From NCBI GenBank assembly GCA_963745075.1, contig CAVUWV010000021.1, forward strand, positions 137,841 through 201,840: 64,000 nucleotides of DNA. The letters run 5' to 3'. Positions 1-64,000 of the stretch are shown piece after piece. The translations under genes and the position numbers were made by a program. The stretch is from Candidatus Hydrogenedentota bacterium (GTDB taxonomy: Bacteria > Hydrogenedentota > Hydrogenedentia > Hydrogenedentales > SLHB01). The notes under the pieces were generated by a model. That model had not been told where the DNA came from, did no database searches, and worked only from the letters and a program-made list of their open reading frames with translations. Position 1 is the first letter of the stretch; every line of letters begins with the position of its first letter.

Positions 1-30
1 GCGAGCGTCAAACAGAGGCAACTCTTGTGA
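1..30 (+). CDS. C-terminal end of upstream gene, possibly DUF58 family
   Basis: Reads ASVKQRQLL-stop. DUF58 proteins commonly end this way and precede SpoIIM/RDD genes; only 9 codons visible. Confidence 0.35.
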   Translation, partial: ASVKQRQLL

Positions 31-82
31 CGTGGCAACGGATTCAACACGGTAGAACCAATACGCCGCTGGAGCGCGAGAC

Positions 83-1141
83 GTGATTATCGATCTGGAA
101 CGTTTCATCACGGAAGAACGTCCCTACTGGACGGAACTCGAGGAAACCCTGAACCGCCTCGAAGCGGACGTCGCGTACCGCTTAGACCTGAAGCAGGCCC
201 GCCGGCTCCACTACTTGTACGAACGGAGCGCCACCGATCTGTCCAAGCTTTCCACGTTTGCATCGGAGCCCGCGCTGAGCCGGTACCTCGAAACGCTGGT
301 GGCACGCGCCTACGGCGAGATTCACGAGGTCCGCGGAAAACCGCACCGGTTTCACCCGATTCGCTGGGGGGGTCGCACGTTTCCGCGAACGTTCCGGCGT
401 CATATCGCGGTGTTCTGGGTCAGCGTCGCCATAACCCTGGCCGGGACGACCCTGGGTGGCGCGGCCGTGACCTTCGACCCGAACGCGAAAGACGTTTTGA
501 TGCCGTTTCCTCATCTGCGCATCGACCCTCGCGAGCGCGTTGCAAAGGAAGAGAAGACGCAGAAATTCGATCCGCGCGCGGGAACAAAAGCCATGGGCAC
601 GAGTTTCTACATAGCGAACAATACGAAAGTCGCGATCATGACGCTCGCACTGGGTGCGCTTTGGGGGCTGGGCACCATCCTTGTCCTCTTCAGCAACGGC
701 GTCATGATGGGCGCCGTGACGATGGATTATCTCAACGCGCACGAAGGCGTCTTTCTGACGGCCTGGTTACTCCCCCATGGCGCCCTGGAGATACCCGCCA
801 TTGTAATCGCCGGGCAGGCCGGCCTCCTGCTCGGGAAAGCGTTAATAGGATGGGATTCCCGGCTTTCCACTCGTGCGCGGCTCCGCAGCGTCACGCCGGA
901 CCTCCTGACGCTTATCGGCGGCGTGGCACTCATGCTGGTATGGGCCGCCTTCGTGGAAGCGTGGCTGTCGCAATACCATGAACCCGTGATTCCCTATGCC
1001 GTCAAGATTACCTTCGGTGTCATCGAGCTGATCCTGCTTATTTCGTTTTTGACCTGCGCCGGACGCAAACGGTGGAAGGATGAATCGGAGGAATCCACAC
1101 ACGACGTGACGCACGAAACCGTCCCATCCACACCCGCTTAG
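83..1141 (+). CDS. Stage II sporulation protein M family integral membrane protein
   Basis: 352 aa; LYERSATDLS..YLETLVARAY N-terminus, IANNTKVA, NG, LPHGALEIPAI, AAFVEAWLS; multiple TM segments. Confidence 0.9.
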   Translation: MIIDLERFITEERPYWTELEETLNRLEADVAYRLDLKQARRLHYLYERSATDLSKLSTFASEPALSRYLETLVARAYGEIHEVRGKPHRFHPIRWGGRTFPRTFRRHIAVFWVSVAITLAGTTLGGAAVTFDPNAKDVLMPFPHLRIDPRERVAKEEKTQKFDPRAGTKAMGTSFYIANNTKVAIMTLALGALWGLGTILVLFSNGVMMGAVTMDYLNAHEGVFLTAWLLPHGALEIPAIVIAGQAGLLLGKALIGWDSRLSTRARLRSVTPDLLTLIGGVALMLVWAAFVEAWLSQYHEPVIPYAVKITFGVIELILLISFLTCAGRKRWKDESEESTHDVTHETVPSTPA

Positions 1142-1147
1142 GCCATC

Positions 1148-1999
1148 ATGGAAGCACGAACCAACAAGCTGACCATTCACACGCCGGAGGGAATTGCGTT
1201 TTCGCTGAACCTGGCCGGGCCGGTGACCCGCTTTCTTGCGCGGACCATCGATTTCTTTATCGAGGTTCTTGCAACCATAGCGATCGCCTACCTCATCAAC
1301 ATACTCAACGTTCTCCCGCTCATATTCCGCGTAAGCCTGGCAGATTGGGCATTCGCCTTCGTGATGATTGCATACTTCGTGGTACCCATCGTCCATTCGA
1401 TGCTGTTCGAATGGTTCATGCGCGGTCAGACCTTCGGCAAACGTGCCCTGCGCATACGCGTCGTGGATGCGGACGGGCTTCGCCTGCAATTCAGCCAGGT
1501 CGCGATCCGAAATCTGATGCGGTTCGTGGACAGTTTGTACCCCTTCTACGTCATCGGGGGAATCGCCTGCATCCTGAGCCGCCGTTCGCAGCGCCTGGGC
1601 GATTACGTGGCCAATACGGTCGTCATGCGGCTGCCCAGGATTTCGGACCCGGACCTGAGCCACGTCCTCAGCGGCAAGTACAACTCGTTTCGGGAATACC
1701 CCCATCTGGCGGCCCGGTTACGACAGCAGGTTTCGCCGGAAGAGGCGCGAATCGCGCTTCACGCAGTCCTGCGAAGGAATACATTGGATCCGCAGGCACG
1801 CGTGGAACTGTTTGCAGATATCGCGGATCATTTCCGATCGTTGGTGGAGTTTCCCGAGGCCGCGACGCTGGGCATGGCCGACGAACAGTATGTCCGCAAC
1901 GTCGTCGAGATCTTGTTTCAACCGCGCACGAACGGCGGAGGCGCCAAGGCCGAGGCGACGGCACAGAGTAGCCTGCGGCCGGCGAACCCAGTACAATAA
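1148..1999 (+). CDS. RDD family membrane protein
   Basis: TPEG..LAG..RFLARTID, GQTFGK, RNLMRFVD, QRLGDYVANTVV. Confidence 0.92.
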   Translation: MEARTNKLTIHTPEGIAFSLNLAGPVTRFLARTIDFFIEVLATIAIAYLINILNVLPLIFRVSLADWAFAFVMIAYFVVPIVHSMLFEWFMRGQTFGKRALRIRVVDADGLRLQFSQVAIRNLMRFVDSLYPFYVIGGIACILSRRSQRLGDYVANTVVMRLPRISDPDLSHVLSGKYNSFREYPHLAARLRQQVSPEEARIALHAVLRRNTLDPQARVELFADIADHFRSLVEFPEAATLGMADEQYVRNVVEILFQPRTNGGGAKAEATAQSSLRPANPVQ

Positions 2000-2081
2000 A
2001 GGCCCCGAGTCCAGGCGGTGGATGTGGCGAGAAAGCGGGCGTCCCTGATGACGCCCTCACCCGAGTTGCAAGGTGGGAGCA

Positions 2082-2888
2082 ATGGCAAGATTACTCGACA
2101 AACTGCGAACCGGTTTTCTCTTCGACCGGGGCGTACGTCTCGCCGAACGCGGGAACTATCAGCGGGCATTGGTCTACTTCGAGACGGTTATGCAACGCGC
2201 ACCCGACTTTGCGCTGGCCCATTCCAACATGGGATTCTGCCACTACAAGATGGGCGCGGCCGGCGACGCGCAGCGTGCCTACGAACAGGCGCAGGAACTC
2301 GCGCCGGACGATGCGGAGAATTATTACGATCTCGGGTGCATTCACCACGCGCAAGGGCAGCGGCAGGCGGCGCTGGAATGCTTTCGCGAGGCCCTGCGGT
2401 TGCAGCCCAACCACGCGGAGGCTTACACGGCCATCGAGCAGGTACGGATCGAACTCGGCATGCCGGCCATCGATGCCCCGCCCGTCGCAGCAGAAGACGT
2501 CAACCCGACCGAGCCGAACCCGGCGGCCAAGGCTGTAGAACTCCTCCGCACGGGGGAATCTGACTACGAAACGGGCGACATGGAGGCCGCCCTGAAAGCA
2601 TGGGACGAAGCGGCGCGGCTCGACCCGAAGAACCCCACGACCCAAAACAACCGTGCGGCGGCGCTGCTCGAACTCGGCCGCCACCAGGAGGCGATCGAGG
2701 CCTGCACGCAAGCACTTCGGATCAATCCGAAATACGCCGTCGCGCACATGACCCGCGCCGAAATCTACGCCGCGCTGGGAAATCGCGATGCGGTCATGCG
2801 CGAGTATACGGCCTTAAACGGTATGGACGAAGGTTTGGCCGAACAACTGCTCGAACTCATACCCGAGACACCGGAGAAGGAAGCGTGA
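2082..2888 (+). CDS. Tetratricopeptide repeat protein
   Basis: Two blocks of TPR-like repeats (AHSNMG, NYYDLG, NPKYAVAH). Confidence 0.88.
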   Translation: MARLLDKLRTGFLFDRGVRLAERGNYQRALVYFETVMQRAPDFALAHSNMGFCHYKMGAAGDAQRAYEQAQELAPDDAENYYDLGCIHHAQGQRQAALECFREALRLQPNHAEAYTAIEQVRIELGMPAIDAPPVAAEDVNPTEPNPAAKAVELLRTGESDYETGDMEAALKAWDEAARLDPKNPTTQNNRAAALLELGRHQEAIEACTQALRINPKYAVAHMTRAEIYAALGNRDAVMREYTALNGMDEGLAEQLLELIPETPEKEA

Positions 2889-3370
2889 AGGTACTGCGCT
2901 GGTTGATGCTGGGATTGCTGCTCGGCTGGACCGCCGGGTGCGGCGCGCCCCCGAATGGCTCGACACAGGAAGGTGGTTCCCAAAAACTGTCCGACCGGGT
3001 GCAATCGGCGTTGCAGAACGTCAAGACTGCAACGCAGGATCAAATCGAGAAACAAGCAGTCGCACTGGTGGCCGAGTTGGACCGCCGGGTCGAGGACACC
3101 GAACGGCGGGCCGCCGAATCGGCCGAAGCATCGGTTCGGGAGTCCCTCGAACAGGTGCGCATGAAATTGGAAGAGAAACGGGACGAGATACGCGAACGTC
3201 TTGCGGCCCTCCGGGATGATACGCAAACGCGGGATGAGCTCCGCAGGGATCTATCCAAAACCTTGACGGACCTCGGCACTTCCATCGAGGAGGCGACCCG
3301 ATTGCTGCTGGAGAAGCCCGGCAACGGCCAACCGCCCGATGGGAACCGCCCGACCCAAGCGGCGTCGTAA
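2885..3370 (+). CDS. Hypothetical coiled-coil lipoprotein
   Basis: GTG start overlaps upstream TGA; signal MKVLRWLMLGLLLGWTAGC with lipobox; helical E/R/K-rich body. Confidence 0.7.
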   Translation: MKVLRWLMLGLLLGWTAGCGAPPNGSTQEGGSQKLSDRVQSALQNVKTATQDQIEKQAVALVAELDRRVEDTERRAAESAEASVRESLEQVRMKLEEKRDEIRERLAALRDDTQTRDELRRDLSKTLTDLGTSIEEATRLLLEKPGNGQPPDGNRPTQAAS

Positions 3371-3406
3371 CGCACATTTACGCGACGGGAGCATTCAAGG
3401 AGTACC

Positions 3407-4129
3407 ATGATCGAACTTGGTGTGAATATCGACCACGTGGCGACCTTGCGCGAAGCGCGTAAAGCCGTCGAACCCGACATAATTGCGGCCGCAAAGATCT
3501 GCGAGTTGGCGGGCGCCCATCAGATCACCGTGCACCTGCGCCAGGACCGGCGTCACATTCAGGACCGCGACGTGGAACTGCTTTCACAAGTGCTCCAGGT
3601 GCGGATTAATCTGGAAATGGCCGCGGTCGACGAGATCGTCGCGATCGCCCATCGCATTCGACCGGCCGTCGTGTGCCTGGTTCCGGAGAATCGACAGGAG
3701 ATTACGACGGAAGGCGGCCTCGACGTGGCGGCCCAGGTGAAACGCCTGAAAAAAGTCGTGCAGGGGTTTCACGACGGCGGCATCAAGGTCAGCATGTTCA
3801 TCGACCCCGATCTCGATCAAGTCGACGCCAGCGCCGAGACGGGCGCAGACTTCGTGGAACTGCACACGGGCGCATACGCCAACGCGGCCGATCTCGACAT
3901 TCTCGGTGAAGTCAACCGTTTGGCCGGCGCGGCGGCGCGGGCCATCGGGGCGGGCCTCGTCTTCAACGCCGGTCATGGGTTGACGGTGCGCAACCTCCGG
4001 CCTGTCGCGGCCATTCCGGGTCTCAATGAGGTAAACATCGGGCACTCCATCATTTCGCGCGCCCTCTTCATCGGGTTGCACCAAGCGGTGGAAGAGATTC
4101 TGGCCATCCTGCGAGAGTACTCCACGTAG
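3407..4129 (+). CDS. pdxJ: Pyridoxine 5'-phosphate synthase
   Basis: [48 protein letters not shown]. Confidence 0.98.
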
Positions 4130-4234
4130 CGCCCCAGGCGGCGTGAAACTCTCCCGAAGGCTGACATCGGAATACCGCATCGGGTACACTGATTGTTGGC
4201 ATAGGAAACGCAACAATCTCGGTACCACACGATC

Positions 4235-4582
4235 ATGGAAATTCGCCATCATAAGACCGCTGGCGTGGCCGTTGTAACCCTCAGTGGGCGATTCGACGCC
4301 CCGTCGGCCCCGGAAGCAGAAGACGCATTCAAGGGCTATCTGCAGGATGGAACCAAGAAAGTGCTCATTGACCTGAGCGGCGTCGAATACATCAGCAGCG
4401 GCGGTCTTCGCGTCATCATCATGGTGACGAAAGCCCTGGAAAAAGTGAACGGTACGTTGAAGCTTTGCGGCTTGACCCCCTTTGTGTCGGAAGTGTTCGA
4501 GATCACGAACCTCTCGAAACGATACGAAATCTGCGAGGACCAACGTGCGGGACTCACCGCCTTCGGCGTACAGGAGTCGTAA
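4235..4582 (+). CDS. STAS-domain anti-sigma factor antagonist
   Basis: 115 aa; LSGRFD, IDLSGVEYISSGGLRV, VFEIT. Confidence 0.93.
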   Translation: MEIRHHKTAGVAVVTLSGRFDAPSAPEAEDAFKGYLQDGTKKVLIDLSGVEYISSGGLRVIIMVTKALEKVNGTLKLCGLTPFVSEVFEITNLSKRYEICEDQRAGLTAFGVQES

Positions 4583-4588
4583 CCTTTC

Positions 4589-6538
<1,950 letters not shown>

Positions 6539-6590
6539 TGCGGCGGGCATCGGCCCAACTGCTGCGCAGCCTTGCGCGCGCCAAAGTCGA

Positions 6591-8138
6591 ATGCGATTAC
6601 CAAACGAAACACCAAAAACTATCACGCTCGTAGAGGCCTGCATGGTCGCCGGCATCCTCCTACTAGCTGCCGGGCTTCGGCTCTATCGCCTTGAGTCGGA
6701 GTCCCTCTGGTACGACGAAGTCGTGAGCGTGCGGGCGCTGGATGCGCCGGGGCTCGCCGAGTTCTTGAACGACGAGCGCGTTCTGGACCCGGCGGTCGTG
6801 CCCGCATACTTCTGCCTGGAGTACTTCTGGTGGCACTACGTTGCGAATTCCGAGTATTCGCTGCGCTTGCTTTCGACATTCCTTGGGCTTCTCACGGTAG
6901 GCGCGGTCTGGTGGATGGGGCGCGTGATGTTCTCCCCTGGAGCCGGCTTGATTGCGGCATTCCTCACGGCCTGCTCCCAAATCCTCATCTACCAATCGCA
7001 AGAGATCCGCATGTACGCGTTGATGTATCTCCTGGCCGCACTGTCGATGCTGTTCCTCGAACGGGCCTTGGCTACCGGCCAACCGCGATGGTGGATCGCA
7101 CACTGGGCATCAAACGGCCTGTTGGTCTGGACCCATCTCTTCGGAACACTCGTGCTACTGGCCCAGGGTCTCGCCCTGCTGTGGATATGGAGACGTCGCT
7201 ACCGGGCGGTCGCGGCATGGGTCATGGCGCAGGGTGCGTATCTGGCGCCGCTCGGCTGGTACCTGCTCCGTATGCCGCAGGTCTCCCTCGAGAAACACTT
7301 GCGCTGGATCCCCATGCCACCGTTCCCCGCCGTATTAGACACCTTCTGGACGGTGCTCCCCGGAGTCGCTCTCGACGGTGGAAAGCAAATTCAACTGACC
7401 ACGATGCCGTCGTTGTTGAGCCACGCGACGGGGTTCCTGGTATGGCTCTGTGCAGGATGGCTCGTGTGGCGCAGGGTGCGATCGAAACATGACGGTGCAC
7501 GCGGGACGTTGCCGGAGCGCTTCAGAAAAGCACCAGTATTGCTGCTCGTGCTCTGGCTTGCGGCACCGGTCCTCACCCTCGTCGCGCTTTCATACGCCGT
7601 GCAGCCCTGCTTTGTCGAGCGCTACGCGGGACATTGCGCGCTGCCACTATTTCTGCTGGCTGGCGCCGGCGTGAGCGCCATAAACCGGCGCTGGGTGAAA
7701 CGCGGCGTCGTAGTCCTTCTGGCACTGCTGTACATCCCCGCGATTGCGCAGTGGCCGAGACCCCTGCGCCCGAATCTGCGCGGCGCCTTGGCTGTGATTG
7801 AACGCGACAGTGTGGGAGGCGAAACGTTCGTCCTGGACAACATCTACGAGTCGGGGCTCGCTTTCGCCTTCTACGCCAACGTGCCGGTGGAAGATCTAAC
7901 GATGGGGCAGAAGTATCTCCGCCACGCAAAACGCGAAGTCATAAGCGGTCACCCGATCTGGATTCTGTCGGTGGGAGGCGACCGCGGGATCGAGCGTTTT
8001 CAAAACGCGCGTCAACAACTGGGCGTCAAAACCAACTATTACCGATTCAATGGACGACGGAGCGTTCATCTGATTCACGCCGTACCCCGGCATGGGAAAG
8101 GGACCGAGGAAGACCGTGGCTCGCTAGCTACCGAGTAA
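6591..8138 (+). CDS. GT-C fold (PMT/ArnT-like) membrane glycosyltransferase
   Basis: LRLYRL..SLWYDEVVS, SQEIRMY, many TM helices; start chosen at ATG 6591 within longer ORF. Confidence 0.8.
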   Translation: MRLPNETPKTITLVEACMVAGILLLAAGLRLYRLESESLWYDEVVSVRALDAPGLAEFLNDERVLDPAVVPAYFCLEYFWWHYVANSEYSLRLLSTFLGLLTVGAVWWMGRVMFSPGAGLIAAFLTACSQILIYQSQEIRMYALMYLLAALSMLFLERALATGQPRWWIAHWASNGLLVWTHLFGTLVLLAQGLALLWIWRRRYRAVAAWVMAQGAYLAPLGWYLLRMPQVSLEKHLRWIPMPPFPAVLDTFWTVLPGVALDGGKQIQLTTMPSLLSHATGFLVWLCAGWLVWRRVRSKHDGARGTLPERFRKAPVLLLVLWLAAPVLTLVALSYAVQPCFVERYAGHCALPLFLLAGAGVSAINRRWVKRGVVVLLALLYIPAIAQWPRPLRPNLRGALAVIERDSVGGETFVLDNIYESGLAFAFYANVPVEDLTMGQKYLRHAKREVISGHPIWILSVGGDRGIERFQNARQQLGVKTNYYRFNGRRSVHLIHAVPRHGKGTEEDRGSLATE

Positions 8139-8933
8139 GCGCGCCGCGTTCTGTCCGAGAATGTTGGACTGGGTCAGCCCCGCGAGACCGCTTTGCAGCA
8201 GGACGGAGTTTCTCGTCTGTTCGATGGTTTGCCGGGCGATATCGGCGTCCCGAATCCGCGATTCCGACTCCGCGGCGTTCTGCGATTCCGTTTGGCGAAC
8301 GTCAATGGCGCGTGTGAACCGGTTCGCTTGGGCGCCGAGTTCTGCCCGGCTATTCTGAATTTGGGTCAACGCATTGTCCACGGTGTCAATGCCGTTCTGC
8401 GCCCCCGCCTGCGTAGACAAGTCAAGCCCATTGATTCCCAGTGAATCACCTGTGGACTCCTGGATGTTGACCTCCACGTTGCCTTCGACACCCAATTGGA
8501 CGTTGGCGGCGGTTCCATCCAGCAGATTCCGACCGTTGAACTCCGTGTTGTTCCCCGTTTCGTTAATCTGTTGGACGAGTTGTTGGGCTTCCTGGTTGAT
8601 CGCAGCGCGCTGGTCGTCCGTCAAGGTTCCGTTCGATGCCTGCAGGGCCAGTTCCCGGATACGCTGCGTGGCATCTTGTTGCGTACCGATGGCGGCATCC
8701 GCGGTCTGGACTACATTGACTCCGGATTGAAGGTTGGACACCTCCTGATTGAGCTGATTGACCTGGGCACGGAATCGTTCGACGATGGCCAGACCGGCCG
8801 CATCATCGGCGCCCTGGTTGATCCGTTGTCCCGTCGCAAGACGCTCGAACCCCTTCAACAGGGCGTTGGACGTTTGCTGTGTTTGACGTTGGATGAATAA
8901 GGCTGACTCGTTCGAGTTGATCCGCAAACCCAT
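8124..8933 (-). CDS. fliC: Flagellin (short, D0/D1 only)
   Basis: MGLRINSN, RLATGQRINQGADDAAGLAI, RIRELALQASNGT, RAELGAQANR, SRIRDAD. Confidence 0.93.
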   Translation of the reverse strand: MGLRINSNESALFIQRQTQQTSNALLKGFERLATGQRINQGADDAAGLAIVERFRAQVNQLNQEVSNLQSGVNVVQTADAAIGTQQDATQRIRELALQASNGTLTDDQRAAINQEAQQLVQQINETGNNTEFNGRNLLDGTAANVQLGVEGNVEVNIQESTGDSLGINGLDLSTQAGAQNGIDTVDNALTQIQNSRAELGAQANRFTRAIDVRQTESQNAAESESRIRDADIARQTIEQTRNSVLLQSGLAGLTQSNILGQNAARLLGS

Positions 8934-8950
8934 TTCGACCACTCCCAAGG

Positions 8951-8977
8951 CAATCGACTTCCCATAATACTCTTTTA
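8951..8977 (-). promoter_or_regulatory. Candidate sigma-28 promoter of flagellin
   Basis: Minus strand TAAA-N15-GTCGATTG versus consensus TAAA-N15-GCCGATAA; only 17 nt upstream of ATG. Confidence 0.45.
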
Positions 8978-9079
8978 TAGAATACCACTTGAGACAGGGT
9001 TTTGGCAAATTCCAGTGCTCAATTGTATGAAAAACAATAAATTATCTGCCGAAAACCCGGCAAGGCAAGGTACGGTGAT

Positions 9080-9895
9080 ATGACGCAGAATGCAAAGGAC
9101 CCCGTCCGTTTGGGTACCTGTAGCTGGAGTACCCGCGACTGGGTAGGCTCGATCTACTCGGCCGATACGAAGGCCGCAGACTACATTGCCGAGTACGCGC
9201 GACGGTTCAACACCGTGGAAATCGATTCGACGTTTTACGGCACGCCGCGTCTGTCCACGGTCGAAGGTTGGCGAGACCGGACTCCGCCCGAATTCATCTT
9301 TTCCGCCAAAGCGCCACAGGGTATCACTCACGAGAAGTTTCTCGCGGGATGCGAACGCGAGCTGGCCGAATTCTTGCAGACGATGGACGTCCTCGATTCG
9401 CGCCTGGGTCCGATTGTCTTTCAGTTCCCGTATTTCGCAAGGAAACGCCAGGTAACCCAAGACGACTTCTTGGCCCGGCTTGCGCCTTTTCTGAGGAATC
9501 TACCCAAAGACGGCCATCGGTACGTTGTCGAGGTGCGAAACAAGGCTTGGCTGAACCGCCGGTTGACCGATCTCCTCGGCGAACAGGATGTGACGTTGGC
9601 GTTAATCGACCATCCCTGGATGCATCGGCCCGAGCAGCTCGCACGAATCGACGGAACGGCGGCAGGCGGTTTTGCGTACATTCGGTGGCTCGGGGATCGG
9701 TACGCGATCGAGAAGATTACGAAAACTTGGGGATCGCACGTATACGACCGGAAGGCGGATCTCGAGAACTGGGTCCCCATCATTCGGAAGACGCTGGAAA
9801 ACCGGACCCCCGTATTCGGCTACATCAACAGCCACTACTCCGGCTACGCACCGGGAGACGTGGAACTACTTACCGCGTTGCTCGGGTTGGGGTGA
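9080..9895 (+). CDS. DUF72 (YecE-like) protein
   Basis: LGTCSWS, FNTVEIDSTFY, FSAKAPQGITH, LGPIVFQFP, VEVR. Confidence 0.93.
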   Translation: MTQNAKDPVRLGTCSWSTRDWVGSIYSADTKAADYIAEYARRFNTVEIDSTFYGTPRLSTVEGWRDRTPPEFIFSAKAPQGITHEKFLAGCERELAEFLQTMDVLDSRLGPIVFQFPYFARKRQVTQDDFLARLAPFLRNLPKDGHRYVVEVRNKAWLNRRLTDLLGEQDVTLALIDHPWMHRPEQLARIDGTAAGGFAYIRWLGDRYAIEKITKTWGSHVYDRKADLENWVPIIRKTLENRTPVFGYINSHYSGYAPGDVELLTALLGLG

Positions 9896-12070
9896 CACGG
9901 TGTCCGCGTTGGGCCACGGCGGACCGTGCCCGGTGTCGGTGGCGACCTGCATTCGCCAAAGAAGCGCACAAGCCGGGAACTTGTCGCGGGTCTTCATCTC
10001 GAGTCCATACCCTTTGTCCCCGCCTTGTGAACCTTCGCGCTCTTTCTCGACCCGCTTTTCAAAATACAGCGAGAGGATATTGAGACCCGTCTTGGTCAAC
10101 TCGGCCGGGACCTCCAGCGTGATTTCGGAGCGCGTGCCTTTCTCGAGATCCGCCGAGCCGATGGGTTCGCCGTTGAACGAGAACCCCACGTACTGGTTCT
10201 CCTGCATTTCGTTGGGCAAGGACAGGGATAGCCCAATAAAGTACGCGTGCCCTTCCTGGCAGTACACAAACAACTCGGACTCCCGCTCTTCTGCCGGATA
10301 GGCGCCCTTCAACAAAGCCGCGAAACGGAAATTGCCCTGCCATCCCTTGCCCAGATATGGCCGCAACGCAATTCCCTGGACATCCAATTCGGCATTGGGA
10401 GGCACGCCGCTGGCAACGTCGTACTGTGCCGGGGATACGTCGTGTTTGAATGCAAACCACAGATTCGCGGGATACGAGAAGGGGTTGCCGAATGCATCAT
10501 GGAAGATCGTCGCCGATGACGACCAGATCTGCTGGAATGAAACCGGCTTGAGAAAATCGGTCCACCCCTGGCGATACTGGATGACCAGCGTCGCGTTGTA
10601 GATAGTGAGCAAAGCAATGACAGCGCTCACGGGTACCGCTGGCCGCCTGCGGCAAAAGGTGACGAACCACGCGCCGAACGCCGCAATCCCGGGCGCCATG
10701 AACGGCAGCACGCCCACGAAACGACGCATGCCAAACGAGCCTCCTCCATACCAGCTGGCGATGGAAGCGTTCATGTAGACATATCCCGCCAACAGCGCCG
10801 CTATGCATAACGCGTCATAGCGACTGCGCCGCCAGAAGGGCACGACGCCGATGAACCCAAGAAGCAGGACGGGATGAAACGCAAAGAGGCCGTGATGGGC
10901 CGAAAACAGGACGTGAGAAATCGCGGGATTGCCCCATTGCATGGGCGATCCGGGCGGCGGGCTAAAGCCGTACCGGAACCACCACGTGGCGAGCTGCCAT
11001 GCGAACACGACGAGTGCGCCCGCGACCGACAGACTCGCGCCCAACGCGACGCGGCCGACCTGCCGGCCACTCTTCACAAGAAACGCGACGTCCAGCAACG
11101 GCAACGCGATGAGCACCGCGTGGCTGGGTCGCACCAGCATGGCGAGACCAATCGCCGCGCCTAGTAAAACCCAATCGCGGACGCGCCGGCCGTCCCGATT
11201 GCGCACCCAAAGCCAGAACACCAGCGCCGCGGCAAAGAATGAACAGGCGTGAGACATCCACGGCTGGTCGGTCAGATACCAGATCAGGGGCGAGGCCAGT
11301 CCGATGAGCAACGTCGCAAAGAATCCGGTCCGCGGCGTGAACCACCGGCGCAATGCCGCGTAGACCATGAGCAACCCGAGGAACACCGTGAAATGACTGC
11401 CGAACGCCGCGGCCAGAGCATACGGACTGGCGATTCCGTTCGTGGGCACGTCGAGGCCCATCCCGGACAACACCAGCATCAATCCGTGCGCGGCGAGGTA
11501 AAACGGGAGCCAGACAACGGCCGCGCCGATGGGTGCGACGTTGTACTCGGGACGACTCGGATGCGCTTCCGACATGAGATCCCAGACGCCCGGAATCGCT
11601 TTGAGTTCGTTCTCGAAGTTCAGGTCGTGATCGAACACCCAGGAATGAAGGTACGCGTAGTACTGCGGAGAGTCGTGTCCCGAAACGACACCCCAGTGGG
11701 TATATCCGCGCAGACTTATGACGAAGACGTTCAAACAAACGAGGAATACACAGAGAAACGCGAAACGCGCCCAGCGGTCCTTCCGCACCTCGGGCGACTC
11801 TTCATCATCGAGCAAGGGGCGGTACAAGGACGAATTCCGCAACCACGTGTATTGTACCGCGACGAAGGCGAGCAGAATGCTGTGAACCAGCACCGCGTCC
11901 ATTCCCAGAAACCCGCCGAGCACGACGTTATAAAGCGACGCGGTAGTGACCGCCGCAAACAAAAGCGCAAGGAAGAAGGCCTGCGCGCCGATCTGCAGCT
12001 TTACGATGAGCCCAAGCAGCGGAATGGTCTCGTCGGATGGATTTGTCGCGTTATCGTCTGCGTCGTGCAT
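9866..12070 (-). CDS. Polytopic membrane protein, probable GT-C glycosyltransferase
   Basis: DSPQYYAYL, PWMSHA, LAMLVRP, WYGGGSFGMRRF; >10 TM helices and a soluble C-terminal domain. Confidence 0.75.
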   Translation of the reverse strand: MHDADDNATNPSDETIPLLGLIVKLQIGAQAFFLALLFAAVTTASLYNVVLGGFLGMDAVLVHSILLAFVAVQYTWLRNSSLYRPLLDDEESPEVRKDRWARFAFLCVFLVCLNVFVISLRGYTHWGVVSGHDSPQYYAYLHSWVFDHDLNFENELKAIPGVWDLMSEAHPSRPEYNVAPIGAAVVWLPFYLAAHGLMLVLSGMGLDVPTNGIASPYALAAAFGSHFTVFLGLLMVYAALRRWFTPRTGFFATLLIGLASPLIWYLTDQPWMSHACSFFAAALVFWLWVRNRDGRRVRDWVLLGAAIGLAMLVRPSHAVLIALPLLDVAFLVKSGRQVGRVALGASLSVAGALVVFAWQLATWWFRYGFSPPPGSPMQWGNPAISHVLFSAHHGLFAFHPVLLLGFIGVVPFWRRSRYDALCIAALLAGYVYMNASIASWYGGGSFGMRRFVGVLPFMAPGIAAFGAWFVTFCRRRPAVPVSAVIALLTIYNATLVIQYRQGWTDFLKPVSFQQIWSSSATIFHDAFGNPFSYPANLWFAFKHDVSPAQYDVASGVPPNAELDVQGIALRPYLGKGWQGNFRFAALLKGAYPAEERESELFVYCQEGHAYFIGLSLSLPNEMQENQYVGFSFNGEPIGSADLEKGTRSEITLEVPAELTKTGLNILSLYFEKRVEKEREGSQGGDKGYGLEMKTRDKFPACALLWRMQVATDTGHGPPWPNADTVSPQPEQRGK

Positions 12071-12234
12071 GGCGCGTATCCTAACGATGGGTGCGGGGAA
12101 GCGCAAGGTGATGAACTGAAGTGGATTCTACTATGACCCAGCGCAGATGCGGGCAAAGCGAATCAGGTCCGCCACACCGATCGGACGGATCCGACCGATT
12201 GGTCCGATCCTTCCGGGTAATCTTCTCCACGCAT

Positions 12235-12471
12235 TTACAACCGCTTGTGGTTGCCGTCACAGAAGGGGGAATTGCCGGTGTGTTTGCATACGCACATGGC
12301 GTAGCGGCGCTTCTCCGTGATCACGACTTCCACGGGCGAGAATTCGGTTCCTTTGTGGGAACCATCGCACCAGGGTTGCGTCTTCGAGCGGCCGCATCGG
12401 CACCACCAGTACGAGCCGCAGTCGAGTTCAAGTACGGCGGGTTTACGGTCGGGGATCTCCGGTTCTGCCAT
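12235..12471 (-). CDS. CDGSH iron-sulfur protein (two CDGSH motifs)
   Basis: CRCGRSKTQPWCDGSH and CVCKHTGNSPFCDGNH. Confidence 0.95.
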   Translation of the reverse strand: MAEPEIPDRKPAVLELDCGSYWWCRCGRSKTQPWCDGSHKGTEFSPVEVVITEKRRYAMCVCKHTGNSPFCDGNHKRL

Positions 12472-12576
12472 TGAACAACTCCTTATAAGCGAATGGGGTG
12501 TCGGCGAAGGATTCATCATACCGATGCAGGCGTTGGTGAAGTCAAGAATTGCGCGGTCTGCCGGAGAACGCGATGG

Positions 12577-13296
12577 TCAGCGGTTGACCCGGTACCAGAA
12601 GAAATCCGCGATTTCCCGCTCGCGCAGGCAGGCGCGGATCAGCCAGGTGGGATGACGAAACATGAACCAATCGCCGTGCGCATCGAACTTGCGCGCGCAA
12701 AACGTAACATGCGCCTTGCGAAGATTCATAAACTTCAACCCTTGCGTCTTGCCGTGTCGTTTGAGCTTTAACGCAAAATCGACGTCTTCCATCACGAGCT
12801 TGCCCTCGTCAAAGCCGCCGATTTCCCAAAAGGTCTCGGTTCTCATATAGAAAATGTAGAGCGAAACCCCCGTCAAGGGAACGAACGGCGCCAGGGCGAG
12901 AAAGGTCAACCTAATCCCGAGCGACTGGCGGTCGGTCCGCACGTTGGCCACGCCCCCGCCAATGTACAGGCCGGAGTCCAAACAATTCTTGATTTCAACC
13001 AGCATGGTATCCGACATGGTATTGTCGGCATCGGTGAAGATGAGGTACTTTCCGGTCGCGGCGGCCGCGCCGTGATTCTTAACCGTCGAAATGCAGCGTC
13101 GTTCCACATTGACGATCGTTGCGCCGCGGGCAGCGGCAATCTCCGCGGTACGGTCGGTGCTGTCATTGTTCGCGACGATGACTTCGACGGGTTCACCGGC
13201 CTTTTCGGCGGCCACGGCTATCGAGTCGAGACATCGCGCGATCAGCTTCTCCTCATTGTATGCGGGAATGACGATACTGAATGTGGGTGCGCTCAC
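12577..13296 (-). CDS. Glycosyltransferase family 2
   Basis: SIVIPAYNEE, NNDSTDRT, FTDAD, GGFDE..EDVD. Confidence 0.93.
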   Translation of the reverse strand: MSAPTFSIVIPAYNEEKLIARCLDSIAVAAEKAGEPVEVIVANNDSTDRTAEIAAARGATIVNVERRCISTVKNHGAAAATGKYLIFTDADNTMSDTMLVEIKNCLDSGLYIGGGVANVRTDRQSLGIRLTFLALAPFVPLTGVSLYIFYMRTETFWEIGGFDEGKLVMEDVDFALKLKRHGKTQGLKFMNLRKAHVTFCARKFDAHGDWFMFRHPTWLIRACLREREIADFFWYRVNR

Positions 13297-13499
13297 GGCT
13301 GTGTATTTGCTCCGGTCGATACGGTCGTTGGGCTACGTTCTCTCCTGCGCATTTCCGATCGCATCGCGAGTCCGGAACAAGGATAAAAACTATAGCGATC
13401 CTGTTTTGGTTACGTCGAAGCCTACTGGCTCGGCTCTCCGCTCCTCGGGGGCTGCTGAGGGACGCAACTCCGATACGCTACCACCTGGAAGTCCAAACG

Positions 13500-15377
13500 T
13501 TACGGCGTTTGCGCGTTGGAATCAATCGAATTCCATGCGGCCGTTCCCAGGTAGAATCCGTCTTGGTGGCGCCACCTGACAATTGGGGGATATTGTAATG
13601 ATTTCGGCGACTTTCTGGTAATGAATATCCCCTCCCCCGAGGCCAGGGCTCCCAGACGCTGGGTCCCGAGGTCGAGATTCTTCGGGCTCACCTCCGGCCA
13701 GGCGCCCCCGGCAATTCGGCGGTGGGCAAAAAAACCCAGCATCAGCGCCGTGTCCCGGTCGTCGTCCACGTAGAGAATCTGGTCCGGCTTGGTCGAGGCG
13801 GCGATAAGCTGCCCCAGATCCTCCGCTTCCCGTACCCCCAGGTTCCCCAAGTCCTTTCTCGTTTCGTCCACGATGGAGAACCCGAGGCCCCCGACGCCGG
13901 AGGCCGCCAAAAGCCACCCGGATACGTTCAGCATGGGTCCGGGCGGAATTCCCTTGCTGTCGACACCGGCAATCACGATCGACGGACATACGACGGCCAG
14001 CGCCAACATGGCCAGGACGCGTCGCATGGGGGGCCTGCCTGCGAGAAAAGGCACAAAAACGACCGCAATGAGGATGGACCAGAGTTCAAACGTGTGAATG
14101 AAGAACCGGGCGCCGTAGGAGAACAGCATGGGAATGAACGCGAGGATGACCGCGGCCAGCAGCCCATTGCGCTTTTCGGACCATTTGGTGAACCCCCAAG
14201 CGCGTATCATCAGGAGCACCATGACGACGTTGATGGCCTGCATCCAAAACAGCTTGAAGAAGAACCGCGCGACGGGACCGGCGTTCCGGAGGATTTCCGT
14301 GTCCACGGGATTGCTGAACCAGTCCCGATAGTGCCAGACGTGGGCGTACCAGGGCAGCACCAGGGGCACGGCACAGGCCACCATGCCCAACCAAAACCGC
14401 AAATAATCGCGTTGCCAGAGGGAAAAAAGCAGAAGCCCTCCCACAAAGAAGGGCGGAACGCCCATATGGTCGTACAGACCAAGCACGACAAGCAATACCG
14501 ACAGGATGAAACGCTTGGATAAAAAACACACCAGGAGCAGCAGCATCAGCACGTTCACCAGCGCGCTGGGGGTGCACATGAAACTGAAGGTCACAAGGGC
14601 GAGGTCGGTGCCCGCAATCAGCATGGCCAGGTAAGCCCGCCTGTCGTTGAACAGCCATCGGGCGAGGTACCACGTGCATAGCAGGGACAAGGGAAAAAGG
14701 GACGCCTGGAGAACCTGGAATCCCCGGAGCACGTCGCCGCTGAATGGCAACGAACACGCGACGATGAGAAGGTGAAAGAGCGGCGGATACAGATGTGGAC
14801 GCCCCTCCGGAGCGAAGCTCCAGGTATCCCAGAGCGGGATGTGCCCGGTCTCGATGATAGTGCGCGCGACGGAGAGGTGGTAATACGAATCCGGGGGAAA
14901 GGCGAGAAACCGGTTGCGGGAAACCCACAAGGCGATCCACACCACGCCTATCACCGCCAAGCTAACATAGTCGAGCCGTTCGAGCCGGAACGTAAGGGGG
15001 CGCTTCGGCCAAAGCGGTTCCGGTGCTTCGACCGGTTTACGGCGAAGATGTTTCCCCTGCCGCAGCACCACGAAGATGCAAACAAGCCAAGCCACACAAA
15101 TCGCCACACGAGCGGGGGACAGAAACGTGGCCAGCCAAAGCAGCAGGGGAAGCCAGGCAAGACACAAAAGCCAGCCCGCGCAACGGGCGCTTGCCCGTCC
15201 AAAATCCGACCGGATGGGCCAACGCCACAGAGCTAAACCCCAGTCTCCCAAGAACAGCGTGACGATGCAGAGACCGGCGCGGCACCAGTCGTCGCCGGCC
15301 GCCCATCTTACACCATACTCCACGGCTTCAGTCAGGAGGACCGGAAGACGCGCGACGTAAAACAAGAGGGAGCGCAA
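13500..15377 (-). CDS. Polytopic membrane protein, STT3/GT-C-like
   Basis: DSYYHL..HLYPPLFH motif, many TM helices; start and end uncertain. Confidence 0.65.
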   Translation of the reverse strand: MRSLLFYVARLPVLLTEAVEYGVRWAAGDDWCRAGLCIVTLFLGDWGLALWRWPIRSDFGRASARCAGWLLCLAWLPLLLWLATFLSPARVAICVAWLVCIFVVLRQGKHLRRKPVEAPEPLWPKRPLTFRLERLDYVSLAVIGVVWIALWVSRNRFLAFPPDSYYHLSVARTIIETGHIPLWDTWSFAPEGRPHLYPPLFHLLIVACSLPFSGDVLRGFQVLQASLFPLSLLCTWYLARWLFNDRRAYLAMLIAGTDLALVTFSFMCTPSALVNVLMLLLLVCFLSKRFILSVLLVVLGLYDHMGVPPFFVGGLLLFSLWQRDYLRFWLGMVACAVPLVLPWYAHVWHYRDWFSNPVDTEILRNAGPVARFFFKLFWMQAINVVMVLLMIRAWGFTKWSEKRNGLLAAVILAFIPMLFSYGARFFIHTFELWSILIAVVFVPFLAGRPPMRRVLAMLALAVVCPSIVIAGVDSKGIPPGPMLNVSGWLLAASGVGGLGFSIVDETRKDLGNLGVREAEDLGQLIAASTKPDQILYVDDDRDTALMLGFFAHRRIAGGAWPEVSPKNLDLGTQRLGALASGEGIFITRKSPKSLQYPPIVRWRHQDGFYLGTAAWNSIDSNAQTP

Positions 15378-15430
15378 GGCTAGTTTCCTTACCGAATCGC
15401 TGGGCGAAGGCGCACGCCGTGGCCGTAACC

Positions 15431-18056
15431 TCAGCCGGTTGCCCCCAACGTCACATTCGCGGTGAGGAGTCCATTCTCCGGGGTACCCTCCACCACGTCA
15501 AAGACCTCAATATGAAGCATGCGCATGATGTCGTCGCGGGTGGCTTCGACCGCAGAAAGAACCTCCGCGGGAGCCGAAACCACGAGTCGTTCGACGGGCG
15601 CTTTCATACTGAGATTGGCTTCGGCCTTGGCCTTGCGCACGGCCTCCACGACCGCCACCGCCGCATCGAAGGTCTGTGGAGCGGCAGGTCGCGGCACGGC
15701 CTCGAATTCGGCGGTCGACGGCCATCGGCTGCGGTGTACGGATTCGTGCATCCCCTCGTCGCCGTTGTAACACCAGTGCCAGACTTCCTCGCTCAGGTAC
15801 GGCAGAAACGGCGCCAGCATCCGGACCATCGCGCGGTGTACGAGACGCAGCGCGGACGCGGCGGACAACCGGCCCTCGGTGAGTTCCTCGTCGTACGTGC
15901 GGGGTTTTGCGAGTTCGAGGAAGTTGTCGCAGAACGTGCGCCAGAAGAAATCCTCGATCAGCGAAAGCGCCTGGGCGTAGTCGAACTGCTCGAACGCCGC
16001 AGTCGCCCGCTCGATGGTGGGGCGCAGCTCCTGAATGACCGCGCGGTCGGTTTCGTTCACGATCTTTTCCGGGCCCAGCAGCGCGGTATCGATCCCTTCA
16101 AAGCGGCCGATGGCGAACTTGCTGGCATTGAAAAGCTTCGTGCAGAGCCGTTTACCGACTTTGAAGACCTGCTCGTCATAGGCCGTATCCACCCCGAGCC
16201 GTGCGCGCGCCGCCCAATAGCGCACCGCGTCCGCGCCGAACTGGTCGATGAGCGGCTCGGGCGTGACGACGTTGCCCTGGCTTTTGGACATCTTCTTGCG
16301 GTCGGGATCGAGTATCCATCCGCTGATGACGACATTGCGCCAGGGAATTTCGTTCTCATGCAGATAGGCCTTCACGATCGTGTAGAAAGCCCATGTACGA
16401 ATGATTTCGTGGCTTTGCGGACGGATGTCCATGGGAAAAAGTTTTCCGTGGCGTTCGCCATCGAGTAACCAATGCGTGGCGATCTGCGGCGTCAGCGAAC
16501 TCGTCGCCCAGGTATCGAACACGTCGGGGTCGCCGGTGAAGCCGTTCGGTTCGTCGCGCTGCTCCTGGGTATACCCCGGCGGCACGTCGTCCAACGGATC
16601 GATAGGCAGCGATGCCGCACTAGGCACGATTTGTTCGTCATGCAGAATCCGACCATCCACGTCAATCTTGTACCACACCGGGATCGGCACGCCGAAGAAG
16701 CGTTGCCGGCTCATGCACCAATCCTGGTTCAACCCCTCGACCCAGTGCTCGTAACGAATGCCCATGTGCTTGGGATGCCACTGGATTTTGTGCCCCTGAC
16801 CGACAAGCGCTTCCTTGTGATCGAGGATGCGCGTGAACCACTGGCGTGCCGGAATAAGTTCCAGGGGCCGATCACCCTTCTCAAAAAACTTCACGGCGTG
16901 GGTAATCGCTTCGCTCGGCCGGGCGATGACGCCGTCAGTCGCAGTGGCGATTTCGACAATCCGCTTCTGCGCCTGTTTGACGTACATGCCCTGCAATTGC
17001 GCGTAGATTTCGTTGGCCGCGTCGGGGTTCACGCTGACGAATCGGTGATCCGTATCCGGCGCGCCAAACCGGACGGCAAGAAGATGCCCGTCACGATCCA
17101 GCACTTGACGAATCGGCAGGTTGTATTCGCGCACCCATTCCATATCCGTCTGGTCGCCGAAGGTACAGACCATCACGATCCCGGTTCCCTTTTCGGGATC
17201 CGCTTTGGGATCGGCCATGATCGGCACCGGCGCCTCAAACATCGGCGTGACCGCGTTCTTACCCACGAGATGCTGGTACCGGTCGTCGTCGGGATGGACG
17301 AGCACCGCAACGCACGCCGGCAGCAATTCGGGCCGCGTCGTCGCGATGACAATCTTCTCGTCGCTCCCCTCAATGCCAAACCGCAGAAAATGAAAGGCAC
17401 TGGGACGTTCCTTGTCCACGACTTCGGCCTGGGCGATGGCCGTGCGGAAATCCACGTCCCACATGACGGGCCGCTCCGCTTGATAGACTTCGCCCTGCCG
17501 CAGCAATTCAAGGAAGCTCAATTGCGAAATCCGCCGGCAATGTTCGTCGATGGTGGCGTATTCCTGGTCCCAGTCGTAGGACAGGCCGAGGCGGCTCCAC
17601 AGATGCCGGAAGGCTTCTTCATCCTCGCGCGTGACTTCCTGGCACAGCTCGATGAAATTGCGGCGGCTGATGGGCAAAGGATCACCCTTGCGGGCGCGTT
17701 CGCCCTTGAATTCCGGGTCGTAATGCAGGTGAGGTTCGCACTTCACGTTGTAGAGGTTCTGAACGCGGCGCTCGGTCGGCAAGCCGTTATCGTCCCAACC
17801 GATGGGAAAGAAAATGTTCTTGCCGCACATGCGCTGGAAGCGAACAATGAAATCCTGGTGCGAGTAGCTGAAAAGATGACCGACGTGCAGCGACCCGCTC
17901 ACCGTCGGCGGCGGGGTGTCCACCACAAACGTTTCGTCGCGACCCTTGGATGGATCCCACGCATAGACGTTCTTTCTCTTGCCACTCGCTGCGCCACCGC
18001 TCTTCAAGACTCTCGGGCGCATACCTTTTCGGCAGTTCGGTATTCGGAACGCTCAT
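15431..18056 (-). CDS. valS: Valyl-tRNA synthetase (type 2); frameshift near 17973, probably an assembly error
   Basis: DTPPPTVSGSLHVGH, GWDDNGLPTE, WCMSRQR, KMSKS; N-terminus MSVPNTELPKRY lies in another frame. Confidence 0.96.
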
Positions 18057-18175
18057 CAATCACTCCTGGAAAACACTCTACGGATCCGAGGCGGAACCGT
18101 AACCGCTGCAAGAAGTTGAAAGGCATAAGTATAACAGGACAACTCGCCGCGTTGCACCCTTCACGGCGCGAGAAA

Positions 18176-18823
18176 TCACCCGCCGAGAACAAAGATTAGT
18201 ACGGCCTTGCGCAGAAACATCAGTGGGCCTGGAAGGATGGTGTTGGCCGCGACAATGGCGATGAGAATACCAAATGGTCCGATGGACGCGAGTGCCTTCT
18301 GACCTTTCTCGGGAAGCAAATAATGCAGTACGTAGTGTCCGTCCAATGGTGGCACGGGGATAACGTTAAACAGCATCAACAGCAGATTGATCATGATCAA
18401 CGCCATGGGAATGCTGTACTGCGGAGCCGTCAGAAACTCGGACACCCCCATGGGCGGATTCACCATGATAATAATCTTCAGAGCGATGGCGCTCACAACG
18501 GCGAGAATCAAATTCGAGACCGGCCCGGCGATGGCAATGAGCATGGGGTCGCGACGGATGTTGTGAAGATTGACGGGGTTGAACGGGACCGGCTTGGCCC
18601 ACCCGAACAGGTAGGGAATTCCGGTAAACATCATGAACAGGGGCAGCACGACGGTGCCGATGGGGTCAATATGGGCCAAGGGGTTAAGGGATACCCGGCC
18701 CAATAGCCGGGCAGACGGATCGCCGCATCGGTCGGCGGTTATTGCATGGGCAGCTTCATGAACGCACAATGAAAACAAGAGCGCCATGTATTGAATCAGG
18801 AGTACGGAAATGTTTATATTCAA
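18176..18823 (-). CDS. Site-2 protease (M50) family
   Basis: HEAAH, NPLAHIDP, GWAKPVP, FNVIPVPPLDG. Confidence 0.95.
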   Translation of the reverse strand: MNINISVLLIQYMALLFSLCVHEAAHAITADRCGDPSARLLGRVSLNPLAHIDPIGTVVLPLFMMFTGIPYLFGWAKPVPFNPVNLHNIRRDPMLIAIAGPVSNLILAVVSAIALKIIIMVNPPMGVSEFLTAPQYSIPMALIMINLLLMLFNVIPVPPLDGHYVLHYLLPEKGQKALASIGPFGILIAIVAANTILPGPLMFLRKAVLIFVLGG

Positions 18824-18922
18824 AGGACTTACCTCGCCATGAATGTGGCGCGATACCGCTGGAGGCCGGTGCGCGGTGAGTGAAATACCCGTACTACGGG
18901 CTTGTCATGTGCTAGCGTCGGC

Positions 18923-18952
18923 AGTATACGGCAACGCCGTATGGGGAGTCAA
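18923..18952 (-). promoter_or_regulatory. Sigma-70 promoter for the M50 protease gene
   Basis: Minus strand TTGACT-N18-TATACT. Confidence 0.6.
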
Positions 18953-18990
18953 AATCCACGGCAGACGCTCCAGCCTACCTATCGAGGTGG

Positions 18991-19064
18991 TTGACAAGTC
19001 GGCTCAGATATTCTAAGCTGCCTTTAGAAATGGACTTGCAGAAATGGGGCCCATTCCGTATAAT
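18991..19064 (+). promoter_or_regulatory. Tandem sigma-70 promoters for HU
   Basis: TTGACA-N17-TAAGCT (18991-19019) and TTGCAG-N17-TATAAT (19036-19064). Confidence 0.65.
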
Positions 19065-19154
19065 GCATTTCGTCCTTAGTTCGGTGCAATGGGTGCACGC
19101 TTCCGCATGGGCGGGAGCAGGCCGTCAGTGGAAGGAGGGTCTGGCTCGGTGACA

Positions 19155-19546
19155 ATGACAAAACGCGAACTGGTGATCCGGGTGGCCAACATGCTGGGAA
19201 TGACCCAGAGCGACGTGGCCAAGATCATCGAAGGTACTTTCGACACCATTTCCCGCACGCTGGCCGAAGGGCAGCGCTGGGAACTGCGCGATTTCGGCGT
19301 GTTCGAAGTCAAGACCCGCGCCTCGCGCATCGGCAGAAACCCCCGCACGGGCGAGCAAGTTCCTGTGCCGGAACGACGTGTGGTGACATTCCGTCCAGGT
19401 AAAAAGATGAAGGAGCTTATTGCCGACACAAACCGGGTGAAGCACGCCAGACCGACACCGGTGCTCCATCCAGCCCGACGCCGCCACCGTCTGCGCCCGA
19501 ACCGCCTTCATCCGGCGGTGAGTCCAGCGGTGGCATGTCGTTTTAA
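19155..19546 (+). CDS. hup: HU/IHF family DNA-binding protein with Pro/Ser-rich tail; probable frameshift near 19430
   Basis: MTKRELV, FGVFEVK, GRNPRTGEQV, VTFRPGK. An alternative frame gives PSSPTPPPSAPEPPSSGG-SF-TAA, followed by a terminator. Confidence 0.9.
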
Positions 19547-19564
19547 TCGTCCCTTCATTTCCGA

Positions 19565-19598
19565 GCAGCCGTCTCCCGAGAGGCGGCTGTTGTTAGTT
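19565..19598 (+). terminator. Intrinsic terminator after HU
   Basis: GCAGCCGTCTC-CC-GAGAGGCGGCTGT hairpin region followed by TGTTAGTT. Confidence 0.6.
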
Positions 19599-19645
19599 CT
19601 AGGTCCGGGTGTAAACACGTTCGACCCTTTGCCGTGTAGCGCAGA

Positions 19646-20716
19646 ATGACTCATCCCTCGTCTTCCAGCCGTTCAACACTGCGTCGCCGTCTCCCAGCGG
19701 AATGGGAACCACAAGCCGGCATTCAACTTACATGGCCCCATGCGGACAGCGACTGGGCGCCCGTCTTGGACGCCGCCGAAGCCACGTTCGCGGAAATCGT
19801 CCGGCAAGTTACGAAATGGGAACCGGTCCTCCTGGCCGCTTCGGACCGGCAACATTCACGTTCCGTCTTGCGCGATGCCGGCGTCGACCTCTCGAGCGTT
19901 CACACGTACGAGATCCCGTCGGACGACACGTGGGCGCGGGACCACGGCCCCATAACGGTTTACGAAGACGGGGCGCCCCTGCTCCTCGATTTTACGTTCA
20001 ATGGGTGGGGCGGGAAGTTCACGGCCGATCGCGACAACCGCGTCACCCGCGCGCTACATGAGGCCGGAGCGTTCGGGACGACGCCGATTCGCAGCCTCGA
20101 CGTTGTGCTCGAAGGCGGGTCGATCGATTCCGACGGTGCAGGCACGCTCTTGACCACGTCACAATGCCTGTTGACGCCCACCCGCAATCGGGAACTCGAT
20201 CAAACCCGGATCGAGGCGACGTTGCGCGATGCCTTCGGCGCGGATCGTATTCTGTGGCTCCACCATGGTTATCTCGCGGGCGATGACACGGACTCGCATG
20301 TGGACACGCTGGCACGCTTCTGCAATAAATCAACCATCGCGCATGTGTTTTGTGATGACGCACAGGACGAACACTTCGAGTCGCTTCGTGCGATGGAAAA
20401 TGAATTGCAGGCCTTTCGCACGCGGGACGGCGCGCCATACCGCCTCGTGCGCCTGCCGCTGCCTACACCATGCTATGATGACGAAGGGAATCGTCTTCCC
20501 GCAACATACGCGAATTTTCTGATACTCAACGGCGCCGTATTGGTGCCGGCGTACAATGTACCGGAAGACGCGATTGCGCGGTCCGTGTTGGCAACGTGCT
20601 TTGCCGATCGCGTGGTAATCGGAGTTCCATGTAATACCTTGATCGCACAGCACGGCTCGTTGCATTGCGTGACGATGCAACTGCCAACGGGAGTGGAATG
20701 GTGCCTGAAACCTTGA
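19646..20716 (+). CDS. aguA: Agmatine deiminase (PAD_porph family)
   Basis: PAEWE, DTWARDHGP, FNGWG, EGGSIDSDG, DDTDSHVD, GSLHCVTMQ. Confidence 0.95.
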   Translation: MTHPSSSSRSTLRRRLPAEWEPQAGIQLTWPHADSDWAPVLDAAEATFAEIVRQVTKWEPVLLAASDRQHSRSVLRDAGVDLSSVHTYEIPSDDTWARDHGPITVYEDGAPLLLDFTFNGWGGKFTADRDNRVTRALHEAGAFGTTPIRSLDVVLEGGSIDSDGAGTLLTTSQCLLTPTRNRELDQTRIEATLRDAFGADRILWLHHGYLAGDDTDSHVDTLARFCNKSTIAHVFCDDAQDEHFESLRAMENELQAFRTRDGAPYRLVRLPLPTPCYDDEGNRLPATYANFLILNGAVLVPAYNVPEDAIARSVLATCFADRVVIGVPCNTLIAQHGSLHCVTMQLPTGVEWCLKP

Positions 20717-21588
20717 AGGTTGGCCTTATCCAGCAACGCTGTGTTGCCGACCGGACCGCAAACCTCGAAAAAACGATCGAAAACATTCGCGAGGCGGCCG
20801 CCCAAGCTGCACAGGTCGTCGCGCTTCAGGAATTGCACACCGGCCCCTATTTCTGCCAAACGGAAGACACGCAAATCTTCGATTGGGCGGAGCCAATACC
20901 CGGCCCGACGACGCAACGATTGGGCGAAGTGGCGAAAGCGTGCAACGTGGTTCTTGTCGCGTCCCTCTTCGAGCGGCGAACCTCCGGTTTGTATCACAAT
21001 ACCGCAGTCGCCATTGAAAAAGACGGTTCCATTGCAGGTAAGTACCGAAAGATGCACATTCCGGACGACCCCGGCTACTACGAGAAATTCTATTTCACGC
21101 CCGGCGACTTGGGCTTCGTTCCAATTCAAACCTCCGCCGGCCGCGTTGGCTCGCTCATATGCTGGGACCAATGGTTCCCCGAAGGCGCCCGCCTGATGGC
21201 CATGCGCGGCGCCGAGTTCCTCGTGTACCCCACGGCCATTGGATGGACTCCTTCCGATTCCCAGGACGAAAAAGACCGCCAACGCGACGCGTGGATCACC
21301 ATCCAACGCGCCCATGCCGTGGCAAACGGTCTTCCCGTAATCAGTGTCAACCGCGTCGGGCACGAAGCGGATCCATCGGGTGCTACCGACGGGATCCAAT
21401 TCTGGGGGTCGAGTTTCGTTGCCGGACCGCAAGGAGAAATCCTCGCACAGGCTTCCGTGAACGAAGAAGCAGTACTCGTCACGGAAATCGACCTGAAACG
21501 CAGTGAAGACGTTCGCCGTATCTGGCCGTTTCTTCGCGACCGGCGCATCGATGCCTACGAAGGTCTTGAAGAGCGCTTCCTGGACTAA
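20698..21588 (+). CDS. aguB: N-carbamoylputrescine amidase (carbon-nitrogen hydrolase)
   Basis: QELH, YRKMHIPDDPGYYEKFYF, ICWDQWFPE, YPTAIG; adjacent to aguA. Confidence 0.93.
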   Translation: MVPETLKVGLIQQRCVADRTANLEKTIENIREAAAQAAQVVALQELHTGPYFCQTEDTQIFDWAEPIPGPTTQRLGEVAKACNVVLVASLFERRTSGLYHNTAVAIEKDGSIAGKYRKMHIPDDPGYYEKFYFTPGDLGFVPIQTSAGRVGSLICWDQWFPEGARLMAMRGAEFLVYPTAIGWTPSDSQDEKDRQRDAWITIQRAHAVANGLPVISVNRVGHEADPSGATDGIQFWGSSFVAGPQGEILAQASVNEEAVLVTEIDLKRSEDVRRIWPFLRDRRIDAYEGLEERFLD

Positions 21589-21736
21589 ACCCACCCGCTT
21601 CGCCATGCATCGATCGTTCGAACTGTCCTTCAAAACATGCATGTGAGATACATCGTTATGAACTTTGATCTCAAATGTAGATTGGGTGCCCAGGGAAGGT
21701 GCTGCAATGTTCTGTACTCGATAAGGGGATCCTCAC

Positions 21737-22942
21737 ATGCGTAGATTTAGTCTCTTGCCGATTCTGTTTCTCACCTTGTCCATTTTTCTTCTCTTGTCCG
21801 GTTGCCCATCCAGCACCCCACCACCGGGAAAAGGCAGCGTGGTCGTGCTCGGTTACAACGATCTCGGCATGCACTGCATGAACGAAGACTTCTCAGAACT
21901 GATGATTTTGCCACCGTACAACAATTTACATGCACAGGTGATCGAACGCCGTGGTGAAGAACCGCGGATTCTGCAAAGCGGAATTACCGTCAGCTATACG
22001 ATTCCCGGGAACACGACCTCCTCGAACAAAACGAACTTTTGGGACTACGCCTACGATCTGTTCGGCGTCAATCTGGCGCCGGATGTTGGACTGGCCGGGA
22101 ATGGGCTGTCCGGCACGATGGTGCCGACCGGCGACAACGATTGGATCGCGGAGGGCATCCCGCTGACCCCCATCATGGATGACCAGACGTTGAACCCCTA
22201 TCCGTTGGCGGACATCACGGTAACGCGCGCGGGTAACGACGTAGCGTCGACCCAGGCGGTGGTGCCCGTATCCTGGGAGATCAGCTGCGACCTGTGCCAT
22301 ACCACCGACGGCGCAGACGGCACGGCCGATGCCACCGTGGCGATGGACATCCTCACCGACCACGACCGGCTACATATGACCGACCTCGCGAACCAGACGC
22401 CGGTCGCATGTGGGGACTGCCACGGCCAGCCGCCGCTCGGCACCACGGGAACGCCGCTGCTCTCCCACGCGATGCATGGGGCCCACGCTTCCCGGATGTC
22501 GATGGTTTCGCTCCAAGTCGAGTGTTACGCGTGCCATCCCGGCGTGAATACGGACTGCTTGCGTGGGGTGCACAAAACGAAGGGGTTGGTTTGCAACGAC
22601 TGTCACGGCGACATGACGGATGTGGCAAATACGAACCGGATGCCGTGGGTCGACGAACCGCGTTGTGATGATTGCCACGTTCGGACCGGTTTCGAGTTTG
22701 AGCAGCCAAACACGTTATACCGGAACTCGAAAGGCCATCATGGCGTGCATTGTGCCGCGTGCCACGGTAGTCCGCACGCGATAACGCCAACCGGAGTTCC
22801 GGCGGACAACGTGCAGGCGATTGCTTTGCAAGGTCATTCGGGGCCGATCGACACGTGCAGCGTCTGTCACATCGGTCACCCGGAAGATGGATTTACACAC
22901 CGGTACAGCGGCGGAGGTGATGACGACAAGGGGCTCTCGTGA
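21737..22942 (+). CDS. Multiheme cytochrome c lipoprotein (7 CxxCH)
   Basis: Lipobox LLSGC; CDLCH, CGDCH, CYACH, CNDCH, CDDCH, CAACH, CSVCH; N-terminal NDLGMHC domain. Confidence 0.92.
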   Translation: MRRFSLLPILFLTLSIFLLLSGCPSSTPPPGKGSVVVLGYNDLGMHCMNEDFSELMILPPYNNLHAQVIERRGEEPRILQSGITVSYTIPGNTTSSNKTNFWDYAYDLFGVNLAPDVGLAGNGLSGTMVPTGDNDWIAEGIPLTPIMDDQTLNPYPLADITVTRAGNDVASTQAVVPVSWEISCDLCHTTDGADGTADATVAMDILTDHDRLHMTDLANQTPVACGDCHGQPPLGTTGTPLLSHAMHGAHASRMSMVSLQVECYACHPGVNTDCLRGVHKTKGLVCNDCHGDMTDVANTNRMPWVDEPRCDDCHVRTGFEFEQPNTLYRNSKGHHGVHCAACHGSPHAITPTGVPADNVQAIALQGHSGPIDTCSVCHIGHPEDGFTHRYSGGGDDDKGLS

Positions 22943-22997
22943 TCGGAAACGCCAGTCTCCGTTGCATGCGACAAATCGCCATCCGTGACACGATAGA

Positions 22998-23030
22998 AAG
23001 CGCGCCCGGCCGAGTCGGCCGGGCGCGCTT
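22998..23030. terminator. Bidirectional terminator-like hairpin between convergent genes
   Basis: AAGCGCGCCCGGCCG-AGT-CGGCCGGGCGCGCTT, 15-bp perfect stem. Confidence 0.75.
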
Positions 23031-23057
23031 CGTTCTGCCACAAGTGGTCTGAAGCCG

Positions 23058-24263
23058 TTAGTTATTCACGAGGCTCGAAAGCTGCAGGATCGGCATGAAG
23101 AGGGCAATCACGATACCGCCGACGACGATACCCATCATCAGAATCAGGATGGGTTCGATAAGACTGGTCAAGGCATCGACGGACGCTTTCACTTCGGAAT
23201 CGTAGAAGTCGGAGATCTTACCCAGCATCTGTTCCAAGGCGCCGGTCTTCTCACCGACTCCGATCATGCGTGTCACCATGGCGGGAAATTCGCCGCTGCG
23301 CGCCAAGGGTTCGGCCAGAGTTTCACCGCCGCGCACGCTGTCGCTGGCATGCCGTACCACGCGGGCGAACACTTCGTTACCCGCCGTGCGCTCGACGATC
23401 TCGAGGGCGCCAAGTATCGCAACGCCGCTGCGCGTCAGCGTGCTCAACGTGCGAGCAAACCGGCTGATGGCTACCTTACGGAGCATCTTTCCAAAAACTG
23501 GTAACTTCAGCATCGCCTTGTCGATGTTGTAGCGGCCGACATCGGTCTGGCCGTACATGCGGAATCCAATGACCCCCGCGACAAAGACCGCGATCACAAC
23601 CAACATGCGCCAACTCCGAAGCGTATCGCTGATCGCAATGAGCAGCCGGGTCGGCGCCGGTAACGTCGCGTCAAAGCTCGAGAAAATCTCGGCAAACTGG
23701 GGTACGACCCAGATGATAAGGCCCGCCGCAATAAGAAGAATCATACTGAACGCAACCACCGGGTAGGTCATCGCCGCGCGGATGCGGCGTCTTAGTTCGG
23801 CCATCGCTTCCAGGTAATCGGCGAGTTGAAGCAATACGTTGTCGAGGTTACCGCTCGCCTCACCGGCGCGTACCATACTGACGTACAGATCGGTAAAGAT
23901 GCGCGGGTGCTTCCGCAACGCTTCGGAAAACGATTCACCGCCTTCCACGTCCTGGCCGATTTCGGCAAGCACACGGGCAAACCGCTGGTCTTCCGTCTGC
24001 TCGGCAAGAATGTCCAACCCCTGCAGAAGCGGCAGACCCGCGTTCACAATCGTGGACAACTGGCGCGTGAAGACCAGCAGCTCGGTCCCCTTTACACGCG
24101 GTCCACGCTTCGGACCCGAGGACTTGCCACGCTCCTGGATACGGTCGGGAATCATGCCTTGGCTTTGCAGGCTCCGCACCAGCGCCCCGCGGTTCTCGGC
24201 CGTGAGTGTACCGCTCTTCTTCTGACCCTCGCGCGTGCGGGCCGTATAGGTAAAGGTTGGCAT
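23058..24263 (-). CDS. pilC: Type IV pilus / T2SS inner-membrane platform protein (PilC/GspF)
   Basis: FTRQLSTIVNAGLPL, AGEASGNL, AMTYP, GEKTGAL, SLIEP. Confidence 0.95.
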   Translation of the reverse strand: MPTFTYTARTREGQKKSGTLTAENRGALVRSLQSQGMIPDRIQERGKSSGPKRGPRVKGTELLVFTRQLSTIVNAGLPLLQGLDILAEQTEDQRFARVLAEIGQDVEGGESFSEALRKHPRIFTDLYVSMVRAGEASGNLDNVLLQLADYLEAMAELRRRIRAAMTYPVVAFSMILLIAAGLIIWVVPQFAEIFSSFDATLPAPTRLLIAISDTLRSWRMLVVIAVFVAGVIGFRMYGQTDVGRYNIDKAMLKLPVFGKMLRKVAISRFARTLSTLTRSGVAILGALEIVERTAGNEVFARVVRHASDSVRGGETLAEPLARSGEFPAMVTRMIGVGEKTGALEQMLGKISDFYDSEVKASVDALTSLIEPILILMMGIVVGGIVIALFMPILQLSSLVNN

Positions 24264-24650
24264 AGACGCAATCTCCTCGTAGCTTCCCGCGGGCAAGTAT
24301 ACCACATCTTGTGCCATTTAGGTAGACACTTGACAAGTACCGCTAGCCACCCGGTGCTAACCCTTCAATCAGGAAGGGGGCCAGCCGGGATGGGTGCGTG
24401 ATCCCGGCTGGCCGTGTGCCGGTATTTCTGGCGAAGGTACGTGGCACATAGGCTGCGCAAAGTAGACAGCAAGCCACATACCGATCCCTTGAAGCGTCGA
24501 AAGGGCCGTAGTGGTTCACATGTAACCTATTAGAAATAAAGCCGTTGCTAACTCATAACGAGAGCAATCCCCAGTATCCGTTGGCGCCTGGTTCTGATTG
24601 ACAATCGATAAATTGACGGGATTCCGTCGGTCTGACAGACTTCGGAGGGG

Positions 24651-24729
24651 CTATCCCGAAATGCTCCCACGATCCAGCGCTATCAGTCCACAAGACGGCG
24701 CCTGTTTGCCGGCGAGAAATGCGGACTAG
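24651..24729. mobile_element. 79-bp MITE-like dispersed element, copy 1
   Basis: Aligns without gaps to 33981-34059; shares GAGAAATGCGGACTA; imperfect terminal inverted repeats; end coincides with the RES gene TAG. Confidence 0.7.
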
Positions 24730-25194
24730 GGACGCTGCAAGCGGGGATCCCAATGAAATACCGCCGGCTCCGCAACCTGCACCTTGCAAAAGTCCGGATG
24801 GAGCGGGTTCAGCAGGTAGTTGCACTCGCCAGGGATAATCGCGCCGGGCACGGACAGTACGCATGATTCCGCGGAAACCACCCAAGCTGACCCAATATCG
24901 CGAGTCGATGTTGGGGGAGGAACCGCGTTCCAGTCGCGGGGGAGGGAATCTATCTTCCAGCGTTGAGCACAGACGCCGGTCGAAAGAAACTCGGACTGAA
25001 ACGTACCCCTTGAGCAGGCGGATATCGTCAAGGTTCCCCAGAATCTCCAGCGCGGCCAAGGAGAGACTTCCCGCCAAATACACGATGGGCGTCCCGCGAT
25101 GATTCCACCTGCCTGGAAAGCGCCGGGCACCCTCGCCGGAAAACGCGCCATCGGCAAATCGTGCCTTGACGAGGCGCCAAGCACGAATGGTCAA
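24726..25194 (-). CDS. RES-domain toxin; frameshift near 24940-24965
   Basis: AWRL..AFSGEGARRFPGRWNHRG..YLA.SLSLAALE, then second frame LSVPGAIIPGECNYLLNPLHPDF. Confidence 0.9.
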
Positions 25195-25646
25195 CCGAAT
25201 ACCCCGTGCTCGACGCGCCCGAGCAGATTCTCGACTTCCCGGGCGCCGGGTTCGGTGTCGGCGTAGTCGAGAGGCGTGCTTCCACTCAGTGCACGCTTGG
25301 GCGACTTCAACCAGGACCGCGCCGCTTCAGCGTCTCCGAAAACGTCCTTCGCGCGGTCAAAGAGCACGCCCAGACGAAGAACGCGCTCGGATTCGTCGGA
25401 CAGGAGCCGGCCGGCTTTCTTGCGACGCGCGAGCGTGCGGGGCGCGATACCTGCCAGACGAGCCAAGTCCGCACTGGGAATCGCCATCGCCTTGCACAAC
25501 TTGTCGAACGAAGATGCCGGAAGTCCCTCTTTCAGTCGACGGATCACGTTCTCCGTATCGTCGCTGCGCAGTCCGACGGAGGCACCGTATACGGCCGCAC
25601 TTTCGCGGGCGAGGAGTTCTTCGGTTTTGGTTGTCTTCTTAGCCAT
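25191..25646 (-). CDS. Xre/MbcA/ParS-type antitoxin
   Basis: HTH IAPRTLARRK, ESERVLR, WLKSPKRAL..TPLD..GAREVENLLGRVEHG; overlaps toxin start. Confidence 0.93.
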   Translation of the reverse strand: MAKKTTKTEELLARESAAVYGASVGLRSDDTENVIRRLKEGLPASSFDKLCKAMAIPSADLARLAGIAPRTLARRKKAGRLLSDESERVLRLGVLFDRAKDVFGDAEAARSWLKSPKRALSGSTPLDYADTEPGAREVENLLGRVEHGVFG

Positions 25647-25656
25647 GGAAAGCTCC

Positions 25657-25702
25657 TGCCAATTGGCAGATTAATTATATGCCATATGGCAGAAACCTGC
25701 AA
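25657..25702 (-). promoter_or_regulatory. TA promoter with two palindromic operators
   Basis: TTGCAG-N17-TATAAT on minus strand; perfect palindromes TGCCAATTGGCA (25657-25668) and TGCCATATGGCA (25680-25691) flank the -10. Confidence 0.8.
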
Positions 25703-25710
25703 GTAGTCCC

Positions 25711-25746
25711 ATGGACTGTATGAACAGAATGGACGCTATGGACAAG
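25711..25746. repeat. 9-bp degenerate tandem repeat (ATGGACnnn x4)
   Basis: atggactgt atgaacaga atggacgct atggacaag. Confidence 0.7.
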
Positions 25747-25763
25747 AATGGAGATGGAGGAAT

Positions 25764-26988
25764 TCAGCGGGTTTCGCTCAGGAATTCGACCATACCTTTG
25801 ACTCCGCCGAGGGTCATGTCTTCCATGTGGACGACTTGGCGGATACGGTTGAGGGTCCAGCTCCCGTAGGTGGTATCCCAGGCTTGGCGCGCGATGGGGT
25901 TCAGCCATACGGAGTGACGGAAGCGATCGGCGATGCGCTGCAGCCAGTACATGCTGGGCTGGGATTCCCGCGCGTAATGGTAGAGCGAGCCGTACGGCAG
26001 TTCCAATTCCTCCGGGGCCATGGTGGCATCGCCGAAAATGACGAACCGCGTTTCGGGGTTTCGCTGAAGCAACTGCTCCGTAGCGTACTTCTTCATGCGC
26101 CGGTAGTCGATCCACACGTTTTGGTAGATGGTGTTATGGAAGTAGTAGGTCTGGATATCCTCGAAGCGTTCGTGGAGTTTGCTGAAGAGCAGCCGCGTGA
26201 TGTCGACGAAGGGGTCCATGGAATACCCGCCGTTGTCGATGAGCAGCACCACGCTGGTTCGGTCGTGCAGTTCCCGGTCGAAGACGAGGTCGATCTCTCC
26301 CCCATTTCGCGCCGTGCTGCGGATGGTCTCGTCGAGATTGAGGACCGTATGCGCGCCCACATCCTTCATGTGCTTCATCGATTCGAGGGCCTGGCTCAGG
26401 TTGGCCGCCTTCAGCGTGTTGGTATCCGCGTAGGCAACATAGCGGCGGTTCGCGATGACGCTCAGGGCGGACCGGTTCATGGATTCTCCTTCAACCCGGA
26501 TGCCCCGTTCCGCGTTGCCGGAATGGCCGAAAGGGCGAATTGCCCTTTTGCCCAACCCATTTACTTCCGCCGGCGTGGGCCTCCATCTGTTCGCGGACGG
26601 TCTCCCAAAACTTCTCCATTAACTCTTCCGGCGTCATGGTGTAGACGGCGCGTTCCGGGAGTTTGCCCTCCTTGATCTGCTGCGCGAGCCAGTCCTTGAA
26701 GGCCTTCGTGCGGAAAAGTTCCATGTCGCCTTCGGCCACGGCGGGAATGTCGATGCCGTAAAAGTACAACGCAAAAGCCCGCTCGAAGGCGTCCATGTGC
26801 TCTTTGCGACGCACAAAAGTGAGGCGGGAAAAAACAAAGAGGTCATCGAGGGTCTGGACGACACCCTTTTCGAGCCCTTCGTTGAGATGGAGCAGATCCT
26901 CGGGTGATATAGGAACACCGTAGTCGCGGAGGAGATAGACGAAGTCCACAAAGAGCGCCGTCGAGTATTGTGTGGACGCCGAGGTCAT
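25764..26988 (-). CDS. VWA-domain (CoxE-like) partner of MoxR; frameshift near 26535
   Basis: H.GGSKWVG.KG.SPFGHSG split across frames, LLIDNGGYSMDP, YFHN, GDATMAP, VWLNP. Confidence 0.85.
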
Positions 26989-27019
26989 GGGAGCCGCGCA
27001 CCAAGCACAGGGATCGCCC

Positions 27020-27250
27020 TCACCACAACCCGCGAATGAACAGCAACAACCCGATAATGAACAGCGGGATGCCGATCAGAGCGCCGATGATGGTTCCGAT
27101 GAGGATCCAACCCACAAACATCAACACCGCGCCGATAACCAGGGCCAATAGAATTCCCGTGGCGTTCGCGACCAACGTCACAAGACGCCACAAGAGGACG
27201 AGCGGCCAGAAGATAAGCGGCGTCCTGCGCTGTGAAGTAGTGGCAGTCAT
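27020..27250 (-). CDS. Small hydrophobic membrane protein
   Basis: 76 aa, nearly all hydrophobic, GxxxG-rich; lies between MoxR and VWA. Confidence 0.75.
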   Translation of the reverse strand: MTATTSQRRTPLIFWPLVLLWRLVTLVANATGILLALVIGAVLMFVGWILIGTIIGALIGIPLFIIGLLLFIRGLW

Positions 27251-27363
27251 GGCACGATCTCCTATCTAAACGCGTTGCGCTCCGACGTACTTGTTCACCT
27301 CAATTGGACACCATAACGCACCAAAAGGTTTACGACAATCATGCCACCTCTTTCGAGACTCCG

Positions 27364-28206
27364 TTACATATACCGCGTGCCCTTATCCCCTTCCCGATAG
27401 GCCTGGATGTCCCCGGCGCGTTTGAGGAGGATGCCGGTCAAAGGTGGGTCCTTGGGATTCGGTACCGATCCGGTCCGTTGCAGAGCCCCAATCCAGTTCA
27501 GGAGCTCGCTGGTGGCGGGAGGCTTTTCGAACCCCCGCTCGCGCAGTTCGTAGAAAATCGTGATGGCCGCTTCCATGAGTCTCGGGCTGGTCTTGGGGTA
27601 GTGGAGCTTCACAATCTCGTGCATCTGGTCCGGGTTGGGGAACGCGATGTGGTGACAATAGCACCGGCGCAGAAACGGATCGGACAATTCCCGTTTTGCA
27701 TTAGACGTGATAAAAATCGCTGGCCGGACCGCGGCCTTGATGGTTTCGTTCACCTCGCGGATCGTGAACTGGCATTCCTCCAGGATGTCCAGGAGGTTGT
27801 CCTGCACATCCGACTCGGTCTTGTCGATTTCGTCCAGCAGCAGCACCACCTTCTTGTCCGCGCGAAAGGCGCGGCCGATGGGACCCCAGATGACGTAGTC
27901 ATAGAATTCCTGAACCTCCCTCCCGCTCTCGCCGGGACCAAACCGCGCATCGTTAAGACGGAGCACCGTGTCCTGGGTGTAGCAGGCTTCCTCGCCCTTA
28001 ATGGTCGACTTGGCGCGGAGGATTTCCGTATCCATGTTCAGGGCGCGGGCCACCTCGAGGGCAAGCTGGGTTTTACCGGTGCCCGCTTCGCCGGTCAGCA
28101 GCAACGGCTTTTCCATGGCCAACGCGATGTTGACGATGGCCTGCAATTCCGGGTCGAGGTAATACCGGTCCGTACCGGCAAATTCGAGCGACTTTGAAAA
28201 GGTCAT
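27364..28206 (-). CDS. MoxR-family AAA+ ATPase
   Basis: PLLLTGEAGTGKT, LLLDEIDK, ITSNAKREL.DPFLRRC. Confidence 0.94.
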   Translation of the reverse strand: MTFSKSLEFAGTDRYYLDPELQAIVNIALAMEKPLLLTGEAGTGKTQLALEVARALNMDTEILRAKSTIKGEEACYTQDTVLRLNDARFGPGESGREVQEFYDYVIWGPIGRAFRADKKVVLLLDEIDKTESDVQDNLLDILEECQFTIREVNETIKAAVRPAIFITSNAKRELSDPFLRRCYCHHIAFPNPDQMHEIVKLHYPKTSPRLMEAAITIFYELRERGFEKPPATSELLNWIGALQRTGSVPNPKDPPLTGILLKRAGDIQAYREGDKGTRYM

Positions 28207-28299
28207 GGAGACTCCAACAGCTATCAGGGGTTCGACATGGTCACCAGTGGTTTGAGAATAGTCTTGGGAGGGCCAGAGAGGCAAATTGTGGTACCCGTG

Positions 28300-28335
28300 A
28301 CGGACGCTATAGACCTGATGGACGAAATGGACAAG
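28300..28335. repeat. 9-bp degenerate tandem repeat (ATGGACnnn x4)
   Basis: acggacgct atagacctg atggacgaa atggacaag. Confidence 0.65.
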
Positions 28336-28418
28336 CGGTGACGCTTGCCAGTATGCTCATCGGGTCGTATTTTGGGCTGGCTGCAAACCCCATTCGACGT
28401 CTCAAGGGAGTGTGCCGT

Positions 28419-29120
28419 GTGATCAGGTTCGTGAATAAAGCGTGTGCTCTAGTCGCTGTCGGGCTGGCGTTGGTCTGGGCGCTGCAAAGCGTCGCCGGGG
28501 AAGCCGCCGAAACGCGCAGCCCCGCGCCGGTGATGAGTTACCACGGAGCGGACTGGCTCGAACGCCCGAGCCGGATAGAAGAGGAGCGACCCGACGAAGT
28601 CATCGCGGCGATGGGACTCAAGGACGGCGATGTGGCGGTGGACTTGGGATGCGGGACGGGCTTCTTCGCCCGCCGCATGGCGAAGGCCGTCGCGCCGACG
28701 GGCAAGGTCTATGGCGTCGATATCCAGCCGGAATTTCTGGAAATGCTCAAAGGGTACTGCGAGAAGGAAGAAATCACGAACGTCGTGCCGGTCCTGGGCG
28801 TTGAGAACGACCCCAAACTGCCGAAGGGCGCGATCGACTGGATCGTCTTGGTAGACGTTTACCACGAGTTTCAGCACCCCCAAGCCATGCTGGCGAAGAT
28901 GCGAGAGTCCCTGAAACCGGACGGCAAAGTCGCCCTGGTCGAGTACCGGTTGCACGGCGACACGGCCAAGCACATCAAGATCGAGCATCGAATGTCGGTG
29001 AAGCAGGTGCTGTCGGAATGGAACCCGGCGGGATTCGAACTCGTTGACCTACAGGAATTTCTGCCGTCCCAGCACCTGTTCATCTTCCAAAAGGATCCCG
29101 ACCGATCCGAGAAGAAATAG
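28419..29120 (+). CDS. Class I SAM-dependent methyltransferase with N-terminal signal-like segment
   Basis: VDLGCGTG, VDIQ, VDVYHEF; AAGGGAG RBS before GTG. Confidence 0.9.
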   Translation: MIRFVNKACALVAVGLALVWALQSVAGEAAETRSPAPVMSYHGADWLERPSRIEEERPDEVIAAMGLKDGDVAVDLGCGTGFFARRMAKAVAPTGKVYGVDIQPEFLEMLKGYCEKEEITNVVPVLGVENDPKLPKGAIDWIVLVDVYHEFQHPQAMLAKMRESLKPDGKVALVEYRLHGDTAKHIKIEHRMSVKQVLSEWNPAGFELVDLQEFLPSQHLFIFQKDPDRSEKK

Positions 29121-29189
29121 GCTGTATGGTCTGAATTGTTTGTCTGCGTGTACGACCACGCAGTGAACCACTCACGAAGGAACCCCTCC

Positions 29190-32093
29190 ATGTACACTCG
29201 CGCTCTCACCCTGGCGACTATCGTCCTGCTGGGACTCGTCGCCACCGCGCACGCGGATTACAAACTCATTCACGAAATCAGCCCGGATGATCCGATGAAG
29301 ACCCGGATCTTCGAATTGGACAATGGGTTGACCGTCTACATGACTGAAAACCACGAATCGCCCCGGTTTTACGCGGAAATCGCCGTACGGGCCGGCAGCG
29401 TGATGGACCCGGCGGAAACGACCGGACTCGCGCACTATCTCGAGCACCTGCTGTTCAAAGGGACGCAGCATATCGGCACGACGGATTACGCCACGGAAAA
29501 AACGTATCTTGACCAGATTACCCAGCTTTACCAAGACCGGTTTCACGAAACCGATCCCGCCAAGCGGCAGGAAATTTACTCCGAGATCAACGCGGAGTCT
29601 CAGAAGGCGTCGCAGTACGCCATTCCAAATGAATTCGATCGCCTGTATCGCGCCATGGGCGCCCGCGGACTGAATGCGCACACCTGGCAAGAAGAAACCG
29701 TCTTCAAAGTGGACCTGCCCGCCAACCGGCTCCAGCAGTGGGCCGCCATCGAATCGGAACGGTTCTCCGATCCCGTCTTCCGCTTGTTCCAACCCGAACT
29801 CGAAATCGTCTATGAAGAAAAGAACCGGTCGATGGACAACAAGGATCGGATCATCCAGGAAGCCGTGAATGCCGACTTGTACAAGGTCCATCCCTACGGC
29901 CAGCAGACGACGCTGGGGTCTGTGAAGGACCTCAAGAATCCGTCGCTCCAGAATATATACAATTATTTCCATACCTACTACGTGCCGAACAATATGGCCA
30001 TTATGATCTCGGGGGATATTGACCCCGGCGAGGCGATAAAGACCATCGACCAGCAGTTCTCGTCGTGGAAACGCAAACCCCTCCCGAAAATCGAAACCTG
30101 GCAGGAAAAACCGATCGACGGCGTGGAGCGGGTCGTCACGCACTATGAGAGCGAGGAGTACGTGCTCCTCGCATTTCGCACGGTGCCCATCAACGATCCC
30201 GATGCCGATGCGTTGAAACTTTTCGACATGATCCTGTCGAACCGTGTCGCGGGCTTGATCGACCTGAATCTGAATCAGCAGCAGCGGGTTCGTGCGGCCG
30301 GTTCGTATCCGATGATGTTCAACCAGTATGGCGCCCAATACCTGTGGGGAATACCGAAAGAAGGTCAAACGCTCGAAGACGTAGAACAACTGCTTCTGCA
30401 ACAGGTCGAGTTGGTGAAGAAAGGCGAATTCGAGGATTGGATCATCCCCGCAATCATCACCGACTTCAAAAAGACCGAAAAGGCGGGGCTCGAATCCAAC
30501 CCCTCGCGGGTCGCCACCATGCGGGACTCGTTTATCGCGCACCAGGATTGGGAGTACACGGTGCACGACATCGATCGGATGGAAGAACTCACCAAAGGCG
30601 ATATCGTCCGCGTCGCGAACAAATACTTTGACGGCAATTATGTGGCGGGATACCGGAAAGAGGGGCAACACAAGGTCCCCGAAATCGAAAAGCCCAAAAT
30701 CGATGCCATCAAAATCGATCCCACGCGCGAATCCGCGTTTGCGAAGCAGATCCTTGCCATCCCGGTGAAACCCATCACGCCGGTGTTCGTGGACCCGAAG
30801 AAGGACTACAAGATTAAAACCGAATCCAAGGGTCTTCGCTTCTACCACGTCAAGAATCCCATCAACGACCTGTTCAGCCTGACCATCGCCGTGGACCTGG
30901 GCACCCTCGAGGACAACCGGCTCGGCGCGGCGGCGCAACTGCTGGACAAGTCCGGCACCCCCGAGTTCTCCGCACAGGATCTCAAGAAGGAGTGGTACAA
31001 ACTCGGGACGGACTTCGGCATCGGCTCGGGCGATCACGAAACTTCCATTACCATAGCCGGGCTCGACGAGAATTTTGAAGCGTCCGTGAAGCTGTTGATG
31101 GATCTCTTGACCCATCCGACGGCCGATCGATCCACGTTGGACGAGTTGATCCAGATCGTTCTGAAGAACCGCGAAGATGCCAAGAAAGACGCGAATTCGA
31201 TCAACTCGGCACTCGTGCAGTACAACCGCTACGGCCCGGAATCCGCATTTCTTCGTATGATGCCGTCGGATCGGGTGAAAGAACTCACCATCGACGAACT
31301 CCACGGCATCATCACAAATCTTCTGACGTACAAGCAGTCGATCATGTACACGGGGTCCCTGCCCATGCGGAAAGTGATCGGCGTAATGAAGAAGTACGAA
31401 CCGTTGAATGAAATTCTGCAGGATCCGCCGCCGTACCGGCGGTTGTCGCCACGTTCGCCGGAAGAATCCGAGATCTATTTCTTCAATAAAGAAATGGCCC
31501 AGGCGCAGATCCGGATCGAATACGCCGCCGAGGTCTTCAATGAAGCGGACGTCCCCGCGAGCCAGTTATTCAACAGCTACTTCTCCGGCGGCATGGGCGG
31601 CGTCGTCTTCCAGGAATTGCGGGAAGCGCGGGCCTTGGCGTACTCCGCCGGCGCACACTACGTCACGCCGTACCGTGCCGGCGATCGCGACCTGATGATT
31701 GGCGGCATGGGCACCCAGGCCGACAAAGCGCCCGAGGCGCTGGACGGGTTCATCGACATCCTGGACTCCATGCCGGTTTCCGGCGACCGCTTCAAGACGG
31801 CCAAAGAAGCCCTCGTCGAGAACTACCGAACGGGGAAGATCGGTTTCCGGGACATCATCGGGGCGGTACGTTCCTGGGAGCGCCTGGACGTTCCGGTAGA
31901 CCCGCGCCGGAAGCGATTTAAGGAAATCCAGACCGCAGACGAGGCGACCATGCTGGGCTTCTACAAGTCCCAAATCCAGGACAAGCCAAAACTTATCTCG
32001 ATTGTTGGGGATAAGGCGAAAATCGACATGGAAACTATCGCGAAGAAAGGCAAGGTGTCGGAAATCGGGCTGGACCAGATCTTTGTGAAGTAA
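29190..32093 (+). CDS. M16 (insulinase-family) zinc metallopeptidase, exported
   Basis: Signal peptide; GLAHYLEHLLFKGT (HxxEH); LREARALAYS. Confidence 0.95.
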   Translation: MYTRALTLATIVLLGLVATAHADYKLIHEISPDDPMKTRIFELDNGLTVYMTENHESPRFYAEIAVRAGSVMDPAETTGLAHYLEHLLFKGTQHIGTTDYATEKTYLDQITQLYQDRFHETDPAKRQEIYSEINAESQKASQYAIPNEFDRLYRAMGARGLNAHTWQEETVFKVDLPANRLQQWAAIESERFSDPVFRLFQPELEIVYEEKNRSMDNKDRIIQEAVNADLYKVHPYGQQTTLGSVKDLKNPSLQNIYNYFHTYYVPNNMAIMISGDIDPGEAIKTIDQQFSSWKRKPLPKIETWQEKPIDGVERVVTHYESEEYVLLAFRTVPINDPDADALKLFDMILSNRVAGLIDLNLNQQQRVRAAGSYPMMFNQYGAQYLWGIPKEGQTLEDVEQLLLQQVELVKKGEFEDWIIPAIITDFKKTEKAGLESNPSRVATMRDSFIAHQDWEYTVHDIDRMEELTKGDIVRVANKYFDGNYVAGYRKEGQHKVPEIEKPKIDAIKIDPTRESAFAKQILAIPVKPITPVFVDPKKDYKIKTESKGLRFYHVKNPINDLFSLTIAVDLGTLEDNRLGAAAQLLDKSGTPEFSAQDLKKEWYKLGTDFGIGSGDHETSITIAGLDENFEASVKLLMDLLTHPTADRSTLDELIQIVLKNREDAKKDANSINSALVQYNRYGPESAFLRMMPSDRVKELTIDELHGIITNLLTYKQSIMYTGSLPMRKVIGVMKKYEPLNEILQDPPPYRRLSPRSPEESEIYFFNKEMAQAQIRIEYAAEVFNEADVPASQLFNSYFSGGMGGVVFQELREARALAYSAGAHYVTPYRAGDRDLMIGGMGTQADKAPEALDGFIDILDSMPVSGDRFKTAKEALVENYRTGKIGFRDIIGAVRSWERLDVPVDPRRKRFKEIQTADEATMLGFYKSQIQDKPKLISIVGDKAKIDMETIAKKGKVSEIGLDQIFVK

Positions 32094-32101
32094 CATCCTT
32101 C

Positions 32102-32131
32102 TTGCAAAGGCGTGAGATCTCATCATATAAT
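32102..32131 (+). promoter_or_regulatory. Sigma-70 promoter for tatA
   Basis: TTGCAA-N18-TATAAT. Confidence 0.55.
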
Positions 32132-32256
32132 CTAGTTAATGCTGAGGCGCTGGTGCGTGAACGGTTCAAGGCGCACAAACGGGTGATCGTCGTTCGGCTC
32201 CTCATGCAATACAACAAGGCTGAGGCGCAAATTCCGCCTTCAGTTGGAGACATGCA

Positions 32257-32475
32257 ATGTTTGGAATGCCAGGTGGATCCGAGTGGTTCATTATTCTCCT
32301 GATCGTGCTTATCGTGTTCGGCGCGGGAAAACTCCCGCAGGTTGGACGGTCCCTGGGTACGGCCATTACCGAATTCAAGGACAGCGTGAAGGGTAAGGAC
32401 GAGGACGAGAAAGACGAGCCGTTGGCGAAGAATAAAGAAGAAGAGAAGGAACCTGCGGAATCGAAGCACGCGTAG
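32257..32475 (+). CDS. tatA: Twin-arginine translocase TatA/E
   Basis: TM then FGAGKLPQVGRSLG.AI.EFK. Confidence 0.95.
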   Translation: MFGMPGGSEWFIILLIVLIVFGAGKLPQVGRSLGTAITEFKDSVKGKDEDEKDEPLAKNKEEEKEPAESKHA

Positions 32476-32538
32476 TCGCGACGACCGATTCTCTTTCACA
32501 TACCTGCTAAATTGCGGGGTGGCGCGATCGAATTCGCG

Positions 32539-33962
32539 TCACCCCGCATCTTCAATGCGCTCAATGGCATTACCGGGATGCCGAACGCACCTCCGGGTTG
32601 CTGTCACCCAACTTAACATGCAGCGCCGCAAGAGCTTCCGACGCAACGGACCCAACCGATGCGAGCGAACGGATCGCGGCCAGTTGGACGGCCGCGCCTT
32701 CTTCGGACAAGGCGCGAAGTAAAATCGGCAAGACCGCCTTCGGGGTGGTCCCCAGCCGGAGCAGGGCCGCGCACGCTGCAACGCGAACGGCGCCGTTTTC
32801 GTCGTGGAGGGATTTCCGTAGCGCATCCGACACTTCCCGGTTGTCGCCGCGGACGCGGCCCAGCGCTTCCACACCCGCCAGCCGAACGGCCGGATCGCGA
32901 TGGCGAAGCGACCGCATGACTTTCGGGTCGGGCTGTTCCGTCTTCCCCGATAGCCGGCCCAGAACGGCGGCCGCGCGAACCTGCACCCGCGAGCTGCGGT
33001 CGTGCAGGCTATTCCCCACGGCAATCAGGATCGCGGGTGCAATGTCCCCGCAACTGGGCGTCACTTGCTCGAGGACATGCAGGGCGTGGTAGCGAACCGA
33101 TTCATCCGCATCGCGCAACGCCGTCAACAACCGGGGTGCCGCCGCCGCGGCTTGGGGTCCTTGCTTTTCCAGAGCCTTCACCGCCGAGAGGCGAACGCCC
33201 GCATCCAAGTCGTCCAGCGACTTGGCGAGTTGAAGGGCCAAGGACTCTCCCGGTGGCAGGATATGCGCCAGAGCATCCAGGACACGGAGCCGCACTTCGG
33301 GACGATCGTCCCGCACGCGCCGCTGCAATGCCGTTACCGCTGAGGCCGCGGCGCCACCCATCGCACCCAGCGCCTCGGCTGCCTCGGAACGGACTTGATA
33401 GTCTTCGTCGGACAGTGCATCGGCCAAGGCGGCCCGGACGGATCTCGGCATGGGGTGCGATTCTTCCAAGCGCGCTGATGGCAGCGACACGCACGTCAAT
33501 GGAATCTTCGTGTCGGCATTCCATCAGCCGGTCGAGGGCGGGGAGAGCCGCGCTTCCCGTTTCGCCAAGTGCGTGGGCCGAATTGGCCCGCACGCCGGGA
33601 TCGGGATCGCCTAGGGCCTGGGTTAATTCCGGAACGGCTTCAACGCCGCGCGGTCCGACACGCACCAGCGCCGCGGCGACCCAGTGGCGAACGATGGTAT
33701 ACCGGCTCGAAAGCTGACGGCGGTACGTGTCCAACAGCCCGGGCGACACGGCAACGGCGGAAGCGCCGAGTTCAGCCAGCACAAAAGCGGCGGCGCCGGC
33801 ATGTTGCGCGTCGCCGTCGTTCAACTGGCTTTGCAGTATCGGCGCCACGGATGACGCTTTCGCGCCGAGCCCCGCGAGCGCACGCGACGCCGCCATGATC
33901 TCGACCGGATCATGGCTCCGCGTTAAGTGAACGACCAGCCCCTCAGCTTGCATGCTTTCCAC
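32539..33962 (-). CDS. HEAT/PBS-lyase repeat protein; frameshifts near 33480 and 32575
   Basis: Repeated L.D.D..VR..AA.ALG units across ORFs 33102-33962 and 32570-33499. Confidence 0.85.
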
Positions 33963-33980
33963 AGACCCGCCCCATCCGTC

Positions 33981-34059
33981 TTATCCGCGAATTCTCACAC
34001 GCACCTGCGGCGCCGGTCCGTAAGACAAGGCCTTTCGGACGGAGAGAAATGCGGACTAT
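33981..34059. mobile_element. 79-bp MITE-like dispersed element, copy 2
   Basis: Homologous to 24651-24729; end coincides with the TAG of the sigma-54 activator gene. Confidence 0.7.
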
Positions 34060-35427
34060 TGGATATCATACTCCTTCAGTTTACGGTAGAGCGTGCGCAA
34101 TCCGATTCCGAGTGTCTTGGCGCACACTTCCTTGTTGTAGCCACTGACCTTCATGGTTTCCTCGATCGACGATGCGCTCGACTTCGCTCATTTTCACGCC
34201 GGTGGGGATTCGAATTTCGCTGACTTCGGGCACGGTGCTCCGCCGCACGTGTTCCGGCACGTCGCTCACGTCAAGCAACTTGCCATGCCGCGCCATAATC
34301 ACCATGCCTTCAATAATGTTACGCAGTTCACGCACGTTGCCGGGCCAATCGTACCGCATGAGTACGTCGACGGCGCTCCGGGTGATGCCGTCGACGGCTT
34401 TTCCGTTGGCCTCGCAGGCAATGCCGAGGAAGTGGTTCACCAGCAGCGGAATATCCTCGCGGCGGCTCCGTAACGCGGGCATTTCAATGATGACCACGCG
34501 CAGGCGGTAGTAGAGGTCGTCGCGAAAGCTGCCCTCGGCGACCAACTTCTCCAAGGGCCGATTGGTTGCCGCGACGACTCGGACATCCACGGAAACGGTA
34601 CGCGAATCGCCCAACCGCTCGAATTGTTGGCTCTCCAAGACGCGGAGCAGTTTGGCCTGCAGCGCGGGGGTCAACTCCCCCACTTCGTCGAGGAACAGCG
34701 TTCCCCTGTCGGCAAGTTCAAACCGGCCTTCCCGCGAGTGCGTCGCGCCGGTAAACGCCCCCGCCACGTGGCCGAACAACTCACTCTCGACCAAGGCCTC
34801 GGGGATGCTGGCACAATTCAACTTGACGAATTTCGCGTCACGCCGGGGACTGTTGTTGTGAATGGCTTGCGCGACCAGATCTTTGCCGGTGCCGGTCTCT
34901 CCCTGGATAAGCACGGTGCCGCGGGACGGCGCAATCTGGCGTACGGCGTCATAGACGCGGACCATTTGCCGCGATTTCCCCACGAGGCTGCCGAGACCGT
35001 AGCGTTCGTCCAGGCGGCGGCGCAGTTCGTGTTGCTCCAGAATCAGGCGCTGCCGTCCCAATCCGCGCTCGATGACCGCCTCCAGCTTGCCCAGATTGAC
35101 GGGTTTGGTCTGAAAGTCCGACGCCCCTTGGCGCATCGCTTCGATAGCGCGTTCCACGTCGGGCACCTCGGTGATGAGAATCACGCAGATTTCAGGGTTT
35201 CGCTCCTTAGCCACGGCCATGAGTCGCATACCGTTAATGCGATGGGCGTTCAGTTCGGTGATGAGAACATCATAGGGTTGCGAATCGAGCCGGTTATACG
35301 CTTTTTCGCCGTCATCGACGCACTCGACGTGGTAGGTGCACTTCGCGAGGTAGGGCACAATCTCATTGGTGATGGAGGGGTCTCGATCAACGAGCAGCAC
35401 AGCGGCCGCGGGTGCTTCACCAGACAT
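34056..35427 (-). CDS. Sigma-54-dependent enhancer-binding protein (REC-AAA+-Fis HTH); frameshift near 34165
   Basis: GETGTGKD, ESELFGH..GAFTGA, FLDEV, WPGNVREL; shifted frame gives LRTLYRKLKEYDIQ-TAG. Confidence 0.93.
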
Positions 35428-35540
35428 TCTCAACTCCTTGAAGAACGGAAAGTTTAGCAAAGGAAACCCAGGGGGTCAAACGCCTTGCGCGGACCCAGGC
35501 CGTATGTTAAAATGCCGCCCAACATGGGGATCTTATCGCT

Positions 35541-35985
35541 ATGAAGCTATACTATCAAAGGCTTGCTGATACTGGCGCTCGCGTTTCCGGTGCTGTCCGT
35601 GGGTTGTGCCCGCGCGAAGTTGAACACGGCAGGGTTTACCATGACCGATACCATCACTGTGAACAAGCCGCTGGATGAGACCTGGCAGGACGCCAAAACC
35701 GTGCTCCGCGAAATGGAACTGGATATCTACACTCGGGACAAGCGCGGCGAGTTCGTCGCCTATACCCCCATGAAGCGGCACCTCCATCTCTTCACGCCCC
35801 ACCGCACCCAACTCACGATCACGATGGAGCCCGTCACGGGGAATTCCACCTCGGTCTCCATCGAAACCGTCGACCAAGTCTACGGCGTGACGCCCCTTAC
35901 TTACCCCGACTGGCACGACCGGAAGACCTCGGATAATGAAGAGGCCTTGGCCATTCTGGAAGCGTTGCGCACCCGTACAAGCTGA
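35541..35985 (+). CDS. Hypothetical lipoprotein (possible frameshift in first codons)
   Basis: Lipobox VLSVGC; alpha/beta body. Confidence 0.7.
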
Positions 35986-36243
35986 GGTTTCCCACCCGTT
36001 TTTGCCCCTGACGATGGGCTCCTAAACCGCCAACTTTCTATTTCGGGGGAATTCTTAAAGGGGAATCCATTGTATTTGGTTAGGTGGCCTGTGGTATACT
36101 TACCGTAAGGTCAGGAGACAATTTACGACGAAAATCGATTACAATAAGCAATAAAGTCAATTAAATCTACGTCATTTGCTTTTTCGCACTTAGGGATGTT
36201 ACAATTTGGATGAGGGCGGAAGGCCCTAGAAAGCGAGACGTAA

Positions 36244-36687
36244 ATGCTCTCAATGATTGAGGTTAGATGTCCCCACTGTGCGGTGAGAGGTCAAATCCTG
36301 TTGCCGCCGCTCGGTGCGATTATTGTGGGTCCCTGCCCGAATTGCGAAGAGATGGTGGTCGTCTTTTGTGGCCGCGCCTTGGCGCTGGACAAAGAGATCA
36401 TGCTTCACGGTACGGACACGGAAAAGCATGAACACCTCAAAGGAGTGTTGATCGATTTTCTGGATTCGAGGATCGACACGGTTGTGGAGCAGCTTTCCCC
36501 TGAAACTGCAGACGGCTTGCGGGATTACTCGCCGGAAGCGCTGGTGGATGAGAGCGCGGATTCGAGCCGGACGCAGCCGGAGCCCAGCAAACCGGCCTTG
36601 ATTTCGGATTCCGAAGTCGAACAGTTTTTGCGGTCCGATTTGCCGCGATTGGACAACGGGGATTATTTCAAGACAATTTTCGAATAG
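36244..36687 (+). CDS. Hypothetical protein with N-terminal zinc ribbon
   Basis: CPHC and CPNC; follows an AT-rich promoter region. Confidence 0.75.
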   Translation: MLSMIEVRCPHCAVRGQILLPPLGAIIVGPCPNCEEMVVVFCGRALALDKEIMLHGTDTEKHEHLKGVLIDFLDSRIDTVVEQLSPETADGLRDYSPEALVDESADSSRTQPEPSKPALISDSEVEQFLRSDLPRLDNGDYFKTIFE

Positions 36688-36769
36688 CGTTAACGATATC
36701 GCAAGAGTGGTCGCGCTGAATGCCACGCCCGAAAGGGCGTGGCATTGCCTTTTCTTGCCTCGACATCAT

Positions 36770-39103
36770 TCAATCGTCTATTCCGCACGCCGCCGCCAAC
36801 TCCGGAAGCACAACGTCGATCTCGTGTTGGAGGATATCCAGTTTCGCACGCATCATGTCGGCGCCGTGAGGAAAAGTGTGGTCTCCGCCGTAGTAGAAGT
36901 CGAGGCGCATGTCCCCTTCCATCACGGGAAGCGCCTGCTGCGTATTTTCCAATTCGTCGCGCAGCACGACCTGCCAGCGGGTATAGTCCTTCTTGGCCTG
37001 CTGCCGTTGCTCGTTGGAGCGTTCCGGTAGTTTGGCTAGCTGACGCAAGCTGTCACGAAGTTGGCAGGATTCATAGAAGTTGGCCTGCGTTCGCGCGGTG
37101 TGATAGAACCACCGGACCGCCGATACTTCTGCGTCGAAGGGCAACCTGCACCGATCCGGCACCAGCGGATCGGCCTCGTCGACAGCATCCACCGCCTCTT
37201 GAAGCGCGGCCTCCATATCCTTGTACATGGCCCCGAAAACCGGGATGTCGCCGCGTGGCGACGTGGTGAAGGTGGGCCGAAGCGGCAACCCCTCCTTGTC
37301 GCTGATCTCCGCCATGAATAGGTACCGGCCGTAAAACACCTTGGGGAGTTCGGCGTCGGGATCGACGCACATGGGGTGGGCCGGGCCCAAGTAATAGGGC
37401 CCCGTATAGTAGGGTGGCAATTCGGGCGAGAAGGCGATGGCGTCGGATACGCAACGCCACGCTTCGCGCAGTTTCGGCCCGGCGTCCGGCCCCGCAATGC
37501 GTGCCGCGAACTGCTGAAGGATCGACTCCTTGTCGGGGACCGGCTCCCACCACATCAATTGATAGGACTCGGCGGCGCTGGTTCCATAACAGGGACGGAA
37601 GGCGGGAAATACCCACGCGCCGTCCGATCCACAGGAAGCGAGCGCGTCGGCGCGATCGATCCAGCGGTCCATGCACGGGATGTGCGGCAGACGCGGCGCT
37701 TCGAATCCAAGCTCCGGCTCGCTCTTCATATAAATCGGAATGCCCGCGGCGCGGCACGCGGCGATCTGCTCTTTCGCCCGTTCTCCCGGGCCGATGAGGT
37801 CGATACTGTAATCCCAGAGGTGTTTGCGGACGCCTCGAGGCTTCTCGATGTATTCGTCTTTCTCCATTTCCGTAAAGATACCGGTGCCGGGTTCGAGCTT
37901 CTCGATAAACCCGGCCTGGGCTTTGTCCGCGGACCAGACGTGTTCGGCCGAGTAGGGCCACGCGATGATCTCCGCGTTCGGATTCACGGACCGGGCCGCG
38001 TCGGCCAGTAAATTGCACAGGTTGGCGACAACCGTCTCGGCGCCCAATGGCTCGCAACGTTCACAGTTGGTATGCCCTTTCTCCACGCCGTAAGGTCGCA
38101 TGAAGCAGTGGTAAAAACTCTCGCCGCCGATGATGATTGCGACCCCATCCAGTTCGGGAGCGGCGCGGAAAATACCGGCCATGCTCTCGGCGAGGTATCG
38201 TTTCACCAAGGGATGCTCGGTGCATAGCACGTATTGGCCATCGGCTTTCCAGGTCAAAGCGCCGCGAATCTCGGGATGAGCCTCGAATATCGGGTCGTCC
38301 TTGTCGAACTTCTGGCGCATGCCGAGCATGGCGAACGTCTTGAGGTGGTATTCCTGCGCTGCGTTCACCGACTGGGCGAGACCATCAAGGGCTCCCGGCT
38401 GACGCCGTGCCGCAAGTTCGGGGATGGCATCGCTGGTGGACAAGCCGAATAAACTGCCGCCGGATACAAAGGTCGCGTTGTATCCCATGAACACGAGATC
38501 GCGCTGCGTCCCCATCCACGGGACCGTCCCCAATCGAACCCGGAGACGCGGACGGTAGACCTGCGTACCGCGTTCGAGATAGGGACTCTGCCGCAGCCCG
38601 ATTCGTTCCACGAGTTTCACGATTCCGTCCCGCAGACCCTCCGAATCCCGGCCTTGAACGAGGACCGAGTCTGGAGCGACGGCAATGGTGAAACTTTCGG
38701 GCCGGTCCGGATCGCCGCCATCGTTCTCCACGAACCGTACGACCGCCCCGGGCGCTGACGAGGTCACAACGGCCAAAGACACGTTCATTCGGTCTTTCAT
38801 GAATTCGACGAAGGCGTCCGCCATGCGTTTGGCGAGGTCCGATGCGTTCGAATCCAGTTCGACGGACCAGTCCTTTGTTACCGCGATCTCGGAATCCGTC
38901 GGGCTTGCCTCCGGATCGCGGCTGAACCGGGTGAAGTAGTTGGTAGACAGCGCGGAATATGGGCAGGCGCGGTAGGCGGCCTGCGATTCGGCGGAGAGAC
39001 GCGCGCCGATCTCCGCCAGGGACTCCGGCTGCTCGTCGGCGGAAACCTCCAAACTAACGGCTACCATCAACAGCATAAACAGGTAAACACAAAGCGACCG
39101 CAT
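36770..39103 (-). CDS. Large exported hypothetical protein, glycoside-hydrolase-like
   Basis: Signal peptide; ESFTI..VLVQGRD..GLRDG resembles GH20/GH67 N-terminal domain; CERC. Confidence 0.7.
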   Translation of the reverse strand: MRSLCVYLFMLLMVAVSLEVSADEQPESLAEIGARLSAESQAAYRACPYSALSTNYFTRFSRDPEASPTDSEIAVTKDWSVELDSNASDLAKRMADAFVEFMKDRMNVSLAVVTSSAPGAVVRFVENDGGDPDRPESFTIAVAPDSVLVQGRDSEGLRDGIVKLVERIGLRQSPYLERGTQVYRPRLRVRLGTVPWMGTQRDLVFMGYNATFVSGGSLFGLSTSDAIPELAARRQPGALDGLAQSVNAAQEYHLKTFAMLGMRQKFDKDDPIFEAHPEIRGALTWKADGQYVLCTEHPLVKRYLAESMAGIFRAAPELDGVAIIIGGESFYHCFMRPYGVEKGHTNCERCEPLGAETVVANLCNLLADAARSVNPNAEIIAWPYSAEHVWSADKAQAGFIEKLEPGTGIFTEMEKDEYIEKPRGVRKHLWDYSIDLIGPGERAKEQIAACRAAGIPIYMKSEPELGFEAPRLPHIPCMDRWIDRADALASCGSDGAWVFPAFRPCYGTSAAESYQLMWWEPVPDKESILQQFAARIAGPDAGPKLREAWRCVSDAIAFSPELPPYYTGPYYLGPAHPMCVDPDAELPKVFYGRYLFMAEISDKEGLPLRPTFTTSPRGDIPVFGAMYKDMEAALQEAVDAVDEADPLVPDRCRLPFDAEVSAVRWFYHTARTQANFYESCQLRDSLRQLAKLPERSNEQRQQAKKDYTRWQVVLRDELENTQQALPVMEGDMRLDFYYGGDHTFPHGADMMRAKLDILQHEIDVVLPELAAACGIDD

Positions 39104-39126
39104 AATTTCCCCCTCTACCCTGGCGC

Positions 39127-40134
39127 CTAAGGCTTGGTTACGACCCACAGACGCGTCTGGGGCGACAGATCGATCATACGGCCATCATCAAACCCTGCGT
39201 CGCGGGTCCACGCCGCAACTTCCTCACACGAGTACGTGTCACCTTCCCCATTCGCAACCAGCATACGCAATGCGAACAAGAGGCTGAACGCCGGGCCACT
39301 GCGATCGTTGTCCGTCAGGAAGTCTTTGAGGATCAGTGTACCGCCGGATACCAGGGCGGCAAAACATTTGGCAACGAGTTCCCGGTTGGTCTCAGGCCCA
39401 TAGCTGTGGATGATATTGGATACGAGAACGAGATCGTATCCTTCGCCGAGCGAATCGGTGGTCAGGTCTCCGGGCGTACGTGTAAGGCGATCCTCCAGTC
39501 CCGCAGCTTTGGCCTGTTCGCGGGCAATCTCGAGCACGTCAGGCCGGTCGAAGATCGTGGCACGCATCGCAGGACAAGCCTCAAGAAAGGTCAGCGAATA
39601 CGTGCCCGGTCCACCCCCAACGTCCAATAGATTCTTGAACGTCGACAAGTCGATCGCGTCCAGCATCTCCACGGCACTCAATTTTCCGATATCGCTCATG
39701 CCCAGAATGAAGGCTCGCAGTTCTTCCGGCGACCGCTTCCGCTCCGCCGCGCCGACGGGTTGTCCCGTACGAAGTACTTCGCCGAGGCCCCCCCAAGCGG
39801 CGGCTGAGTAGGCATTGTGTTGGATGATATGCCCTTGATAGTAGGGTCTACCCGGCACGAGGCACATCGAAGCTAATCCCGTGTTCAGATACAGGCCACC
39901 CGACTTCGCAACCAACTCGAGAGCGACCAGCCCATCCAGCAGCATGCGGGTCGTCCGCGCGGACCAACCCAGTTGTTCAGCGACGGAATTGACCCCGGAT
40001 GGCTCGTCGAGCAAGGCGAAGATGTTCGCCTCGTTCGCCGCAAAAAGAACGTGGGATTTGATAAAACTGGTCGCCAGATTGTTGATGGTGCCCGTCATGT
40101 CACGAATGTCAGTCATGGTTGCCTCGCTATCCAT
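39127..40134 (-). CDS. O-methyltransferase (Methyltransf_2 with dimerisation domain)
   Basis: LLDVGGGPG, FDRPDV, GDL, SNIIH. Confidence 0.92.
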   Translation of the reverse strand: MDSEATMTDIRDMTGTINNLATSFIKSHVLFAANEANIFALLDEPSGVNSVAEQLGWSARTTRMLLDGLVALELVAKSGGLYLNTGLASMCLVPGRPYYQGHIIQHNAYSAAAWGGLGEVLRTGQPVGAAERKRSPEELRAFILGMSDIGKLSAVEMLDAIDLSTFKNLLDVGGGPGTYSLTFLEACPAMRATIFDRPDVLEIAREQAKAAGLEDRLTRTPGDLTTDSLGEGYDLVLVSNIIHSYGPETNRELVAKCFAALVSGGTLILKDFLTDNDRSGPAFSLLFALRMLVANGEGDTYSCEEVAAWTRDAGFDDGRMIDLSPQTRLWVVTKP

Positions 40135-40142
40135 ACCGTTAC

Positions 40143-41480
40143 TCAGGAATCAATGTCGCCTTCCCAGAGGTACTTTCGCGTTTCCGATACAACCACGCCG
40201 CTCAGCAACAGCAGCGCGATCAGGTTCGGCACGGCCATCAAAGCGTTCGCGATGTCTGCGAAGTTCCAGACGACCGGAACTTTGACCACAGCGCCGACAA
40301 ATACGGCAAGTATCCACAGATATTGGTAGGGCCGGATCGCGCGGGGACCCAGCAGGTACTCGCAGGCGCGCTCTCCGTAGTAGGACCACCCCAGAATCGT
40401 TGAAAATACAAACGTCACGAGGCCAACGGACAACACGAACGGTCCAACGATGGTCAAATCGTCGAAGGCTCGTCTTGTAAGTTCGATTCCGGTGCTCCCG
40501 GTCGTCCACTCGCCCGAGTTTACGATAACGAGTCCGGTCATCAGGCAAATGACCACCGTATCCCAGAAGGTGCCCGACGCGGAAACGAGGGCTTGCCGCA
40601 CGGGATTCCGCGTCTGAGCCGCCGCCGCCACAATGGGCGCGCTTCCCAATCCGGATTCGTTGGAAAACAAACCGCGCGCAATACCGAACCGCACGGCTTC
40701 CTTCATCCCAACGCCCAGGAAACCCCCGACGGCCGCCTGACCGGAAAAGGCGTCGCGGAAGATGAGCGCGATCGTATGGGGAATGGTGGATGCGTTCATG
40801 ATCAGGAGGGCGATGCAGCCGAGCACATAGAAAAGTGCCATGAACGGGACCAGCGTTTCACAGACGCGTGCAATGGAGCGGATACCGCCGAGAATGGTGA
40901 TGGCCGTCAGACCCGCGAGCACAATCCCGCAAAGCCAATTGGGAATGTGGAGGGAGGATGCCTCTAATGCCTCGGCGATGGTGTTCGCTTGCACCATGTT
41001 CCCGATGCCGAAGGCCGCGATAGCCGCAAAGGCAGCGAACAAGATGCCGAGCCACTTCGCATTCAGCCCCCGTTCGAGCGCGTACATGGGGCCACCGACC
41101 GTACGGCCGTCTTTCGTCGTCACGCGATACTTCACCGCCAGCAACGCTTCGGAATACTTGGTGGCGATGCCGAAAACGCCGGTTAGCCACATCCATAGCA
41201 CGGCGCCGGGACCCCCGGCCGCAACGGCAGTTGCTACACCGGCGAGATTACCCACGCCAACGGTCGCCGCCAGCGCCGTGGCCAGCGACGCAAAATGGCT
41301 GATATCCCCATCGGCCTCGTTGCTGCGTGTGACCGACAGTCGGATGGCTTTTCCGATGAACCGTTGAATCAGACGAAGGCGAATCGTCAGAAAGATGTGG
41401 GTTCCAAAGAGCAGCACCAGCATCGGCGGACCCCACGCCCACCCACTGGCTTGTTCAAGAAAATGTTCAAGGGCGGCCAC
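40143..41480 (-). CDS. Sodium:alanine/glycine symporter (AGCS family)
   Basis: ALAATVGVGN, GGPGA..WMW, GGPMY, RGLFSNESGLGSAPI, LMAVPNLI. Confidence 0.96.
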   Translation of the reverse strand: MAALEHFLEQASGWAWGPPMLVLLFGTHIFLTIRLRLIQRFIGKAIRLSVTRSNEADGDISHFASLATALAATVGVGNLAGVATAVAAGGPGAVLWMWLTGVFGIATKYSEALLAVKYRVTTKDGRTVGGPMYALERGLNAKWLGILFAAFAAIAAFGIGNMVQANTIAEALEASSLHIPNWLCGIVLAGLTAITILGGIRSIARVCETLVPFMALFYVLGCIALLIMNASTIPHTIALIFRDAFSGQAAVGGFLGVGMKEAVRFGIARGLFSNESGLGSAPIVAAAAQTRNPVRQALVSASGTFWDTVVICLMTGLVIVNSGEWTTGSTGIELTRRAFDDLTIVGPFVLSVGLVTFVFSTILGWSYYGERACEYLLGPRAIRPYQYLWILAVFVGAVVKVPVVWNFADIANALMAVPNLIALLLLSGVVVSETRKYLWEGDIDS

Positions 41481-41628
41481 TGGTTTCCTCCCACCGCGGT
41501 CGTCGCACAGGCGTCAACGTCCTGCCTCCATGATTTGCGTATCCCATCTTCTACTGTCGCAATTATGATTTGGGCGCGTGACCGCGGCCGGGCACGCGCC
41601 CATCTATACCAAACTCGTTTGGCGGAAA

Positions 41629-41997
41629 TCAGGAACTCGCCTTCTCAAGCTGTTTCTTCAGTTTCTCAAACCGGAGGTCCAGATTGGCCACGCTCTTGCG
41701 AGCGGACTCGGCTTGACGCCGATTCTCCGTCATTTCGTTCAACAATGCCACCACGGAACTCTTTCCAGGAGACCCTTTGCCTCGCCCCCCCTTTGACGGT
41801 GCGCCTTCCCGCTTTCGCCAATAGTTGTAGTTACTGTAGGAAACACCTATCTTTTTGAGGGCGTCTTTGATCGTTGCGCCGTTCGCGACCATCGTATCGA
41901 TTTGGTGGAGTAACGCCTGCACTTCTTTTCTGGAACGACGAACGCGGCGGCCTTTGGCCGCTTTCGACCTGGCCTTTCTTTTGATCGTACTAGGCAT
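41629..41997 (-). CDS. Basic HTH + coiled-coil protein (IS3 OrfA-like fold)
   Basis: K/R-rich N-terminus, TIKDALKKIGVSYSNYNYWRK HTH, C-terminal heptads. Confidence 0.7.
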   Translation of the reverse strand: MPSTIKRKARSKAAKGRRVRRSRKEVQALLHQIDTMVANGATIKDALKKIGVSYSNYNYWRKREGAPSKGGRGKGSPGKSSVVALLNEMTENRRQAESARKSVANLDLRFEKLKKQLEKASS

Positions 41998-42198
41998 AAT
42001 GCAATCCTCCGGCAGTTTGTCGTCTGGCAATAAACAACCCCAATCCCACGGTCCATTTTGCGCACTCTATGACGTGTTACAATGGTGGGCGCCATTTCTA
42101 TGGCGATCATGCTAGCATGAAGACAATACGCAAAGCGACCTGCGCGCACGACAAAACAGCCGATAGAATTCGGCTAAACAACTTCGGGAGAATCGTCC

Positions 42199-43486
42199 GT
42201 GACTTCAGTAACTCGCCGGCGTTTCATTCAAATCGCAAGCAGCGGTATTGCCGCGTCAACTGGCGCGTTCGCGCATGGGGAAACCCAACCTGCGAATGAC
42301 AATCATCCCGTTCGCCACGCGATCGTCGGTACGGGCGGACAGGGAAGTTCGCATCTGCGCGCATTCAATTCGTTCGACGATTGCCAAGTGGTTGCCGTGT
42401 GCGATGTCGACCCCAAACGCCGTGCGGCCGCGGCGAAGGAAGCAGCTAAGAAGTCCCCCGCGCGGGAAGTCGAGAACTTTCACGAGGTGCTGGACGATTC
42501 GTCGATTGATTCTGTAAGCATTGCGACTCCGGATCACTGGCACACGCCGGTCGCGCTCGCGGCGTTGAAAGCCGGGAAACATGTCTACGTGGAAAAGCCG
42601 TGTTGTCACAACATCCGTGAAGGTGTCTCTCCTGATGAAGGCGGCGGAGAAGACCGGCCTGTGCGTCCAACACGGCACGCAAAGCCGAAGCGGGGCCGGT
42701 ATCCAGGAGGCCATCAAGTTTCTACACGATGGAAATCTGGGCAAAGTCCGTCTGGCCAAGGCGATTAACCACCAGTTGCGCGAACCGATCGGCCGGGCGC
42801 CGGAAACCGATCCCCCGCCGGGTGTCAATTACGATCTCTGGCTCGGGCCGGCGCCCGTGCACGCGTTTACCAAGAATCGTTGGCACTACAATTGGCATTG
42901 GTTCTGGGACTACGGCACGGGAGACATCGGGAACGACGGCATCCATCAGGTCGACGTGGCGCGCTGGGGCTTGAATGTCGGGTTGCCGCACGCGGTCACC
43001 GCTCCGGGCGGCCAGCTCTTCTACAATGACGACCACCAGACGCCGGACACGCAAATCGCCACCTACGAATACGACGACTGTTATCTTGTCTTCGAGATGC
43101 GCTTGTGGACGGACTACAAAATGGACGGACACGACAATGGCGTGATCTTTTACGGAGACAAAGGCACGGTAGACATCGGGCGCAGGGGGTGCTTTGTAAC
43201 CTTTATCGGTGAAGAGCCAAAGAAGCTTGGCGAGAGCCCGAGCCTTTCCGCCAATATTCGAAACTTTCTGGACTGTGTCAAGGCGAACGACCCCTCCAAA
43301 TTGAATGCACCTATTTCCGAGGGCGCCCAATCGGCCATGCTATGTCACCTGGGGAACATTGCGACCCGCGTTGGCAGGCGGCTACAATTCGATTCGGACC
43401 GGTTCGTATTTGACGGGGATGAGGAAGCGAACCAACTAATATCGCGCATGTATCGCCAGGGCTACGAATTGCCAGTCCTTACGTAA
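42199..43486 (+). CDS. Tat-exported Gfo/Idh/MocA oxidoreductase; frameshift near 42625
   Basis: TRRRFI Tat motif, VGTGGQG, ATPDHWH, YVEKP, WLGPAP, GDIGNDGIH. Confidence 0.93.
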
Positions 43487-43522
43487 CCCAAATCGTCTCT
43501 CAACCGGTGGGGGAAACCGGAT

Positions 43523-44686
43523 ATGCGATCCATCGATTTCGACCAACACAATGCTGAAGTGGACGCGGTTTCGACTGCGTATCGGGCGGGGAAGCCGCTA
43601 CGCGTTCCGCTTATCTTCGGCATCAACCCCCGCTTCACACAGGATATCCCCAAAGCCAACCCCAATGGGGTTTCGTTTCACGAATACCTGAGCGATCCCG
43701 ATTGCATGTTGCAGCGACAGTTGCTTCATCAGGAATGGGTCCGGTTCAACATCCCACAAGACCAGGTGATGGGCTATCCGAAAGACGGGTGGCCGGTCTA
43801 CGTGGATTTTCAAAACACCTACGAAGCGGCATGGCTGGGCTGCCCGGTGAACTTCCGGGACAACCAGGTTCCCGATACGACGCCACTGCTGGCCGACGAC
43901 GATAAGAAGAATCTCCTGTTTGACGCCGGGATCCCGGACCCTTTCCGCGGTGGGTTGATGGCCCAGAACTGGTCGTACTACGAGCATTTCTGCGAGGTTC
44001 GCGACCGCGGCGTTGCCTACAAGGGCCTTCCCATCGGCGAGGTGACTGCAAGCGGGCTGGGCACGGACGGTCCCGTCACGGTCGCGTGCAATGTTCGTGG
44101 CGCCACGGAGTTCTTGACGGATCTCGCCTGCCATCCGGAGTACGCGCGCCAACTGCTGGATTTCATCACCGAAGCCACGATCGCACGCATTCAGGCCTAT
44201 CGCAAACGTCTCGACTTGCCGCTCAAAACGGAGGGGTGGTCTTTTGCGGACGATTCCATTCAGCTGATCTCCACGGAAATGTACGAGGAACTTGTCTATC
44301 CCTATCACAAACGCCTCATGGATACCTTCAGCGATGGCGGCCCAAACGGCATTCATCTCTGCGGAAACGCGACACGTCATTTCCCGTTCCTAAGAGATCA
44401 TCTGAACATTCGAAACTTCGACACGGGATTTCCTGTGGACTTCTCGTGGCTACGGGAAACGCTGGGACCCGACGTCGAGATACAGGGAGGGCCGTCCGTG
44501 CCGTTTCTGTTGGATGCCTCACCCGATGAAGTGACCGCGGAGGTGCGGCGAATTCTGTCAAGCGGCATCATGGAAGGTGGGCGCTTTGTCTTGCGAGAAG
44601 GGAACAATCTCGCGCCGGCCGTGCCGATGGAGAACCTTTGGGCCATGTACGATGCCAACCGAGAATGGGGACGGTATGCGAATTAG
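43523..44686 (+). CDS. Uroporphyrinogen decarboxylase/MtaA-CmuA-like protein
   Basis: ADDSIQLIS..Y..LVYPY, IHLCG, C-terminal GNNLAPAVPMENL. Confidence 0.85.
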   Translation: MRSIDFDQHNAEVDAVSTAYRAGKPLRVPLIFGINPRFTQDIPKANPNGVSFHEYLSDPDCMLQRQLLHQEWVRFNIPQDQVMGYPKDGWPVYVDFQNTYEAAWLGCPVNFRDNQVPDTTPLLADDDKKNLLFDAGIPDPFRGGLMAQNWSYYEHFCEVRDRGVAYKGLPIGEVTASGLGTDGPVTVACNVRGATEFLTDLACHPEYARQLLDFITEATIARIQAYRKRLDLPLKTEGWSFADDSIQLISTEMYEELVYPYHKRLMDTFSDGGPNGIHLCGNATRHFPFLRDHLNIRNFDTGFPVDFSWLRETLGPDVEIQGGPSVPFLLDASPDEVTAEVRRILSSGIMEGGRFVLREGNNLAPAVPMENLWAMYDANREWGRYAN

Positions 44687-44715
44687 GAATTGGCCTTCAG
44701 CCAATTCGGACGGGC

Positions 44716-46986
44716 CTATGGGTCGAGCAGCACGATCGTCGTGCCGGACAGATTGATCGTGCGACTCGTGTCGTCTTCAAACACAATCCGGATCGTTCGC
44801 GGCGTGTACGCGCGATCTTCCAAAACGAGTTCGCTGTCGCGCAACTTGGCGTTGATGCTATCAATGCCAAAAGCTCCTCCGCGTTTCCGGTCCACGTAGA
44901 CGTCTCCCCAATGATCGCGAATGCGGTTGCGCGCCTCTGCCGCCGCACCGTTCCCCCACGAAAAGATGGTAAACGGCCCAATTCCTTCGCCCTCCTCCGA
45001 CGCCGTCCCACCGTGTCCGAAGTTCTCCATCGTGAACCCGTAATCCTCGGGACCGAAGAAGGGATGCACCTTTTCGTACAACACTTTCTGGCGGGGATTC
45101 TCGGGGCAGTACATCATGACGAAGGCGGATTTCAGTGCTGCCACTCCGCGTTCAAAAAGTTGCGTATCGCCGGTTTCCTTGTAGTAGTCCATAAACAATT
45201 CCGCGAACAGGCACTCCCGGGAATCATTCCACTCTCCGTCGCAGTTCATGACGCCGAAACCACCTAGCGCAGGAATGGGTATGTACGGCGGTTGCCAGAC
45301 CTGTTGGGTCATGCTGAGTTCATCCAGCGTGCGCCGCCCCCAGCGTAGGTACTCCTCGTCGCCCGTAGCACGATACGCCTCCAGAAGCGCTTCAGCGGTC
45401 CAGAAAACGCAAAAGTTGTTCTGCTTGTACATGGCGCTTCGAGCGATTTGCTCGCCGAGATACTCGGGATAGCCCCACTGGCAACAGGAAAAATAGGTTT
45501 CAAAATCTTCCCAGCGGCCGACGGGGATGATGTCGCGGATCACCGCGTCCATCGCGCGCAGTGCCGCGTCGCGATAACGGGTTTCGTCTGTCAACGCGGC
45601 GAGTTTCAAAAGAAAGGTTACGCTCATGCTGGTCTCGGGCGTCTTTCGGTACTTACCCCAAGGCTCCTGCGTTTCGGGATCGAGCCAAGCGGGAAGAAAG
45701 CCGCTCGCATCTTGAAGAGTCACCAGCCGGTCGGCGTAGCGTTGCGCGTACTCCAGCAACGCCGGATCCTGCTCGAATTCATCGTACCAGCGCAGCATCA
45801 GGAGGCACGTCCAACTCGCGTCGAGCACGTGATACCAGCGATCCGTAACCCCGCTCTTCCTGGGCACACGATCGGAATTGGTCCAATAGCCTTCGCGCCA
45901 GGGTTTCGGCCGGTCTACGGTTGCGCCGTCCACCTCGATCGTTTCATTCGCGGTGCGGTACACGGACGGGAAAAGTCCTTTCGTCTGAGGCGCGGCGAGC
46001 GTAAACGCTTTGATCAAATTGGCGCGCCGCAGTAAATCCGAGTCTTCCGTTCGCACCGCGTAGCGCCGCATCCCTGCACCCACACGAAGTGTTGAGAACC
46101 ATGCCTGGTTCCAAATCGACAGAAACTCGCGCTGAAACCATGGACCGGGGTAGTTGGGCGACTGGCTGACGTTGACAATGAACGGAGGACCTCCCACGCG
46201 CTTGCCGTCTATTTCAAATTCCTGCCACATGCTGTCCTTCCACGAATCGAAGGCCCAGTGGTACGTATGGTCCACGTACGTGTCCATGGGAACACGCAGG
46301 GGCTCACCCTGGGCGTAGAGTGGACGTGCGAAGCGCTCCCATAAAAAGTGCGACACGCGCGCCCACGGATTCACCGGCGTTTCGTCGTCCCGGTAGAGCG
46401 CAAGGTAAAACCCCAATTCGACGCGGCCCGGTTCAAAGGTCATGCCGGGCTCCTTCTTGAACAGCACATGGAGGGGCACGGAAGTGCGCGACATGCCGAG
46501 CCACATGGTTTGCGCGGGAGCGTCATAGTCCATGAACCAGGGATTATCCGGCCGCGCCCCAACCATAGCCAAATCCGGAACAATGACGAGGACATCGGAT
46601 CCCTTGACAGCGATCATGGCTGGCGAACGGAAGACGTGCTGCGCGATGCAGAAGCCCGCCTCCGGCGCAAGATGCGGCGCCCACCACAAGTCGGGTGTAA
46701 CGCGCAAGTCGAATCGAATAGATAGTTCGTCCTGTTGGACGGGTTGGTCCACATTCCATTGCATGCGGACATGACGCCAACCATCGGCCGTGTCAACTAC
46801 GGAAATTGCCGGCGCGCGATTCTCCAGGAGCGGGCCCGTGAACTCGAACCAATCCTGGTCGCCCAGAGAAGCCGCATAGCGATCATCGGCTTTCGTGATC
46901 CGGCATTGCGGAAGCGCACGTTCGGCGTTGTTCTGAGCGGACGCGGTTGACATTCCGAAGACGACAGCCGCTATAATTCGATACAT
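44716..46986 (-). CDS. Large exported hypothetical protein, probable (alpha/alpha) toroid glycosidase-like
   Basis: Signal peptide; repeated AL..Y..TGD..YL helices; W-rich motifs. Confidence 0.7.
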   Translation of the reverse strand: MYRIIAAVVFGMSTASAQNNAERALPQCRITKADDRYAASLGDQDWFEFTGPLLENRAPAISVVDTADGWRHVRMQWNVDQPVQQDELSIRFDLRVTPDLWWAPHLAPEAGFCIAQHVFRSPAMIAVKGSDVLVIVPDLAMVGARPDNPWFMDYDAPAQTMWLGMSRTSVPLHVLFKKEPGMTFEPGRVELGFYLALYRDDETPVNPWARVSHFLWERFARPLYAQGEPLRVPMDTYVDHTYHWAFDSWKDSMWQEFEIDGKRVGGPPFIVNVSQSPNYPGPWFQREFLSIWNQAWFSTLRVGAGMRRYAVRTEDSDLLRRANLIKAFTLAAPQTKGLFPSVYRTANETIEVDGATVDRPKPWREGYWTNSDRVPRKSGVTDRWYHVLDASWTCLLMLRWYDEFEQDPALLEYAQRYADRLVTLQDASGFLPAWLDPETQEPWGKYRKTPETSMSVTFLLKLAALTDETRYRDAALRAMDAVIRDIIPVGRWEDFETYFSCCQWGYPEYLGEQIARSAMYKQNNFCVFWTAEALLEAYRATGDEEYLRWGRRTLDELSMTQQVWQPPYIPIPALGGFGVMNCDGEWNDSRECLFAELFMDYYKETGDTQLFERGVAALKSAFVMMYCPENPRQKVLYEKVHPFFGPEDYGFTMENFGHGGTASEEGEGIGPFTIFSWGNGAAAEARNRIRDHWGDVYVDRKRGGAFGIDSINAKLRDSELVLEDRAYTPRTIRIVFEDDTSRTINLSGTTIVLLDP

Positions 46987-47028
46987 TCGTGAATCCACGA
47001 CTCGTAATCCCCCCAAGATGCGACGGCG

Positions 47029-49191
47029 TCACGCTCCGTTTCGAATGCACGCCATACAGACGCGAATCTCACTATAACTTACATCGCCTTCCAAGGCTTG
47101 AAAAACCGGCTTCAAATGGTTGGTCTCCAACTCGGAGGTGCAAGTACGAACCCGTTCAAGGACGGATTCATGAACCCACGGGGTCGGATCGGTGATGTCA
47201 TGGTTTTCGATGTACTTCACCAGATACCCCTCGATCGTCGACGCCGCGAGTTGCAGGGTTTCACTAACCTCCTCAATGGTTCGCCGTTCGGCAAAAAGTG
47301 CGTCGCACTGACGTTGACGTTCCGCCGCGGATAATCGCCTACCTAGGGACTTCCCGCTCGTACCTGCGCTTCGCGCCGGCGTCGCCGCCGATTTGGCGTC
47401 CAGCCCATGTTCGTTGCAGTAGTTGCGGATGGCCTCGATAAACTCGTCACCGAAGTCGCGCCACTTCTTCTGTCCCACGCCATGAACGCCCAGGAAATCG
47501 ATAGAGTTGGCGGGTCGCTTCCGCGCCATGTCCTGCAGTGAAGCATCGTTGAAGACGACGTAGGGCGGCACGCGGAGTTCCTCGGCCTTCCGGCGGCGCA
47601 ATGCGCGCAGATGTTCAAAAAGCCCCTCGTCCACGCCCTCCCATGATTTGGCGGCCGTTTTCGAGGCCTTCCTCCCCCGCGCTACGGTTTTCGTGAGCGC
47701 CGCCGCGACATCGCCGGAACCGCGCCCCTTGGCCGTTACACTGAGGATGTTGTACTCCCCCCTCTTCTCCAAATAACCCTGGGCCACCAACTGTTCAATC
47801 CAGTCGCGCGCCGCGCGTGGTCCCTCCGAAGCGAGACTTGCGAAGGTGCTGAGGTTGTCGTGGCCTTTGGCCAGGACTCTGTCTTCCATGGCGCCGGAGA
47901 GCACCAGGGCGGTGTACGTCGGGCCGGCCATGGAACCCAGTTCATCCACGCAGGTCAGGATCGAACGAACGATTTCGTCGGAGCCGTCGACCGTATCGAG
48001 CTCCTCAAGGCAATAGTCGCAAGCGCCGCACCGTTCCCTGGGGTAAACTTCGTCGAAGTAGGCCAGCAACGTCTTGCGGCGGCACGCTGCGCCCGTCGCA
48101 TAGCGTTGCATGTCTTCCAGCTTCGAGATGGCAATCGCGACGCCGTCCCCTTCCTGTTTGGAAAGAATGCTTTTCCAAATCATGAAATCTGCACCGGAGT
48201 AAAACAAACGACATTCGGCCTCCAAACCGTCCCGGCCCGCGCGCCCGCTCTCCTGCTGGTAATGCTCGATGGACTTGGGCATGCCCGCGTGAATGACGTA
48301 ACGGACATCAGGTTTGTCAATGCCCATCCCAAACGCGACCGTCGCGACGACAATGTCAGCTTTGTCCCGGATAAAGGCGTCCTGGTTGCGCTTGCGCTCC
48401 TCGTCGCTGAGACCCGCGTGATAGGGCACGGCGTTGTGTCCCGCCGCGTTCAACCGCGCACAAAGTGAATCCACCTCTTTCCGGCTGATGCAATAGATGA
48501 TCCCGGATTCGCCCTCGTGCCGTCCGAGCACGTCCCCGATTTGTTTGAACGCATCCTGGCGGCGTTCCGCGCGGTATACCAGGTTCGGCCGGTCGAACGA
48601 TCCGACCAGTACCTCCGGATCGCGAAGGCCCAGTTCCTCCACGATGTCGTCGCGCACGTGTCGGGTCGCCGTTGCCGTGTAGGCATGCACGTGGATCTCG
48701 GGAAAGGCGTCGCGCAGCCCCCGCAATTGGCGGTATTCCGGCCGGAAGTCGTGGCCCCATTGACTGATGCAGTGCGCCTCATCGACCACCATAAACGAGA
48801 GGTCCGCGTTGTGGAGGTACTCGCGAAACCGTTCCTGCGCCAACCGTTCGGGCGACACGTACAAGATCTTCAACGATCCCTCACGGATGGCCCTGTCTAC
48901 CGACCGCCGTTCCCCCGCGTTCAGCCCACTGTGAATGGCCGCCGCCGGGACGCCATTCGCGGTGAGGGCGTCCACCTGATCTTTCATGAGCGAAATCAGG
49001 GGCGATATGACAACCGCCATGCCCGGCAACGCCAACGCGGGTGCCTGGAAACACAGCGACTTTCCGCCGCCCGTAGGCAGGATGACGACGGAATCCCTGC
49101 GGTCGAGGACCGCCTGCATGGCCTCGCGTTGCAAAGGCCGAAAGCACTCGTAACCCCAATATTGCTGGAGAATCTGTTGTATTTGTTCCAT
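47029..49191 (-). CDS. recQ: ATP-dependent DNA helicase RecQ
   Basis: PTGGGKSLCFQ, VDEAHCISQWGHDFRPEY, TVAFGMGIDK, QESGRAGRDG, Zn, HRDC and C-terminal HTH. Confidence 0.98.
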   Translation of the reverse strand: MEQIQQILQQYWGYECFRPLQREAMQAVLDRRDSVVILPTGGGKSLCFQAPALALPGMAVVISPLISLMKDQVDALTANGVPAAAIHSGLNAGERRSVDRAIREGSLKILYVSPERLAQERFREYLHNADLSFMVVDEAHCISQWGHDFRPEYRQLRGLRDAFPEIHVHAYTATATRHVRDDIVEELGLRDPEVLVGSFDRPNLVYRAERRQDAFKQIGDVLGRHEGESGIIYCISRKEVDSLCARLNAAGHNAVPYHAGLSDEERKRNQDAFIRDKADIVVATVAFGMGIDKPDVRYVIHAGMPKSIEHYQQESGRAGRDGLEAECRLFYSGADFMIWKSILSKQEGDGVAIAISKLEDMQRYATGAACRRKTLLAYFDEVYPRERCGACDYCLEELDTVDGSDEIVRSILTCVDELGSMAGPTYTALVLSGAMEDRVLAKGHDNLSTFASLASEGPRAARDWIEQLVAQGYLEKRGEYNILSVTAKGRGSGDVAAALTKTVARGRKASKTAAKSWEGVDEGLFEHLRALRRRKAEELRVPPYVVFNDASLQDMARKRPANSIDFLGVHGVGQKKWRDFGDEFIEAIRNYCNEHGLDAKSAATPARSAGTSGKSLGRRLSAAERQRQCDALFAERRTIEEVSETLQLAASTIEGYLVKYIENHDITDPTPWVHESVLERVRTCTSELETNHLKPVFQALEGDVSYSEIRVCMACIRNGA

Positions 49192-49277
49192 CGAGATTAC
49201 CGTAATTCTCATACTGCCGCGCGGGCGCACATCTGGCAGCTTGACGAATTTGAGCCGATGATATACACCTATAGCGC

Positions 49278-50282
49278 ATGATTGACGCGAACCTACACCG
49301 TACGCATTTCCGATTCCGGGGGCAAGTGTGCCTGGCCGCCGGGCTGCTCGCCTTGTGCGTTGCCTGCTCCACCGCGGGGAACGACAAGTTGGGCAAGGAG
49401 AGTATTCCCATGAACCGCCTCGACGAACTCTGGGATTTCCAGAATCCGGCGGCAACAGAGTTGCGGTTCCGTGCGTTCATGGCAAGTTCGGAAGACCCGG
49501 CGTTTCGCGCGGAAGCGTTGACCCAGATCGCGCGCGCGCAGGGGCTGCAAAACAAATTTGACGAGGCGAACACAACACTGAACGAGGCCGAGGCACTCAT
49601 CCCGGACGATACACCGGTGCCCCGCATCCGATTGTTGCTGGAACGAGGGCGCGTGCTCAACAGTTCAGGACATCCCGAAGAAAGCCGCGCCTCTTTCCTC
49701 GATGCATTCCAACGTGCCGTGGACGCGAAGCAGGATAATTACGCGGTCGACGCCGCGCACATGCTGGGTATTGTCGAACCGCCGGAAGACCAGGTTGCGT
49801 GGACGGAGAAGGCGTTGAAGATCGCGGAATCCTCCAAGAATCCCCGTGCGCGCCGATGGTTGGGCCCCTTGTACAACAACCTGGGCTGGTCATACCACGA
49901 TTCCGGACACCCCGACCAGGCTTTGAAGTTCTTCGAGCAGGCCCTTGCATGGTATGGAGAACATGGCACCCCGGAGCAGATTCGTATCGCGCGGTGGGCC
50001 GTGGCCCGATCCTTGCGCTCGCTCGGCCGGGTCGAAGAAGCGCTGGAAATACAACGGGCGTTGCTCGTCGAGCTTGAAGCAGCGGGCCAAACGGACGGCT
50101 ACGTATTCGAGGAACTCGCCGAGTGTCTGCTCGCCTTGGGCAAACCCGACGAAGCCATGAAGTACTTCGCCCTCGCCTACCGCGAACTGTCGCAGGACCC
50201 GCGGCTTGCCAAGACCGAGCCCGAACGCATCGAGCGCCTGAAACTGATGAGCGAAAGCGTTGGGGAACAGCGGCAGCAGTAG
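49278..50282 (+). CDS. Tetratricopeptide repeat protein
   Basis: LWDF.NP, TQIARAQGL, LLERGRVLNS, VDAAHML, LYNNLGW; start uncertain (49278 or 49410). Confidence 0.85.
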   Translation: MIDANLHRTHFRFRGQVCLAAGLLALCVACSTAGNDKLGKESIPMNRLDELWDFQNPAATELRFRAFMASSEDPAFRAEALTQIARAQGLQNKFDEANTTLNEAEALIPDDTPVPRIRLLLERGRVLNSSGHPEESRASFLDAFQRAVDAKQDNYAVDAAHMLGIVEPPEDQVAWTEKALKIAESSKNPRARRWLGPLYNNLGWSYHDSGHPDQALKFFEQALAWYGEHGTPEQIRIARWAVARSLRSLGRVEEALEIQRALLVELEAAGQTDGYVFEELAECLLALGKPDEAMKYFALAYRELSQDPRLAKTEPERIERLKLMSESVGEQRQQ

Positions 50283-50306
50283 ATCGGTCAATCATTCTAC
50301 GCTTTC

Positions 50307-51308
50307 TCAGAGCCCAATCTGCATTTGAGTCTCCGTCGTTCGCTTGAGGATCTCTTCCGCCAAGTTCTTGAAGTCGGTGTAACACTTCGAAACTGCGGCG
50401 GCATGCGCGCCAATCGCGCCGTCGGCGGGTGTCAGTTTAAATATTGGCTTCCTCGCGTCTTCTGCGAGCGGCATCAGGCTTTGATAATTCTTAATAAAGC
50501 CGATTCGGTTGCGGTCGGATTCTGGGTCCACCTCGGAGGGAACGCTTCGAAGAACATGCGTTTCGTAGATTGCGGGAATCTTCGAAATCCATCGTTGGTA
50601 GGCTTTCACTGGGCGATTTCTTCGTTCGACATGTTGCATGACTACGTAACCCGCGGGAGACATCGTGCCCATGGGCATCGGTATATCGAGATCTAGCGGT
50701 TTCGCATCTAGACGCTGGCGCCAACCATCGCGCCAATTATGAAGCGTTGGGCCCAGATTTCTGAGTCCTTGGAGAGAGAATAGACCAGGGGCCAAAGGCA
50801 TCACAACGAAGTCCGTCGCGATAAGCGACGCCCGATTGATTGCACCCAGGTTCGGTCCTACATCCAGGAGGACGGTGTCCGCGCCGACCGATTTCGCCGC
50901 GTTCTCAATAATTCGGTAGAAGGCAGTCATAACTCGAAATGCCGCTTTGTCGCCGCCAAGGCACCTCGGCCAACTGTCGGAGAGTCGGTCTTCAAACTGG
51001 GATAGGCCCAAATCCCCCGGAAGAAGGTGGATCTCATCGCGTATTTGCTGCAACGGAGCATCGCCTATGTCGCCCAAACCATCGATGATAGGAGCAATAC
51101 AAGCTAAGATGCTCTGATTCTGGCCGCTCTCAGGCCACAATAGTTCGAGACGTTCTTCGTCAAGAAACATAGTAGTCAGATTTGCTTGCGGATCTAGGTC
51201 AACCGCCAACACTCGTTTACCGAGTTCCGCGCACATCCAAGCGACATGATAGACGAGCGTTGTCTTTCCAACACCACCCTTATTATTGAAGAAAGTAACT
51301 GTCTTCAC
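50307..51308 (-). CDS. ParA/Soj-like (AAA_31) ATPase
   Basis: FFNNKGGVGKTT, DLDPQANLT, DVGPNLGAIN; GTG overlaps upstream TGA. Confidence 0.93.
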   Translation of the reverse strand: MKTVTFFNNKGGVGKTTLVYHVAWMCAELGKRVLAVDLDPQANLTTMFLDEERLELLWPESGQNQSILACIAPIIDGLGDIGDAPLQQIRDEIHLLPGDLGLSQFEDRLSDSWPRCLGGDKAAFRVMTAFYRIIENAAKSVGADTVLLDVGPNLGAINRASLIATDFVVMPLAPGLFSLQGLRNLGPTLHNWRDGWRQRLDAKPLDLDIPMPMGTMSPAGYVVMQHVERRNRPVKAYQRWISKIPAIYETHVLRSVPSEVDPESDRNRIGFIKNYQSLMPLAEDARKPIFKLTPADGAIGAHAAAVSKCYTDFKNLAEEILKRTTETQMQIGL

Positions 51309-52498
51309 GTCGTGGCCTCTCGAATCGTGGCCAAAAAGAATGTGGGTTCACTGATATCAAACTCTGCGGAAGGATTGCCATTCTCTCGTAAGAACCGCTG
51401 AGCTCGTGCAATACCGCGACCAAACCGCTCAACGTATCCAAGAGTATTCATCGCTTCTGCGATCTTGGGATTGCGGTAGTCATTTTGGTTCGGAAAAGTT
51501 TCGGGCGTAACTGCGCCGTACAATCCACCGGGGTTTTGAATCTCTATTCGGTCCGTGAACCAATAGAAGCGTGTAGGGGCGTTCGATTCGTAGTCTCGGT
51601 GCATCACCGCGTTCATTAGCAACTCCCTTATCGCCGGAATGGGATACGGCGATCGTCTCTCCTCCTTGAGAGACGAGACTGTCTCCGATTGTATTGGAAA
51701 CAACGTCTTCAGAAAACTATCCATCTGACGAAGAACGGTAATTAAGTCACCTTCGAATCGTCGCTCGTCTGAAGGCTCTGAGTCGAGCGCCTCACCCTCA
51801 TACCGTACGTACTGGATTGCCGCTCCCGGAAACCAGATGAGAGGATCGCGCGCGAACAGGATTGCGCCTGCATTTGTTGCGCAGGCCTCCCGAGACGACC
51901 AGAAGCCAAGGGATGCCATTTGAAGAAGCATGTCACGATCATTCTCCTCAATAATCTCCGGAGCGATTGCGGCATTTCTGTAAGTGAGTTGAAATAGATC
52001 CAGTACGAGTTCGTCCCGGCCACAACCTCGGCAAGGCCGCAAATCAAAAGTGCGGGCGTGATGAGTGCGCTTCTCAGTGAGAATTCGTTCTTCCTGCTCG
52101 TTCGCAATCGCCTTGCGGTTACCGCGACGTATCCAAACACGACCGCGATAGCGAATGGGAGGAATGCCGGAAGGACGAACCTCGACCACGACCACTTCCC
52201 CTTCCGCAAGTTGCATCTTCTGCACCGTCACAGATGGAAGCGGCTGAATCTGTCCGGAGTCCGCATAGCTGGAGAGCTTCTGCAAGAGGTCGTCAGTTAC
52301 CTCAACGCCTTCGATCGCACCGTCGGAATCTCGTGCACCAATTATCAAGTAACCAGGCATGTTGTTCGAGGGCATATCATTGGCGAACGCACAAATGGCT
52401 TCGCAGAATTTGTCCGTATCTCGCGTAGAAACGGTACGTTCAATGCGATCCGACTCTAGATCGTTCAGCAACTCTCTCAACTCTTGCTCATCAATCAT
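51305..52498 (-). CDS. AlbA_2/Schlafen-like domain fused to HATPase_c_4 (RecG C-terminal-like) domain
   Basis: ESDRIERT, ICAFAN, GYLIIG; IRELLMNAVMHRDY, IEIQNPGG, YRNPKIA, VERFGRG. Confidence 0.9.
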   Translation of the reverse strand: MIDEQELRELLNDLESDRIERTVSTRDTDKFCEAICAFANDMPSNNMPGYLIIGARDSDGAIEGVEVTDDLLQKLSSYADSGQIQPLPSVTVQKMQLAEGEVVVVEVRPSGIPPIRYRGRVWIRRGNRKAIANEQEERILTEKRTHHARTFDLRPCRGCGRDELVLDLFQLTYRNAAIAPEIIEENDRDMLLQMASLGFWSSREACATNAGAILFARDPLIWFPGAAIQYVRYEGEALDSEPSDERRFEGDLITVLRQMDSFLKTLFPIQSETVSSLKEERRSPYPIPAIRELLMNAVMHRDYESNAPTRFYWFTDRIEIQNPGGLYGAVTPETFPNQNDYRNPKIAEAMNTLGYVERFGRGIARAQRFLRENGNPSAEFDISEPTFFLATIREATT

Positions 52499-52595
52499 CC
52501 TCTACATCCTATTGCCTAATTCTCAAGTGCCACCACATCGTTCAGTGAAATATATGCCAGGACATCGTTCAGTATTTGCATGATAAGCTGCCAGT

Positions 52596-52710
52596 GCCGG
52601 GTGAAACGGAAGCGGTTCTTGCTGGCGAGCACCCCGCCGAGGGATAGCCCGGTGAGGCTCATCAGACGATGGGTTGGGATGGGGAGCGTACAGGCTCCCC
52701 ATCTCCTTTC
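52596..52710 (+). ncRNA. Candidate structured RNA inside the IS non-coding end
   Basis: Nested stems GCCGGG/CCCGGT, GCGG/CCGC, TGCT/AGCA with GA-rich internal loops, then perfect 10-bp hairpin GATGGGGAGC/GCTCCCCATC plus TCCTTTC; TGATAAGCT extended -10-like element upstream. Confidence 0.45.
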
Positions 52711-52758
52711 TGAACATCGGATGATAGACCTCCCATGCCTCAGAAAACGCTTTTCCGG

Positions 52759-53926
52759 TCAGCGTAGCGGGTATGGACGTTCGTCGATCGCTTCGCCGTC
52801 GAGATACAGCAAGAGCCGCTGCCTGGAAACGTCCACGGTGGCCCACACATATTCGTAGATAGCCTCGGAGGGCATCGAGAACTGTTCCCCGAAGAGGTTG
52901 AAGACGGCGTCGCTGCGGATGAACCGAATGACGTGATAGCATCCGGCCTCGGGCTTGGGCAAAGGGAGTTTGGGTGGCCGTTCCTTGCGGGGGAATCGCA
53001 GCGGTTTGTTGGTAGCCGCCAAGGCCTCCATGGGGGTCTTGCCATTGAGCTTGGTGTATCGATAGCGGAGGTTGTGGCGTTGCTCGAAGGCCAGACTCTC
53101 CCGCTTGAGATCCTCTTCGCATTCCATGATGACCCGCCCCAAGAGCTTCTGTCGCCAATGGTCGTTGAACTTCTCGACCACGCCGTTGCGCCAAGGCTCG
53201 GCCAAGGGGATGAAGCACGGCTCGAATCCCCAGGGGCAAGCACAGTCGGATGAGCTTGCCCATGCCGCGCGGATGCCTGGGACTGCCGTAGAATACGGCC
53301 TCGTTGTCCACTTGTTGGTACTTCGGGAAGCCCAAACGCAGCCAAGTCGCCCACAAGGCATCCACTACGGTGTCTTTGCCGCCCAAAACCGGCTCGACGG
53401 CACAGCGCCCGGTGGCGAGGTCGACGCTGTTCAGGCTGTAGAAACGGATGGGTGTCCGGAGATAGCACGGCCCCACGAAGTCGCTTTGATGCACGAAACC
53501 GGGACGAGGCGCATCCAAGGCCGGATAGCTTTTCCCCTTGGGTTCGTAGCGCCCCGTGCGCCGATGGGTGAGGCCAAGGCGAGCGAGGATGCGTCCGATG
53601 GTCCGAATGCTGGGAAGCGGCTCTATCCCTTCCTCCTCGATTTGCCAGCGAATCGCCTGCGCTCCGCAAAACTCGCCCCGGTTGTACAATTGCAGCCGCA
53701 CATGCTTCACAATTTCCTCGAGTTCGGCGGGCGTTCGCGAGGGCAATCGAATCGGCCTGCGCGAATGCTCCCGATACCATTCCGCTTCGCCTGTTTGGTA
53801 CCGCTCCAGCCATTTGTAGAGCCATCTCCCCGTCCGCCCAAGACACGTGCATATCGTTTGGGCTTTCTCTCCCTTCAAATACCGTTGTACCGCTCGTCTT
53901 CGACGCCATTCTTCTTGCTCGTCCAT
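52759..53926 (-). CDS. DDE (rve) transposase, IS481-like; frameshift near 53230
   Basis: HTH (WLYKWLERY), PSIRTIGRIL, D in QSDF, QVDNE, E in NGVVEKFN; GGAGGAG RBS. Confidence 0.92.
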
Positions 53927-54207
53927 GTGCTCCTCCCTTTCTTGGAGAGAGCACATCGTCGCTCACGAGCCAAACATGATGCTTCGCCACTGAACGATGT
54001 CTTGGCACCAAAACCACTGAACGATGTCCTGGCATCTGTCACCTAATCCCTGGGAGCTTAACCGAGTGAGAAATCTCAGACCCTAACCTCTGAAAATCAT
54101 AACCCATTCATGGATAAAACCGGAACTTTTACATCGGCCCCGACGATCTGTTGTCTTGTACGCATAGGTATGGGTCTATGTTCGGAACATTTCCGAGTCC
54201 GTGGGCT

Positions 54208-55389
54208 TCATACCGCCATTCCCGCCGCGTGCCCAGACGACCAAGCCCACTGGAAGTTGTAACCCCCGAGCCAGCCGGTGACGTCCACAACTTCGCCGAT
54301 GAAATACAGACCGGGTACCTTCTTACTCTCCATCGTCTTCGGGGAAAGCTCTGCGGTATCGACCCCGCCCCGGGTCACTTCGGCCTTCTTGAACCCCTCA
54401 GTTCCGGCAGGAATGACGCGCCAGCCATGAATATGCGTGGCAATTTGCGTCAGCGTGTCGTCCTTCTGATCCGCGATGCGCCCCTGCCATCCGTGGAGTT
54501 CGACCAACCGCTGGGCGAGCCGTTTCGGTAGGCATTCAACAAGCACGGTTCCGATCCCGGCGCGTCCGCCCCGCCTCTTTTCCGCGAGCAATCGCTCGTC
54601 GAGGGAGACGCCGGGCGACATATCGATGGAAACCGCATCTCCCAGCTTCCAGTAGGACGAGATCTGCAGGATGGCCGGGCCGCTCAGTCCGCGGTGGGTG
54701 AATAGGGCGCTTTCGCGGAATGTCTTGCCGTTGCAGTGTACCTCTGCGTCGAACGACACACCGGCCAAGCCGTCGAATCGGCGCAAGTCTTCGGGACCGA
54801 AGAGGAACGGTACGAGGGCCGGTTCGGGTTCGTTCACAGCGAGTCCAAATTGCCGCGCGATGCGGTAGCCAAAGTCAGTGGCGCCGAGTTTCGGGATGGA
54901 CAGTCCGCCCGTCGCAATCACGAGCGAGGGTGCGTTCCACGAACCCCGGTTCGTGACGACGTGAAAGGTCTCTGTGCGGGTCACTTCCGCAACGTCGCAG
55001 TCGAGAACACGCTGCACACTGGCCTTCCCACACTCTGCGAGCAGCAGATCGATCACATCCTGGGCCGTAGTATCACAGAACAGTTGCCCCAGTTTCTTCT
55101 CGTGATACGGGACGCCGTGGCGTTCCAGCAGCGCAATGAAATCGTCGGGGCGGTACCGTGCCAGGGCGGAGGTGCAAAACCGCGGATTACGCGAGACGAA
55201 GTTTTCGGTTGCGGCATGAATGTTGGTGAAATTGCAGCGACCGCCGCCGGAGATACGAATCTTCTCGCCCGCAACCGCGTTCCGTTCCAGAAGAAAAACC
55301 TTCCGGCCCCGCCGTCCGGCGGTCAAGGCGCACATCATGCCCGCGGCGCCGGCGCCGATCGCTATCACATCAACGTTCAGAGCGTACAC
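54208..55389 (-). CDS. HI0933/BaiN-family flavoprotein
   Basis: IGAGAAG, ISGGGRCNFTN, ATGGLS, LFTHRGLSGP, GEVVDVTGWLGGYNFQWAW. Confidence 0.96.
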   Translation of the reverse strand: MYALNVDVIAIGAGAAGMMCALTAGRRGRKVFLLERNAVAGEKIRISGGGRCNFTNIHAATENFVSRNPRFCTSALARYRPDDFIALLERHGVPYHEKKLGQLFCDTTAQDVIDLLLAECGKASVQRVLDCDVAEVTRTETFHVVTNRGSWNAPSLVIATGGLSIPKLGATDFGYRIARQFGLAVNEPEPALVPFLFGPEDLRRFDGLAGVSFDAEVHCNGKTFRESALFTHRGLSGPAILQISSYWKLGDAVSIDMSPGVSLDERLLAEKRRGGRAGIGTVLVECLPKRLAQRLVELHGWQGRIADQKDDTLTQIATHIHGWRVIPAGTEGFKKAEVTRGGVDTAELSPKTMESKKVPGLYFIGEVVDVTGWLGGYNFQWAWSSGHAAGMAV

Positions 55390-55395
55390 CGATCG

Positions 55396-56200
55396 TCATC
55401 CGCGGAATTCTGCCACGATGTCGCGCGCGGCGCGCATGGCATCGGCGAGGAATTCCGGTGCGGACTGCCCGCGGTCCTTGGGAACCACTTCCAACAGGTA
55501 GCACCCCGTATAGCCATTCCATGCCGTTGCTTCGCTCAGCAGCTTGAAGTCGACGACTCCATGCGCGGGAAGCCAGTGCTGGTCACGCCGGCCATCGGTG
55601 TCCGACAGATGCGTCGTGACCACGCGCGGTCCCCAGCGCCGCAATAGCGCTCCGGGTTCTGGGCTGTACAGCCAGTCATGACTCGAATCGTAGCAGAGCC
55701 CCAGCGAGGCCGACGGAATGCGCTCAAGCAGCCAATCGATATGGGCCGGACTGCGGGTATTCTCAATGACAATCGTTACGCCTGCACGCTCACCCGCGTC
55801 GACGATTCGTCGCAGCGAGTCCGTACCCGACGGATTTGGCGGTGGGGTACCGGTTCCCTGGGTGACGTGCATGACGAGCAAATCGACGTCGTGGCGCGCA
55901 CAATCTTCAACCCAGCCAAGGTGACGCTTCACCATGCTGTCGCGGGTCTCATCGTTCTCCGACCACAGGTCGTTGCATCCGGCGTACGGGACGTGAATAT
56001 TGTCGATGTGCAACCCGATTCGCCGGACCATGTCGGGCACAAGATGGCGAAGACGGCGGCGCGGCTCGTTCTCCTCTTCCCACCAAAGGCTCGTCGCCTC
56101 GAACCCGGCATCGCGGATCATCTCCATGCGCTCGACAAAGGGAACGCGCAGACCAAACCACGCGAACAGACCCAGGCGACGGCGCGCGTGGGCAGGGCAT
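55396..56200 (-). CDS. Sugar phosphate isomerase/epimerase (xylose isomerase-like TIM barrel); 5' end uncertain
   Basis: IHVPY, IENT, CYDSSH, HLSD, H.LP..G.VDF. Confidence 0.85.
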
Positions 56201-56229
56201 TCACGGGCCGATCGGGGGCAAGCCCGGAC

Positions 56230-56916
56230 TTATCCGTCATAACGATATCCGGCGCCGTGGACGGTTCGAATGATTTCGGGATTCTTCGGGTCCACTTCGA
56301 TTCGCTTTCCGCAGTTGCGAAATATGTTGATCGAGCGTCCGGCTGTTCGGCATATGGTCGACTCCCCAGCATTCGTCAAACAACGTATCGCGGTCGACGA
56401 CACTCCCTTGCCGCTGGTGCAACGCGGTGAGGACACGCACGTCCCGCAAGCTCAAGTCGAGCACGGTCTTCGCCCGCCGCGCGCGTAGTTGCGCGGGCAA
56501 CACCTCCAGGTCGCCCATTGTAAACGGCGCCGGCGGAGGATTGATAGTCTTCGCCGCCATGCAGCGTCGGGTGACGGCCCGGATACGCGCAACAACTTCG
56601 CGCACGCCAAAGGGCTTCAGGATGTAGTCGTCTGCGCCGAGTTCGAGACCCAAAACCTTGTCCACCTCCTCCGACTTGGCGCTGATGAAGATGACCGGCA
56701 CGGACGCATCGCTCTTCCGAATCTCCCGGCAGACGTCGTAGCCGTTACGCCAGGCATCATGATATCCAGACAGACGAAATCCGGACCGTGTTGTTTGAAC
56801 AGCGTCAGCGCTTCTTTCCCGTCCCGCGCGGTCAGGGTCTCGTATCCTTCGCCTTGCAGGATTTCCGCCAACCCGTTGCGGATATGGGCATCGTCTTCGG
56901 CGATGAGCACTTTCAT
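56230..56916 (-). CDS. OmpR-family response regulator; frameshifts near 56745 and 56310
   Basis: MKVLIAEDD, CLDIMMPG, GADDYILKPF, SRTLDQHISQLRK, RTVHGAGYR. Confidence 0.92.
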
Positions 56917-58548
56917 CGAACGTCTCCTTCGGGAACAACCGGACAACGCAGCGTAAGCCGGAACGTCGCCCCCACATCGCTGGGGACGAGCACCAAATCG
57001 CCGCCATGCAAGACGAGCCAGTTCGCGCGCGATGGCAAGACCGATCCCGGTGCCCGTTACGCCGTCGGACAGGCGATCGCTGACGCGATAAAACGGCTGG
57101 AAGACGCGATCGCGTTCGGACTTGGGAATGCCGGGGCCGGCGTCAGAAACCGTGACGCTCACGGTATCACCGTTCTGACTGGTTTGGACGTCTAGGCGCT
57201 TGCCGTCGGCGCCGTACTTCTCGACATTGCTGATGAGATTGCCGACGACTTGCTCGAGGACGTCAGCGTCCACCATCACTGGGCCGGTCGCGCCGCCGCT
57301 GAACGTCGTGACGATTTCCCTGGATTCCAAGGCCGGTTTGTAGTGATTGAGCACCGCACGCAGAATCTCGTCGACGACGCCGGGTGCGGTCGAAGTTGGA
57401 GCGTGTGCCGCTCCCTCCGGCTGAACGTCAATACGTTTCCGATCAACCGGCTCAGACGCTGACTTTCGGAAACGATAATATCCAAGTGGCGACGCGGCTT
57501 CTCCTGCGACTCGTCGATTTCCTGTTCGAGTAATTCGGCGTACATGCGGATGTTGGTCAACGGCGTCTTGAGTTCATGGGAGACCTGATTCACAAAGGAA
57601 ACACGTTGTGCGGCCACGCGCATGTCGCGCGCGTTCTCGCGGTAGAAATACGCGGCCAACCCTAAAACCGCCAGCGCCACGGCTACGACCGCAGATCCGA
57701 CGTTGAACCAGAGGCTCCGCGACAGCCCCGCACGCGTAAGTTCGGGGGGCGCATAATACGCAAGCGACCAACCGCCGAGCGGATAACTGAGCGCCAGGGT
57801 CGCACGCGGCCGCTCGTCGTCCGCCGGTCCGTATCCGCCCCATTGATAGATGGGCGCCCCCTTCGTATCCAGCAACACCATCCGCACGTCTTCCGGCGGG
57901 ACTCGCTCCCGCAGGGGTATCCGGCAACGCGATCACGATGTCGGATTTCAGCCGCGCCGCATTCAGCTCCGCCCCAATAATCCTCGCCGGATGGGTCGCG
58001 ATACCAGTAGATGAGGTGGGTCCCGTCGCCCCAAAACCACGCGTACCAGCCCTCGGCGCGCTCAGGGCCCGCCGCAAGCTGCGTGGCCGCTCCCTTTCCC
58101 TTTCCGCGGCACGAACTGCTGCGGCGCGTCTCCGGCTCCGAGGAGAAATCATTGGTCAAGGTCTGCCGATCCCAGATGTCAGCGGTTCTCGCGAGAAATA
58201 CACTCTCGTCGGTGGTCAATTGATCTACTGGATTCGGGTACACCAGGCGTTCGTCCGAATCTAAGACAAAATACTGCGAGACCGTCGGCGACTGCCGTGC
58301 GCGTTCGCGAAGTTGCTTCCGGCGAAGCCGGCGCGGAAGCCAGATTCGGTCCGCAAGTCCCGCTGCCATCGTTCGAGGACATTGGCGATCTCGCCGTCGA
58401 CACTGCGTAGCTGGTTCTCCATGAGCAACGAGAAGCGGTGCTCGAGGACCGTCTGCTCGTCGCGAACGAGCTTAGCCCCCAGCCATCCGAGAACGGCCAG
58501 GGGCACAATCACGATCAGCGCAAATATGACGAGTAATCGGGGTTTCAA
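56913..58548 (-). CDS. Membrane sensor histidine kinase; several frameshifts
   Basis: N-terminal TM, second TM, SHELKTPLTNI, NLISNVEKY, DAGPGI, GTGIGL across ORF fragments. Confidence 0.9.
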
Positions 58549-58553
58549 TTCTT

Positions 58554-59909
58554 TTATCCAGACCTCACGCTTTGTTGTTGTTTCGTCTTCACGTCGTATT
58601 CTTTCCCCAATTTGCGCGATTTGACGTAATTCTCGGGATCCAGGTTATTCAGAAATGTAATCGTTGGTTCCGGCGTCTTTCCGGAGCGTTCATTGTTGTA
58701 GCGATTCGCGCTCTCGCGAAGAAATCCGCTGTATTGGAGAACAGTAATTGCTTACGAGCCTCCTCTACGCGTCCCTGGTCACGCAATGTCAATGCGAGAT
58801 TGGCCCGTTCAGCGCCAATCTGTTGGATCGACGTTGGCCATAATCTCCGGGTCCGTCTTCTGTTCAACGACCTCCGCGGAATTCGTGTACCGGGCGAGTA
58901 CCACTTTGGTCTGCTCGATCCGGTTGCCGCTGTTCATGTCACGGTATGTGATTTCCACGTCCGCCACCGCAGCCGTGTCATCCGCCTTGTAAGCGGGAAC
59001 GTCCAACTCGACGATGACGTAACGGGTCTGCCCGCTGCCGAGCTGGTTCAGTGACGTGCGAACGATTTGGCCGTCGATGGTGGCTTCGCGCCCGAGCACG
59101 CGCACCGGGCGCACCCCGGGCTTGCACGACAGCCGCATCTCGACATCCTGCGCGACAACACTGAGCGCATCGCCGAATTCAAGCGCGTACGCACGCTCCA
59201 GGTCGACGGCGTTCTCGACAAACATGTGGTTTCCGTCGCTGGCTAGGGCCAGTCGCGTCATCAGGTCTTCATTGTAGCCGAGCCCCAGTCCCATGGTGGA
59301 AACCGTGATGCCTTCCTTGCCAAGGGCCGTGCCGAGATCGCCCAGTTCGCCCGGGGAACTGGGTCCGACGTTGGCCAGCCCGTCGGAGAGCAGGATGATC
59401 CGGTTAACGCGATCTTTGCTGAGGAACTTGCGGACTTCGCCCGCGCCTTTGCTCACGCCTGCGAACAGGGCCGTGCTGCCGCCCGCGGAGATACCGTCGA
59501 TGGCCTGATAGATCGCAGTCGTATCCGTGGCCCGGGTCGCGGGAACGAGCACTTCCACGGTCGACTCGTACGCAACCACGGAAATGATATCGTCGCCACG
59601 GAGACGGTCGATAGCGCGCTTGGCGGCATCCCGCGCGGCGGCGATCTTCTGGCCCTGCATCGAGCCGGACCGGTCAATCACAATGGCGAGGTTTACCGGC
59701 GCCCGCTCGGCTTCACCGGGCAAGGGCTGCCCCGTCACGGCAACGCGCAGGTAGGCGTTCTGGCGTGCGCCCTCCATTAGCACCGGCGTGGCCAGCGCGG
59801 CATCCAGACGGGCCGTGTCGGCCATCGCGACGGCCGATGCGGCCAGCGCGGCGAGGCACGCGACCGCCAATCGCAGGCTGTGACGTTGTACAAGCGTGTA
59901 AGCGTTCAT
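58554..59909 (-). CDS. Exported VWA-domain protein (YfbK-like); frameshifted C-terminus
   Basis: Signal peptide; IDRSGSM MIDAS, GSTAL, LLSDGLANVG, GLGLGYNE. Confidence 0.88.
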
Positions 59910-60004
59910 GATAATTCTCCCGTTGATGTCTTGTCTCAGGATTCTCCGATTCGCTCACTACACATCAACGGTACCGTGACCGGCCCAACCACAGGTCAGG
60001 CCGG

Positions 60005-60031
60005 TGTCATACGATTGTAAAAGATCTGTGA
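60005..60031 (-). promoter_or_regulatory. Triple direct repeat, candidate OmpR-family binding site
   Basis: Minus strand TCACA-N6-TTACA-N6-TGACA (11-bp period) about 100 bp upstream of the VWA gene. Confidence 0.6.
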
Positions 60032-60192
60032 GGCTTCATGCGGTTTGCGGCCTATTGGCAAATTGATACGGCGGGTTTTCTTACCCGCCATTGAAATGCC
60101 TGTCCGGGACAGCGAAACAGTCGCCATCGAAAAAGTATATCTTGAGCGATCTTCAACCGGGTCGGCGCTGCGACCAAGAAAGCTTTCGGCGC

Positions 60193-60212
60193 GGCGGGTT
60201 GGAAAACCCGCC
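60193..60212. terminator. Hairpin downstream of ppk1 (terminator or REP-like)
   Basis: GGCGGGTT-GGAA-AACCCGCC. Confidence 0.45.
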
Positions 60213-60237
60213 CTCCTTAAAGGCGAGTCCGAGAAAC

Positions 60238-62262
60238 TCAGCTACCAGGCAGGCTTTCGGACGCATGGGGTGGCTGCGCGGTGATCTCGTGGAAGTACTC
60301 TTGCGTAGCGCGCTGCGCCTGGAGCTTCCCCGTCCCGTCGATGACGTAGAGGTTGGACTGGGTCTGGTCCAGCACGCGGGCCTTGTAACAGTCGCCCACC
60401 TGAAGGGCCATCATGTCCGCGACTTCCTGCAGCAGATGGGGATCGTAAATCGGGAACGCCACCTCCACGCGCCAGTCGAGATTACGTTCCATCAGATCGG
60501 AGGAACTCATGAAAATCTTCCGGTCGTCCCCTTTCCCAAACATGAAGATCCGCTGATGTTCCAGATACCGGTCGAGAATGGAAATCGCCCGAATGTTCGG
60601 GTGCGGCAGCATCGCATAGGTCGTTCGGACGACGAGATCCATCTGCACGCCCGCGTCGGCCGCGTCGCGAATGCGCTTGATGATCTTTGCGTCGGTGAGG
60701 TGGTTCACCTTCAGGCAGATATATCCGTCCAGACCCTTCGCCTTTTCGCGATTAACGAGCTTGATGAGCGCTTTCCGTGAATTGAAGGGCGATACAAGCA
60801 GGTGCTTGAACTTCGGGGACGTTAACGTATGCATCTTCGACGCCTGTTCGAGAAAATCGAAGACCGCAGCGACTTCGGCGGTAATGCGCCGGTCAGCAGT
60901 CAACAACATGCTGTCCACGTACAGATGGCTGGTGGCTTCGTTGAAATTCCCCGTCGACAAACCGCAGATGAGCGCACCCTTCCGCTTGATCAGCAGCAGT
61001 TTGCCGTGCACTTTCATCGGCGGAACGCCGTACGAGACGACCGCGCCCGCCTCGGACAGGAATTCCGAAATCTTGATGTTGTTCTTCTCGTCGAACCGCG
61101 CCTGTAATTCGATAGACACGAATATCTTCTTGCCGTTGCGCGCGGCGGCGGCCAGTGCGTTCACGACCTGCGATCGCGTCGCGGCCCGATACAGGGAAAT
61201 CTTGATCTCTTCCACCTTGGGATCGATGGCCGCCTCGCGGAGCAGCCGAATGACGTGGTCAAAACTCTGATAGGGGTACGTCACCAGGATATCCCGCTCC
61301 CGGATGATGTCCAGAATAGGCTCGTTCACGTTATCCAGAATCACGTGCGGCGCAGGCTCGGCTCGGGGAAATGCCAGATCGGGCCGGTGATTGGGAAACT
61401 GCATCAAGTCTTTCATGTTATGGTAACGCGCGCCCGGGATCAGGGCGTCGTCGCTGGTAATGCGCAACTCCTTCCGCAGCAATTTCAACAGCCCGGGCGG
61501 CATTTCAGAGTCGTACACGATGCGCGTGGGGCGCCCGCCCTTTCGCTGTTGGAGCACGCGCTCCATCTTCCGCACGTACCCCTCGGAGAAGTCGTTGTCG
61601 ATGTCCAATTCCGCGTCGCGCGAGATCTTGAACTCGAATGCCTCGATACCTTCGTAGTCGAAGATGTAGAAGATGTCGTTCAACGAATAACGAATCAAAT
61701 CGTCGATATACATGATGTCGCCGTTGGGCAACTGAACGAAACGCGGTAGTTCGTTCGGGATCTCGAGGACGGCGTAACGCTCCTTCTCACCCTCCATCTT
61801 GATGCCGAAATAGAGGGCGCCATCCTTGATTGGGGGAAAAGGGAGACCACTGTGAATAATGATGGGAACCAGACTGGGCAGCACATTCGCGCGGAAATGG
61901 TCCTGAAGCCACTGCCCCAGGTCGCCCGTGTGCCCGTTGATGTCCTGTTCGGTCAGGATCCGAATGCCCTCATTCGCGAGCGCGGACGTGATATCGCAGT
62001 ACGCTTTGCGAAACCGATCATCCAGATCGCGCGCTTTGTCGACCACCACTTCCAGCACGGCGCTCATGCTCTTCTTACCGAGTTCGATGCGGCGATGGAT
62101 ACTGGCGACCCGGACTTTGAAGAACTCATCCATATTGGAGGAAAAGATTCCGAGAAACTTGAGACGCTCCATGAGGGGGTTGCGGGTGTCCTCAGCCTCT
62201 TGCAGAACGCGCTCGTTGAAGGACAGCGTGGAGACTTCTCGGATCTGGTAGATGTTCTTCAT
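60238..62262 (-). CDS. ppk1: Polyphosphate kinase 1
   Basis: LSFNERVLQEA, FSSNMDEFF, ELQARFDE, KVHGK, STGNFNE, RYLEH.R, MERNLDWRVE. Confidence 0.97.
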   Translation of the reverse strand: MKNIYQIREVSTLSFNERVLQEAEDTRNPLMERLKFLGIFSSNMDEFFKVRVASIHRRIELGKKSMSAVLEVVVDKARDLDDRFRKAYCDITSALANEGIRILTEQDINGHTGDLGQWLQDHFRANVLPSLVPIIIHSGLPFPPIKDGALYFGIKMEGEKERYAVLEIPNELPRFVQLPNGDIMYIDDLIRYSLNDIFYIFDYEGIEAFEFKISRDAELDIDNDFSEGYVRKMERVLQQRKGGRPTRIVYDSEMPPGLLKLLRKELRITSDDALIPGARYHNMKDLMQFPNHRPDLAFPRAEPAPHVILDNVNEPILDIIRERDILVTYPYQSFDHVIRLLREAAIDPKVEEIKISLYRAATRSQVVNALAAAARNGKKIFVSIELQARFDEKNNIKISEFLSEAGAVVSYGVPPMKVHGKLLLIKRKGALICGLSTGNFNEATSHLYVDSMLLTADRRITAEVAAVFDFLEQASKMHTLTSPKFKHLLVSPFNSRKALIKLVNREKAKGLDGYICLKVNHLTDAKIIKRIRDAADAGVQMDLVVRTTYAMLPHPNIRAISILDRYLEHQRIFMFGKGDDRKIFMSSSDLMERNLDWRVEVAFPIYDPHLLQEVADMMALQVGDCYKARVLDQTQSNLYVIDGTGKLQAQRATQEYFHEITAQPPHASESLPGS

Positions 62263-62627
62263 AGGTCAGCCACTATAACAAATCGCCGCGGCGCTGGCTA
62301 GCCCGATTCTAACAATTGAAATAGGTGGAATCCGGTACGTCCCATCCAAGGCAAGACAAAGCCCTTTGGCGATGTTAATCGAGTGTGATTCAATGACTTG
62401 GAACGCGCAGGATGCCGAAACTTAGGATTGAATTGTGTCAAGTAATTACGCTCTGACACGGGCGCTTCGCCTCCCAATTGATTCGCGGAGATACTCAGGG
62501 ATTAGAATGTCCTCGCGTTGAAATGTCTCGTACAGGTTCACCAGAACCAGCAAGGCACAGCGGGTCTGAATTCGGGGAATCTCAGCTATACTGACCCGGT
62601 GATCGGAGAAAACAATGAGCCCGGCAG

Positions 62628-63647
62628 ATGACAGCAAATGCATCCATCTATGAGCCACTCCATCTACCCGAAGACGATCCGCAGGCGGGCGCTTGGCGGT
62701 CACGCATCAGACACTTCGTGGTCGATGGCTTCCGCATGAGCCACAAGGCCAAGGCCCTGGTGGCGCAAATGAAGCAACGGGAGACCGATTCCCGAGGAGG
62801 TCTGGGGACGCGGACCCGAAACGCCGCGAGTTGGCGCAAGGAGATCGCCGAGATTATCCAAGACGAGATCGGCTGGCCCAATTCGAATTTCATCCCGGAA
62901 GATCCATTTAGCCTTGTCATCTGTAACATTCACTGGGACGGTTACTTTATGGATGGCATGGAGGTCGAATGCATCGCAATGCGCATGGAGGAGCTGACCG
63001 GCATTGATGCTTTCGACGAAGATGCTTGGACCGCATATTGGGAGCTAACATTCGGTGAGGTCGTCGATGCCCTCTTGCGGGATCCGACCGATCCGGCCGC
63101 GGTTATCAAGAAAGTTTGTCTCTGGCCCAGCGAAGGCCCGAATGCACTCGAAGCGCTCTCCTGCACGGCTCCGGCCATCTTCTTCGACATCCGGAAATTC
63201 CTCACGCAAGAGAAGTACGGCGTGTCGAAACCCTCGCTTCGGTTGTCCACTCCGCTCCAAACTCTATTTCAAAAGGTACCGTCCTACGAGTTGGAACACT
63301 ATCTCGCGCGCCGTTTCAACGTCGCGAGCGACGTGCTGCGCACATTTTCTTCCGAACTGGACATGGCCAAAGCAGGAATGGTTGGCACCCTGATCGTCGT
63401 GGCGGCGTTTTCGGGGCTGCTGTTAGCTCTGGACTTAAGATTTCCAGACGCGGCAGATTCTTCAATGTGGCTACTCCCAATAATGTTCGGCGTTATCGGC
63501 TTGGGCGTCACGTTTTGGTTCGGCTTACCCGGTTTCTTGTCCCGCCCATTCTGGCCAAGACACAAGCGTCTCAAGACGGTAAAGGACCTTGTCGAGCACA
63601 TCCAGAAAGAACGTGCGCGGGTTAACGCACAGCCTACCCATCAGTAG
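62628..63647 (+). CDS. Hypothetical membrane protein with degenerate acyl-carrier-protein-like segments
   Basis: KEIAEIIQDEIG..IPEDPF, MEVECIAMRMEE..TFGEVVD, two TM helices, C-terminal KTVKDLVEHI. Confidence 0.6.
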   Translation: MTANASIYEPLHLPEDDPQAGAWRSRIRHFVVDGFRMSHKAKALVAQMKQRETDSRGGLGTRTRNAASWRKEIAEIIQDEIGWPNSNFIPEDPFSLVICNIHWDGYFMDGMEVECIAMRMEELTGIDAFDEDAWTAYWELTFGEVVDALLRDPTDPAAVIKKVCLWPSEGPNALEALSCTAPAIFFDIRKFLTQEKYGVSKPSLRLSTPLQTLFQKVPSYELEHYLARRFNVASDVLRTFSSELDMAKAGMVGTLIVVAAFSGLLLALDLRFPDAADSSMWLLPIMFGVIGLGVTFWFGLPGFLSRPFWPRHKRLKTVKDLVEHIQKERARVNAQPTHQ

Positions 63648-63690
63648 AAGTCAACTCTTCGTACCGATTCCCATAACTGTCGTCCTTTTA

Positions 63691-63838
63691 TGGAGTGCGG
63701 CCGCTTGCGGCTGCTTTCGCCGAGCAGGCTTGCCTGCGGTTTGTCTCGACTTTATGGCAGTATCGACTCTTGTCGCTTGGCGGGATAAGGTTTTTCGCAA
63801 TTGACCAAAGAAAAGCAGCCGCAAACGACCGCACTCCA
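63691..63838. repeat. REP/MITE-like long inverted repeat between convergent genes
   Basis: TGGAGTGCGGCCGCTTGCGGCTGCTTT (63691-63717) vs AAAGCAGCCGCAAACGACCGCACTCCA (63812-63838), 25/27 complementary; internal GCAGGC-TT-GCCTGC. Confidence 0.8.
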
Positions 63839-63846
63839 AGGTCTGC

Positions 63847-64000
63847 TCAATTCTCGGAACTCGCACCCAACAATCGAAGTCCATTGAAGATGACGATCAA
63901 CGATGCGCCCATATCCGCGAGGATCGCCAGCCACAAGGTGCCCCAGCCAACGAGTGCCAGAATAAATACGACCACTTTCAGCCCCAGCGCAATCGCTACG
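63847..64000 (-). CDS. C-terminus of heavy-metal P1B-type ATPase (ZntA/CadA-like), partial
   Basis: ..LGLKVVVFILALVG..TLWLAILADMGASLIVIFNGLRLL..stop. Confidence 0.85.
   Translation of the reverse strand, partial: VAIALGLKVVVFILALVGWGTLWLAILADMGASLIVIFNGLRLLGASSEN

Follow-up and report, generated by a model that had tools for sequence, protein, structure and literature searches.

Known RNAs of insertion sequences (IS) are tied either to one enzyme, as are the bridge and omega RNAs, or to the mRNA of their element, as are those of the RNA-OUT type. In the omega RNA (reRNA) of IS200/IS605 elements a 5' loop forms a pseudoknot with the 3' region, and RNA-OUT of IS10 and art200 of IS200 overlap the 5' end of the transposase mRNA. 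Elements of the IS481 family have a single frame with a helix-turn-helix (HTH) and a DDE domain, terminal inverted repeats, and a 6-bp duplication near NCTAGN. The loops of bridge RNAs are reported to base-pair with target and donor, the target loop being variable (PMC11208160), and a Pout transcript reported for IS481 overlaps the 5' end of the transposase mRNA (PMC6161684).

The RNA analyzed here was found in a 64,000-nt stretch of DNA (the window) from a Candidatus Hydrogenedentota bacterium, where it lies antisense to the transposase inside a 1521-bp element (Table 1). The element fits the IS481 traits in its single HTH + DDE frame, its inverted end repeats, and its 6-bp duplication. IS481 was the best NCBIfam family for the window transposase at 113.7 bits, which is under the cut-off of 224, and the element is therefore called IS481-like. 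Two more full copies (1520 bp) and three end fragments are present in the same genome. A 388-aa open transposase frame was found in two other genomic copies, and the frameshift in the window transposase, of one base near 53225, does not occur in the copies on contigs C9 and C23. The six element flanks read CCTAAT, ACTAGG, AGTAGG, TCTAAG, AATCAG, and GGTAGA, two of which were confirmed on both sides. The termini are unlike when read inward (TCTCA at 52521-52525, TGACA at 54037-54041), and are the same in all copies in the genome. One end fragment (G000 C15:231235-231286) has 52 bp and no RNA, another (G000 C20:93210-93530) has 321 bp with the RNA, and the third (G000 C28:1-402) is cut by the contig end. 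The adjoining gene pair (50307-52498, minus strand) consists of a ParA-like ATPase gene and a Schlafen/AlbA_2 + HATPase_c_4 gene; the IS lies 22 nt upstream of the start of the latter and may cut it off from its promoter. At locus L455 the RNA lies upstream of a gene resembling this Schlafen/AlbA_2 + HATPase_c_4 gene.

Table 1. Features of the IS481-like element and its RNA, in window coordinates.
Feature	Position	Strand	Remarks
IS481-like insertion sequence	52521..54041	.	1521 bp
Target-site duplication, left copy	52515..52520		6 bp, CCTAAT
Target-site duplication, right copy	54042..54047		6 bp
Two 19-nt end repeats	52528-52546 and 52555-52573 (span 52528..52573)		presumed transposase-binding sites
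Two matching repeats, other element end	53987..54034		inverted relative to the first pair
Transposase gene	52759..53926	-	HTH + integrase core; frameshifted in the window copy
Extended -10-like box	52581..52589	+	TG-A-TAAGCT (TGATAAGCT); 6 nt before first base of RNA
Conserved RNA, ~153 nt	52596..52748	+	model R1 match 52595-52748, 128 bits
Domain 1	52596..52653	+	covariation; 12/50 swap
Stem P1	52596-52601/52648-52653		GCCGGG with CCCGGT
9x9 purine-rich internal loop, domain 1	52602-52610/52639-52647		YGAARCGGA / RAGGRAUAN
Apical 4-bp stem and purine tetraloop, domain 1	52620-52631
Domain 2, long irregular stem	52655..52731	+	52655-52663/52723-52731 and 52667-52671/52715-52719
Variable internal hairpin in domain 2	52678..52703	+	perfect 10 bp, 52678-52687/52694-52703, then TCCTTTC
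Conserved 3' tail	52735..52748	+	ATGCCT...AAAAC; 52735-52740 probably pairs with loop strand 52640-52645

A sequence-only reading of the window had drawn attention to about 240 bp of non-coding DNA between the transposase stop and the IS end; from the stop at 52759 to the element end at 52521 there are 238 bases, and the stems, loops, 10-bp hairpin with its TCCTTTC, and -10 box that it listed were all found at their places. Folding of the single sequence is only modestly beyond chance, with z scores of -2.59 (52581-52758), -2.72 (other strand), and -3.00 (52596-52748); that the feature is more than chance follows from conservation and covariation in homologues.

Homologues were collected with blastn, pattern scans, and covariance models. 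The window's genome holds a second copy, covering 52590-52730 alone and 75% identical, behind an IS3-like transposase and sense to that gene, the orientation opposite to the window's arrangement. The RNA was detected by blastn in 41 of the 135 genomes of the window's phylum. Pattern scans yielded at least 119 genome stretches and at least 120 metagenome stretches, which among the matches listed were labelled mostly as Acidobacteriota MAGs, with some from other phyla. A set of 51 sequences, less than 85% identical, served to build a covariance model (R1). Of the first 100 metagenome loci, for whose choice only the domain-2 pattern had been used, R1 matched 99, and of 100 mixed sources it matched 95; the other five (L058, L063, L067, L070, and L074) are chance loci of the pattern scan without a model match. 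R1 also matched 49 of the 135 genomes of the window's phylum; in samples from four other phyla, of 151 genomes each, it matched 11, 9, 4, and 2, the centre genome being counted in each. Locus L484 lies inside a reading frame and was rejected as a copy, the count for the G746 phylum being 2 real of 151. A model of domain 1 alone (R2) matched 20 of 151 genomes in a fifth phylum sample, centred on a MAG labelled Gammaproteobacteria, and 11, 2, and 3 of 151 elsewhere, one of the 3 being false. Copy numbers reach 51 and 35 per genome; all six model matches in the window's genome are in IS context, and none lies outside.

Outside chromosomes, a plasmid of the cultured Acidisarcina polymorpha carries the RNA. 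Plasmid searches with RNA queries returned 1, 1, 0, and 2 records; the window's transposase had no match in the plasmid search, and an IS3 carrier transposase found only relatives of about 30% identity there. A blastn search of a phage collection gave no match. Pattern scans of viral contigs gave 0, 0, and 2 matches, and a protein scan of such contigs for the window transposase type gave none. The comparison with Rfam proposed in the sequence-only reading was run and no family matched: in Rfam 15 there were no matches at the gathering threshold in the whole window or in 20, 12, and 20 homologous loci, and otherwise only matches with chance-level E-values; in all, the window and 54 homologous loci were covered. 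Literature searches gave no paper that describes this RNA, as judged by titles and the opening of abstracts, and motif lists in supplements or outside Rfam could hold the family. Taken as a whole, the searches indicate a real and apparently undescribed RNA family that is common to unrelated mobile elements.

Secondary structure was assessed in several alignments. A MAFFT alignment fitted to no structure was made from 40 hand-picked, diverse domain-1 rows; 93.3% of its cells were paired, two-sided changes occurred at 14 of 16 pairs, two-sided cells numbered 124 versus 30.7 in shuffled alignments, and the score was 0.593 versus at most 0.095 for slid controls. The model-fitted metagenome alignment had two-sided changes at 18 of 30 pairs. 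Substitution events were then counted along a tree from which partial hits were left out and which comprised 252 distinct rows. The proposed pairs made up 11 of the top 15 co-substituting column pairs among 6441. The covariation among relatives that the sequence-only reading had suggested looking for was present as 120 co-substitutions versus 31.6 expected, 105 of which keep pairing; Bonferroni correction was passed by only 1 pair, and a stricter tree-based G-test (238 rows) by only 2 of 30 pairs at E<0.05; there is very little variation in the inner pairs of domain 2. The variable internal hairpin was represented by 234 distinct variants with a median folding z of -3.7, and 87% of them fell below -2. 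In distant homologues the sequence of domain 2 is free, and domain 1 and the 3' tail AU(G/A)CCU..AAAA are retained. G-U combinations exceeded A-C in paired positions (507 versus 200), which identifies the plus strand as the RNA strand. The comparative evidence shows a secondary structure conserved on one strand and bears out an IS-borne structured RNA, antisense to the transposase in the window, with outer, inner, and apical stems as they had been drawn.

It is very improbable that the conserved feature is a single-stranded DNA structure or a double-stranded protein-binding site and not an RNA. Comparative data, as pointed out in one report, cannot strictly tell ssDNA from RNA (PMC5737381), but the G-U excess on one strand, the purine tetraloop, the swap between A.G and G.A within domain 1, and a -10 box at transcription-start spacing speak against such a reading.

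Domain 1 is ordered as P1, the 9x9 loop, stem P2, a small internal loop, and the apical stem with its tetraloop; at loci L036, L315, L324, and L325 the 3' side of the apical stem carries insertions of 40-90 nt and the core is intact. Positions 12 and 50 are A.G in 27 of 40 rows and G.A in 11, and the swap requires 6 changes on the tree, at least 2 of them forced by well-supported branches. This pattern partly establishes a direct, non-canonical contact between the two positions, as judged from the alignment. In a kink-turn, a 3-nt bulge is followed by tandem G.A/A.G pairs. The kink-turns that had been suggested for the purine-rich loops were not upheld: a register suited to the A50 variant (11-12 of 40) does not hold for most rows, which have G50, and 4 of 40 rows lack position 46. 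A double T-loop was likewise rejected: only 23 of 40 rows have U at position 8, and the G that 11 of 40 have at position 12 swaps with position 50, which the module's closing U.A pair would forbid. A zipped internal loop of the loop-E kind, judged by the loop E consensus, fits the 12/50 swap and would compete with the pseudoknot considered next.

The loop strand AGGRAU is complementary to the 3' tail except for one mismatch. Two-sided changes in this pairing were seen in L032 and L483, and L482, read by eye, has a fully paired variant. The pairing survives in 17 of 54 non-consensus cells and is lost in 37, a count that takes in decayed and mis-anchored copies, and the tree-based covariation tests (238 and 252 rows) gave no signal for it. 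The 3' tail and the 3' strand of the internal loop probably form a pseudoknot round the variable domain 2. Likenesses to twister, SAM-I, glmS, guanidine-I, and cobalamin RNAs were rejected as short, of other architecture, and without support from Rfam. A sponge for CsrA/RsmA was also considered. The loop contains two conserved ANGGA motifs, and L483 lacks both GGA; of 5 carrier genomes, CsrA was found in 3 and was missing from the copy-rich G141 (35 copies) and G142 (15 copies).

A TAnnnT box occurs 5-8 nt upstream of the RNA in 192 of 243 distinct regions, versus a shuffled mean of 12 and maximum of 21, and agrees with the place that had been proposed for the -10 box in the window. Clean promoters of the form TTGACA-17/18-TAAACY are present in L241 and L251, and in several homologues TTGACA is correctly spaced from the box. 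The window has its box at 52584-52589; its -35 is weak and would fall in the inner end repeat, and a simple promoter scan did not list the candidate promoter. In IS3 hosts the RNA promoter overlaps the last transposase codons. The homologous regions show a -10 box at a fixed distance before the RNA, and the RNA would be transcribed as a separate small RNA.

The length of about 115 nt, with the 10-bp hairpin as end, that had been read from the window was revised. Conserved pairing sequence continues beyond the hairpin and the RNA runs to 52748, about 45 nt past it; the hairpin is a variable internal stem, and the RNA would thus be at least 153 nt long. The hairpin was rejected as an intrinsic terminator on the same ground, and a simple scan of the window found no terminator-like site. 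The earlier suggestion that the -10 region pairs with GCTCATCA also gave way, since in the family GCTCATCA pairs with GATAGACC (62-101 covaries).

In 211 of 243 cases the RNA is followed by a GC-rich hairpin, a figure without control. Together with the constant position of the RNA at the transposase-distal end, the overlap with the mRNA 3' UTR in the window type, and a report describing terminators within ISs (PMC2965389), this would be consistent with a cis-acting insulator in which promoter and stable structure end, block, or protect transcripts that cross the element end, or, in the antisense layout, with convergent transcription over the 3' UTR that damps the transposase mRNA. The two variants, taken jointly, are unlikely: they leave unexplained the near-invariant loops, the same fold in both orientations, and the 0.4-2 kb of cargo between transposase and RNA in about 20 of 124 elements, and the window has no terminator-like site. 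A second doubtful prediction is a new class of catalytic RNA (self-cleaving or other ribozyme). An invariant purine-rich core, a free domain 2, and a probable pseudoknot are features of small mobile-DNA ribozymes, 40-90 nt insertions in P2 are tolerated (L036, L315, L324, and L325), and the RNA is spread across many element types; but no Rfam ribozyme family matches, a dedicated promoter only 6 nt before the RNA means that no 5' leader is available for cleavage, and cis cleavage of the transposase mRNA would be impossible in both orientations.

A total of 259 distinct contexts were classified. The RNA is directly behind an IS3-like transposase, sense, in 98, behind other IS3/IS481-type transposases, sense, in 11, of the window's antisense type in 6, and behind IS110 in 2; 55 were too short. 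Among the 204 contexts whose flanks were long enough, the query set used detected no transposase within 450 nt in 87. Many of these, but not all, are remnants or have the transposase further upstream, and the idea that they are MITEs was rejected for lack of a left-end repeat close upstream of the transposase-less copies. The RNA adjoins the transposase 3' ends of IS3, IS481-like, and IS110 elements in both orientations each, with canonical IS3 elements carrying it antisense at 10 of 14 loci and IS110 carriers both sense and antisense. The suggestion to look in other IS families was thus productive (IS3 and IS110), and the system is not specific to IS481 as had been supposed. Most representative transposases of the carriers share 20-34% identity or cannot be aligned, and a blastp comparison of the window transposase with those of the other carriers gave no match. 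In L392, whose transposase is a 28-31% relative of that in the window, the end repeats come right after the stop and there is no model match. Its presence beside unrelated transposases, in either orientation, and its absence from L392 suggest that the RNA is accessory cargo that was gained several times.

Copies were also found behind AAA_25 genes at three loci (L415, L435, and L442), after a plasmid repL gene (L482, where domain 1 scores 45.6 bits), after a Mom gene on a viral contig (L448), and behind an AAA_22 gene (L333); several of these copies behind replication-type or phage-type genes are then followed by a long G-rich hairpin. In one IS3 lineage, a constant site immediately before the RNA promoter is occupied by differing passenger genes (DinB_2 and others), as at L088, L095, L073, L112, L187, L207, L060, and other loci. 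A CCGGAAGTTGAGA-like motif recurs at the junction, and the site possibly serves gene capture. The RNA at L346:1976-2146 is interrupted by what we take, by eye, to be the 5' end of a group II intron, and at L339:1880-1985 what is presumably a group II intron 3' end, likewise read by eye, lies immediately upstream on the other strand.

Repeated capture by unrelated elements in both orientations, a related transposase (L392) that does without the RNA, and copies without a nearby transposase could also mean that the RNA is a selfish hitch-hiker, a parasitic RNA/DNA module that colonises element ends and is kept for its own sake. This is quite unlikely, as no repeats of its own, duplication, or reverse transcriptase were seen beside the RNA, the IS3-host promoter within the last transposase codons points to long co-evolution, and the window's genome has no copies outside IS context (6 of 6).

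Complementarity was tested against insertion sites, element ends, and transposase mRNA. In two multi-copy carriers the insertion sites show short duplications and no consensus; per position, the information did not exceed 0.47 bits in G141 (19 sites) or 0.73 bits in G140 (16 sites). Matches between the RNA and 35 insertion sites of two IS3-type carriers were 6.3 versus 6.4 nt and 6.4 versus 6.6 nt for shuffled sequence, and loops matched element ends over 3-6 nt versus about 5 nt shuffled (4 elements). Alignment scores of the RNA with its own transposase region were 42.3 for cognate versus 43.0 for non-cognate pairs (38 elements), and with the first 250 nt of 1.3-kb transposase regions 32.9 versus 33.7 (38 elements). 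By these comparisons the RNA is complementary to neither targets, ends, nor its own mRNA, and hence would not be of the guide, bridge, or RNA-OUT type.

The guide role raised in the sequence-only reading, which proposed a test of loop complementarity to target sites, is largely refuted by these results. In favour of an RNA that directs the transposase in target or donor recognition are the two-sided internal loop of a structured RNA in an IS non-coding end, as is described for IS110 bridge RNAs (PMC11208160), and the presence of the RNA in IS110 elements, but the loops are near-invariant, being the same in elements with unrelated ends and enzymes, and match insertion sites no better than shuffles. 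Moreover, the IS110 element of L041/L085 (1585 bp, L041:1630-3214), with the RNA in its right end, also has a left non-coding end of about 290 nt, likely its own putative bridge RNA. A guide- or bridge-like function is accordingly rated as highly improbable.

There is a high probability that the RNA is functional. Its own promoter, its occurrence in either orientation, the tolerated separation by cargo, the fixed core, and the lack of a variable guide suggest that it acts in trans, and since the carrier enzymes differ, its partner is likelier to be a host factor than the transposase. In the mechanism proposed here, to which we give about an even chance, the RNA would be a portable non-coding gene, consisting of a sigma-70-type promoter and an RNA of about 150 nt, that was acquired by unrelated mobile elements and is retained there after the stop codon of the transposase, ahead of the terminal repeats. 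A conserved host protein or complex, and not the transposase, would bind to the surface formed by the near-invariant loop-plus-tail core; by holding or recruiting this host factor in trans, the RNA would favour the spread or persistence of whichever element carries it. A benefit to the carrier is suggested by repeated capture together with conservation. More tentatively, the family may represent a new class of RNA-only accessory genes of mobile DNA in which a pseudoknotted RNA disarms or recruits a conserved host machine and raises the mobility of its carrier. Such a machine could be a transposition repressor, a defence system, or a DNA-repair step needed for transposon circles, and DDE and DEDD transposons, plasmids, and phage-like elements would each have acquired the RNA on their own. 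An RNA common to several enzyme classes and both orientations would have a function independent of the transposase. Since some genomes have 35-51 copies, the host could be affected too, and the partner of the RNA would bring to light a host checkpoint on transposition or a new catalytic RNA.

In comparison with known systems, the RNA resembles the bridge (seek) RNA of IS110/IS1111 in similar size, location in an IS non-coding end, a two-sided internal loop, and IS110 context. It differs in that its loops are near-invariant and match neither target nor donor, and in that bridge RNAs accompany a DEDD recombinase, whereas the window element and most carriers here are DDE and a minority IS110. The omega RNAs (reRNAs) of TnpB and IscB share an RNA scaffold at the downstream end of a transposon and a pseudoknot. 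However, neither TnpB nor IscB was found among the subset of neighbouring frames scanned against Pfam, and the RNA described here ends inside the element or points inward, so that flanking DNA cannot supply a guide. RNA-OUT, art200, and IS481 Pout are likewise small RNAs with their own promoter within an IS, and can lie antisense to the transposase, but the present RNA lies past the stop codon, is often sense, and has no cognate complementarity. The double T-loop module has the core UG..A / AG..A in the published description (PMC3664808), and the loop strands here, YG..A and AG..A, are similar. The orphan RNA motifs of Weinberg and Breaker in Rfam are alike in covariation, promoter, mobile-element context, and unassigned function, and differ in that no Rfam 15 family matches the window or the 54 homologous loci.
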